Positions 1 through 61,179 of a stretch of DNA of 61,179 nt are shown piece by piece. Every line of letters begins with the position of its first letter. Position 1 is the stretch's first letter. This DNA is from Perkinsus chesapeaki ATCC PRA-425. Its lineage: Eukaryota; Protista; Perkinsozoa. The DNA lies in the NCBI GenBank assembly GCA_013115145.1, contig JAAPAO010000152.1:1-61179 (forward strand), in the 5' to 3' direction. The position numbers and the translations under genes are program-made. A model generated the notes under the pieces. It did no database searches and was not told where the DNA came from. It worked only from the letters and a program-made list of their open reading frames with translations.

Positions 1-632
1 CGTGCTGTCCGTGCACGCGTGCCGCTTATTGACGACCACAACTAAACTTGTCTACTTCGTAAACCTCACATATAGTCCGCTGGCCGCCGTTGCATCTCTC
101 GTGTGTAGCGCAGAGACGTCAACACAATGGGAGTCAAAAGGCAAGAAAATGTGGAGCAGTAACCTGCTAGGTTCGACATCGATTTCGCGGTAGCTTGCCA
201 GTTGAATTCTATGTTAAAGCCTCAGAGCATTCTTACGACAGAACATTACCGATATACTCCTGGAATAAGAGCGCGACGTCGCCTGATTTCAAGGCAGATG
301 ATTGAAGCTCGAACCGGACAAACTATGAGAATTCACGCCCCGCTGAGACTCAGCCGCTGGCAACCGGGACACCTTACCGGTGCGCATACGTGCGTGACCG
401 AGAAACCGACTAGTCCGGAATTTACTTCGAAACACGCCGTGTGCTGAAGAACAACGGTATCGCTGAAAGAGCCGTGCCGCCCTTGATGCACTCCGAGGGG
501 AAGAAGAATCTCGCCAGTTTGATATAACAAGATCAGCTCTAATTCGCCTCACTGTTTTGGTTCCGCGATTCGCGCTCACTCTGTCATTGTTAAGCTAGTT
601 CGGAGACGAGTAGTTGAAATTTTACTTCTTAT

Positions 633-1631
633 ATGTGGCAAAAGCTTCGCAAACTTTCCCTCTTGCTCTCCGCGGCAATGGCTATCAAGTCCGCCAAAGA
701 AAGCCCATCTTATGCTGGTACTCCACCACCTTCGAACGACCCTTTGTACTCGGAGCAGGCACCATACATGGAAGCCATCAACCTTCCAGGAGCTTGGAGG
801 CGCCTGACATCGACCAGGGTGGGGAGGCACAGAGTTATTGTGGCAGTCGTAGACACTGGGGTGAAAAAGGACCACCCCGATCTAGTTGGTAACCTTGTCG
901 AGGGCTACAATGTGGTCATGCGCAATAGTAGTACTGATGATCAGACTGGGCATGGTACCTCTATGGCTGGTATCCTTGGTGCCAAGATCAACAATTCTAT
1001 TGGTTTAGCCGGTGTTATGGACCTCGTAAGCATTATGCCCATCTCTGTTGGTAGAGACTTCACGGAACAGACTGAGTCTCTAGCTGTCGACTACGCCATC
1101 CGCAACCAGAAAGGAAAAGGTATCAAAATACTAATCATGCCATTCTCAGGCGAAGTAGAGAGGCCGTTGTTTATCAAGAAACTTAGAGAAGCCGACAAGG
1201 CGGGTATACTTATGATAGTCTCTGCTGGGAATACAGGAAGTAACACTACCATCAACAAAAGATTTCCTTGTGCTCTGACTACAGAGCTTAATGGAATGAT
1301 ATGTGTCGCGGCAACCGAGCAGGTGAAGATGAGGTTGTCCGAGCTCTCGAGTTTCGCTAACTATGTTGACATCGCTGCACCAGGCGTGAACATCGTTACT
1401 ACGGGTAGGGATAAAACGTATCCGAAATTCGGAGGAACATGTCCAGCGGCGTCAATTATCGCTGGTGTTGCTGCGATACTCTACAGTATTGCACCCGGTC
1501 TGTCTTCTCGTGACGTGAAGAACATTCTCAAGGATACCGCCAAGAAGGGCCTCGAGGATAATACTGGAAAAGTTACTCTCCCATTCGGACGTGTTGATGC
1601 TGATGCGGCTGTAGCGAGGCTTATTCTATGA
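633..1631 (+). CDS. Peptidase S8 (subtilisin-like) protein, single exon, catalytic Ser replaced by Cys
   Basis: Signal-like N-terminus. VAVVDTG (D74), GHGTSMAG (H107), SAGN (oxyanion N200), DIAAPG, and GGTCPAASIIAGVAA at the GTSMAxPHVAG position (C270, TGT at 1440-1442). Confidence 0.92.
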   Translation: MWQKLRKLSLLLSAAMAIKSAKESPSYAGTPPPSNDPLYSEQAPYMEAINLPGAWRRLTSTRVGRHRVIVAVVDTGVKKDHPDLVGNLVEGYNVVMRNSSTDDQTGHGTSMAGILGAKINNSIGLAGVMDLVSIMPISVGRDFTEQTESLAVDYAIRNQKGKGIKILIMPFSGEVERPLFIKKLREADKAGILMIVSAGNTGSNTTINKRFPCALTTELNGMICVAATEQVKMRLSELSSFANYVDIAAPGVNIVTTGRDKTYPKFGGTCPAASIIAGVAAILYSIAPGLSSRDVKNILKDTAKKGLEDNTGKVTLPFGRVDADAAVARLIL

Positions 1632-2576
1632 CATCTATGATATGAAAATACTGTATATAGGTCAGTCTGGTTCCCGTAGGCCATACTCTCTTCAGTTTTG
1701 ACTCAAAGTAACATTGTTCGAGTCGTTAGACGAACCAAGCTTTTTCTTGACACTTTATGTGCTACCGTGCGACAAGAACGTACATGTGGTTCGCTCATTA
1801 GGAAGTATGACCGTCATCTGCCATAATGGACAGATGGTATCTATGTCATTTCTAGTTGAGAAGTGTCCCTGAACACCTCAGCCGTATGCGCTCAAATCTC
1901 AGCTAGAAAGTTTTCAGTAAAAATAAACTTGTTGCGTTTGAAGTGGAAAGACATCATGTGGTAGAATGTCTAGTCAAGAAAGAACTTGCCGAGGGCTGGT
2001 ATATCGAGCGACGATATGTATAAATCAGTACTACGATACTTCGTGAGATTGGACCTTCCAATCTTCACCCTGGAATTCTTACAATCGAAGTGTAGAGGTC
2101 CGCGGTAGTCGCCAGATACTCGATCGCGGATATCCGATGAAAGAGTAATGGGTGTTCCATAACTTTTCATGCTATTTCGGATGAGAGTTTCTCACCATCC
2201 AGGAGGCGTTTCATAATGAAGTTTCGGTAGCACTAGCCGAGTTCCACACCGGTAATCGGACTCTGGCCTCCACACCAGCTCGGGTGCGTAAAAATTTTTC
2301 GGAAGGTCAAAAAGGGTATCGAGTTGGATTGTATTCATCCATTATACACTCCAGTAATTGACGTTGCAAAAGGCTGATAGTTATCCCAGAGGAAACTTGT
2401 TCTAGGTAATGCCAAGGGGCACAGGCATGATTAGACTACCGTGAGACATTGTAGTTCAACTTAGAGCACATACAGACAATAGACGCTCCCACAGATTCAA
2501 AAGACTAGTAGACTGATGATCATAATGAAGACTTTGCTAATTCTTGCAGCGCTGCACTTCAACGTCAACGCAGAGC

Positions 2577-4807
2577 TCATGAAATGGTGGCCTCAGTAGG
2601 GTCTCGCATCGTGAGGGTGATGGCACCAAATGGACTGATGTGAAAATATGAATGCAAAGATGACCAGTGAACTGCAACGCACCTTGGTTGCTTGACATCG
2701 ATTTCACCGTGAGCTGCCAGTAGCAGCGTATGATAAAGGCTCTTTACAGCTAGATAACGAGATGCTCCATCGAGACCGCTGGGAGCGAGAGTGGAGAAAC
2801 CAACAGCCTGGGCAGCGGCGTAGTCGAGCCTTTACAGGTGGAATATGTTACCTTCGGGTTTTCCACTTCTCCAGCACCCTCCTGACGAGCGACTGTGTTC
2901 CTTATGAGATTCTTGAAGGCGAAAGTGTGGGAGTCAAACCCTTTCAAGCCTCCACGTTGATCGTACTGAGTATTCGGGTCAATGGAGGCACGCAGCCTGA
3001 CAATACATTACTTACCGCTTGAGTAGACAAAGAAGACTTACGTTTCCATTGATAAATGTGTAGGAGGGAACTTCCCTGCCGCTTGATTAGCAGTATTAAG
3101 ACTGCTAACTTCCTGGCTGTGCGGTGTGGCTGGTTCAGATGGAGTTTGGGGTGTTCTAGCAAATACATCAGATAACAATGAGACCCTTTCCTGTCTCCCA
3201 CCATTCAGCATAGTCGCTGAAAAGACAAGGCTGCTGCTGCCATAATAATGCTAATTGAAAAGCTCACAGTCTAGTGGTGTTGGTGGCTCCATGAATGCCT
3301 CCTCAAGTTCGGTGGCACCGAGCTGGTCACGCAACTCATCTACTTCCATATCGTCATTAGGCGTCATCGGGGGCTGCTGTCCCTGACCGCCTCCCCACAG
3401 CCCAACAGGAAAAGACCCTTCCTCAATACTTTTAGTCAAATCAGGGCCGAGGAAATCCAGTCTGGTGGAGGCCGGTGAGGCCCTTATATAGTCCGCCGGC
3501 CGCCATTGCATCTCTCGCGTTCGTGCTATCAGCTCATCATTGGCAACCCATTGATCATACTCAGCCTGATTGATGTGAACTTGCCTATCAAGCCTCGTTC
3601 TCTTCGGTCGCCTCTGCACACCGCTGCTGGCTCGGCGTTTAGCTCGTGCTCGACGAACTGGTGGCACGGATGAGCCTCGGGAGGAAGGTAATGGTACTCC
3701 AGGTCCCGCAGATACTGGGCTACCCACGGAAGGCGGGGGAGCATCGCCATGCGCTGAGGGTGTCTGAAAAGGGTTTCTCAATGGAGGCTGAGACAACCTC
3801 GGCATCAACCTACCATAAGCTCGTCGAGAGGAGGAGGAGCGTCTCCCGCCATGCTAGGCGGGTCAACTCTATCGCTGGCGTTAGAGAGAGAAAGCTCGCG
3901 CAGTTCCGCTGATGTAAGCATAGGCAGTTGACTGTTACCCACCACTTCACCACTCTCAACCAGGCCTGACCGTTCCTCGAGAGGATATCTACACGCATAT
4001 GACTCACCCTCGGCATTCCTTCGTCGTCCTTCATCATGGCTACCCTCAGACGGTGGAGTGGCATCAGCTAGCCTTGTCGGCACTGAGTCTGTGACCGAGG
4101 TCGGGTGGTCACTGCCGACCCGATGCCTTCTAGCGTTCCTCTCCTATCACAATGTCTTCACTTGCCATCATATCAGCAGCTCACCTCTACTTCCTCCTCT
4201 TCATCATCAGCTGGCTGTTCCTTTCGTTTCCTCTGTTTACGCTTCCTCTTAGCCCCAGCGGCGGCATCCCCGTCAGATCCGTCTTCACCAGTGATGCCTT
4301 TGGTCGACCGAAGGGTCTCGCGGAATCTATAACACATTCAACGACGGAGACAACAGCTGAAATGATATCACTTTGCCATGACATTGTCACACCTCTTCAA
4401 GATAAGATCGGCCTTACGACTGAACAGCACACAGACGCCTTTGACTAGCAGGCCGTAAACTCGAAGGGACACCTGATCATCTACCGCACTGCAGTTAACA
4501 GTCCTTTAGGGATGACTTGCCTGACGCTTGTCCTTTCTCCCTGGATGACCGACGTCCCCTAATCTGCCATTTGCCGACACTATGGCCCTCATGAGCTCAG
4601 AGACCTTCTCTGCTATATCGATGTCAATCTGCCCTCGCTTAAGTCGGACGACCCTCGTTGCGGCGATCCAAAACTCCGTGAAGTCCCTGAAGCTCTAGAC
4701 GCTACTTCCCTTTCGAAGTAACTCACCTACTTCTGGAGACTTGGTACGTCCTTTGCCACCGATGCCGTAGTGGTGTCCGAGGCAGCAGCTACTGATGAAG
4801 GGGACAT
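2577..4807 (-). CDS. Rad21/Rec8-family kleisin (cohesin subunit), multi-exon
   Basis: Hand-spliced N-terminus GVWIAATRVVRL...SLRVYGLLVKGVCVLFSRKADLILKRCD resembles Rad21_Rec8_N. Central KRTRLDRQVHINQAEYDQWV. C-terminal winged-helix-like FSTLAPSG...SLYHTLLLAAHGEIDVKQPSPFGAITL, with TGA at 2577-2579. Confidence 0.75.
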
Positions 4808-4883
4808 ACTGTACGAGTAGCTAATGACGTGAAACGCCTGCGAGAGTCTCCAACGCGAGGCGGAAGGGGGCAGGAAACGACGG

Positions 4884-6724
4884 TCAATTGTGCTTGGGAT
4901 GATCCCTTTGTTGGAGGCGTGCTGCTGCTGCAGCCATCCTCTTCTGCTCCTTCCTCACTTTCATACTGGTCGATACAGCAGCGGCACCAGCAGCTCCACA
5001 GGCCCCTTGATGAGTCAGATTAGAGAAAAACAGGAAGTTGGGATTCCCAGTGTTCCGACCAAGCCACAGTAAGGTCATCGCCGGATGAAGTAACAAAGCT
5101 GAAACGGCCGAAAGATACGCCATGATAGATGCGTCTCGATGGGCCTACTCATTGTCCCCACAGAGAGGAACAGGATCATGTACTGCTCATAGTTGTTGGG
5201 CTGCTGCTTCTGCTTCTGCTCTTGTTGCTTGTCGGCATCCTCAGCTGGCTGGCTGTCCCCTTCCTCATAAATCTTAGTAAAGCCCTCGACGGAAGTGAGG
5301 TCTTTAAAGTGTAGCAGTAGAAGCTCGCACAGCATGACGTAGTCCAAAGCCTGATGATGAAGATAAAGGCAGCTAAGAGGAGACTTATTACCGTTGGATA
5401 TGGCTGGAAGAGAACACAAAGGGACATTACACTCCAGGTATGGGCTCTGAAAGGGAAGATAACATACGACGATATGGGGAGGAGGGTAAAATGGATTCTA
5501 GCTTTACCCATGGCGATGGGCTACTCAAAAAAGGACTACTAGGACTAGTACCAGGATACCTGGTACTAGTCCTAGTACTCGCTGGGATAGTTCAATGGAC
5601 GGTACTAACGCTCGATATAAAGGCTAATACCTTGCAGCACAGTGTTAAAGATGACGCACATGAAACCGTAAGATACTCCTCGAGAGGGGCAAACACGAAT
5701 GACAACTTACTGTCGGGCATACTCGCCACCATGGGCCCCAAGACGGAAGTAGATGGGCAGGACGTGGGTTAAAGGCAACAGCTGGAACACGAAGAGGAAT
5801 AGGGAATAGAACCTGATAATAGAGTGTCGGGGGGATGCCAGGGGGGAGGGGGGTTTACCGAGGGAAGACCTCTGTGAAGATGTACCAATGCAGCCCTATA
5901 TTAGGCTGAAGCTCACTCATCAGAAAGGGGTCTATGTAGGTGCCTCGAAGCGATGCCCAAAACGCCTCTACATCGCCCATAATGACAAAGGAAGCTGCCA
6001 GCAGTGATGCTAGGAAAATACCTGAAGAGGCTTCTATGGGATCAAGAAAGGGGGGCCTACCGGTGGAGAGGGCATTGCGCATGAGAGCACTCCAAAGGCT
6101 GCTGCCACGTTGCCCGGGTGAAGCCTCCATGGCCGACTTAGATAGCAGCAAGGCGAATGGAAGGAGGGGGTTGCATCTTATATAGGCAAGAGAGGCTATT
6201 GAAATGCATCCCAGCAAACCAGGAGTGAGACATCCAGCCACCAGTGCCATCTGAAGGCTTTGGCCAGATAGGGCGAGGCATGATAAGAGACTAATGGGGT
6301 TGAAGAGGTACGCGGATGGAAGGAACAGTGATGAACCTCGGGATGCTATATAGAGGGCAATAGCACACACAACGTCAAAGAGGGCAAGGACCACCACCGC
6401 GCTCCATTGACCAGGCAGAATACTTGAAGTGAACGAGTGGGCAACGAGGACCAATGGGGGCTCATGGAAGAGACTACCAGCGTAGGGATCGGCACCTGAT
6501 GAAGGGTAGTAGCTTAGATGATGAAGGAAAGGAGCGGTACCAGTTTTAAAGGCAGCTGTAGCCTCCTGAAGCCTTTCATGGCTATTGATAGGAGAGTTAA
6601 GTTCTAGGATATGCTGTAGTATCGAAGGTGCGCCTAGGGAACTGAATAACAACAACCGAAAAGAGAAGCCAGCCACACATATCCATGCCAAACACCGTCG
6701 ACTAGCTGGACACGACGCTCTCAT
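4884..6724 (-). CDS. PIGU: GPI transamidase component PIG-U, multi-exon
   Basis: Motifs DPYAGSLFHEPPL, PNIGLHWYIFTEVFPRF, LFQPYPT and TGNPNFLFF in successive exons; multi-TM protein. Confidence 0.85.
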
Positions 6725-6953
6725 GGCTAAACCGAAAAACTATACAGGAATGGAGGATCCAGCAACTCCTCTCGACGCGACCCAACTCAACCCAGAGCAT
6801 GCCAGGTGCTGCATCACGGTCATGCAGGGGGGGAAGAGGAAGAAGGCCTCGACTTCAGGCAGTCGCTGCGAAATCGGGCCGCCGTTCGTCTTGCGTATGC
6901 TCCTCAGACGCCCTCCCTTTCTCGCTCATTCGCCTAAAAAAGCCGCTGGTGGT

Positions 6954-7590
6954 TCAGCAACGCCGACGCGGAATACCGATTCTTGAGGGGCCCTCTCGTA
7001 TAGGAGTTATTCTTATAAAATTCATTCTTATAGCAGCTCGGACAAACCACGCTGCCGATTTCTGGACCGGGGGACCAGTTCCCTAACAGAACCCCGCAGC
7101 CGCCTCGATGAGGAGCAAGACCGGCGGCTTACTGAGATTCAGCTGCAATTCACAGGAGCTGCATTTGAAACATGACTGGTGGTAGACCACACCATCCACC
7201 CGGCACTGAGGGTCGTTCATGTACACTGGACCATCACCTGAGTATCATATCAAAGCCCCGTCGATCTAAGGGCCTAGTACAGGCGGAACACCTATCACAG
7301 CCACCAACAGGGATGAGTACTCTAGGGGCTGCATGGGAGGGACCAGATGCCTCTGATGTGGGGACATGTTTCAAAAGTTAACCGGTACAAAGGCTGCTAC
7401 TCGAAGGCTGCTCATTGAGGTCTTTTCCAGTGCTCCTTTCAAACAGCTTCATTCGTTCAGCTATTGACAGTTGAGGGGTTGCTGCTGCTGCTGGCGAGGC
7501 ATCCTCATCCGACGAGGAGGAGGGGCTGTCCTCCATTGGCGTCGAGACCAATGGCGAGGCCTTTAATGGTGATTCAGGTGGTGACGCCAT
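6954..7590 (-). CDS. Small LIM-domain protein, multi-exon
   Basis: Hand-splicing gives CDRC-DGPVYMNDPQCRVDGVVY-HQSCFKCSSC-ELQLNLRNWSPGPEIGSVV-CPSC, a complete LIM zinc-ligand pattern, after a Ser/Pro-rich N-terminus. Confidence 0.7.
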
Positions 7591-7685
7591 TAATCTAACA
7601 GGAGCTACCCTTTTAATATCATAATTATAAAGAACAAGAGGCCTGATGGGTGAGATGTCAAACAACGTAGCACTGTACGGTAACA

Positions 7686-9704
7686 CTATTCGGGATCAAT
7701 ATGATCTAGTCCAGGGCGAGGTGGGACCAGGGCTCGACCGGCGGCAATCTCCTTCTTAATCAACTTTACACTGGATACGTTATCGGGGGACTCCGGCAAA
7801 GGAGCGTATGCAAGGTCCTGCCAGATTTGGACGAACTCAGATCGGGGGACACAACGCCCTCCGAAATCATCCAAGGTCTCACGCATATAGGGCATAGGAA
7901 AACCAAGATACCATAGCTTAACACCTACAAGAAGGTGAATCAACCTTCCCCGCATCTTATTGGGTTAACCACAAGATACCCCGAGATTCTCTTCCGGAAG
8001 CGGCATTGTTATCACCAAGAGACGGCGCCAAAAGCAACTGTTTCAGCATCGCCGATCAGATCGTCCTGGGCAAGCCCTCAACGGAGATCCAATCGAGCAA
8101 CAGGCAATGCATCTCTAGTATCAAGGTAAGACCTCCCGTCTCTAGTGCGTAAGTGTCCCTATTACCGATAAGGCTCAGCATGTGCCCCTCTACTCGGAGA
8201 AGGAGACGTCCAGCTGATCTGTGATCACGGATGGGCGTACTTGCGGTGAAGTCATGAAACACAGACCTGAATCATTTTCCTTTCACCGCGCGCCACGATA
8301 TTATTACCCTAGTATGAACCCCATACTGAGGGCAGCAATGTTGCCTGTTTCTGCATCCCGCAGTTCCCAAGCGATGAATCTGAGATGATCAGACGAGCCT
8401 GGATCGTCTCGTATGGCCAACAAGGCATCGAGGCAGCGGTCGTCCAGCCAGGTCCCTTGGTTAACCTTCTCATGGTACAGGGCACATACCTAGCGGAATG
8501 GTTAGAGAAGGTGTCTGGGGTTAGCAGGAGCAACAGGAACAAACTCTATTATGATAGCCTATACTCGATGGTAGCTTACAATATTGACAAGGTCTGGATT
8601 TCGTGGTAATTTTAATGCAATACTAGGAATGAACGCGTGAGAGAAGATGTAGTCACATGCTGCAAAGCCATAAGCTGATAGTAACTTCCTGCTTATTCCC
8701 AGATTCCTCCTATTGCCTCCTAGACACTTCCTATTGCCTCCTAGACACTTCCTACTGCCTCCTAGACACTTCCTATTGCCTCCTAGATGCTTCCCATTGC
8801 CTCCTAGACACTTGCTATTGCCTCCTAGACACTCCCTATTGCCTCCTAGATGCTTCCTATTGCCTCCTAGATACCCCTTTCTATTGGGAAGCATCTCCTT
8901 CTCCCTATTTAGTACCGTAAGGTCAGTCTCAAAGTCCATATTGATACTTAGGTAGAATGAATTCCGATACTTCCTCAATTTCTTCCCCTTCATCCACACT
9001 TTCGGATCAGTCGGCAGAGTAACACAGTACCGTTCCCTCGGATGCGGTATAAGAATCGTTTCCTTATGCGGCAAGGCGAATAGCCCCCACGTGAACATGT
9101 CTCTCCAAAACCTATATGACCAGCAATCAGACCATAGATACTCCCCCGAGCTGTGCAACAGCATCCCCTTCACCGCTGCCGCTGGCAGCTTGAAATGCTC
9201 CGGTCCCAAATACAATCGAGTGTTAATACCAAACCTTATCTTCGGTGATATCTTCTTCTCCTTAGTTCTGGCTTGTGCCATCATAATGATAGCGTCTCTT
9301 CCTTCATCATAGGTGTATAACAAATGATTGGTATCTGGTCTTAGACCAAAGCCCATGACAGTCCTATCCACTCGGTAAACTTGATAGTCTTCGATAACTG
9401 CATAATCCTCTCCAAGGCGGCTAAGCTGCAGAGTTGAGATGTCCACCTCGGATTTCTCAGGTATAGTGAACGCTAGACAGTTACATGTCGCCAACATGCG
9501 AAGGGATCTGGACGGGTTCTCGTACCCTGGATCACGAATACACTGGGGCATAACGGTAACTACCAATACCATCATTTTTCTGACACCTCTAGCTGTCGGG
9601 ATCAGTGACAACTTAAACTCAATATCTAGTAGGTCCAAAATGGCGGATGACCATTTTAACAACTTGCAATAATCCAGCAATCGGTTCTTCACACATTCTT
9701 GCAT
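7686..9704 (-). CDS. Leu/Phe-tRNA-protein transferase (Aat)-like aminoacyl transferase; start uncertain
   Basis: Spliced segments TWGLFALP...RYCVTLP...[31 protein letters not shown]...FIAWELRD...[14 protein letters not shown]...[15 protein letters not shown] follow the order of Aat-fold motifs. Confidence 0.65.
8710..8886. repeat. 21-bp minisatellite, 8 full copies plus a degenerate one, in a predicted intron
   Basis: Unit CTATTGCCTCCTAGACACTTC at 8710, 8731, 8752 ... 8857. Confidence 0.95.
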
Positions 9705-9857
9705 CAGTAGCACGACACATTCATCACCGTATACGAAAAATTCAATACTACTATCCCAAGTAAAGCACACTAAGGATGGTAATGACAGTGATAAGAACGC
9801 AGGCCAAATGACGATATGGCATTAGCAGTGGAGATGGTGGGGGATGATAGTCTGGAC

Positions 9858-12055
9858 TCAGCCTTGAAGATTCGCCATCTCCTTGATGAAGTTATGGGTA
9901 TCCAATGCCACATTAGACAATGTCGTTAATACCATACGATTAGCCTCTATGAATCCGACCTCATTATAAACTATACCGTACCTGATAACAGAAAACATCT
10001 TCAGTAACTAGTTACATCATATCCCATGCAGCTTCTCCGTTAAAAGGCACACATTCTACGGTTTAGCGGATTCGAGCCGTTTTGTTATAGCTTTCCATAT
10101 AGCATAGAAGGCGGAGAAGTGTCCTCCGATCACGTTATAGACTTAGAAAGTGATTCCGGCTGAAACAGCCTGACAGTCTAGGATTAGCACGCGCTGGGGT
10201 AAGCTACGACGAACCTTGGAGGTTTTGCTTTCTCGTCTAACTATATCAGTGTACACTCGACGGAGTTCACCGGAGATCTGCTGAAGTGTGGTACTTACTT
10301 ATTGCAAAAACGTTTAAGAATCATACTGAGCTGCCTGGCCTTGTGCCTTGGGCTGCGTGGAAATACGTGATGAGCAGCTTGAAACTGAAGGCCGCCATGG
10401 AACCAATCCATCCACCATGGACATGATATATCCAAGGAGGTCTTTAGTTGATGCGCCACAAAGGCTGGGTGATCCACTTCATCTGTGATAGCAGCAGCTT
10501 CAACCTATCAATCACGCACTTCGCGAAGTGATAGGCTGCAGGTTCTTACCTTGAGCGGACGCTCACTGACTTCATAGGTTGGCATAGCAAAGTGAGACAG
10601 AGTGATTTGGATATGAAGTATGCCAGCCACTGCATGAGATAATACAATAAAGCCTATCCGGCCACTTGTTGTTGGTAAGAAAGATACCAAATACGTATAC
10701 CTATCGGACTCGGTCTACTCGACTGCTGACAGGGAGGACGATGGTATTACCACAAGGCAAAGCCAGCCAATGCACAGAGCTCCCACTTGGGGCTCTTCAC
10801 TCCTTTCATTAATCTAGTCCTTCTATCAGACGTGAGAAGTAATACTGATTGTAGGTAAAGATTGAAGCGGGCAAACAGCATAACGATGTAATATCTGACA
10901 CCTCTAGCTGTGACACTTTGGAAACCCCCCGTCTTACAGGTAATGTTGCCTCGGTAAAATGTTCTTAGCAATAAAGTCTAATTTGAAGTACTGAAACGAC
11001 TCCTTTACAAGTCCGCGCCGTACTCCTATTTACCTTCTCGTGGTAAGTACTCCACAATCCTTTCCCCTTCTGATCCTGAGCTCTAACGATCTTCTCACTC
11101 ACAGCAAGAACCGGCATGTGTTGGATATCCGGGTCACAAGAAATTGAGTTAGTAGCCACGTGATGCACCTAAAGTATTTGTAATAAGTAAGAACTACATA
11201 TCACTTAACCATCTTAAACATCATTGGCTGTATATACCGACACCGGAGATTTCAAGGCCGAATTTAGACAAGTCACCGATTCTCTGCTAAGTGCAACTCA
11301 ACGAGCAAAGTCGCAAAAGCTACGTGTGAGGTGTCTGCCAGAGGAGTAGTCTTGGCATTACGTTATGAGTCGCCTTCCACCATCCAATAGAGATTCCTCC
11401 CAAAAAATTGCCGACAAAAACCGCCCAGTGATCGTCCCTAGCTTTATCATGGAACACGGCATTATGGCCAAGGTCATGGCCTGTAAAGGCTGCCTGTTGC
11501 CATACAAAGCCGAGGAGTAGGCCACCGAGGATCTGACAGAAGGACGATGAGAATACAAGAGTAATGGAATATCCTTATTACAGCAGACTGGAGGATAACC
11601 ACTGAGTAGACGGCCCCGGCAAGTAGCAGGCCGTACCACACGGCCAGCCCGAGGTAGTAGGTGAGATCGGTCTCAAACCACCCAGATGCCTCCATGTCAG
11701 CTACCAGCTTACGGAACTCGGCAGTGGCAGGAGAGACAGTGTAACCTTCAAGCCTCCCTGAGATGTGACGGATGGACGCAGATCAAGAGTAATTATTACC
11801 TATTCTGAAGGCTGGAAGGATTCTATTGACAACCTTAGGAGGATGGTTTGATATAAAAACATCCGTGGCATCAACATCACCAGCACAGTTCAAAATTGGT
11901 AGGATGCCACCTGGATGTCTATCGAGCCAGCTAGTAAGGTCGTATCTGAATCCAGGAGCAGTCTGTAATAGTGTTAGATGCACCCTCAGTACACATAACC
12001 ATGTACCACTATCCAGCATGATTCCCTTGAGGAGTGCTTCGCCACTTCCTCCCAT
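9858..12055 (-). CDS. Cytochrome b5-fused front-end fatty acid desaturase, most like sphingolipid delta-8 desaturases
   Basis: HPGG heme motif; His boxes HDLGH, HHVATNSISCDPDIQHMP and WMDWFHGGLQFQAAHHVFP; final exon YGIVYNEVGFIEANRMVLTTL...QG*. Confidence 0.9.
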
Positions 12056-12168
12056 GTAAACGACGGCAGTTGCGCAGTTCCTTCCTTCTGGGATGAGTTA
12101 GTCTGTATTGGGAAGTCCCCGACGCTGCTGCTGTGGCCGAGCCTACTACCTGAACACGGTCAGCCTTG

Positions 12169-12939
12169 TTACTGTCCCTCAACGGCTTCATTGATGTTTG
12201 GTGAACCTAAAGCGGCAATAGGAACACAAAGTGAGTCGATTAAGCCTAGGGCCCGACAAAACGCTGATTTCATTTCGTCGCCAGTTACGACAGATGTAAA
12301 TCCTTCCTCCTGTGTTCGACAGCGGATATCCTCTAAAGGCAGCTTACCTCATTGCTACTATCATCCTCCTTATCCTCGACTGCCCTACTGCCAGCACTAC
12401 TACCACTGGTAAAAATATCCAACGAGTGGCATACGAAAACAGTGCCGATAGCCGCAGTAATGCCGATGCCAACCGATAGAGCTATCCCAGTTGAAAGGTG
12501 ATTCGCAGCAGCCCAAGATGACGCCACAGCAATACCGGCCTCCACCACGGATCTGAGGATTCCCGCCTGTTCCCGGAAGGAGCCCCAATGACCTACCTCC
12601 TAAAGTGCCTGTCCCAATTCTGATGAGCATTTAAGGCTCTATCATGGAAAATCGCGCTGACTCTGGTGGGTAGGATATTGAGGCGACTCAGACACTCAGC
12701 GACCAAAAAGAAGCCTCCACCCACTATAGCCGCCAGGAAGGCATTGAACCAGGGATCATCCTCCAACCCCTGATACAATAATGATCTGGATGGTGGCGAT
12801 GAGGGCTTACTGAAGGAGACACCTGGGACGATGTGGATGGGGAGCTCTTCTTTAGATGACCAGTGATAACGTCAGCAAACTGTAATGTAACAGCCACTCC
12901 TATGATGAACTGGCTGATACTGCTAATGCTCAAAGACAT
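12169..12939 (-). CDS. Hypothetical small multi-pass membrane protein
   Basis: Four exons joinable by GT-AG introns, with several hydrophobic helices (QFIIGVAVTLQFA, FNAFLAAIVGGGFFLVA, GIALSVGIGITAAIGTVFV). No family recognised. Confidence 0.45.
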
Positions 12940-13033
12940 TATAATAGGTGAAGTCCTAAGCCTTGTAGTCCGAAGGATAACGCAACAACTCTTGAGTAGA
13001 CAGCACACCAAAGCCACCTTCACCATGCCATCA

Positions 13034-13881
13034 CTACTGCAGCCGTAAGCGTCCATATAATGGTCGAATGTGAGCCATGGGAGGAGATGGCGTAGTCGGC
13101 CTCTCCATCAAGATTGATAGCCTTGAGCTCCTGTAAATTAACCGAGATGTTCTCCGCACGAACAGGGAGGCCCTCAGACTCGGCGAAGGCATCAAAGTCG
13201 GTAACCTCTGGCGCGCAGCATCTGTGGTGTAATCGAATCCCTGTGTAATCGATGGCAAGCTTACTTAGTCTGCTTGAACTTCATGAATTTGGAGATATCC
13301 TCCGACCTCGCTGGACTGTGAAGCTGTCCCGACTCGGCGCCAAGTCTAGCAAGGACCCTCGAAAAGTATCCAAGCTGCTCTTTGGTCTCTGGTGATAGTA
13401 TCTATAAGATACAGGCTGTCGTAATGCTATCTATCTGTGATCAAGTGACTCATCCAGCCCAGCACTCAAGTTTCCCCAAAAGAGCCCTTCAGTAATTCTA
13501 TTGCGTGATTCGACTCCACCTTCAATGTGACAAGGCGCGAGGATCACTGCGGTGACCCAGTGTGCACGCGTGCAAAGATACCCAAGACCTCAGTATATGA
13601 ACACCCGCTACCGACCTGTGGTTTGTAAGCACTCTGCGGTAGCTCCTCCTCGATCCCAGTGCCTGCCAAGCGATCAGCCTAGCATTATAGAGGAAGGTAA
13701 GCTTACTCATTAATCGTGGTGTCTCCTTGTCCAATACTCGAGCGTCAGGAGAATCCACCGGCGCCACAGTCCTCTGCAGGAAAGAGCTCTTCTGCTGCCG
13801 CCTGGGCAAGTGTCGAACAGCCTTTGTTGGCGAAAACCGCAGCAACAACAGGACCGCCAGTGAAGGCAGCCACCACCTCAT
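13034..13881 (-). CDS. Hypothetical secreted protein; exon structure uncertain
   Basis: MRWWLPSLAVLLLLRFSPTKA signal-like start followed by RRQQKSSFLQ. Downstream open segments are flanked by splice-like sites. Confidence 0.35.
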
Positions 13882-14056
13882 TTGATAATAATAGCTGCAG
13901 GCGATGGTATCTTGGCTCTCCTACCACAACTTCTCCAACTTCAGTGCAAACCCCAGAGCACGGTGATTTTATTAGACAACACACTCTACGATGTCACCAA
14001 CGCGGAATCCTTGGAGTATAAGAAACAATTTAATAATGCATCTCAAATTAAACAAC

Positions 14057-15859
14057 CTACAGGTGGCATGGAAACCTCATGGAAGACTGCAACTCCAGCC
14101 ATCTGAGGATCACTAGCCTTTTCGATACAAAATCATATTCTCCGGTGACCACTCTTTGAAGGACTCCCCGGCCATCGAAGCCAGCGGGAATGAATAACAA
14201 CTTGCATAGGATAGAGGCCCATCTCCGGCCAGATCTGAGAAACACTTCAAAAAGGGATGTAGCCACAGCTGGCTCTGCACACCGTAATATCGAATCCTTC
14301 ACTAGGACCAACATTCTCCTCGCCAGTTCAGGATCGGTATCATCACACTCAATTAACCTGCATGTGGCTTCACTGAGTACAGCGCACTGTTCTGCTGTAT
14401 ACACCCTCAACGAACTGGACAGGAAATCCAGGCGGTCGCGAAATGGCAGTCCTCCTGCAGTAACGGCGATAAGGGCTGCGGCATGGGGACGGCCAGGCAG
14501 AAGGAGGGATCGGTAGATCACAGAAAGGCAAAGCCGATTGCATATCTCGCTGCCTTTACAAGCCAGCCACTCCAAGCCTGTAATGAGCTCATCAGCACTC
14601 TGCAGTGGATTTACCAAATCAGCTAAGTCCTCCGGGATTATCTTGTCGAGTGCAGTTGATACCAAAGCCTCGCTGTCTGCAGTGTCCTGCTTGAAGGCAT
14701 TAAGTAGCATCAGGGTCGCTAGGACGGTTGCCGGTCGGACCAGCCCTATAAGATCGCGGAACACCAGACAGACGACCATGTAAAAGCCTTCGCCCATCCA
14801 TTGGGTTGATGGATCCTTCGGGAGACGGCCAACTCGAGACCAGTCGAAAGCGTGCCGACGCAGCACATCTGCTGTATGGGCGGCTACCTCAGCCGAGCCC
14901 AAGTTTAGGAGAGCCTTACCGAGAACTGCAGCGATTCTTGGGGAATGCCTCGAGACATAGAGGAGCATGTTACGAGTATCCAACGGGAAGCAGCCAGTCG
15001 TAGCACAGAGCAACAGATCACCAACGTATTCCGATGCCAGCTCAGGCGAGCCAAAGAGGGAAACAACGACGCCTCTAGCGACAAGGTCGAGAGGCCTGTT
15101 GGCGAGTCTGCCTTGTAGCCACTGATAGTCTCGTGGATCAGTCAATGCCCCTATAAAACACATCAAAGGGACATCGGCAGCGTCACTCTCAGAGAGCCTT
15201 GCTCTAGCACAGCTTGCCATACAACTCAAGCGGCCACTTCTAGAGCAAGCTTGAATGACCTGCAGACTCGTGTCCGCTACGACAGCCTCTGTTGGGGCTG
15301 CAGAGTCAAAGCATCGTAACAAGGCGCACATGACACAAGGCTGACGATAGCTGTCATGGGCCCAACCATACTTCGTTATGATATCCAAAACCATCTCAAG
15401 AGTTGAATGTAGGTGATGGGCAGACAGAAAGGAAGCAGCCACCATAGGAGACCGCAGCAAGCGACACATCAGCGTAGCCTCATTTCGGCCTCCTCGGTGG
15501 GCTAGGCATACCAGAAACCTTGCATCATCAAATGTAATGGTAGATCCAAGATCACATACATCCCAGTTATCAATGAGGTAACCCTCCAGCTCGGGAGGGA
15601 CTCCAGGCATCTCACTCCGAACGAGGAGGCAACTCGTCAGCAAGAGGATCTGTCGTCGTAACAGAGCCGATGGCACCAAATGGATCGATGTTGCACAAGC
15701 CAGTATGAGATTAAGCTGGGTTCTACTGGTTATCTTATACCCTTCATTTAGGCATCCGGTGAGGACAGCTATAACCATGTCCCAGTCAGAGGTACATAAT
15801 GGCAATGCCAAACCAGACAAGGAGGCAAGAACAGGCGGCGAGGAGGACGATGAGGCCAT
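14057..15859 (-). CDS. Hypothetical ~600-aa Leu-rich helical (ARM/HEAT-like) protein, single long ORF
   Basis: Stop-free frame 14057-15922; first plausible ATG is MASSSS at 15859. The fold is inferred from composition only. Confidence 0.6.
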   Translation of the reverse strand: MASSSSSPPVLASLSGLALPLCTSDWDMVIAVLTGCLNEGYKITSRTQLNLILACATSIHLVPSALLRRQILLLTSCLLVRSEMPGVPPELEGYLIDNWDVCDLGSTITFDDARFLVCLAHRGGRNEATLMCRLLRSPMVAASFLSAHHLHSTLEMVLDIITKYGWAHDSYRQPCVMCALLRCFDSAAPTEAVVADTSLQVIQACSRSGRLSCMASCARARLSESDAADVPLMCFIGALTDPRDYQWLQGRLANRPLDLVARGVVVSLFGSPELASEYVGDLLLCATTGCFPLDTRNMLLYVSRHSPRIAAVLGKALLNLGSAEVAAHTADVLRRHAFDWSRVGRLPKDPSTQWMGEGFYMVVCLVFRDLIGLVRPATVLATLMLLNAFKQDTADSEALVSTALDKIIPEDLADLVNPLQSADELITGLEWLACKGSEICNRLCLSVIYRSLLLPGRPHAAALIAVTAGGLPFRDRLDFLSSSLRVYTAEQCAVLSEATCRLIECDDTDPELARRMLVLVKDSILRCAEPAVATSLFEVFLRSGRRWASILCKLLFIPAGFDGRGVLQRVVTGEYDFVSKRLVILRWLELQSSMRFPCHL

Positions 15860-16075
15860 GGCTGAGGCCGTACTGCAAACGTTTTTCTCATAAATATCCG
15901 ACGACGATCGTTCTAAATGCATCCACGAGCGTCATTGATATAACCCAAGAGAGCTTCTCAACAACAGGTATAGAAACTATAACAGCATAATATAAGAATC
16001 GTTTATGTTATTACTACGGCCTAGAGCAGTAGCATAGAAATCAACAGCAGTCATAAAGGGTAATCGTTTGCAGGA

Positions 16076-19000
16076 TCACTCAAATGTTAAGTCAATAACA
16101 CCCTCATGCTTAGGAGCTCTTGCCTCCTCCACAATAGCTTCATACGGCACTAAAGCTTCATCTGCCGGGGTGAGACCCTGGTCTATATTAGTGAGTACAT
16201 TGAGGAACATCTTAAGCTTCATACCACGCAACGTATCGAAGCACTCAAGAGCCAATGGCTTCTGGGCTAGATTAAGCTTCTTATCAACACTGTCAATAGA
16301 GGTGTCATTGAATACGGCGACACACACCTGTCTAAACTGGTCCGGATAGGTTTCCAGTAGAGCTTGGAACAAAGCGTAGGTATGGTTGCTATTGGCCCTA
16401 TTATAGTGGGTGAAGTTCTTCAACAGACCAACGACTAAGTCCTGGAAGTCTCCTTGGATCGCTCTCTGTACTATATCATTCTTAGCTGTCACTAGCTTGG
16501 TGAGATACCGGAGTACCCAAGAATCAAGCTCTCTATCAGTACAAGGCAAACATGTATGAATAGCAACAGCAATGGTGCCTTTCAGTACATCAGGATAGCT
16601 ATATAGGCCAGAACTCTTGTTCTCAACAGCACACCAATAAAGCAGCTGGAATAAAGGTGCAGCAGTCTGAACACCGTATTGACTACTGCAACGGTCAGTA
16701 GCCTCGAGACCGAGGGATATGATAGGCTGTACCATACCTTCAACGCACCCACCATACATAACCCAATCAGCAACCACCGATAAAGGGCAAACCACACGCT
16801 CACGTAGCAGCCGACCGACCAGGTCAAGCAGTGCGTTCGCCAGCTCGATGCCTTCTGGTGACCCCATAGTGCCAGCGGTAGCACGGACCAGATACCGAAG
16901 GTAGTGATGGCAGACTGGTGCCATGGCGCTGGCATTCAACTCTGCGGGAAGCCTCTTCTGGGCTGGAGACGGGCCGGCTCTAATAGAGGTAGAGTAGACC
17001 ACTGGACCAGCGGCGCACAAGAACTTATACAAATTATCGCTGTGAATTCTCAAGTGTCGAGCTAACAAGTGTGCCGACTTTGGCATCGCATCTCTCTCGG
17101 GTGAGCGTGAATCCTGCTTGGCCGTAAGGGCCCAGCAGCATGTTTGCGCTCGAAGGATCTCTCTGTAAAAGTCGGTCATATGCTCGATGGGCTGCATGGT
17201 GAGAGCAGTACTAAGTATAGTAGCCATACCGAGGTCCTTGGCTTGCTTATCTTCAAGTGAGCGTACCACACAAACAAGAGCACCAAACATAGTAGCATCA
17301 GCTTGCGGAGAGATGTGCCTGGCCGCCGTCTTAGCTCTCGGCAATAGGCCTTTCTCCACCACTGGTAGCAACACCTGCCTAGCATTCTCCTCGCTACAGA
17401 GGGCCATCAAAGCAGTGGTCACATCATTGGGGCACTTATCCAGACCAAGGCCAACACACCATTCGACGGCAACCTTCAATAGGCCAGGTATGGCTGCCAC
17501 CTGACTGGCAACAATGGTTAGTAGACCAGCTACAGCCTGGCATAGTGACACACAGCAACCTGGGCTACAGGCCGCTGTCAAACCCTTCTCGAGGGTACGC
17601 TGAATGGGCAATGGCATTTTGCTGTCGCCAGAACGCATCTCTGCAACACCAGATATGATATGCAAGCTGGCCTCCAACTCAACGGTGCTCTCATCACCAT
17701 GGCAACATTGCTCCAAGAAGTCGTCACCGTGACCAAGGCCATCCGCCAGAGAATACACATCGACTGTCACATCGCATGCCATGTCACGGAAAGCCAGGAA
17801 GTTCTCACGACCATCATCATCCTCATCACCGTACGAATGGAGCGGTACCAAGTCAACCCTGGAGAATCTCAGACAAGCTCCAATGGTCGGATCACCGAGC
17901 ATTCTTATAAGGGTCGCTATCTGTTCTTGAGTAAGGCATTCACTGTTACGCATCTCTCTAACTGGAGCCCAGATGTCAAGGATGGTAGATGCTCCCAGCT
18001 CTGGCCATTTACTCAGCCGGAGTATGCCAGCCATGCAAGGAAGGATCATATCTCCAGAAGGGTCAAAGAGCAAAGGCATCCATGCGCAGGCCAAAACCTT
18101 ACAGTACCGCGCAGCCTTGGCGACGGTATCGCCATCAGCCTTATCCAGGTTATCACAACAACTGCGCAAGAAAGACAATATACAAGCGAGAGCCACGCGC
18201 TCTCCATCAGAGCACTTGAGCGTTTCGTTAATATTCTTGTTAGCCCCCCGCCACTGTGAATAAGCATTGGGGCTGTGCTCCAAGCAATCGATCATAGTGT
18301 CCAACATATTGTGGGATACCAACCACTCTGCCACACCAACATTGCTGAGGGGTGAGGAATCTCCCAGCTGTAGCGTGCTGGTGGATTGACTCCATGCTGC
18401 CAACAGATCATTAGCCTGGCATACACTAGGGTTTAGTCGTGGCAAAAGAGACCAGACCAAGTCGAGGTCAGGAACCGGTGGCAGTGCCTGGCGGCTCCTC
18501 ATGCCCTTCAGCACCAAGTCACGGCATTCGCTGGCCAGCGCGGTGAGCATGAATAGACCAATCTCAACATGGAAGGGAGACGATACAGTGAAGTCAACCT
18601 GAGATGTGATCTGTCCCGAGGTGCCTACCGGACATTTCCCTTACAAGTGTTTTAACAGGGGAGCTGCCAGAGTTCCCTTGCAGCCACTCAGCCTTGTCCT
18701 CCTCGGATTTGGAATATATCGCCCTAGCCGCCAAGGCAGCCAATGTCAATGCTAATCGCTGAAGGACCAGCGGTGGCAGTGAGCATACTGCCTGTGGTGC
18801 ACCGTTATTCGTAGCCGCTGATGCTGTTGATAGAATAGTAAAAAGCTCCTTGACCATTGGAGGATGCTTAGAGGAGGAACGAACTCTAAGATATATAGTC
18901 TGGGCGGCAATGAACCTAAAACAACAATTACCGCCGCATTGCATGTAAATAGGAGTAAATACTTCACATTAGCATCGCCATGCTCTAGTAACTGCTGCCA

Positions 19001-19265
19001 CACTGTCCATATCGCCATGCTGTCTTCAGCGAACCGTCGAAGATACTCATCAGCATGTCGCCTGAGTAGGTCATGACCCCAACGTACGGAACACTACTGC
19101 CTACCTAGAATTTGGGTCCGAATGTGGACCGAGAAGCAGTGCCGTGGCATTGGCCACCGACTGCGCATCGAACTGCTGTGGTGGGATGGTGGCGTCTACA
19201 GACCCCTGTCCTGCGTTGGTTGCCATACTTGCTGTTGTTGTAGAGGAAGAGGACTGGTCATCCAT
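16076..19265 (-). CDS. Importin-beta family karyopherin (transportin-3/importin-13-like)
   Basis: N-terminal exons ADEYLRRF...WTVWQQLL...FIAAQTIYLRVR...VLQRLALTLAALA resemble IBN_N/Xpo1 regions, followed by an 824-codon HEAT-like exon. Confidence 0.75.
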
Positions 19266-19406
19266 TTCATCAAAATAATACTTAGGTATTTTACCAACAA
19301 TGGACACTTCCAGCAGCGGCAGCAGCAGCAGCAGGCGACCAAACACAACACCGATACTACACGTCAACTACACTGGTAGTTAAAGCAGACATGCTCACAC
19401 AAACAA

Positions 19407-22400
19407 TTAGCACGCATGCGCAAAGCATAGCATTAAGGTCAAAACAATAATTGATAAAGGTAAGCCGGACGGCATTCGAGTGTTAGCTACTGACACTGGG
19501 CCTCCTTCCACCTCCTTCATCCTTCTTCCCCTATCCTGGACTATCTCATGAAGCTGCACTCCCCAGGCAGCGCTTGGAGCAATACGAGCGGCATAGGCAA
19601 AAACATCACGCTAAAAGATGATGATAGGTAGTAAACTAGCCAAACGAAATACTTACCTCTGTTTCTGGTGCTGAGTACTTCACTATTTTAGTAACCGGCC
19701 GACACACCCTCTCCTTAGGCTTCAGCCATGTACCATCCTTACGGCAAACCATTGTGTATTGCGACATTTGCTTGGTAACGGGAGCATAATAATGGTGATA
19801 ATGGTGATGATAATGAATGATGTGTCTGCTACCTGGATGACCAGCATCAGGGTACATAGCATCACCATGCATATGATGTCCAGCGGTGGGGTCGATAGCA
19901 TCACCATGCATATGATGTCCAGCGGTGGGGTCGATAGCATCACCGTGCATATGATGACCAGCATCAGGGTACATAGCATCACCATGCATATGATGTCCAG
20001 CGGTAGGGTCGATAGCATCACCATGCATATGATGTCCAGCGGTAGGGTCGATAGCATCACCATGCATATGATGTCCAGCGGTAGGGTCGATAGCATCACC
20101 ATGCATATGATGTCCAGNNNNNNNNNNNNNNNNNNNNNNNNNNNNNNNNNNNNNNNNNNNNNNNNNNNNNNNNNNNNNNNNNNNNNNNNNNNNNNNNNNN
20201 NNNNNNNNNNNNNNNNGCGGTAGGGTCGATAGCATCACCATCATGTACCGCTTCAATACCAGCTGCCTGCTGCTGCTGTTGTTGTTGTCCTTGACGATTA
20301 TGTTCCTTCCTATAATAAGGTATTAGCCTATAAGGTATCCTTCTAACAGGCTCCTTTACAACATCATCCCAAACACCATCACGTATACTCTCATTATCCC
20401 CACCAGTCGGCTCCTCCTTTCCCCGCAACAATAGATGGCTACCATCAGCCTCGACCTCCAATAAAGACGCAGGATGATTGCTCTTAACATCTGCTGCTGC
20501 TGCAAGCGACCTGAAAAAATACTACTACGCTACCGCTCCTTCCACCACTCACTTCATGGATGATGCTTCTATAGCTGATGTAGTAGTAGCACTAGTATGG
20601 TCATCCGCATTCAAAGTGGCAACAATGTCTGGGATACCGGTGCTGACCACCTTCACAGCTTTCGAAGCATCAACATCAACGTAACGAGTAGAAATGGTGT
20701 CCATCACCGGAGCCTCTGTTACCGGTGCCGTCGTGAAATCCCTCGGCTCCACCGTGCTATCATGAGCGGTCGTACTCAACGAGTCAACAATACCCGTGAG
20801 GACGTCGTCAACTGTCGGAGTGGTATCCAAATGTACGGGATCGGAAACCCCAGGCGGCGGTGGAGTATCCAAATGTACGGGATTGGAAACCCCAGGCGGT
20901 GGAGGGGTATCCAAATGTACGGGATCGGAAACACCAGGCGGTGGAGGGGTATCCAAATGTACGGGATCGGAAACCCCAGGCGGTGGAGGAGTGGTATCCA
21001 CAGCCATAGGCTCATCGATAGTGGGGGTAGGATTCAGGTGCCAAGCCTTAGAACTAGCAGTCGTAGAGCTGGATCCCTTGCTATATGTAGGAGTTGCAGT
21101 CGTAGGAACATCTACATCTTCATCATCATCTTTACTTTTAGCAACAGTAGAGGCAGCTACAGACATACTACTGGTAGTAGTGCTGGTAGAGTGCTTCAAG
21201 GTAGTTGCGGTCGTAGTACTGCTCGAAGTACTACTACTAGTGGTGGAGGTTGTGGTGGTGGCAGTGGTTAAGCTACTACTAGTGGTGGGGGTTGTGGTAA
21301 CACTTCCAGTACTCGTTGTAGTAGTTGATGATGAGGGGACATGTATCTCGGTATCATCATCGTCATCTTCTTCACAATGCACTTCAATCCTTTCCCCCGG
21401 CGCTGCCTTTATCCCCAATTCATCATCCCAACACCTACCATACAGCAATAAATACCACACAGCCTACAACAAGACAGCCTACCATTCCTTCTCCTCTTCA
21501 CTACAGCCCTCCATCAACGGCAGCGGCATCGACAGCCGAGATGAGCCATCAGAGAACTTATCACACGTAACAGTCACAGAGCTGCTACCGTAAATATACC
21601 TACGCAGCAGCCTGCACTCACCCAATCACCACCACGAGCTTACCTGTCCCTTCTCTCACAAACATACACTGCCGATTTACCATCCTCCGATACCTTTACA
21701 GTGGCGCCCGATACTTCCGGCCAAGAGCAATCCTTAGACCTAGTGAAAAAATAATACCCGACGGAGCGAAGCAGCAGCAGCTTACCCCCCGGCAACTTCA
21801 ACAGGAGGCTCATAACCTCCCTTATAGACACCAGCGCTAAATGGTGGGGCACTGGGGACACACTCAGCTTCGACAGACCGCCACACAGGGAGGCCGCCAT
21901 CTGAAGACGGATAAGTGCTAGGTATCCATCCACCCAACACAATGTTATGGAACGCTCCCCCTTTCCTACCGCTCTTTTCCTCATCGACCGAACATACAAC
22001 CGTAACCTCTCCATTCCCACCAGGTGCCCATTTGTCATCACAAACGAACTCTACTCTATCATCAACCCTCCCTCCCTCGGTCTCATTAAAATCGATCGGG
22101 CGGGCATGCCCCATCACCGGCAGCTTCCCAGTGCATTTCTTTCTCTCACAAGAGAGCTCCATGTTACTAATCAGTGTACCTTGCAGATGCAACCAATAAT
22201 AGCGTTCTTCTACGAGCGTCCTTAACTACCTCTATAGCTCAACTCCCCGCTCTGCCCACATGTCATCTCAATACTAGACGAGTCTGGCGTCAAAGGCTTG
22301 CTACTCACCGACACAGGGTAATCCAGAGATACTTCGAAATGTGACCTGAACGATAGTCATAAGGAACTGTACGCGTCCATTACTACTTTATGGCTTCATT

Positions 22401-25249
22401 GCACTTATATTCCACTTCTGCTTTATACGGTATATGCGTTATGTTATCACCAACACCAACAGCATGAGCCCCTTCTATCTCGGGTAATTGGCCTAAATGA
22501 CCGCTAACCATCACCACCACCACACCGCACTCTCCCTACAGTCAGCAGCACATACAGCGCCGCTAGGATTGGTGAACTTGCCGTCTTCGCTACACTTAAT
22601 CGTCACCTTATTCTCAGTGCTCCCTATTATACGAGCGTGGGCATTACATTCCTGAGCAAGGAGCTTAAGGCGAGCACTTAAACCACCAAACTCACCAGTT
22701 CCACAGACTGGCCCGCTGTGATGATAGACAGATTGCCGCCGCGGTTGGTGTTGGCCGTCCATTGGGGAGGAATGTCATCAACATCGCCACATCGAATGGC
22801 TTGGCAATAGTCTTCAGGAATGCTACACGACGACAAGGGAAAATATCCGGATAAGCAAGCTAGAAGATTCTGTAGTTGACGCTGATAACCATTGGTAAAA
22901 CATTTCCCATTGCTTTTAGAACACGCTGATGAGACAACAACCAGCCTACACGCTCAAGTCTATCATAGATTTCTAGAGTGATAGGATATATCCTATCTAA
23001 CCCGAATTGATAGGATATATCCTATCTAACCCGAAGTGATAGGATATATCCTATCTAACCCGAAGTGATAGGATATATCCTATCTAACCCGAAGTGATAG
23101 GATATATCCTATCTAACCCGAAGTGATAGGATATATCCTATCTAACCCGAAGTGATAGGATATATCCNNNNNNNNNNNNNNNNNNNNNNNNNNNNNNNNN
23201 NNNNNNNNNNNNNNNNNNNNNNNNNNNNNNNNNNNNNNNNNNNNNNNNNNNNNNNNNNNNNNNNNNCTATCTATATATTATTATTACTCCCATTCTCCAG
23301 CAGCATCACATTCCACAGCCAATGCCTTCTTTCCAGCCTCGCCATTAACAGCATAACCCGATGAACAAGTGTAGTTAACCTACTCCAATAATCCACTGTA
23401 CAACCTATTCCTTCTCCAATCTCCCTCACTACCTTATCTCCATATCGTGGCACAACTGCTGCGTTATCCAATGGTGAAGTCAACAATGCGTTTTCAACAT
23501 TAGGAGGCTTTTCATGGCACGCTATGCGCTCGCAAGGCGGCGACGTTGGACTCGAAATTTGCCTGATACAAGATTTATACAGTAAAACCACTACTATTGC
23601 TGGGGAAGCACAAATAAATGGGAAATACTACTAGTAACGAACTACAGTAATACTTACACAGTAACATCATCAGCTCCCCATACACTTAGGCATGGTAAAC
23701 TAAATTGGCCTGTCTCATCTTTAGTAGTATAGCCTGTATCACATGTATAAGTTAAGCGCTCCCCGACTCTAATAGATATCTGACACCTCTAGCTATCCCA
23801 CTATTCCCACTCCTCAGCTCCTTACCTCTCCCACTACAGATGTCTTGGCATTGGGCACATGGGGTGCTGTGTGGCACATTACCGGACTGCACGACGGCAG
23901 CGGCATCGGCTCCCAATGGCCATTTGGCCCGCAAAAACTACAAGTCCAATGACCGGATTTCCCTTCAAAAATCCCTACGCTTTGAAGTGATCGTTCTCAT
24001 GTGAACCATGGGCTTCTGGTACCCCTGCGGTGTATCCAGCGTGACATTGATATTCCACACCAGCATCACCATAGTATACTTTTGCATGGATATCCGATAC
24101 CTGGGCCTTACCACCCTTAATATAGGGAGGGGCACCACAGTTCACAGGCTGACAGCCAGACAAAGAGGATTGAAGGGGGACCTGGGCACAAACAAGTAGA
24201 AAGCTACTCCGACATAAAGCACCCTAATAGAGATCTAAGCATTTTACTGGTCAAAAATGAAGTTGATAGTTCCGAGAGGCACCATACTGGTAACGTATTG
24301 CAATGCTTAAGTATCGCGTCTTGATTATATACACCCAGGAATTGATGTTTAACTGATAGGTGACCATATTCAGTGTCCATGTACATACACCAAGGTAACC
24401 TTGGCAAGGTTAAATAATTACGGCATTATCCCGTCCCTCTATATTTAACATTATTCATTATTAAAATACTACTACCATCACTACACTTCCACACCGACCC
24501 AGCAGCACACTCCCGTACACTGTATAATCCCCATCAGTTTAACGACCCCCTTCCCCTTGCCCTCTTATTACCATTTGCCCTTCATCATTGCATAGATATA
24601 CAATCTTCTTCGGTCCAGTAGGGTACCCATCCCCAGTGTGTCCCAACGCACATGTGTAATTAGCAGTTTCACCCGGCAAAAGAAAATCTATACGAGCCAT
24701 GGCGTCTCCTACCAGATGGGCCGCGGAAGTCGGAGACTTTCCCTGAGAGCACCTTGCTACCACAGCAACACTTCTACGTTCATACCGATTCTTCGAATAA
24801 AGTTCCGTTGGGTATCGTAAGCGGAACTTCAGTGCACCTCTTCTTGGCGCAATTTAACACACCGACGTAAGTTCCAAGAGCCGAGCACCGCACTATAAAG
24901 GATTTGTTATCGTCGGGAGTAACAGCTCCAGGATCGCCTGCCAAAGTAATAATACCACATTTCCGTCAAATGAGACGCCTACATGTATATTCCACTACAG
25001 TATCCCCATCAATAGACCGCCACGTCCAGCTAGCATGCTCTACTTCGGGAGGGGAGCCTTTACAACGGTTACCTGCGACTACTCATACCGACTTTTCCTC
25101 AGATCTTGCAGAGAACTACCCAACGGGGATCCTTTGAGCAGCATTGCACGCCCACTTTCTATTGAGAGGCCTTCTACATTGACTAGCCCCAAAAAGGCAA
25201 CAAGCCCAGAAGGGACCATAACAGTAAAAAAGTTAATAATGTCTGGCAT
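19407..25249 (-). CDS. Large multi-sushi/CCP surface protein with mucin-like and His-rich repeats; probable GPI anchor
   Basis: Signal-like MPDIINFFTVMVPSGLVAFLGLVNVEG. Repeated CCP-like segments (CKGSPPEVEHA...VEYTC; CGAPPYIKGG...VEYQCHAGY; CHEKPPNVENA; VEFVCDDKW; VCRKDGTW...C). Hydrophobic C-terminus ...LPLSIIVLTLMLCFAHAC* with no tail. Spans two assembly gaps. Confidence 0.72.
19843..20240 (-). repeat. 39-bp coding tandem repeat (GHHMHGDAIDPTA / GHHMHGDAMYPDA), at least 7 copies
   Basis: Units are directly visible on both sides of the gap at 20118-20216. Confidence 0.95.
20118..20216. other. Assembly gap (99 N) inside the 39-bp repeat
   Basis: Run of N. Confidence 1.
20823..20999 (-). 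repeat. 42-bp coding tandem repeat (DTPPPPGVSDPVHL), 4 copies
   Basis: GTATCCAAATGTACGGG recurs at 20823, 20865, 20907 and 20949. Confidence 0.95.
22978..23273. repeat. 29-bp tandem array with a perfect 18-bp palindrome per unit, intronic
   Basis: Unit GTGATAGGATATATCCTATCTAACCCGAA: 6 full copies plus a partial one, running into the gap; CTATCTA resumes after the gap. Confidence 0.95.
23168..23266. other. Assembly gap (99 N) inside the 29-bp array
   Basis: Run of N. Confidence 1.
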
Positions 25250-25650
25250 TATACAGTACTATCCCAAATTCATAAACACCAAACTACGATTTAACGGAAA
25301 TGTGGTAGCATTCTGTAATGATTCATCATCAAACTCTGTTGTTGCTGTTGGACGGTGAGCAATACTAGGAAATCACCATCACTAGGCCGTTACCAGCCAT
25401 AATCATCATCGACAGGAAAGAATTCTACTACACAGCAGCTGCAACAAACACCACCTTAACGGGATACATACACCGGCACTATAAGGTAATGGTCGCACAC
25501 TAGTAGCAGTAGTCAACGCCAACAACAAGAGCTATCGCCAACACTAGGCTTGAAAAACAACAACACATGCCCTATTACAGGGGAAGTGTATGAATATCGT
25601 TGGCGAGGACGACAAACAGTGGTGAATGGTGCCGCAGCAGCATCAGCAAC

Positions 25651-26305
25651 TTAGCTCTTGTAGGGAATGCAAAGGTTGGTACCCTTCTCCATAGCACCCG
25701 AAGCAACTACAAGTCCAACGATAAGACCGTAGAGACCAAGAGCTTCGGCGAAGATCAATATAAGGATCATACCAACGAACAACTTGCCATTGGAAAGAGC
25801 GTTGCACCTGGGAGAGGGAAGATACTAAACAGCAGGGGACAAGGGTTGGGTAGTACCTCACACCGATATCACCGACGATGCCGATAGCGTATCCAGCAGC
25901 CCAGGCAGAGAAACCGACAGTAAGTCCGGCAGAGAGCAGGGCGTAAGCCTGGAAAGGGTTACAAAACGAAAAAGGACAAGGGTTAGCTTACCGAGTAGGG
26001 GCTGAGGGCAGCAGGGTTCTCGAGCTTACCATTAATGATAACGGAAGTGATAAGACCGTAAATACCCAATACACCAGCCATAACAACGGGAATGAGAGAT
26101 CGCATAACGAGATCACCTGAAGTGAGGCGGCGGTAAACGACCACTAGTGGCGAGTGCCAATGTTGACATCTTACTTCTCATAACACCCATACCGGAGATA
26201 CCAACACCAGCCTTGCAGGTGCCATAGGCAGCCCCAAGGTTAGCTAGACTGATGGATGCAGCAATGCCAAGAGAGGCAAGGAAGAAGTTAGTAGGAGAGC
26301 AGTAC
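25651..26305 (-). CDS. VMA3: V-type ATPase V0 proteolipid subunit c; first short exon not located
   Basis: [50 protein letters not shown] and [16 protein letters not shown] (conserved Glu). Confidence 0.95.
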
Positions 26306-28977
26306 CTAATAGGGAATTGCGCAGACTATAGACGACCGTCTATAAGGGACGGAAATCAAATATTAACGTCGAAATGGAAGAAGAGATACAAAGGAACAAG
26401 CGATACTTTGAAAAATAACGAAGAGGGGTAAAGATATCGTCTACAATAACATAAGAAAATTAAATAAATAATACGCTGAGGAATCGCTCGAAAAGGGAAG
26501 TCCATTTCGACCTATAACGAATCTTTACGAAAATAAGTTGAAGATATCCCTTCCCTGACGTACATGCCCTCCTGAGCAGCTAGTGCGGTAGATACGGCGA
26601 ACATAGTGTCCTTCTAGAAGCTGGACGACACGGTGACCAAAAAACTATTCAGCGCGCTGGGGCCAAGCTTAGACGGGCGGGCGCGAACAAGCTGAAATAT
26701 TAAGAAAATGCAAGATTCGCTAGGAAGTTCGCGGCGTTGAGTAGTTGTAAGAATATGCAAGACCTGCAAGATTCTATGCCATACACTTGTGCTTTTTTTG
26801 GCATGGGATCAAAGGAGCTGGAAAGAATATGGCAATGTTGTATGAGGGAGGCTGATGATGATAAGAAGCCTCGACCATGCACACTCGCCAGGACTGGTAG
26901 TAATGGGTCAGAAATATATCGCATAACGGGGTAAATCTTACTAGGAGAAGAGATGGAGCTAAACCGTGCTGTGAGCTTAGATTCAATATTCTTGAGGAAA
27001 ACTGGGGCAGTACAGCGAATCAGTATGTCGAGAACTCCTGTGTGCGAATTTAGTTTTTTACAGTACGACGCTTTTTCCCGCAATGTCCAACTCCTAACTC
27101 GTTTTTTGACGTTGGCACACTCCCCTCACACTGTGGAGTTGGCAGTGCCGTTTTTATTGTTTGAGATGTGAACTTTCCTTACTGAAACATTTCCTCTTCA
27201 GCTGCCGGAGTAATGCTCCTTTTGATACTATCATTGTGGTGGAAAAGATCATATCAACAACGTAGATGTCAGGAGGAAGTCCGAGGATTAGCAGATAAGA
27301 TAGTAAAAACTATGCTTAATGAGGATACTAATAATAGGACCAAAGGATGTAGTATGGGTGGAGACGGTCGCCTATGATTTAGTCTTGTAGAATAGTGTGG
27401 GAAAGATCGGCTTCGTGGATTAGTTATCAAGTTGCGGTTGAGTGGCTACTGCTACCTAAGATAATAGTACAGTGTTCTGCAGCATTATAACTGTATAGCT
27501 ATCCACATGACCACACGACTTGGTATAAAATAGTAAGAGAATGTGTGCTCACTAGGGAAGAAATTTGTATTGTATGGAAATTTGTTGAAATCTGTTATTG
27601 GTTTGTAATATATATACAGCGCTATCGGTAGCTGGAGTGACGAGCTTGCGTGAAGCGTACAGACCGACGTTCGCTTGAGCTGTGTGTCTCCTTGGCACAT
27701 TATTATGTAACAATGAGTAAATATCAGGCTGTTATACTACACATCAGTTGTTACTGTACAGGTTGTATTTATCTATACCACTCTTTTCTCTAATCTCAGT
27801 GATCCGTTGCCTGCGGTGCCTAGCTCTGGTCCCTCGACCAAACCTTGACCTCCATGAGCTCCACCATCAACGTATACCACACACCTGCCGAGCTGCGATT
27901 CATACTTGTAGAGACACTAGACGAGCAGGAGTGGTGAATTTCTCGGAATGGGTACGGAATTTACAGAGCGGTATAGGTCATGAAGACGGCATGGCTGTTC
28001 ACAGAAGCAACTTGTAGCTTCCAGTTTGTCACTGTAGTATTTACTTGCTCTGTTATTTTATGATAGAGGAGTGTTGTGTTTATGTTAGAGGGGCGGGAGC
28101 TGGGCAATATAGCTCTACGTGGGGGGATTTCGGGTTTACTGGTGTTCAATAATATCACTATGGAGGCCTGTCTAGAGCGTTAATGGTGAACTATAAGCCA
28201 CTTCGTTGGGTCTGGACAAAATATTGGATTGTGACTCCGCAGTGTGGTGATAGGATTCCTTATTGCTGATCATCACAAGGTAAGTTGCGATTGTGGGGAT
28301 TCAATTGCCCCTGGGCCAGCGATCTGGTAGGAAGCACAGATAGTCCTTCTACTCGAGGTTTGGACATTATATGATATAATGATAATATATAATATAATGA
28401 TATAATTTATATCGATAAAATGGGATGAAGAATATAGGTTAGCTCAAATATATAGGTTTGAACATATATTACAATTGTATAGGTAGATAAGGTAGATAAG
28501 TACTATAGTACATGTACACCATTGAAGACTACTACTACTTGTGTTATTAGCATTTAATACGCTTAATGCAGCGTAACGTGTTATAGCCACATGCTTATCG
28601 CTGTGCCATGTAGCCTTAATTGAATGCCATCGCCCAAGCATCTTTTATTAATACTGTTATTATAGCTGACAATAGAGTATCGGCGTATATGAAATAATAG
28701 TATTTGGAGACATTTAGGGATATTATTGTTGAATGTTACATACGGAACTTCCACAAAAGGCGCATTATGATTGATGATAAAGCTCGTCGACTATTACATA
28801 CACTTCTTAAACATTCGCGATGCTTCCAACTTCTTAATGAAAATATAGTTTAATCACAAAAGCGTCCTCCGCATAGTATTTCACGCCATCGGAATCTTTG
28901 AAGTCCTTAAATCTTATTCGCTGGTAGCAACGGAAACGCTAGTGCTCCTCCTCAAGTTGTGTTGATATTATATTAAT

Positions 28978-30330
28978 ATGGCTCGCCCCGCTGGTCCAAA
29001 GGAGTTCCTTTGTCTCCGCCTCGCTAAGTTGGATGCCTGTTTTGATGAGGATAAGCCTCTTATTCCAGGAAGCATCTGGGAATATATACCACCAATCCAG
29101 CCAGGGAAATTTGAACAGGTTAAGGAGTTCAAACAGTGGTTGATCAGACATAGGCCTATACCTTACCATGGCACAAATAAGCACTATTCCCAGGGCACCT
29201 TCGTTATACGCAAACGCAAGAGCGATTGGGGCTGCTGGGGCTTCCAGTTGGACTTCATCAATTGCAAGGTCGCCGATGAGGTCTTCCGAGCATTCTGGTC
29301 TATTCCTGTCAAAGCGGATACGCCTGTTGGAAACAGCGTCACTGCGCCACAAAAATCTGGAGATGATACTAACGGTATAGTTGAAGCTGATGGTGATTCC
29401 GATGAGTATGATGACAGCGAGGTGGATTCTGATTCTTGGGACGACCCCTATGGAATTCCCTCCGACAGCTCTGGTTACTCCTATGGGCGCTCAACCGAGT
29501 CGGAGGAGATTCACCAGGACCGCCGATGGTTGGAGACGGTGGCTTGCTGCGAGGGCACCTATAGCCGAGCTATAGTATTCCAAGACCATCTGTACTACTC
29601 GGTGGAGGAAGACGGGAGTAACTTGCGATGGAGGGGACTTAAACCGGAAAGTTCGTTAACGAGGACGATACCTTTGCCAGCTGGGGAGGATAGTCTTTTG
29701 GAGCTTGGCGCCGTGAAGGGGTTCCTATACATTGTGGGGGGAAGCAGGAAAGTGTATGTTCTTAGAGAGGGCAAGAGCTGGAAATATATCCTTACTTTCA
29801 ACGAAAGGAGCAATCATGTCTTGCAAGATGCTCTGGTGGATGAGGATGGTTTGCCGTATAAAATAATGTACTTCCAGTATAAGCACGATCCATTTGGTAC
29901 GGAGCTTGTGGTTTGGGACCGTGAAAGTGGAGGCATCACGGTAGTAGCACCGAACCTCGGTTTGGAGGTGTGCAAGTTCCTACCGCACACAGGAGAGATG
30001 CTCGGCGTCGGTGTCGTTCGGGACCCCTCTGAGCGCATTGCTGTCTTTCGTATGGATGATGGGCATGTCTTTGTTAATGGTAAAGAGGATTATATATTCA
30101 ACTATCCGGGCGAGGTTGTCTCGTTCGAAGTGGACGGCAACTGGCGAGTCACCCTCATCGGAGACAGTATGAAGTACGGCTGCCATGAGACGATATCCTT
30201 TCCGCTTCATTTTGAATGGGAGCTCTCGGCGGCAGCCGGGGGAGGAGGAGGAGGAGAGCTGGGGGAGTCTGAGAAGAATGGTGCAGGCGGCGAGGATAGG
30301 CAATCTACAGTGGTTACGAGGGCGGCGTGA
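28978..30330 (+). CDS. Hypothetical 450-aa protein, single exon
   Basis: Long ATG-initiated ORF with an acidic D/S linker and a beta-rich-looking C-terminal half. No family recognised. Confidence 0.7.
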   Translation: MARPAGPKEFLCLRLAKLDACFDEDKPLIPGSIWEYIPPIQPGKFEQVKEFKQWLIRHRPIPYHGTNKHYSQGTFVIRKRKSDWGCWGFQLDFINCKVADEVFRAFWSIPVKADTPVGNSVTAPQKSGDDTNGIVEADGDSDEYDDSEVDSDSWDDPYGIPSDSSGYSYGRSTESEEIHQDRRWLETVACCEGTYSRAIVFQDHLYYSVEEDGSNLRWRGLKPESSLTRTIPLPAGEDSLLELGAVKGFLYIVGGSRKVYVLREGKSWKYILTFNERSNHVLQDALVDEDGLPYKIMYFQYKHDPFGTELVVWDRESGGITVVAPNLGLEVCKFLPHTGEMLGVGVVRDPSERIAVFRMDDGHVFVNGKEDYIFNYPGEVVSFEVDGNWRVTLIGDSMKYGCHETISFPLHFEWELSAAAGGGGGGELGESEKNGAGGEDRQSTVVTRAA

Positions 30331-30560
30331 TGCGACTGTCGATGACGGAGGTAGGTGAGGCTTTGCTTGTACATGGGATTTTCATTGCTACCTCAGGTCA
30401 ATTCGCCGCCGTATTAATTCATTTATTATTATCTTAGAATATGAATATGGTAATTCGCCATTATTTTCCTTTTTCTTGCATCGTCTTTAGTTTGCGTGCT
30501 GGAATGTTGGTCATCAGTTTGTTTAAGTCTCATGACCATCTTCTACCATCTCCGGTTGTC

Positions 30561-33500
30561 ATGTCCTTCTCATTAAAGTGTGTTCACTCCTCTTCCTCCT
30601 CTACCCCTCGGTACTGGCTGCATCCCACCAAGCCGCTTGCCATGCACCAGGCATCCTCTAGTGTCCGAACTGTTTGGGACTACTGCTCCAATCGATATCG
30701 CTACCTTCGGTCTCTGGAGGGTGGCCAAGTTCTCGATGCATGGTTCTCTGGAGATGGTGCTGACATGTACACCATTGAAAGCACTGGAGTTGCTATAGTG
30801 TGGAGTGTGAAGCGTCAGTCGTGCAGCAGCACGCTGCCTTTGCTGCCCGGCGACCAGGAGGAGTCTTTGCTCCTCGCGTCTGTTTGCGAGGAGCGTTCTG
30901 GTCCGCTGGTCGAATTGTGTGTCCTGTCGAAGGGTTTACATCTGTTGCACTTATCACTCGATACACGACAACGTTCGGTATATGTCCGAAAATGCGTGGA
31001 CGTCTGGCAGCCGGGCGCTCCTCCAAAAGGACTTGTATGTTTGCCAACTGACGAGGGAATATCTGCAGCTCTTCTGGTCGGGGATGGTAGTGATGTCACT
31101 TTTTATTCGTTCGATCGAAGCCCTGATTCAGTACCGGTGACTAGAATGATACCAACAGGTGGCTCGCTCGTAGCCATGGCTAAGGGCGGGGCGTCTACTG
31201 TAGTGTTGCTATCAGCTGCAGGTCACTTAACTTCTATCCAAGGGGAATTCATAAAGCAGGTTAACACAACCGAGGGGAAGGTGGTGACGCAACTCTGGCA
31301 GGGTGTCGGAGGCACATGCATCTTTATGGCCGACCAAGGTGCTTTTGGTCTAATCGAAAATTGCGAGATGGTTGGAACGCGTATCCTTCCACTGAGATGT
31401 CCGCAGACGTATGGATCTGTTCAAGCGTGTAGCAGTGTCGACATGGCTTTGTTGGTGCAGTCTGACGGAACCGTGCAGATCATCGATACTCGATCGTCCG
31501 GCCTTGTGAGCTCCTCCGCCCCTAGCGGGCTATCGACGGGAAGCCGCATTGTTGATAGCTACTCTGGGGGAGTCGTGTGTAGAGACGATTGGAAAGTCGT
31601 AGTGCTTCACGGCCCAAGCCAGACTAGGCATGGTTCGCTGGAGGTGGCTAGAGGTGTCAGAATAACGGCATTGTCGGTGATGGAACCATTGATGTGGGTG
31701 GGCTACAGTGATGGTGAGATAATAACATATGTACTGGATGGAAAGGAATGGAGGAAGAGGAGTGAGTATTCATGCGACCAGGCACCCGTCTGGATGAGCG
31801 CAGTGAAGGGAGCGAGGGAGGCATATATCGTATTCGATGACGGTCGTGTAGGCCTTCTCGAAGAGTCGCCCAAGTCTGGCGATCTGCAAATGCGACAGGA
31901 GTTCGAGTTTGACGGAGAAGTATGTAAGCGAGTGGAAGCGGTCTCTCGGGGATCGGCACGTGGGGACGATCGGTACTGTGTTGCGGAGGTAGGGGAGAGG
32001 ATAGTGCTCTATGAAATATACCGGCTGGGTAAGTCACTGGTGCACTCGGGGTTGAGGAAATTCAAGTGGGAGCAAGATTGCAAGTGGTGCCTGAGCAGTA
32101 ATGCATCGTTCATGACTGTCTTGCGGCATAGTGAAGGCCAAAGTGAAATTGAAGTGGCACGGCTGTTGGATTGTACGGGTGGGATTTCCAACGATACGGA
32201 TATTCGAACGATTTTCCTGCCGGAGGAAGCTGCGTGCTGGCAAGCGATGACCATCAGCGATGATGAGCGGTACGGCGGTGGAGTCTGCGTAGTTCGCCCA
32301 CGATCTTCTTTGCAGGTACGCGGTGGTCCTCAGTAGCCCAGGCGGCGGCCAGCAGGTCTTGGTTTTGAAGTTGGATCCAGACTTTAGCAATACTTGTGCT
32401 AGGTTACTTACTGATGGCAGCATAACCACCCTCGCCGTTGCTGGGGGGTTGTTGTATTTGGGTAACCGGGATGGGGCGGTAGAGATATGGACAGTGAAGG
32501 ACTGGCCGGAGCCGAGGGGAATGGAGGGGCAGCAGCGGAGTGGATGTGGGAAATCTCGACTTTCTACCAGCTCGAGTCGTGATGTTGTGGTGGCCGCCCG
32601 AGAGATGGGTCTATGCAGGAGATGGCTGCCACCGGAGGAGCCTCTACCAGCTCGCCTGTGTTGCAACGTTCCCAGTGAAGCTGATCATAGGACAGTCTCG
32701 AGCACGCAGACCTCTATTGTGGAGAGGGCCTTCAATAGTATGGATCGATTCGATGGGAGCCAATCTACCCTGTGAGGGAGCCAAGCAGCTGTGTGCCGGT
32801 TGAAGGCATCGCCGTACGACCAGTGTTACTATTTCCTCAACTATTTGTAATATAACATGCCCACTGATGGTGTACTCCAACGGCCCTTGCGTTTCATCTT
32901 GTCTTCTTCACGAGCTCGTCGGTCAGCCTTTTCCTACCACATGGCAGCCCGCTCGGGATCCGCCGCCAAATCATCAAGTGGTGATTCTAAAAGCTATCTC
33001 AATCAGCCATATAGCGACTTGGTCAGTAGAGTAGTTGTTGCCCTGAGTAAGGTGTTCCATTACGCCTCGGTAACAGCGAACTCGAATGATGACGATGACG
33101 ACAGCCGGGACTTCATGCGCCTTGATGAGTAAGGACGCTCGTAACAGTGAGAATCAGTTTGGGCTTTCCTCGGCAATGCGGTCGTGAAATAGTCTTTTCG
33201 CTTCGCAGCGCTGTGTTTCGAGGGCCTCGAGGTCTCCGCTGGATTGGTAGGTTCCTGGCCGTTGACAGGAAGCTGAGGTTATGGATGAAGATTGGTGATG
33301 TTATGCCGGATGGGACCATGAATGTGTCTACTGGCGAGAGAGCAGCCAAGAGTTGGTTCAACTTCAAGGAGCGTCAGAGGGTCACACTTGCTGCCTTTTT
33401 TCCCGTTAATCGGCTGTCTCAGTCCTCAACAATGAGTCCCCTCGGCGTCATCGAGCAAGGTGCCTTCCTAGAGCGCTGGTGCTCTTTCATAGTATCTCCG

Positions 33501-33987
33501 GAAAGGGGCTGGTCGACTGACGGCAAAGACAAATGCCAGAGTCTCGTAGAATCAATAGAAGCCTTCGCATGCTCGGAGTAGCCACATGATGCTGCTACTA
33601 ACAGTTTCCAGCCTACGCCACTTTCAGGTGCTCCTCGGGGGAGATCCCTGTGGGGACTGAGAGGGACGTTTTCACGCCTACAGCAGCAGAGATGAGGAGG
33701 TTTTACTCCTCTGTCCTCCACGGCTGTCTCACATACAGCGGTGCACGGCAAAGATTTTCCGAGCTGAGCGTGGAGGTGAGCGAACAACTTGCTCAAGTTT
33801 GCATCAGATGATTATGATTTCGTTCATTCAGCTAGCCGTCCAATTTCCGCGCTCTGTGGAGGAGATCTGTCAGGCTGAGGAACTTGGAGTCCTTGGCCTG
33901 GACGTGCTTTATGACGATGCTTCCGCAGTGAGGCAACAGTTCAATGACTTGGGGCTGAGGCTGCAGGCGTTGGTTCAAGCGGAGTAA
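30561..33987 (+). CDS. WD40/beta-propeller repeat protein, multi-exon; 3' end approximate
   Basis: WD-like repeats such as ITALSVMEPLMWVGYSDGEIITY and ITTLAVAGGLLYLGNRDGAVEIW. Long first exon to ~32330, then co-oriented open segments. Confidence 0.65.
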
Positions 33988-35434
33988 GTGTCCCTGGTTT
34001 GTGAGGCAATCCTTATTGATAGCCCCATGAGAACGCCGCTCCTTGAACATAGTGAGTAAATCGGATCGGTTTCTCTACAAGGACCGAGCTCTTATCGAGA
34101 AAATCTTTTAGCTGGCTCGACAGCTCTAGACGCACGCTTCACATAATAGAGGTTTAATGCATGACGAGGTGGTGGTGAAACATTCATCGTAGCCGTGGCG
34201 GCTTAAGGAGAGTTGCTTAGTTGCACTGTAAAAGAGAAGAACCTCATCCACGAGTATTATTGAAACATGATATAGTGGACAGTGTATAAGTTCATACTGT
34301 ATCAAATGATAATAGTGAAGATGAATATATAACACTATAGAGTTCAATGTACGGGTATGTTTTGATGAAGCAGGCATGAGAGAAATCGTTAAGAAAACTA
34401 CGAACTTGAAGTTACGGGGATTCAGGATGCGATAGATATTCTGATTCCCCGTTACTTCACGTATCGGACGGTGTAATTCGTAATGTAATTTCCTTCACAT
34501 TGTAATCTTCGGACATTGTAACTTTTTGCAGCATCTCAGCCCCATCGAAAGTTTTACTAGGTTTGATAACGTACCGCATAGATGATGATATTGAATGGTG
34601 TATTCTGCATCATACAATATACTCTATGGATCCTAATACTATATAATATACAGTATTCCATTAGTAAACTTCTATTAGATATATCTCAAGCAAGCTCCCA
34701 TCCAAGGGCAGGGTCCAGGAGGATGCTCGGCTCTTCCATGCCAACAGTATAATAAACATTATCGATATTGTTTCGGGAACACTCAAATTCGACAGCATCG
34801 AGAGCTTCGTCTCTGGCGTGAGAATTATAATGTCGGAGGAGCAGGTGAATATCTGTCCTCATCGCAAGTTCATTGCTCCACATCTCAGCTCAATCGTCAC
34901 GATCTCCGCATCCTTGCAGTCGATAACCAAATTCAGGGATGTATATCCCCCTCGGCACACGTAGGACTACCCGCACCGATCATGATTCTCGAAATGAATT
35001 CAGGAGCAGATCTCGTGGTCGTTACGAGCGCCTTGGATGCCTCCAGGAATTGACCTGTTCATCGGTGTGTGCCAGTTTGTATGCTGTCTAAGGCTGCAGC
35101 TAGCCAGTGTGTGGTCTTCCCGGAGGGAGTATTCTGTGAGGGTAGGGTGCCTCCATATAGAAAGGGGCGATACGGGTTTGCGGTAGGAATACAGGGCACT
35201 GTGGGAAAGGCAAAGATCGCTCCTTATGGCTACTGTGGTCAACGATTCAGCAACCGCGAAAGATATTATTGAGGTTAGTTCGCAGCTTTCGGCAGCTCGC
35301 CATTCTAATGACTGCTCAGGAAACACCTGGAATCATAGTCGATGAGCTGTGTGAGCTTCCGAGCCTGAGAACACCTATCCATTTTTCAGCATGGCATGGC
35401 AACATAGAACTCTGCCAGTAAAACTTCCGCATGA

Positions 35435-36733
35435 GTGGCGCCCTGGGGATGCCTTCGAAATGTCAGGACCCTACTCGGGTGCAAAGCAAACGTGTTCGAC
35501 AAGGTTACAGCAGACGGCGCAATGCCTTTTGCGCTCGCCTTGGAGAGAGGGCACTTGGACGTTGCCAAGCTTCTCATTGATGCTGCTATACGACAGTACC
35601 GATATCGAGACCGGCACGTCGGCTTTATACACCCCCCACGAATGATGCAAAGCTTGGACGAAGTCCTAGACTGGACGATAGACAGATCGGCTTTGTTACG
35701 GGGCGACATCACTAGAATTGCGAGGGTGTCAAAACCACTAAGCGAAAATGAAGCTAAAGTTGATGGAGTTGATAAGCCAGCAGCAGCAGCAGTTGACGGC
35801 GATGCACCTAACGACGGAGAAGGGTCGAATACCAAGAAAAGACGTGGGGGTGTGATAAGGCAGACGAAGAACTCCAAATCAGCAGCTATTTACGGTAAAT
35901 TGGGCCGAGCGAGGCAGAGGATGTCAGTGACAGGCAATAGTTCCTTGCCCCACGTAGGGCCCCAGTACATTCCCTTTATTAAACTGCTGACAGCTCTAGG
36001 AGCCCGACTCAACCATGCTGTCACAGATGATGGCGGCACTCGTCTACATAGGGCAGCTGCCTTGGGAAAAGTGGAGCTTGTCGAGAGTCTTTGTTTGGGG
36101 AGGGCCGATATCACTCTCGAGGATGCTAATGGTATCACTCCCTTGGCAATCGCTGTCCAGTCGAGTACAGAATCTGACACAAAACTTGTCTCCACCTTGC
36201 TAAGATTCCGCGCTGATCCTCTCGCGCAGTTCCCTCGCGAGAGCGGTAAGGGTCCTCGTTGGACACCCATTCACTGTGCCGCGTCTCGTGGAGTTGTTGG
36301 CGTAGTGAAGTTACTGCTGGACTTCCGGGCAGACGCTGGAGCCTATGATGAGCTAGGGGAGACCCCTCTGCACTTGGCAGTCAGAGGCAACCACAAATCG
36401 GTGGTGAGCTGTATGACCCTGTTTGGCCTCAGAACCCTGGACGTGAATGCTACCGATCGTGAAGGCAACAGTCCACTAGACGTAGCTACCAGTATTCCCG
36501 ATAACGACTGTGAGGATGCCTTAGCATGCGCGGGGGCATCCCATAGTGTGTTCTGGTATATCGAGCAGGGTGACGTCGATGAGGTGGAGAGCTTAGCTCG
36601 ACGAGGGTATGTGGATTTTGAGCAAGTCAACGGTAAAGGGCAGACCCCATTTGACTTGGCAAGGAGTATGCCTGGGTATCTGGGGAAGACTATGGTACAG
36701 GTTTTGGAGCGGATAAGGAAAAGATCACTTTGA
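35435..36733 (+). CDS. Ankyrin-repeat protein; extra 5' exons likely from ~35090
   Basis: Repeats TRLHRAAALG, GITPLAIAV, WTPIHCAASRG, GETPLHLAVRG, GNSPLDVA and GQTPFDLA. Confidence 0.88.
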   Translation: MAPWGCLRNVRTLLGCKANVFDKVTADGAMPFALALERGHLDVAKLLIDAAIRQYRYRDRHVGFIHPPRMMQSLDEVLDWTIDRSALLRGDITRIARVSKPLSENEAKVDGVDKPAAAAVDGDAPNDGEGSNTKKRRGGVIRQTKNSKSAAIYGKLGRARQRMSVTGNSSLPHVGPQYIPFIKLLTALGARLNHAVTDDGGTRLHRAAALGKVELVESLCLGRADITLEDANGITPLAIAVQSSTESDTKLVSTLLRFRADPLAQFPRESGKGPRWTPIHCAASRGVVGVVKLLLDFRADAGAYDELGETPLHLAVRGNHKSVVSCMTLFGLRTLDVNATDREGNSPLDVATSIPDNDCEDALACAGASHSVFWYIEQGDVDEVESLARRGYVDFEQVNGKGQTPFDLARSMPGYLGKTMVQVLERIRKRSL

Positions 36734-36921
36734 TCTCCCACGCTTCTCCAGCTTCTGCTGGAAGTCTGGAAGAGACCGCGGTGGGCCGTTGAATAAAGCG
36801 ACGATGACATGAGGATAATTAAGAAGAGTCTTACGACGTTTGCATGATTCTGTTACTTGTCGATTGTTAATTCATTTTCAGTATCGAGTTGTAAGAGTAT
36901 CCTTGGTATCTTTGTAGTGTT

Positions 36922-38314
36922 ATGCCCCCTCGCAAATGCCCCTTGCCGCTGACGTGCCCGGAGTCGATAGACTCTCTTAGATCTGCCGACACTGACTGTT
37001 CCGCATGCCTCCTCGGCCTCGGGGATCCACCACTGCTGGCCTGCACCAATACATGCTCCCACGTATTTCATTATGATTGTATATCACAGTGGTCTAGTAG
37101 AGACAACAGGTGCCCGCAGTGTAAGAGACGTTTTCAGTGGATAGCCGAGTACGGTGAGGACGGCCAACGGCTGAGGTGGGCCCGGGAAGGTTTGGCCGGC
37201 TGTATAAAAGCGCCGCCGCAGATACTCACACTGCAAGCTAGTTCGACAGAGAGGCGTGGAGAACACAGAAGCAGCTGAGCTCCGATGTGAGGGCTGTGGA
37301 GATATCCTCCCCGAAGAAGCCGAGAGCCAAGAAGAGGATACCATATTGTGCACTGGGATGGAGGGGAGCTGTATGGCAACCTTTCATGGGTAGGCAGTGC
37401 TGACTTACCAATAATCTAACCTGTGTGTCGACCTATTACATTTCTTGAGTGCATAAGTTATTGGTGTCGACTATTTCAAGCACCGGTCTCTTCTCCCTAC
37501 TGCAACCTTTACAGTGTTATCACTGCTGTAGCGCCCATTTGCAGCAGTTGTTATACTGGAATTAGCATGCTTTTTATACAGCTTGGATGGTTTCATTATA
37601 AAGGCACTACGCATACCTTGTCAAGGTGTAAGCCATTTTATCGCCGATTTACATCTTTTCGTAAGAGCGCTTCATCTAGATCTGATTCAGTCGCTGCGCA
37701 GTGGATCTGCTGTATACCCGTCTAAAGGACCAAGGATATCACCGTAGCGACATCAATGAAGGCTTTTTGGTGAGCTTTTAAGGAGCACTATTGAGGTGCT
37801 CTTTATGACTGCCTTTCAGCATCTCTATTTTGCGTGTCCCTACTGCGAGGCCAACGGACTAGCGGAGCCGCCGCCGGCCAAGACGAGTGCTTCGACGAGG
37901 AAGCGGAAAAAGAGCGAACACCGTCGAGCAAAGCCCGCAAGTCGTACAGAGTTGACCCCGGCAACGGCCGAGGCTGATGACACTGCGCAAAATGGAGAAT
38001 TAAAAAAGCCTAGAAGGCCGGCTCATCACCATGCTGCGAGTGGCTTCTTGGTGGCTGATGGCGCAGTGCCTCGGGCAACTAGCAGCACTCCTCTGCCCGG
38101 TGCATTCAAGGATGCCTCTAATGGAGCCCTCGCTGACTTCCTGGCAAGGACTGCCCCTGATCCGAATAAGCCGGTCTCGCTTGCTAATGTATCTATGTAT
38201 AGGCAGCGACGACTGGCCAGGAAGGCTATGAGAGAGAGGGCGGCAGCGGCAGCGGCCTCGGCTCCGGTGCAAGAAAAGAACACCGGGCTGGAGGGCTCAC
38301 AGAAGCTCAGCTAA
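36922..38314 (+). CDS. RING finger plus PHD finger protein (PHRF1-like architecture)
   Basis: CSAC...CSHVFHYDCISQWSSRDNRCPQCKRRF (RING), then CEGCG...CTGMEGSCMATFH...FACPYC (PHD-like), then a basic tail. Confidence 0.78.
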
Positions 38315-38436
38315 CGTTAATGTAACTCAGTCTGTACAATTATTTCATCATTTTGCACTTGCTTTTGTTGAGTTTGTTGGGCGAGATACAGTGGAACTTT
38401 TCGGTTGAGATTTGCCTTTGGGGAACTGCTTGTTCA

Positions 38437-40177
<1,741 letters not shown>

Positions 40178-42114
40178 TTCATGATTGTATGCTTCTACGT
40201 CGGCGGCCAGTCGTTGGCCGCTGTTATCAGTGTGATGATTGTTGTTGCCTTCACATTGATTGTATATCAACCGCCTCACTCACTTTACCTGGGATATCCC
40301 AGACGCAATTGTGGGGCTTGGTACCGTTCTTGTCACCATTGCTGGCTAACTCTTGTGCTGCCATGCTGATCAATCCCTTTGGTCTCCCAGTGGCCATCAT
40401 CGAAAAGTGTTTTCTTATCAATTCATTGAGGGACTGGCCGCTTAGGGTTTACTGTTCAGTTCTTTCGAGACATGGAGGGCTCTGTACGGCAGGTGCATGC
40501 TCAGCGACTTAGAGCACACGCTGCTCCACCTCATCACTCTAGCAGAGTGCAGAAACTGGTTTGATCTCCTCGTTCCAGCTCCAGCCTTAATTCTCGTGGT
40601 CTCAGGTGCATCCACATGCTCTAGTTCTACCGTACCGGGCAATTAAGGAGGGAGACCCATATGTGGGAGGAGTTGTATACAGGACGGCACCCATTAAACA
40701 TCAGTAAGTTGTCGAGAATATTCTTCAGTGCACCTTTGTCGGTCTCTGTCGGCATTCTGTGGCCAACGTTGGCCAGTAATATTCGCTTACTCGGCTCGAC
40801 CATTGACCATCAGTCAACATGCCAACAAGTGATGGTTGTCTCATGTTAGTCTGCGTGTTAAAGTCCGCACCCCTGACAAGATTAGTACCTACGAACACGA
40901 CTACTCGTCGATAGCTATGAGACCTAAGTTGGAGGTGTGTGATGCACTATCTACAAGTAAGCACGGTCGTCTTTCCATTCGGACCTTCGGCGTCGCGAGA
41001 TTAACCATTGCGGGAACCATCGTCCACCGTGAATGTGTTCTGAACATAAAAACTTATTCTTGATGAGACTACTTCACTTGATCTATTGTGAAGGCCGTTT
41101 ATCCCGCGGTAACGAAGATCAAACAGTACATACCAGGTTCAGACGTGACCGGCATTAGCTCGTCGCGGAGTACTAGCAGCCGGTCAGCTGGAATGTCTAC
41201 AAGGGCAACCTTGAGCCGTTCATCTTCTAGTGGGCACATGTCGAGGCCAAAAGCACGTCGCTACACCGCTATCGAGACAGTGGAGAAGCTTCCGTGTCTT
41301 CAGAGGTATGTTTGTTCTTGGAGTAGTCTTCACGCACGAAAACGATACTTTGGTGTCTGAAAGGTCACTATCGGGTCCTGTAGCATTAGCCATCAACGAC
41401 TGGTCTGGGTCATGGTGGTCACCTAAAGCATACCCTCATGTAGGCATGCGCATGGCGTCAGAACGGGTATCATTGTCATTCAGATGTGCGAAGGAGGTAC
41501 CGATAAGCAACTTCATCTCCGGCAAATGGTCCACCGATTGAATCTTCGATCGCCTGATTTATTGAACCATGTTAATTAATCTAATACGTTGTTCGTTAGC
41601 CTACTGGCTGGTGTTCAGTCCCTCACTTACACGTCGTATTGCGCTGAGTCAGACAGTGCTGAATCTGACGCTGTCCAGTTTCTGATAGGGTTCATAGCTC
41701 AACTGAGCAACTGAGTAACTAACTCGAGCATTTGCCCTGTTATAGCAGTCACTAGTGTCGGCACATAATCGCATAAAAGTCTCAAGGAGCCACGAGTTAA
41801 CGATCCCACAGTAGAGACTTATCACAAGATCATCGTTATTTAAGGGCCATAGGCTATGGCATTTACTATATGCCAAGGGCCTAGCTTATAAGTTGAGCAT
41901 CAATGCACGCAGGTGCAATCTTCGGACATGTCTCTCTCATTCATAGCCCAACTGTGTGAGCTAAGTCATGGAGACATGATGTAGTATTTTCTCGAACAAG
42001 CATTCTCACTTGCGTTGTAGACTCATAAAGATAACCTTCTCCACATGGTACCGCGCGCTAACAGGCCGCTTAGAGCGACCCGAGTCTGGATGCCCGTAGT
42101 TGTTCGAGACACCA

Positions 42115-43345
42115 ATGCCTTCTAAACCAGCACCTGCCATTTCGCTGGTGGACGAGCTAACTCGGCTTCGACACCAAATTCGGGAATCTGCCGAACGAGT
42201 TCAGAAGCGGCAAGTGGCTTCCGAGCGTGCACGTTCACAGCTACCCTTTTCTCAATCGTTATCTGAATCTTCAGAGCATCGTGTGGTATGTGACTCCAGC
42301 TTTGCAGGAGTAGCAAAATATGGCAGCGAGCGTAAGGGTGAACATGGAAGGCGAAATTCACAAGCAAAGTCCGAATATCTTCAGCAGAAGAATCAACTGC
42401 ACTCTTATGTAAGTGGCCGAGGTAAAGTGCATCGAGATCGAGCAGCGAGTGACGTGTCGCGGCTTCAGATCCGGACTCTTGAGAATCGGCTGAGCCAGGC
42501 AGAATCACTACTTTCATCCCAGGCAGGAGCCAGCGACGCTATAGATCAGCTTAAGAGCTCGAACGCCGCACTCTCACAGCAATTGGCCGCCGCGAGGATG
42601 GCAGCCAATAAGTCAGCATACAATCGCTCACTTCAATGTATTGTTCTAGTACTTACCTAGGGGAGGACCTCTACTAGAGGTGCAACTCCCAACTTTCTAT
42701 CTAACGTTTGTGTAATGAAGCTGAATCGATTATTGTTTGTTGATTCCGATGAACCCGAAGTTGAATGGTCAACCTACCAACCTCTGTCTATGGTGTTTGA
42801 ATATATATGCCATGCAGGTACCGGGACCAGTGCGACAAGCTGAGGGAAGAGCTTAAGCAGTGTTATTCGGCTAATGACCAGAAATCTACATTTGCTATAC
42901 AAACATCAGGGTGTGTCATGGCTGATGCGAGGTCGCGTATAACTGCCCTTACTGAAGCGCTTGAGGTCAAGACTGTATGTTAGTCAATTGCACAACAGCC
43001 CTGCATTCGCGGTCTTATAGGCACAGTTCGAGCAGCTGAAGGACGAAGTGGCCAGACTTCGAGATGGAACACTGATCTCGAAGCTTAGCAACAGGGTGAG
43101 TGATCTGTACAAGGAGCCATCATTGCAATGGTTGGTTCGACGGTAAACTACGCTTCCGGCAGGTCTACCGCTTGGAAAAGGAAAATGCTCGGCTTAGAGG
43201 GGAGATGTCACATGTAGAGTCTCATGCAAGACACGATGATAACCTGGAGCGGTTCATGAGCGATCAGTCGAGAGCTGTCACGAAGTTTATGCATGAGACG
43301 AGTGATTTAGTGAGCCCTATCAGTGAAATCAGTTACATCATGTGA
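42115..43345 (+). CDS. Hypothetical coiled-coil protein, multi-exon
   Basis: Heptad-like segments (LENRLSQAESLL, LKSSNAALSQQL, LEKENARLRGEM) in co-oriented exons. Confidence 0.5.
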
Positions 43346-43463
43346 CTTATATGATGTCGGTTATTCCGACTGTACTCTACGCTTGAACAAACCGTGTTGC
43401 GCCAGTTGGTAAGCCGATTGTGCCAGATCATTCCAGGGTGTTTAAATTGTCAAATGCTCTCTC

Positions 43464-43496
43464 ACTGATACTATCAGTCTGATAAGCTATCAGACT
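43464..43496. repeat. Two overlapping short perfect inverted repeats
   Basis: ACTGATA-C-TATCAGT and AGTCTGATA-AGC-TATCAGACT. Confidence 0.85.
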
Positions 43497-43993
43497 TTGT
43501 AACATTTCGAGAATGCGCTCCATCGTTCGTTTCTATCGCACCTGTTGATTATGAGCGGTTCATAGTCAACAGAAAGTTCCTGTCAGTAACGCTATTCGAC
43601 CACCTAGTATGTTTGTCATGGGGGGAGGGAAGGCAGAGCGAAATTCAACTCAATGTGAGTCACACATTATGTGACTGAGGTTTGGACCGAACCGTGTGGT
43701 GGTGTCAATAAATGACGAAATGACAGTCACTTTGTGAGGAGCAAGAAGAGCCCTCACGAATGGGGATTGCGATACCTAGGCTGAAGGGGGTTTAGTACTT
43801 AAGCAGTACTGACCGGAGGCTTGCGCCATGAGAAGGCTTCTTGTGCGACATATAGAGTGGTAACTGCATCTTTTGCTGACAAAGTAAGATGATAGACACA
43901 CTACTGAAAAATAGAGCCCTGTATTATAGACGTGTATGACTAACATAGTTTAACAGGAACTCTACACTTTCTAATTATAAGCTGAACGATTCG

Positions 43994-44055
43994 CATTTGA
44001 GTACAGGGGCCCTGTACTCAAATGGGCCCTGTAACAGGGCCCGTGTTGATAACAC
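43994..44055. repeat. Chain of three abutting perfect inverted repeats
   Basis: CATTTGAGTACAGGG-G-CCCTGTACTCAAATG, GGGCCCTGT-A-ACAGGGCCC and GTGTT-GAT-AACAC. Confidence 0.9.
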
Positions 44056-45794
44056 TCTGCATACATCCATTGTAGAGGGTCGCGAGCTTCTGAAAATTAA
44101 TCGCTATGACCGATAACCGTCCGATTATTGGCTCGCCCCCGTGTCTACTGCTGATACACCCGAGTTAGCCTTCTGTCCGGTTAACGATCTACTTTGTACG
44201 GGTCTGCCCGCATGCGTTTAGGTTTCACGATGTGCCCGCTATCCTTCAGAAGCTCATGGACGCGAATTCGGGTTAGCGAATGAAGGGTATTTTGATAGTA
44301 TAGATTCTATGATTGAATAGCGCCCGGACATCAGATTCCACTAGTCGCGCACAAGAAAGAGGCCGAAAGAGCTGTGCCGTCCGAGGGAGAGCGCTACTTC
44401 TTTATCGCTCGCCTGAAACTGTCATATCTGTAACGGTTCTAAGATAACTGTTCTACAGTTCCTTCTGAATCTGAACCTATACTAGGGGAACCTATATATT
44501 AGGTGAACTTATATTGAGTTCTATCTGAACTGTTTGCGATATAGTTGGACTTCTATTTAGTCTATTCTAATCTATTAGTTGTGGTATCTATTTGTTAGTA
44601 TCTGCATCTATAGTCTAACCTAGTTATAACCTAACTCTTGCGTTTAACTAGTATCTTGAGCTCGTCTATCCACTCGCTCTACTATATCCGATTGCCCCTT
44701 CTAGTCGTGTTACAAGCCAAACGGGATGCTACTTAGATCTGGGACGAAATTATCTACTCGCGATCGCTCTGTTTTCTCTCATGATTCAACAGGTTTAACT
44801 CCGTCTGACGTCTCTACACCTCCTCCGTCTAACGACGCTACACCATCATCTAGAACAACGCCTAACCCTAGATCTTCTATGGTTTCTTCAATTACTTATC
44901 TAAGTCGTCCCGTACATTCTACCGGGATGTATCTCGATCTAGGTTGATCTACGTAACGTCTTCCTCAAGGCCGCTCACTCGGTCTTTCCTGAAGCGAACT
45001 ACTAATCTCCTCGAGAGGTTAGATATTAATTAGGAATTTTATATATGTTCCTAATTAGTCATTCTATGACTCATGATCGCATGTGTTATACTTATTCGTC
45101 TATTCCGTTCAAATTGTGTCACGCGGATTCTGTGACATGTGGAACTATTACGCATGCTTTCATCCTTTTCTAATTAAGAGCTATAACATTTCAGACTTGA
45201 TTATGGCTATCTCTTATCTATCGATGGTATCTACATGTGGCTTATGATACGCTCTATTTAATAGAGTCTATTATTCATTTACTCCGGTAGATAGGTTCAA
45301 TTCATTGTGTGGATTGTTTCGCACGCGTGCGCACTGTGCGCCACGGTCTACCTCTTTTTGTATGATATAATATTGTTATTTATATCTATGGTATACGGAT
45401 TGGTTCATTTGATAGATTCTATCGTGTCGTCTATCTAAATCCCGTAGTGCATCATGCTCTTATTCGACACAATCCTTGTCTATATTCATCGATACAGTTC
45501 TCGCTCGCCGAAGCGCTCTATTTTAGCTATCGTATACCCCTTCATTAATTCGAAAAGATGTGCTCTAATCATTGGTATCTTTTACCTTCACAGTTCTAGA
45601 TATCCTGCCTTGTTATGTCTGTTCATCAGGCCACTCTATAGTACAGAGTCTATACCACCCTCTAGTAGAGGGTCTCTACATGATGCTGAGGACAAGGTTC
45701 TAACTGGAGTGAGGTCTAAGATCTGGGAAAGAAATCCCAACGCTCTAGCTTTCAACGAGGTCTCTCTACCAGACTTGACGGTCTATAGGACTGA

Positions 45795-46853
45795 CAACAA
45801 GTTCCTTGGTGTAGGAAGTCTACTCTTCAGAGTCTGAAGTTCAGACGTACATGTGCCGTACAAGGAGGCCCTAATTTAAGAGAACTACATCTACAGTGTA
45901 GATTCTACACTATTTACCCTATCGACCTTCTATCCCGGTTAAGGTCTACAACCTTTATGAAGTGGCTCTACTTGAAGTCGAACTGGTGCCGAGTATGTCT
46001 ATCACTAGGATCGCTTGGCTGTCTATCCCTTACCATCTAAGGCAGTTCTACTATAGGTGGGTTTGTACGTCTAACTGCCGTCATTTGTCTATTGGGTTTC
46101 GTCTATCGATACTTGGAGTCTATCACACCAGAGGTTCTACTGGAAAGACAACAACCTTCTAGAGCTGTTATCAAGGTTCGCGCTCTAGGGGATAGCTTGT
46201 ATTATTCGATACTTCGTCTATCAGCGGTTGTAAAAAATTGTCTATTGCCCTGTCTCTTCTACAAAACCGATGGTGGCCCATCGCTATGTGATCTAATGGC
46301 ATTAGATTCTAGCTCTAGGGATTCTAAATCCTTAGGAAATAGGATAGGCTCTGCTATCCAGTCGGTCGTCTCTACTAGAGACTCTCTAGTAATCGCTGGG
46401 CTCTAGAGGTGGTTCTAGACTCTAGAATCTAGAGATGTTGGCCATCAGGCCTACATGTCCACCAGGGCGAGAGCCTTGTCTGCCCAAGCTGGCCTGGTGG
46501 CCAAGGATGTCGCACTTGGCGATCACCCTGGGTCCATCTTCATACCCGCATTCCAGGAGGCTCGCTCGATGTCGTCAGCCTATAGGGGTGGGAGAGTGTA
46601 TAGGGCCTTACTACTTGCATGGGAAGTCAGCGCCAAGCGCTCGCCCAACCGCAGGGCTAGTGATGTGGCTACGACTGTCGTTGATTCCTACCTCGCAGCC
46701 TACCAGATGCTTGGAGTCATCCTAGCGAAGAGATATGTCGTTGATAGGGGAGGGGAACTGCTGATGAACCCACTCCTACGTGACGGGCTGGTGGCATGTG
46801 CTAAGGCGCTGCGTGCTAGTGGCCAATCTGTTGGCACCGGCACCCAGAGCTAG
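45795..46853 (+). pseudogene. Decayed or short-intron-containing unknown reading frame
   Basis: One frame runs ~350 codons with only three internal stops (TAA 46038, TAG 46404, TAG 46416). ORFs 46092-46406 and 46455-46853 share this frame. Confidence 0.4.
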
Positions 46854-47197
46854 TGTGATGTTTCATCACTCTTGTAATCTTGCCAAATCTTGTGTATTCT
46901 CAACAGCGCGCCTGACTGTCCCTCTATTACTATACTACATAATCGTGACAGTGTCTCAAGCTTTGTGTCAGCTGTGGTAGTAGCCTATTTGAGTGTAGTA
47001 GTTCGATTATTATAACGTATAAAGAACGTAAGCTTCACGTTCAACTCCAAGCTCTCGGAGTACGCCACACACTAATACTTATCTATTACTTATATTGGTT
47101 GTGTTCTATCAAAGTTGGTCTGGTAACGGTTTAATATCCCTCATCGTAACACAACACTAGGCAAGTCAGCACGAAAAGATACGTTCCCATCTTGCGT

Positions 47198-47271
47198 TCT
47201 TGACTTCACTAGTGGTTTTCCACGTTCCACGGTCGGGGACCTTGCGCCGGGTTCGATCCCCAGGATCGGCA
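47198..47271 (+). ncRNA. tRNA-like or tRNA-derived element (degenerate)
   Basis: TAGTGG and GGTTCGATCC at tRNA-like spacing, plus a 5-bp stem with a 7-nt loop. No matching acceptor stem, non-canonical loop. Confidence 0.2.
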
Positions 47272-47648
47272 GTATTTGTGTATTTATAAAGCGTATCCAG
47301 AATCGTTTTCTAAAATTGTGTCTGTTGAACGCTGGTCAGAACCATTTCTCGGATCAACTCCAGAGTCGTTTGACGATTTTGAAAACGTGTTTTTAACGTA
47401 TAATCATTTTTCAAGAACGATTCTCAGAAACGGTTCCATAATCGGGCGACGAATTCCAGAATCCTATTGAACGGGCGAATAGGGTACGCGCCTGCTGCTC
47501 GGCTCCCGAACCTGGCATTCGCACAGATCTGGCTGAATCGAGGGGTAGATTTAAGCTTTGATTGATTTGGATTTGTTTCGAGTGTTATGTTGAAAAGTAC
47601 CGAAGCTTGAAGTCCTTCCTGGCCTTCTCAGTTTGAATCGCATTTTCC

Positions 47649-50024
47649 ATGTACGAGCCGCATGCTCCATCTCGGCACGTCCAAGGGTCTCCAGACGCAT
47701 CTGTTAAGCGTCGATTGGATATCGGTAAATCACCGACTGCCGATGATGACTATCTCATAGTTGGCGACATAGAGATGCAGGACAAGTCAGAAGCCACTAA
47801 AAACGAGCCGGCATTTGATCCTAAACTCCTAGCGATGAATCCTATAGCAGTGACAGTTACCAGCATGAAAGCCCGAACGTGGAAGCTTTTGCGGAGCTAT
47901 CCGCTGGGGATGGTCAGGGCCATTGCCTTGGCCTTCGTGCTCCTGCTCTCTATTGCTATTTTAATCCGTTTTGGAAGGGATCTGCGTATGCGAGTAGGGC
48001 CTTATGACCCTGTATACAAGGTTGTATTGGACGCGGGCTCTACTGGCACTAGAGTACATGTTTTCAAATTCCGTCGACGTACCGGTGAGGAGGATCTCTT
48101 ACTGGAACGGACATCCAATCCTGAGATGACGTTTTTCCGGAAGGTCGACGGCGGACTGTCCCTATATAAGAACAACCCTGAAGAGGCCAGGTACTGCGAC
48201 TGCTGTAGTTGATGATTAGCTGTTATTAGGAGGGGACTGCAGTGGCTGTTGGAAGAGGCTGCATCAGGTGTACCGGAGGCAGTAGGAGCTCAGGCATTGC
48301 TGTTAGCAACAGCAGGGCTCAGGCTTATTCCTAGAGAATCAGCAGAAGAACTGCTCCAGGTACTACGGGGGGATGGTGACCCTATAGGGATTCAGTTCAG
48401 TGAAGTGAACTTTGACATTTATTGTCGCTTCCTCTGCGATTTCCTACGCCTGTGTGTTGTTCATGTAGGGCATGATGGGTCCTAGTTTTTTTCGTTACAA
48501 ATCACCTGATGCTCATTCGTCAATAGGCAGGGCAATGCATAATATGGTCCGCTCCATCACATCCTCGAGGCGAGTGAGAACAGTAGGGCATGTTCGAGAC
48601 TGAACGCCCGCCGAACTCTGTTTATCGCCCACGTCGATTCCTGGTCAAACATGTTACATTGCCACTTGGACTGTATTACCAAAGACCGATAAACTGAAAT
48701 CAAACACTGACGTAACAAACCGTCGTTATCGCGATTGTTTCTCGGCGTCATGGTCTCCGACGAAATTCTTGTACCAGGTGTCTCGAAGTGTCATCCGGGA
48801 GAGTCCCTTTACCTTGGTACGAGATGACGATGTGGCCATACTGGACGGATCCGATGAAGGCCTTTATATGTGGAGAAGTGTTGACTTTAGCTATGGTCGT
48901 GATACCAATATCACCACGAAGCCCAGCGCTGTGGTGGACCTAGGTGGAGGGAGCGTTCAACTGGCGTACAGGTTGCATGAGGGACCTGAGGTAGTGATGA
49001 GAGCGGGCATTAGGGGCGGTGTATTAACAGACTCCTCTTTGGCTGCAGGTATCACCATCTGTGGAGGCTAAATTCTCGGAATATTTACGGCCGGTCCACT
49101 CGACGGGATTGTTTTCTACTCCATCAAGATTGAGAATTAGGGACTACTTCCTGGCATCGGCTGCAGACACTTCTACAGTATCACCGCCGCATGGTCCATT
49201 GTATGTACACAGCTGGCTCGGCTATGGGTTAGAGGCAGCCCGCAAACGCATTCTAGAGGAGAACGTTAATGGTAGTATAGGGAGTGGGGGGTTGGGCGGC
49301 TTGTATTGAGTTAAGATTCGCGTAGTTAGCCGATTCCAGCCGCACAAACTCTGTGCCACGGAGCCGTCTTTTGGTTAATACCTGTTCGTCTTGGAAAATT
49401 GTATTTCCGACTCGCCTCAGCCAGCGTTATCTAGCAATATAGGACCACCACTGCCGACGGTGATGGTACATCGTTGGCCTGCCCTCAGGCACATCACCGT
49501 GCATCGTCCCATCCGACAGTTTACCCGAATTTTACGACTATGCCGGAGTACGGCTTTCGGTCCACTCGGATGATCGACCCTCAGCCACTCGATATGAAAG
49601 GTGTCTCGAAGTGGTTAGAGAAGCACTGGATCTGGACGAGGATTGTGGGGCGCGTGACGCTGCTGAGTGTGCGTTTGATGGTGCCTGGAGAGGTCCTATG
49701 GATCCTAGCAACTACACGTTTCGAGTATTTTCCTACGTATTTGACGTTGCCCGTGCCAACGGTCTAGTCCCTTCTGGGGCACACGAGATTGTCACTACGG
49801 TTGTAGATTTTCGCCGAGTCGCCCAGCAAAGGTGCTGGGATGCGACTGCTGGCAGCAGTCCGTGGGCCTGTTTGGATGCGGTATACGTGACGTCACTCCT
49901 CTCTGATGGGTTCGGCATCTCTGACACCGATCCCATCATAGCAGCGGAGCGCCTCACGTATGATGATAATCTTCTCTATGCAGCTTGGCCTTTGGGAGCC
50001 GCCCTTGAACGGCTGGAGAATTAG
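47649..50024 (+). CDS. GDA1/CD39-family nucleoside phosphatase (apyrase/NTPDase) with N-terminal TM
   Basis: Apyrase conserved regions VLDAGSTGTRVHVF, LATAGLRL, LDGSDEGLYMW, VDLGGGSVQL and WPLGAAL. Confidence 0.92.
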
Positions 50025-50609
50025 GTGTTGTTTTCGTTGTTAGTCTTGATTTGTACAGTGATAGTGTCAGAGTATGAAGCTCTGTCTGTCGTTACTTTTG
50101 TTTTATACGCATGGCTCCTTGTAAGGATGCCAATTCAGTTTACTATTAGTAATATTAACCTTCTTATCGTTATGCTACATTTGTCGAGTGTTGAGTTATC
50201 TCTGTTGTGAAGTAAGGGGTGTGATGATGGTCCTCCTCCTCTGTCAGTAGCCCTTCCTCCTCCTTTACTATGATAAGAAGGCCAGCTGCATCTCGTGGGG
50301 TGCATCGATCTAGTCCGATAGGGGTTATTAAAGTGAGTAGTGGGACGAAACATAGGGCTTGAAGGAGACTGTTGGGAATGCAAAGGCATAGCGAAAATCG
50401 ATAGTCTCTAACTGGGATAAGTGCTGGTGTACGATATATACTTGAGGATATTTTCTTCAAGGCAAATAATCGGTAGAGGAATATGCTTTAGACTTCACTG
50501 AGCCGGACTTGAGCAATTCAACTCGACATCGGGCTTTTTCTCGATTCCATGGATAGGATTCTACCAACATGTCGTAGCGAGGAACTAACGGCATGAGGTG
50601 TTGTATCAG

Positions 50610-51961
<1,352 letters not shown>

Positions 51962-52150
51962 GCCATTGGAGTCAATGTCGTTGTTGGCGCTGTTGTTGTT
52001 CATAGTCTACCAGTAAGGATTCGACTTGGCGGCCTTGTAACGTATCTTCTACCATCAAACCCGGTCTTGATTTGTTAATCATAACATTTGAGCACGTAAG
52101 GTCTTCGATGGGTTAGCAGCTCAAAGGAGCGCTAGACAGGGCACGTTGTA

Positions 52151-52347
52151 ATGGCATGCTCCATCCGAGCTGACTCAGCCTATCACCGACGCCAGATGGG
52201 AAGAGGTAAGTCTTATAGCCTTGTATACTTTATACAGTCAAAGTGGCAGATATGTCCTCTTCGGAGGTGACCCTTCTGAAAGCTCTCTAACACCTGTGGT
52301 CTATGCCTTAACTGAGACTTACATGCCTGGCCGATGGATGTGGTACA
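52151..52347 (+). pseudogene. Truncated, frameshifted duplicate of the 5' end of the kelch gene
   Basis: Matches 54384-54626 except for a 46-nt deletion and two substitutions. Confidence 0.85.
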
Positions 52348-52754
52348 GCTACTTGTAAGGAGAAGATATACCACTTTTTGGCCTGGCACTGATCTAGGGT
52401 TAGATTCTAAGGGCTCATACACAGTCGTACAATATCGCGGAATGACCTTTCGGTTCCAGTAGTGATCTGCATGCACTCTGTAAGTGACCGAAATTCACGT
52501 TCTCTGAAAAGTAATTATGGTTCTGTGGTATTCAGCACTCCAATTTCAGTGACACCAGTCACTGGTATCTCAACTCATCATGAGTTACCCATGTACCAAT
52601 TGACTGACGCAATCACAATAGGTCAGAAAACCGAAAGCACTCCTGAAGAAGTGCGTAGATTGTGGTTACCAAATGTTGTTGGTTGTAGTTTCTATAGTGT
52701 GCAGAAAAAATGCACAGATAGAATGATACGACGCGCCCATCAGCATCAACAAGG

Positions 52755-52952
52755 CTACATGCCAGCCAAGCAATTGCAATAACACTGAGTGAGAGTTGTT
52801 TCGCATGCACACCTGTTGCGAGGATCCTCCTCACATTTATTGCAGAAGTCCCTCAATAACTGGCCAGATTCTCTGCATCCCCAAAATAGATTACCGTAGC
52901 AATAGAAATTGATGGTCGAAGCCAGAGACATAATGAAGTTGATGGCACGCAT
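52755..52952 (-). CDS. Candidate small secreted Cys-rich peptide (65 aa)
   Basis: MRAINFIMSLASTINFYCYG, then NLFWGCRESGQLLRDFCNKCEEDPRNRCACETTLTQCYCNCLAGM*. Confidence 0.4.
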   Translation of the reverse strand: MRAINFIMSLASTINFYCYGNLFWGCRESGQLLRDFCNKCEEDPRNRCACETTLTQCYCNCLAGM

Positions 52953-54383
52953 AGGAAATTGCGATATGAAAGTACGCTGGCAAGGGTACAACTTGGACCG
53001 TACAAGTTACCCGGGCGTGTGTTCGAGATGTACTTATGTTCATTGGAAAATAAGTACATCCCGATAGCTGAACTAACGCTTCTACGCCAACGAAGCCCTG
53101 TGAAGCGGAACCCGTTGCCCTAACCGGTGAACTTGTTCATACCAGCATGGGTGGTGCAGGTGTGTCCGCTGGAAACTTCTCGGCGCTCGCCCTCTCCTTC
53201 GACAGTTTGTCCCATTTGGGACAGTCTGTCCCGGACAAGGTACGCTTTTCATGGATCGTAATAGTACAGTCAAGTTCATTGTTGTTAACTTTGATGCTGT
53301 GCAGTAAGGCATGCGCAGAACTAAACTCCAGCTTATGTGTAGAGCGTGTGGATCTGGCATGGCGATGCTACCACACCGTGCGATAGTCTCGCCGCGCAGG
53401 GCACTAAGGGACTCAAAATTGAGTCTCGGGTCACTTCACCGCAATTCGTCGGAGACTTCGTTTCGGAGTGTAGTGAAGTGCATATCCTTATTACGAGTAG
53501 CTGCTGTATGACGCAAGAGGCTGAGGAATGACATCTATGACGAGAAGTTGTGCCAATTATCATCGTGATTCAACACCGCTGACACCATGCCTGAAGCCAA
53601 GCCGGTGGCGTGTACTCCAGACTGACGTGTTGGGCCGGCACCAAGAAATATCATTCAGTATATTTTTTGTGGACACTAACGATGGCGACGGTGTGGTCTT
53701 TATCATCCTTGACTCTGGCTCTCAGAACTAGGAAGTCGTTCCGGTCAGGACTAATGTGCTTTGTTAGATGAAGGCCAACAGACTTATGGCAGAAGGGACA
53801 CGGCAGTAGAGACACGTCGGTTCTATCTCGTCAAGTTAATATTTGCCTGCTAAAACTAAGCTCCGTTCGCTAAATGGACTCTGAGACTCTGGTCGACCCA
53901 CTCAATTACACTCGAGTTTCCTGTTAACCTATCAGCTGAACCTTGCCACAACTTATCCTTCTGTTACTTGTCTTCCCCACCATTCCTTGGTGCACAATTA
54001 CAACTTGAAGCGAATACACGGCGAACTGCCTGTTACTCGTCCGCTCCCTGCTGCACTACAGCAACGATGAGAACTCGAAAAACGGATCACTTTGATATGT
54101 ATGTGTTTAACCACGTGGACCATCTGGAGCATACTGTCCTACGAGGTCGACCGTATCCTTTGATAAGGGCACAAGGTGCGGTGAACACTCACGAGTGTGA
54201 GGGTACGAGTAGGTGGATGTGTGGTTCCGGTCTATTTTAGATAATGTACGGCGCTATCTCCCAGTTCTTCTCGAATTTCGTTTAATGCGCTGACGTGCCG
54301 ATTTTATTAATCATCAAACCTGAACACATAAGGTCGATAATCAACTGATGGTTGTATAGTTTTAGTGAACGACGCTTTTCGCT

Positions 54384-56880
54384 ATGGCATGCTCCATCCG
54401 AGCTGACTCAGTAACAGGAGTGACAGGCCATTCGCCTTCAATTAGGAACGGGGCAAGCCTATCACCGACGCCAGATGGGAAGAGGTAAGTCTTATAGCCT
54501 TGTATACTTTATACAGTCAAAGTGGCAGATATGTCCTTTTCGGAGGTGACCCTTCTGAAAGCTCTCTAACACCTGTGGTCTATGCCTTAACTGAGACTTA
54601 CATGCCAGGCCGATGGATGTGGTACAATCACTTAGCTTTAAGATACGTCTATGCGTTCTGCTAGGAAAACTTTACCGACCGAAGAGAGCAGAGGATCATC
54701 GAAGCCGCCTCCAGTGGCATTCGCTTCATCCCTTGTTTTCGAGACCAGTAGCAAGGAGCTCTACTTGATTGTCCACGGTGGCATCGGCTACGACAGGGTA
54801 TCTACTGCAGGTAGACCACCAACGTCCGACTAGCGTACTGCTGCTGCTGCTTTTCAGGTACCTTCGCGTTTGACTTGCAAAAGCCAAGGTGGCGTAGATT
54901 ATTTTTCGCTCACGGTTGTCCCCCGCCTAGGGATAGTGCGGGGTTGTGTACTTCCCCAGTCCGAAGTCATGAGCTGTTACTCTTTGGAGGGATAAGTGAG
55001 GCTCTGCTGTCTAGGTGTCGTATTCCCAAGTAAGCCTTGCCAGGCAACCCTGAGAAGCTTCGACTATGTGACATGTGGAGTTTAGACCTATCCGACGCTG
55101 ACTGGGACTATGATTCCCTCCCTAGCCAGAATAGTACTATACGAGGTGCTATGTGGAGGAAGGTTAGAAGAAGGGATGAGTAAGTTATCATCGAGAGAGC
55201 GTTGTCAGCTCCTAGCTTTTATTTTCAGATCAGCTATCCGCCCCTCACCGCGAGACAAATTCGCTATGTCATCGCATGACCCATCAGGATCCGTGTTTGT
55301 TTTTGGTGGAGGCACCGGTAAGGCCAGAAGTGGGGATGATTCTCTTCGCTGTCTTAAGAGCCGAGCGGTATGGAACTTATCATTTAGGGGTCGAATGGAG
55401 TACTTCACTCTCGAATGAGTTATGGAGATTGGATGCTACAAGATTCACATGGGAGATCGTCACCGCCAAAGGGTAAAGGGCTTTGTTATGTGAGGCACAC
55501 TCCCAACACGCCTCAGGGCAGCCCCTCCACCCTGTCAAGGTGACGGCAGTTCGTCGTGGTTGTGGAGCATCGGTGACTTTGATCTACTGCTTCTACCCAA
55601 GGATACGCCTTCACTATATGCTATCAACCTAGAAGACAACTATTGGTCATGACGCTCTTCTAGAGAAAGCGCAAAGCCCTCCTGTGACGGTTTTCGTGTT
55701 AGGTACCGAGTGTTGGTCTCTGGTGACATTTGCCGCAACCTTTCACAAATTGATGCTTTGTGGGCTATCTCCCCATGTATCAGGGGCCGTGGGATCATGC
55801 TGCATGGCAACAACGCGGTGGTATCAATAGTAGTGGAAAACGGGAATGACGGCACCCAGTGGACAACTTCTACTGTAAGGCTACTTCGTCTAGGTCACTG
55901 TGGGTTCTGTATAAAGTGAATCAATATGGGCACGAGCGGTCCAGCTGGTTGTCCAGCCGGCATTGTGTAACAGCTTGTTCAGAAACGTCCTGCTGTGCCC
56001 GAGGAGCCTATCATGCTTCGGGACGCTGAAGAGCTGGTGATGAAGTCCAGAAAAGCTATTTTGGCACTTGAAGAGAACGTCGCTGCTATAGGCACGGCAA
56101 AACGAAGACTTCTTAATGAACTGGAACAGATGCGGTGAGAAAGGGAGTGCAAAATTTTCCCGAAGATCTATGACTCCGGATGGCATCGAGACGTATATCT
56201 TGAGCCGTCTCAGTGGTCAAGCTGGTATTGATGAAGAGCTCATAAGGGAAGGACAAGGTCGCATTAAACAGCTCCAAGCGAGGATTGAAGATCTGGAGGC
56301 CCAGTTGAAGGGCGGGCAACATCGGGAGCAAGAGCATAAGAAGCGAGGTTATCGGCGCGAATTTCATAACAAAAAATGTCGTCTTTGCAGTAAGATGCTA
56401 TGATAAGCTAGATGGCACCCTCCGAAAACTCTTTGAAGCAGCATCGAGTACTATCAATCTCCTACCAATCTGGGTTCTCTTTACGCCAGCTTGTAGGTGG
56501 GAAGTGGGACAAGGTCAAAAGCATCGTATTCGAAGCTGAAAAGATATTCAACTCATTGTCGAATCCGGCATCGGTAGCTAACCAGTGTCTCAGCCTTTCG
56601 TAGAGCTTCAGATGTCCCAGGCCGGGACATCGAGGGCTCGATCAAGATCACCACAGAGAACACCGACTGCGAAGAGAAAGCCTGGCAAGCATATTGGGTC
56701 ATGAGTGTTGAGGTCTCGAGAGATAACACTGGAGTTGTGTTTCTTGGATATGGCGATGAAAGTTCTAGTCGTTTGAAGTTTCGTGTGGGATATTCCACCG
56801 AAACTAACTTTTTAGTACAAAACGAAACTGCCTCGTCACACGGACTCAGACAACTAGATACTTCACTACACGACGTGTAA
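54384..56880 (+). CDS. Kelch-repeat protein, multi-exon; 3' end approximate
   Basis: Kelch units PSIRNGASL...YVLFGG, LIVHGG, PPPRDSAGL...LLLFGG...DMWSLDL and PSPRDKFAM...VFVFGG...NELWRLD. Confidence 0.75.
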
Positions 56881-57167
56881 TAGACGATCCTCGCGAGCTG
56901 CAATAGACAAATGTGACACGAGCGCGGGAGTTAGTTGACGTCACTAAGGAATCGATCGAATGACACTGTGTCATTGACACCATAGCATGCATGCTTTGAC
57001 GTAAAGCTGCTCATTTATTGAACGGTCAAGGTTTGTTATAAACAAGAATATCGTTTTTGCGTTTTGTTAAAGGGTTGGATTTATAGAAGGGCAAATACTA
57101 CCAGGGACAGTCATCGTGCATAAGGATGTAACAATCTTATCTCGAGCGATTACGAGATTGCACAGAA

Positions 57168-57249
57168 CGACAGCGGCAGGATTCGAACCTGCGCAGGCAG
57201 AGCCTAGTGGATTTCGAGTCCACCTCCTTAACCACTCGGACACGCTGTC
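57168..57249 (-). tRNA. trnS-CGA: tRNA-Ser(CGA)
   Basis: GACAGCGTGTCCGAGTGGTTAAGGAGGTGGACTCGAAATCCACTAGGCTCTGCCTGCGCAGGTTCGAATCCTGCCGCTGTCG: full cloverleaf, long variable arm, G discriminator. Confidence 0.97.
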
Positions 57250-57621
57250 GTTAGCTCCATTGTTCCCCCATTCAGAACGTCCTGTATAGACGTAGTTTGT
57301 TGTCGCACATGGGAGAAGTCTTCAGCACAGATAGCAAGTCGCTGAGCTCTCCAGGATTCCTGGCCCCAGAGCGATCTAAATCGAGAAGGAAGAAACGGCA
57401 CTCAGTATCTAAGCGGTGAGTTGCCATTGGAACTGGAACTGGGAAACTTTCATATTATGCAACTAATGGGATCCGCTTCCTATAACGGCTCATTTATAGT
57501 GGATCGATTGAATCGATCCCCGTGGAATGAAACAACTCATTTCAGAGCGTCCTCATCCAGTAACACCCTCCCCGAAAGACGTAGATATCGTAATTCTTCC
57601 AAGGGCGTGGAATCATTGTCC

Positions 57622-59624
57622 ATGAGTAAGCCTCGCAAGCATGCTGCTGCTCGAAGCCAAAACGTTTCAGCTGCCTACCTGAGCATGAGATCGCCCAACT
57701 CACGACGTGGTGACAACTCCGCACCGACACGCGAGTTCTGGGAAGCACTTGAAGCATCAGAAACGGATTCGCAACGACGTACTCCGTCGAACCAGATTAT
57801 TCACCTAGATCGATGCTCGATCATTAGGGCGATGGCACGATGTGGTTAAGCGATCTCCAAGTGGGAGGATCTCAGACGAGGATCCTGATAGGCTGGAGAA
57901 ACTCATTGTTAGAAAAGGAGTTCCTTTAGAGTAACAATAGGCCAAGAAGCGATTTCGTTAGTTAAACAGTGTTCCGCAAACGTTAATTGTTCCAGGTATA
58001 GACAGCTTCTTTGGTGTGGCAACTCGATGGATGGGAATGAGGATTTAGAGAATATGTCCTTACCTAAAGAGCGGGTCCTTGAAAGCTGCTGGAAGCAGAT
58101 AGACATGGACACACCCAGGACGCCGTATCTCACAGCTGCGACACGAGACAGGTAACCAAAGTGGTCCACTGATGGCCACGAGAATCAGTCTGTGATCGGA
58201 GGATCGGCATCACGCCACCGAATTCCCCATATAATACATAGACGGCCACGGCTGCTCAAGATTGAAATGAGACAGTTCGGCCGGTGATTCATCTTCACTG
58301 CACCTATCGGGTTGTATAGCCTAACCCTACCAGCTGAGGCGACATTCAAGACCTTCGGTTACTAGCGTCTCTCCATGTCAGGTTACAGCGGGTGTTGAGA
58401 TATTTTTCTGCTTTTGCGAGTCCACAAAGCGGCTATTGTCAGGGCATGAATTTCGTCGCTGCGGTTCCACTTTCAATTGGTAAGTAGTAACGTAGCTTGG
58501 AAGATTCTACACCACTTCAGGGTTGAGTGAGAAGTGCACGCTCGGAATCCTAAAGAAGCTCATAGTCGACCCCGCTGGCATACTTTATGGAATGTATGAT
58601 CCGGATCTCACCGGCTTACACCAGGAAGTGGATAACCTGGAAATGGTGCTCACCATCTATGGCCTCCGAATCATACTTGTGCCTCGTCAGGCGGTCTCTT
58701 TATGCTATCCGCATCTTCTTCAACGGCTTGGATCATCAGCTGACTTCGCGTCATTCGCAGTTGACTCGTGGCTAACACTTTTCGCTTCGAGACTGCCATA
58801 CCACGCAATTCTGAGATACTGGGATTACGTAAGTTTTTTCTGTTGGCTTCGTCCCTGCTGAGCCCGGCGAATGTATCGTCTTGTTAGATCCTTGCATTTC
58901 ATACCGACCGCTCGCTAGTGCGATCTATAATCATAGCCCAGATGCTGTACTTACTCCCAGAGTCGGAACATTCTGCGTGGGATGATCATGAGCACGTCGC
59001 TCTTGGACAGTACTTGGCGCTTCCCTAGTTTATCTGCAGTCTTGCTGAACCAGATACAGAGACCGCCTCGCTAGCCTGGTTAAAAGTGATGTTGATGCTA
59101 TACTCGAGCTATCAATGAAAGTCAGGGCAGAACTTGCAAAGGTGTGCCAGGGAGTTCCTCACAGAACGTTTGGACTCCAAGTTTTGGAGTGATCGCTGAT
59201 CACTGATATGTTAGGGGTGTATTCTTGTGCATCCCTCCTAGGTTAAGGCCCGTAAACCACGAGGGAATGGGAGGTATAATCGCAGTGAGGAAACCAAGGT
59301 GAGTTCCCAGCTTGGTCTCTTGAAAGTTGAAGGGATCTGGTGCCGTTTGTTCTTCAAATAAAGGATGCGTTTTCGTGCCTACCCAGCCGGTCTCACCTAC
59401 CTGATCGAAGTTAAAACAGTGTTTCATTTCAGTACGAAGCAGTCATGATTATACTGGAGAATGAGCTATCTGATGACGATCACTTAAAGGCTGCGCTGCA
59501 TTACTTTTTGGAGGGGAACTCTGGGGGGAAAGATCTTCTTGGCATCCTACAACGGGTTGACAGTGCAGACCACGAAGATGCTACTGATACAGTGAGCTAC
59601 TTCCTGAGTAGGGGATCCCAATAA
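57622..59624 (+). CDS. TBC-domain Rab GTPase-activating protein; ends approximate
   Basis: QIDMDTPRT (IxxDxxR), GYCQGMNFVAA, WLTLFASRLP and ILRYWDY. Confidence 0.78.
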
Positions 59625-59653
59625 CCGATCTTCTTGAACAGGTCGGCGAAATT

Positions 59654-60281
59654 ATGGGAGATGATTCAAGTATAAACAGCGGTGAGTTCTTGGGCGCTCA
59701 GTGAGGCACTCTACCTTTTATCCCATAGATTTGCCGCACTCCTCGAGCTCTGGAACCGCGTCAAGGATGCCGCATTCCCCCGCTGTTGATCTGGCACAAG
59801 CTTACATCGAAGTAGTCCAGTGGCGAAGTCAACAGAGAATTGATCAGATCCTCCACTCTGAAAAGAAGTATGTAGGGTGTCTACAGTAGACATCCGATGT
59901 CGATTCGACATTATCGGTTCGACACGATCCACTGGATCGGATCCAAGGCGTGCTTCTTGTTCAACAGTAGTGAAACGTAGCAACATTCTATGGCGAGCTG
60001 TTATTTTTGAAACTTTCACTTCAACTCGAAACGTTCAAGTTGCTTTTTCATTCATTATGATAGTAGTCCTAGTCGCGCTTCGCGCACAATGAGTGGCGAT
60101 TATCAGGTCCATAGAAGTTTTGCAAGACCTCGTGGACTATGTTATCGAATGCTCTGATAGCTTTCGAGCGAGTGGAGTACTGGTGGACCTTTTTCTCGAG
60201 CACGATACCGATTTCATGGCCTTCATCGCGGATCCTAAAGGTGCCTTCCTACTAGAAGATTCGTATCATAATTCTCGCTGA
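59654..60281 (+). CDS. Hypothetical protein, multi-exon
   Basis: ATG exon joined by a GT-AG intron to open segments 59701-59889 and 60093-60281. No recognisable family. Confidence 0.3.
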
Positions 60282-61179
60282 TTCGGCTACAGTTCTTAAA
60301 CTTCGATCACAGTTTATGGCTCGAATCCAATAGAGCACGTTATGACAGTTGTTTGTCAGATTTGCAAGAATTACTGCAATGCGTTTCACGCATATCATCA
60401 TCTGAAGAACCTACGAATGGAAAGGGTCCCGACCAACATTTCGATCCCGTCGCTGTATCCCAGACCATTCTGAGCCAATCGGGAGGGCTCTCCCTTCACG
60501 GCCTTCTGGATTGGTGAGGCAGATTCAGAATCGGTCCCCTGCTTGCTGAGTGCACTTTTCTTGATAGGTTTTACGTCAATCGGTTGAGTGTCTCACCTTT
60601 GCAAATAAGCTCTAACATATTTTCTTCCAAACTACTGCGGCGGCGTTCAGCGCTCGTGTTAAGCCGATGTAAAGACTTTAGTCGTTTTCGGCTACGGGAT
60701 CGCATCGACAGGTAGACGACGCTTCACTTACCCAATACATTACATGTTGTCAACATGTGACCAACATGACGTTGATCAGGTACGCTGCAGCGGCTTTTTC
60801 GCTGCGACGCTGGTTGGCCTTGGAGCTACTTGCTGGCACCAAGATCGATCTCACTCGTTTATGTCTATGAAAATTCCCCGTCATGGGGACCCCATGATGA
60901 GTTTTGTGTGTTAGCGTGGTTACATGTGCCACAAGTCTGACTGGCTAATGCTGTATATATATTCGTTTTGCGTTACGAGCATGTAACTTAAATGTGTAGC
61001 GAGTCAAAGTTAAGAGCAGAATCGCGGACTACATATGCCTGCAAAAATTCAATCTGCGCACTCCGGGCTACACGCGTGCACACATCATGCGCACGCGTGC
61101 ACGGTGGTGTCCCGACAGCGGTCCCTAGTATCCTCAGTCTCAGATGCTAGTGCATTATTAGATTGTCAGTCGCGGGTTC

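What the first reader, a model, noticed from the sequence alone, without database searches (positions are those of the whole stretch)
1425..1475. Natural thiol-subtilisin candidate: catalytic Ser to Cys in a peptide-ligase-like context
Seen: D74, H107 and oxyanion N200 are intact, but the nucleophile motif reads G-T-C-P-A-A-S-I-I-A-G against canonical G-T-S221-M-A-S-P225-H-V-A-G. Position 221 is Cys (TGT, 1440-1442), 222 is Pro and 225 is Ser. Established: engineered S221C subtilisin loses most amidase activity, and S221C/P225A (subtiligase) favours aminolysis. From memory, and to be verified, M222P also occurs in later engineered ligases. Inference: this secreted protein may be a naturally evolved Cys-nucleophile acyl-transferase/ligase or a regulatory pseudoprotease. 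The ORF is otherwise intact.
Basis: partly seen in the sequence, partly recalled or inferred. Interest (0 to 1): 0.85.

Follow-up and report, generated by a model that had tools for sequence, protein, structure and literature searches.

The report
Natural cysteine-nucleophile subtilisin in Perkinsus
A shellfish parasite (Perkinsus) carries an intact, transcribed and selectively maintained subtilisin-type protease gene whose catalytic serine is a cysteine, in an active-site helix that matches lab-made peptide-ligase subtilisins; its chemistry is untested.

Summary
Window 633-1631 (+) is an intact 332-aa S8 subtilase ORF with Asp74, His107 and Asn200 in place and TGT (Cys270) where thermitase and subtilisin have the nucleophile Ser. 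Contigs of two DNA data sets from different studies show TGT and no alternative. The genome is a Perkinsus, closest to P. chesapeaki.

The gene is not a lone accident. Three P. chesapeaki paralogues and one P. marinus paralogue also carry Cys there, and no non-Perkinsus S8 domain examined does. A codon-model reconstruction puts TGT at the base of a seven-gene subclade (P about 0.98), with later returns to Ser through TCT, TCG and AGT.

This gene's own branch has dN/dS 0.27 against a background of 0.24, and neutrality is rejected (p = 0.004). An RNA contig with a spliced leader shows a trans-spliced mRNA.

The "ligase-like" Pro222 and non-Pro225 are family-wide, so they predate the Cys. They probably made it tolerable.

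Best reading (about 0.5): a working thiol-subtilase with shifted reactivity. Rivals are an inhibitor decoy or non-catalytic binder, a dedicated ligase, and slow decay. No enzymology exists.

This scan had already noted two neighbouring Cys paralogues on another piece of the genome (s1-225843).

The parts
70..322 (+). Upstream segment shared with the paralogue array. It shows that the gene is one unit of a segmentally duplicated subtilase family.
   Evidence: It is 90.6% identical to L001 8984-9237, which lies upstream of paralogue P0002.
612..613 (+). AG trans-splice acceptor. The spliced leader joins at about 614, leaving a 19-nt 5' UTR before the ATG.
   Evidence: Run X7 holds a 226-nt RNA contig that equals window 612-819 with 0 mismatches. 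It is preceded by 18 nt, CGTAGCCATTTTGGCTCA, which is the DinoSL-type spliced leader (SL sequences in PMC3101222). The best known paralogue is only 82% identical over this stretch.
633..1631 (+). CDS of a 332-aa prodomain-less thermitase-like S8 subtilase with a Cys nucleophile (stop codon included).
   Evidence: The AF2 model has pLDDT 90 and pTM 0.88. Foldseek matches thermitase at TMt 0.91.
633..698 (+). Signal-peptide-like N-terminus (residues 1-22) followed by a short linker. The mature domain starts near Asn35, so there is no I9 propeptide.
   Evidence: The AF2 model shows a low-confidence helix at residues 2-22 and disorder up to about residue 31. The thermitase alignment starts at query residue 35, which pairs with mature thermitase residue 4. 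The signal-peptide assignment is inference.
852..854 (+). Catalytic Asp74 (GAC), in the motif VVDTG.
951..953 (+). Catalytic His107 (CAT), in the motif GHGT.
   Evidence: The column is invariant in alignment A1.
1230..1232 (+). Oxyanion-hole Asn200 (AAT), in the motif SAGNTG.
1440..1442 (+). Cys270 (TGT) at the nucleophile position (BPN' position 221).
1443..1454 (+). Pro271-Ala-Ala-Ser274, equivalent to BPN' positions 222-225. Pro at 222 and Ser at 225 match residues favoured in engineered thiol-subtilisin ligases.
   Evidence: Alignment to 7AM3 (GTCPASAHVAG) and 7AM5 (GTCPASNHVAG); PMC7921005. The pattern is family-wide.

Best explanation
This is a genuine, transcribed and selectively maintained member of a Perkinsus-specific expansion of signal-peptide-bearing, prodomain-less, thermitase-like subtilases, in which the nucleophile is Cys. 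The Ser-to-Cys change (TCT to TGT) most likely happened once at the base of a small P. chesapeaki subclade. It was kept through substantial divergence and was reversed to Ser several times. A similar change arose independently in P. marinus. It was tolerable because the whole Perkinsus family already lacks Pro225 and Met222: the family motif is GTS-P-A-A-A/S-I-V-AG. Those are the same helix changes that protein engineers introduced to make room for the larger sulphur and restore activity in thiol-subtilisin. I therefore expect Cys270-His107-Asp74 with Asn200 to form a working triad that acylates through a thioester. By analogy with engineered thiol-subtilisins, its general amidase activity should be lower than in the Ser paralogues, and its esterase or acyl-transfer activity should be retained or relatively favoured. 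Shown here: the sequence, the reads, the mRNA, the fold, the clade structure and the selection. Inferred: catalytic competence, the shift in reactivity, and secretion.
For: 1) TGT is present in contigs of two independent DNA data sets with no alternative letter. 2) Transcription: a spliced-leader-bearing RNA contig matches 612-819 exactly, and a second RNA contig from another library matches 896-1085 exactly. The best paralogues are 82% and 95% identical over those stretches. 3) Cys recurs in P0002 (TGT), P0003 (TGT) and P0006 (TGC) of P. chesapeaki and in P. marinus XP_002775635.1 (TGT). The P. marinus copy is sister to a Ser (TCA) paralogue with 99/96 support. 4) Marginal codon reconstruction gives TGT at the ancestor of the seven-gene clade with P=0.98-0.99. 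AGT-Ser occurs only in P0004, inside that clade; the other 13 Ser copies sampled (11 outside the clade, plus P0001 and the pseudogene inside it) use TCN. 5) Selection, from my own GY94-F3x4 branch model: the window tip has omega 0.27 against background 0.24, and omega=1 is rejected (LRT 8.25, p=0.004). P0002 has omega 0.39 (p=5e-4). For the pooled intact Cys tips, omega=1 is rejected with 2dlnL=20.2. Counting private changes gives 5 synonymous and 3 nonsynonymous for the window gene, against 6 and 25 for the neighbouring pseudogene. 6) All five Cys copies keep Asp, His and Asn. In contrast, 7 of 11 S8 domains with a non-nucleophilic residue at this position have also lost His or Asn (for the P0006 locus). 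7) Every inferred change at this codon is between Ser and Cys, never to another residue. 8) The helix motif GTCPA is identical to engineered peptiligase M222P, and 225-Ser was a favourable variant there. 9) The predicted fold is a confident canonical subtilisin.
Against: There is no biochemical evidence of any kind. RNA contigs did not cover the Cys codon and their depth is very low (2.8 and 4.4). Purifying selection is equally compatible with a non-catalytic binding function. The same array contains decaying copies: a pseudogene with an in-frame stop, a frameshifted Cys copy (P0006), and P0003, which has omega about 0.6 and no ATG at the homologous start. Pairwise omega within the young five-gene clade (0.32-0.44) is somewhat relaxed. 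The ancestral-state result rests on 10 sampled paralogues, on a single-nucleotide-step model and on one AGT codon, and it ignores gene conversion among tandem copies. Engineered S221C subtilisins are poor amidases even with P225A.
Confidence: 0.5

Rival explanations
1. It is a non-catalytic or barely catalytic binder, namely a paralogous decoy. The protein folds and keeps its substrate cleft but turns over substrates very slowly. It is secreted to soak up host subtilisin inhibitors, such as the bivalve I84 family, and so protects the active Ser paralogues. Alternatively it binds some other ligand.
For: Bivalve I84 inhibitors bind tightly to subtilisin and to the Perkinsus protease perkinsin, and they correlate with host resistance (PMC9198434 and PMC2868825), so an arms race exists. 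Thiol-subtilisin has drastically reduced activity (PMC7921005). Purifying selection and an intact cleft are just what a decoy needs. The family is a large tandem expansion. An unchecked scan note reports a fully triad-less intact subtilisin in this genome (s1-238532).
Against: A decoy has no need for a nucleophile, yet this codon only ever toggles between Ser and Cys, and Asp, His and Asn are kept in all five Cys copies. Three lineages returned to Ser, which implies that the site remains under nucleophile-type constraint. No binding data exist.
Confidence: 0.25
2. It is a dedicated natural peptide ligase or transpeptidase. In this reading the thioester acyl-enzyme is resolved mainly by amine nucleophiles, for example to cross-link or cyclise parasite wall or secreted proteins, as a natural counterpart of subtiligase or omniligase.
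For: Positions 221, 222 and 225 read Cys, Pro and Ser. Each is a ligase-favouring state in the engineered series, and the motif GTCPA is identical to structures 7AM3-7AM8.
Against: Pro222 and non-Pro225 are shared by the Ser paralogues, so they were not selected for ligation. His217 and Trp189 of omniligase are not matched: the residue aligned to position 217 is Phe266. No activated-ester substrate is known in this biology. No partner or substrate gene lies next to the gene; the neighbours include a PIG-U homologue and unassigned ORFs. Repeated reversion to Ser argues against a committed new chemistry.
Confidence: 0.1
3. It is a neutral, slowly decaying duplicate. The Ser-to-Cys change disabled a redundant copy, and the ORF is intact only because too little time has passed.
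For: The tandem array contains clear pseudogenes and one Cys copy (P0003) with omega about 0.6 and a lost start codon. The gene is absent from the public protein set searched, with no hit at 90% identity or above.
Against: Omega=1 is rejected on this gene's own branch (p=0.004) and for the pooled intact Cys tips. Cys is inferred to be ancestral and retained across dS of about 0.9-1.0 between P0006 and the rest, with omega 0.22-0.28. A trans-spliced mRNA exists. There is an independent Cys copy in P. marinus, with pairwise omega 0.38 against its Ser sister.
Confidence: 0.12

Closest known systems
Thermitase-type S8A subtilases, including the Perkinsus extracellular serine protease family (perkinsin and 'thermitase, putative' paralogues)
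   Same: The fold is the same (TMt 0.91 to 1thm), as are the order Asp-His-Asn-nucleophile and the motifs DTG, GHGT and AGN. Identity is 82-84% to P. chesapeaki paralogues and 39-45% to P. marinus ones.
   Different: The nucleophile is Cys and not Ser. There is no I9 propeptide. Pro replaces Met222 and Ser replaces Pro225; the last two differences are shared with the Perkinsus family but not with most bacterial relatives, where 225 is Pro in 58 of 68.
Engineered thiol-subtilisin, subtiligase (S221C/P225A), peptiligase M222P and omniligase-1 (PDB 7AM3-7AM8)
   Same: Positions 221, 222 and 225 read Cys, Pro and a small polar residue. The motif GTCPA is identical.
   Different: This protein is natural and only about 25-30% identical overall. 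It lacks the L217H, F189W and I107V changes and the stabilising mutations. Its 222 and 225 states predate the Cys. No ligation has been shown.
Natural Ser/Cys nucleophile interchange in other protease folds: PA-clan viral 3C cysteine proteases versus chymotrypsin-like serine proteases, and Plasmodium SERA papain-fold proteins with Ser in place of Cys (from my own knowledge)
   Same: In each case one fold and one triad geometry occur with either nucleophile within a homologous family.
   Different: Those are other folds and ancient splits. Here both states coexist among paralogues that are 82-84% identical at the protein level in one genome, and the change runs in both directions.
Brenner's 1988 proposal that TCN and AGY active-site serine codons are linked through a TGY cysteine intermediate (from my own knowledge; the paper is not in the searchable library)
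   Same: All three codon classes (TCT/TCG/TCA, TGT/TGC and AGT) occur at the same catalytic position within one well-supported clade (100/99). TGT is reconstructed as the intermediate.
   Different: Brenner argued from deep comparisons between protease families. This is a shallow paralogue series and has not been tested biochemically.
Subtilase pseudoproteases, such as Clostridioides difficile CspA and CspC (PMC7200643, listed)
   Same: These are intact, conserved S8-fold proteins with a substituted catalytic residue.
   Different: The Csp pseudoproteases carry non-nucleophilic substitutions. Here the replacement is itself a competent nucleophile and the rest of the triad is intact.

Membership tests
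Peptidase family S8 (subtilases), subfamily S8A, thermitase-like | Subtilisin alpha/beta fold and a significant match to the family profile | tested here: met
   Pfam PF00082 matches at E=3.8e-36. The AF2 model has pLDDT 90, and Foldseek matches 1thm at TMt 0.91.
Peptidase family S8 (subtilases), subfamily S8A, thermitase-like | Catalytic Asp and His in the order Asp-His-nucleophile, plus an oxyanion-hole Asn | tested here: met
   Asp74, His107 and Asn200 align to the thermitase catalytic residues.
Peptidase family S8 (subtilases), subfamily S8A, thermitase-like | Serine nucleophile in the G-T-S-x-A motif | tested here: not met
   The residue is Cys270 (TGT 1440-1442). The protein is a homologue by descent but is not a serine peptidase by mechanism.
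Peptidase family S8 (subtilases), subfamily S8A, thermitase-like | N-terminal I9 propeptide acting as an intramolecular chaperone (typical of the family but not defining) | tested here: not met
   The mature domain starts about 12 residues after the signal-like helix. The same holds for the Perkinsus paralogues.
Thiol-subtilisin-type peptide ligases (subtiligase, peptiligase, omniligase; engineered) | Cys at 221 together with a non-Pro small residue at 225 | tested here: met
   Cys270 and Ser274. 225-Ser is reported as favourable in PMC7921005.
Thiol-subtilisin-type peptide ligases (subtiligase, peptiligase, omniligase; engineered) | Pro at 222 with His at 217 to enlarge the S1' pocket | tested here: inconclusive
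   Pro271 matches position 222, but the residue aligned to 217 is Phe266 and not His.
Thiol-subtilisin-type peptide ligases (subtiligase, peptiligase, omniligase; engineered) | Aminolysis of the acyl-enzyme favoured over hydrolysis (a high synthesis/hydrolysis ratio) | not testable with these tools
   This needs recombinant enzyme and peptide-ester assays.
Pseudoprotease or paralogous decoy | Loss of catalytic turnover with retained fold and ligand binding | not testable with these tools
   Only indirect evidence is available. The triad partners are retained in 5 of 5 Cys copies, whereas His or Asn is lost in 7 of 11 domains with a non-nucleophilic residue at this position.
Pseudogene | Disrupted frame, no transcript, omega near 1 | tested here: not met
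   The ORF is intact. A spliced-leader mRNA contig exists. Omega is 0.27 and omega=1 is rejected at p=0.004.

The most novel reading that the evidence does not exclude
Perkinsus harbours the first natural cysteine peptidases or transferases of the subtilisin fold (clan SB). In this reading a Cys-His-Asp subtilase lineage arose from Ser enzymes by one TCT-to-TGT step and worked well enough to be kept through long divergence. It then gave rise again to Ser enzymes through both TCT and AGT. That would be a living example of the Ser(TCN)-Cys(TGY)-Ser(AGY) route proposed for active-site serines, and a natural counterpart of subtiligase whose permissive 222/225 helix evolved first.
Probability: 0.4. 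Interest if true: 0.85.

Novelty: new variant of a known kind. Interest (0 to 1): 0.66.

Why it matters
Swapping the nucleophile in serine hydrolases usually wrecks activity, and I know of no described natural Cys-nucleophile subtilase. Four literature searches here found none, although that is not proof of absence.

If these proteins are active, three things follow:
- They would show how a permissive background, with no Pro225 and no Met222, lets evolution cross between serine and cysteine catalysis in small steps.
- They would provide natural scaffolds for peptide-ligase engineering.
- They would give a directly testable paralogue series (TCT, TGT, AGT) for a long-standing idea about how active-site serine codons switch class.

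If they are decoys instead, they bear on the protease-inhibitor arms race between Perkinsus and commercially important bivalves.

Tried and rejected
- A region-restricted homologue search on residues 245-300 was meant to pull out other Cys-motif proteins. It returned only 20 candidates and the three known paralogues, so it is not a survey.
- Four literature searches for natural Cys-nucleophile subtilases found only engineered cases.
- The triad geometry could not be measured, because model coordinates are not exposed to scripts.
- Pairwise NG86 dN/dS did not separate intact copies from the pseudogene (0.32-0.44 for all). I therefore counted private changes and wrote a branch codon model.
- I considered whether the window gene is an allele of the L001 pseudogene. 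At 90% nucleotide identity it is a paralogue.
- I considered that the RNA contigs come from paralogues. I rejected this for the sampled copies, because the best paralogues are 82% and 95% identical while the contigs match with 0 mismatches. Unsampled identical copies cannot be excluded.
- I considered mis-priming of a DinoSL primer on DNA as the origin of the leader. The genome shares only the terminal AG with the leader's 3' end, so trans-splicing is more likely. The T at the ATTTTGG position may still be primer-derived, since P. marinus leaders read ATCTTGG.
- The first sequencing-run run failed because the machine was busy, and I repeated it.

Full report
**What is there.** Window 633-1631 (+) is an uninterrupted 332-codon ORF. 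It matches Pfam Peptidase_S8 at E=3.8e-36 over residues 67-308. Its best solved relative is thermitase (1thm, E=4.7e-31), aligned from query residue 35 to mature thermitase residue 4. In that alignment the thermitase motif GTSMATPHVAG lies on the window's GTCPAASIIAG. So Cys270, codon TGT at 1440-1442, occupies the nucleophile position. Asp74 (852-854), His107 (951-953) and the oxyanion Asn200 (1230-1232) are in place. An AlphaFold2 model built on a 39-sequence alignment is confident (pLDDT 90, pTM 0.88). It has a low-confidence N-terminal helix at residues 2-22 and a disordered linker. Foldseek places the model squarely among subtilases, with thermitase at TMt 0.91, followed by Plasmodium SUB1 and deseasin. 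The protein therefore has a signal-peptide-like N-terminus (inferred) and no I9 propeptide.

**Is the TGT real, and is the gene expressed?** Logan contigs of two DNA runs from different samples and studies (X1 from 2020, X2 from 2022) cover the gene. Over 1420-1470 the word depths are 235 and 220, and no alternative letter is listed at 1440-1442. The five variants that are listed lie elsewhere. Contigs can hide rare variants, so this shows presence and not fixation.
- One RNA library (X7, a 454 RT-PCR metatranscriptome) holds a 226-nt contig that matches 612-819 with no mismatch.
- That contig carries 18 extra 5' letters, CGTAGCCATTTTGGCTCA. This is the dinoflagellate/perkinsid spliced leader; compare DinoSL and the P. 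marinus leaders in PMC3101222.
- The genome has AG at 612-613, so the leader joins 19 nt before the ATG at 633.
- A second RNA-type run (X6) has a 190-nt contig identical to 896-1085.
- The closest sampled paralogues are only 82% and 95% identical over these two stretches, so the transcripts belong to this gene or to an unsampled identical copy.
- The Cys codon itself was not covered by RNA.

**Where it comes from.** The best hits are Perkinsus chesapeaki proteins at 82-84% identity, followed by about 25 more P. chesapeaki paralogues at 48-69% and P. marinus 'thermitase, putative' proteins at 38-45%. No hit reaches 90%, so this exact gene product is not in the public protein set searched. FOL47_001943, 001944 and 001946 lie in one tandem array at a contig end, together with a truncated copy. 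The window gene is 86-90% identical in DNA to those copies, and its upstream 70-322 matches the spacer upstream of one of them. Downstream neighbours in the window are unrelated; they include a PIG-U homologue at 5858-6724 and ORFs without Pfam matches.

**Cys is not private to this copy.**
- In the 39-sequence alignment, Cys at the nucleophile also occurs in P0002 (GTCPAAS), P0003 (GTCSAAS) and P0006 (GTCPASA). P0001, P0004 and all other paralogues have Ser.
- An exhaustive HMMER search of 1.84 billion representatives, followed by a local read-out of the nucleophile column, gave Ser 307, Cys 4 and other residues 11 among 322 aligned domains.
- The fourth Cys is P. marinus ATCC 50983 XP_002775635.1. 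Its motif is GTCGATG and its codon is TGT.
- The P. marinus copy is sister to a Ser (TCA) paralogue inside the P. marinus clade, with 99/96 support. That makes it an independent Ser-to-Cys event in a second species.
- No non-Perkinsus domain among those examined has Cys.

**The ligase-like context is a family trait.** The Perkinsus consensus is GTS-P-A-A-A-I-V-AG. Position 222 is Pro in 17 Perkinsus sequences, and position 225 is Ala in 29, Ser in 5 and Pro in only 3. The non-Perkinsus (mostly bacterial or metagenomic) relatives have Pro225 in 58 of 68 and mostly Met222. PMC7921005 documents the engineering background:
- S221C alone cripples subtilisin.
- P225A relieves crowding around the larger sulphur; the double mutant is subtiligase.
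- M222P/L217H widens the S1' pocket.
- In a full 225 library, small polar residues including Ser gave better synthesis/hydrolysis ratios than Ala.

A search of the PDB with the 45-residue segment ranks the engineered ligases 7AM3-7AM8 third to ninth, and the alignment shows GTCPA as identical. The resemblance is therefore real. However, the permissive helix predates the Cys and is shared with Ser enzymes. I read it as a pre-adaptation that made the nucleophile swap tolerable, and not as evidence of selection for ligation.

**History of the codon.** The nucleophile codons are as follows:
- Window gene: TGT.
- P0002 and P0003: TGT.
- P0006: TGC.
- P0001: TCT.
- Truncated pseudogene: TCG.
- P0004: AGT.
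- Eleven further paralogues: TCA or TCT.

A DNA tree built without this codon gives a seven-gene clade (100/99) that holds P0004, P0006 and an inner five-gene clade (100/99). The protein tree agrees. Parsimony needs at least three Ser/Cys switches. Marginal reconstruction under a codon model puts TGT at the base of the seven-gene clade (P=0.98-0.99). On that reconstruction the window gene keeps the ancestral state, and Ser returns in P0004 (AGT), P0001 (TCT) and the pseudogene (TCG). AGT-Ser appears only inside the Cys-bearing clade. That is what a TCT-to-TGT-to-AGT path predicts, and it is the route Brenner proposed in 1988 for active-site serines (my own knowledge). Three caveats apply: only ten paralogues were sampled, the model allows single-nucleotide steps only, and gene conversion among tandem copies was not modelled.

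**Selection.** Pairwise NG86 dN/dS is 0.32-0.44 within the inner clade and 0.17-0.28 to P0004 and P0006, at dS of about 0.9-1.1. I wrote a GY94-F3x4 branch model for the ten-gene tree. Its estimates are:

| Branch | omega | Test of omega=1 |
|---|---|---|
| Background | 0.24 | - |
| Window tip | 0.27 | LRT 8.25, p=0.004 |
| P0002 | 0.39 | p=5e-4 |
| P0006 | 0.30 | not tested |
| P0004 | 0.26 | not tested |
| P0003 | 0.61 | not significant |
| P0001 | 0.63 | not significant |
| Pseudogene | 0.49 | p=0.02 |

For the three intact Cys tips pooled, omega is 0.45 and omega=1 is rejected with 2dlnL=20.2. Strict counts of private changes give 5 synonymous and 3 nonsynonymous for the window gene, against 6 and 25 for the pseudogene. 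The P. marinus Cys/Ser sister pair has omega 0.38. So this copy is constrained about as strongly as ordinary family members. Not every Cys copy is healthy, though. P0006 has a frameshift at a homopolymer, which the public gene model bridges with an intron. P0003 has no ATG at the homologous start.

**What it most likely does.** Three observations favour a site that still needs a nucleophile:
- Changes at this codon are only ever between Ser and Cys.
- All five Cys copies keep Asp, His and Asn, while 7 of the 11 domains with a non-nucleophilic residue here have also lost His or Asn. A rough one-sided Fisher test of my own gives about 0.03; it is confounded by the different ages of the lineages.
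- The helix is of the type known to restore activity to thiol-subtilisin.

I therefore favour, at about 0.5, a working Cys-His-Asp subtilase that acylates through a thioester. By analogy with the engineered enzymes it would have weaker general amidase activity and relatively better esterase or acyl-transfer activity. The main rival, at about 0.25, is a poorly catalytic binder such as a decoy for bivalve I84 subtilisin inhibitors, which are documented to target Perkinsus proteases. Selection data cannot separate these two readings. A committed natural ligase (about 0.1) is weakened because the ligase-like residues are shared with the Ser paralogues, no substrate system is evident, and the lineage reverted to Ser repeatedly. 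Neutral decay (about 0.12) is disfavoured by the branch test, the age of the Cys state and the mRNA.

**Novelty.** I found no report of a natural Cys-nucleophile subtilase in four full-text searches, and I know of none. Absence from this library is not proof. This scan had already noted two neighbouring Cys paralogues on another piece of the same genome (s1-225843). Those are very likely the array copies P0002 and P0003 that I examined. The present gene is a third intact copy, apparently unannotated, and it has the best evidence for constraint and expression. I classify the finding as a new variant of a known kind.

**Limits.** There are no coordinates for the triad geometry and no raw reads, only contigs. 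There is no RNA over the Cys codon and no signal-peptide predictor was run. The codon model is my own implementation and not PAML or HyPhy. The paralogue sample is incomplete.

Noticed in passing
L008 10001-11008 (P. marinus GG679899.1): P. marinus ATCC 50983 XP_002775635.1, annotated 'thermitase, putative', also has Cys (TGT) at the nucleophile, in the motif GTCGATGIIAG, with Asp, His and Asn intact. It is sister to the Ser (TCA) paralogue P0034, and the pair has dN/dS 0.38.
   Followed up: partly
L003 3940-4236 (P. chesapeaki P0004): P0004 is the only sampled paralogue that encodes the nucleophile Ser with AGT and not TCN. It sits inside the Cys-bearing clade, which fits a TCT-to-TGT-to-AGT codon path.
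   Followed up: partly
L002 6325-7319 (P. chesapeaki P0006 locus): This Cys (TGC) paralogue has a frameshift near a T5/A6 homopolymer at about 6800-6850. The public gene model skips it with an intron. It is either a pseudogene or an assembly error.
   Followed up: partly
L001 11910-12554: This is a truncated subtilase pseudogene at the contig end. It has an in-frame stop, a degenerate N-terminal half and Ser (TCG) at the nucleophile. It is the window gene's closest DNA relative, at 90% identity.
   Followed up: yes
L001 7630-8619 (P0003): This Cys paralogue has Leu at the position homologous to the start ATG. The annotated start lies downstream and removes most of the signal-like segment. Its tip omega is about 0.6.
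   Followed up: partly
window 633-1631: No protein at 90% identity or above exists in the 5.8-billion-sequence collection. The gene therefore appears to be unannotated, or modelled differently, in the public record.
   Followed up: no
proteins P0124, P0125, P0132, P0134, P0135, P0183 and others: Many of the top HMMER hits are giant proteins of 1,000-5,400 aa with 2-8 separate S8 domains. Some of those domains are degenerate at the triad. Their source organisms were not looked up.
   Followed up: no
alignment A1: P0016, P0028, P0038: Other catalytic-site variants occur in the family. P0016 has Glu for the catalytic Asp (IETG). P. marinus P0028 and P0038 have His at the oxyanion Asn position (AGH).
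   Followed up: no
window 612-632: The spliced-leader acceptor lies only 19 nt upstream of the start codon. The leader in the metatranscriptome contig has the DinoSL spelling (ATTTTGG) and not the P. marinus spelling (ATCTTGG). This may be primer-derived.
   Followed up: partly
window 5858-6724 (-): This ORF matches the GPI transamidase subunit PIG-U (Pfam PF06728, E=3.8e-31). It is an ordinary housekeeping neighbour.
   Followed up: no
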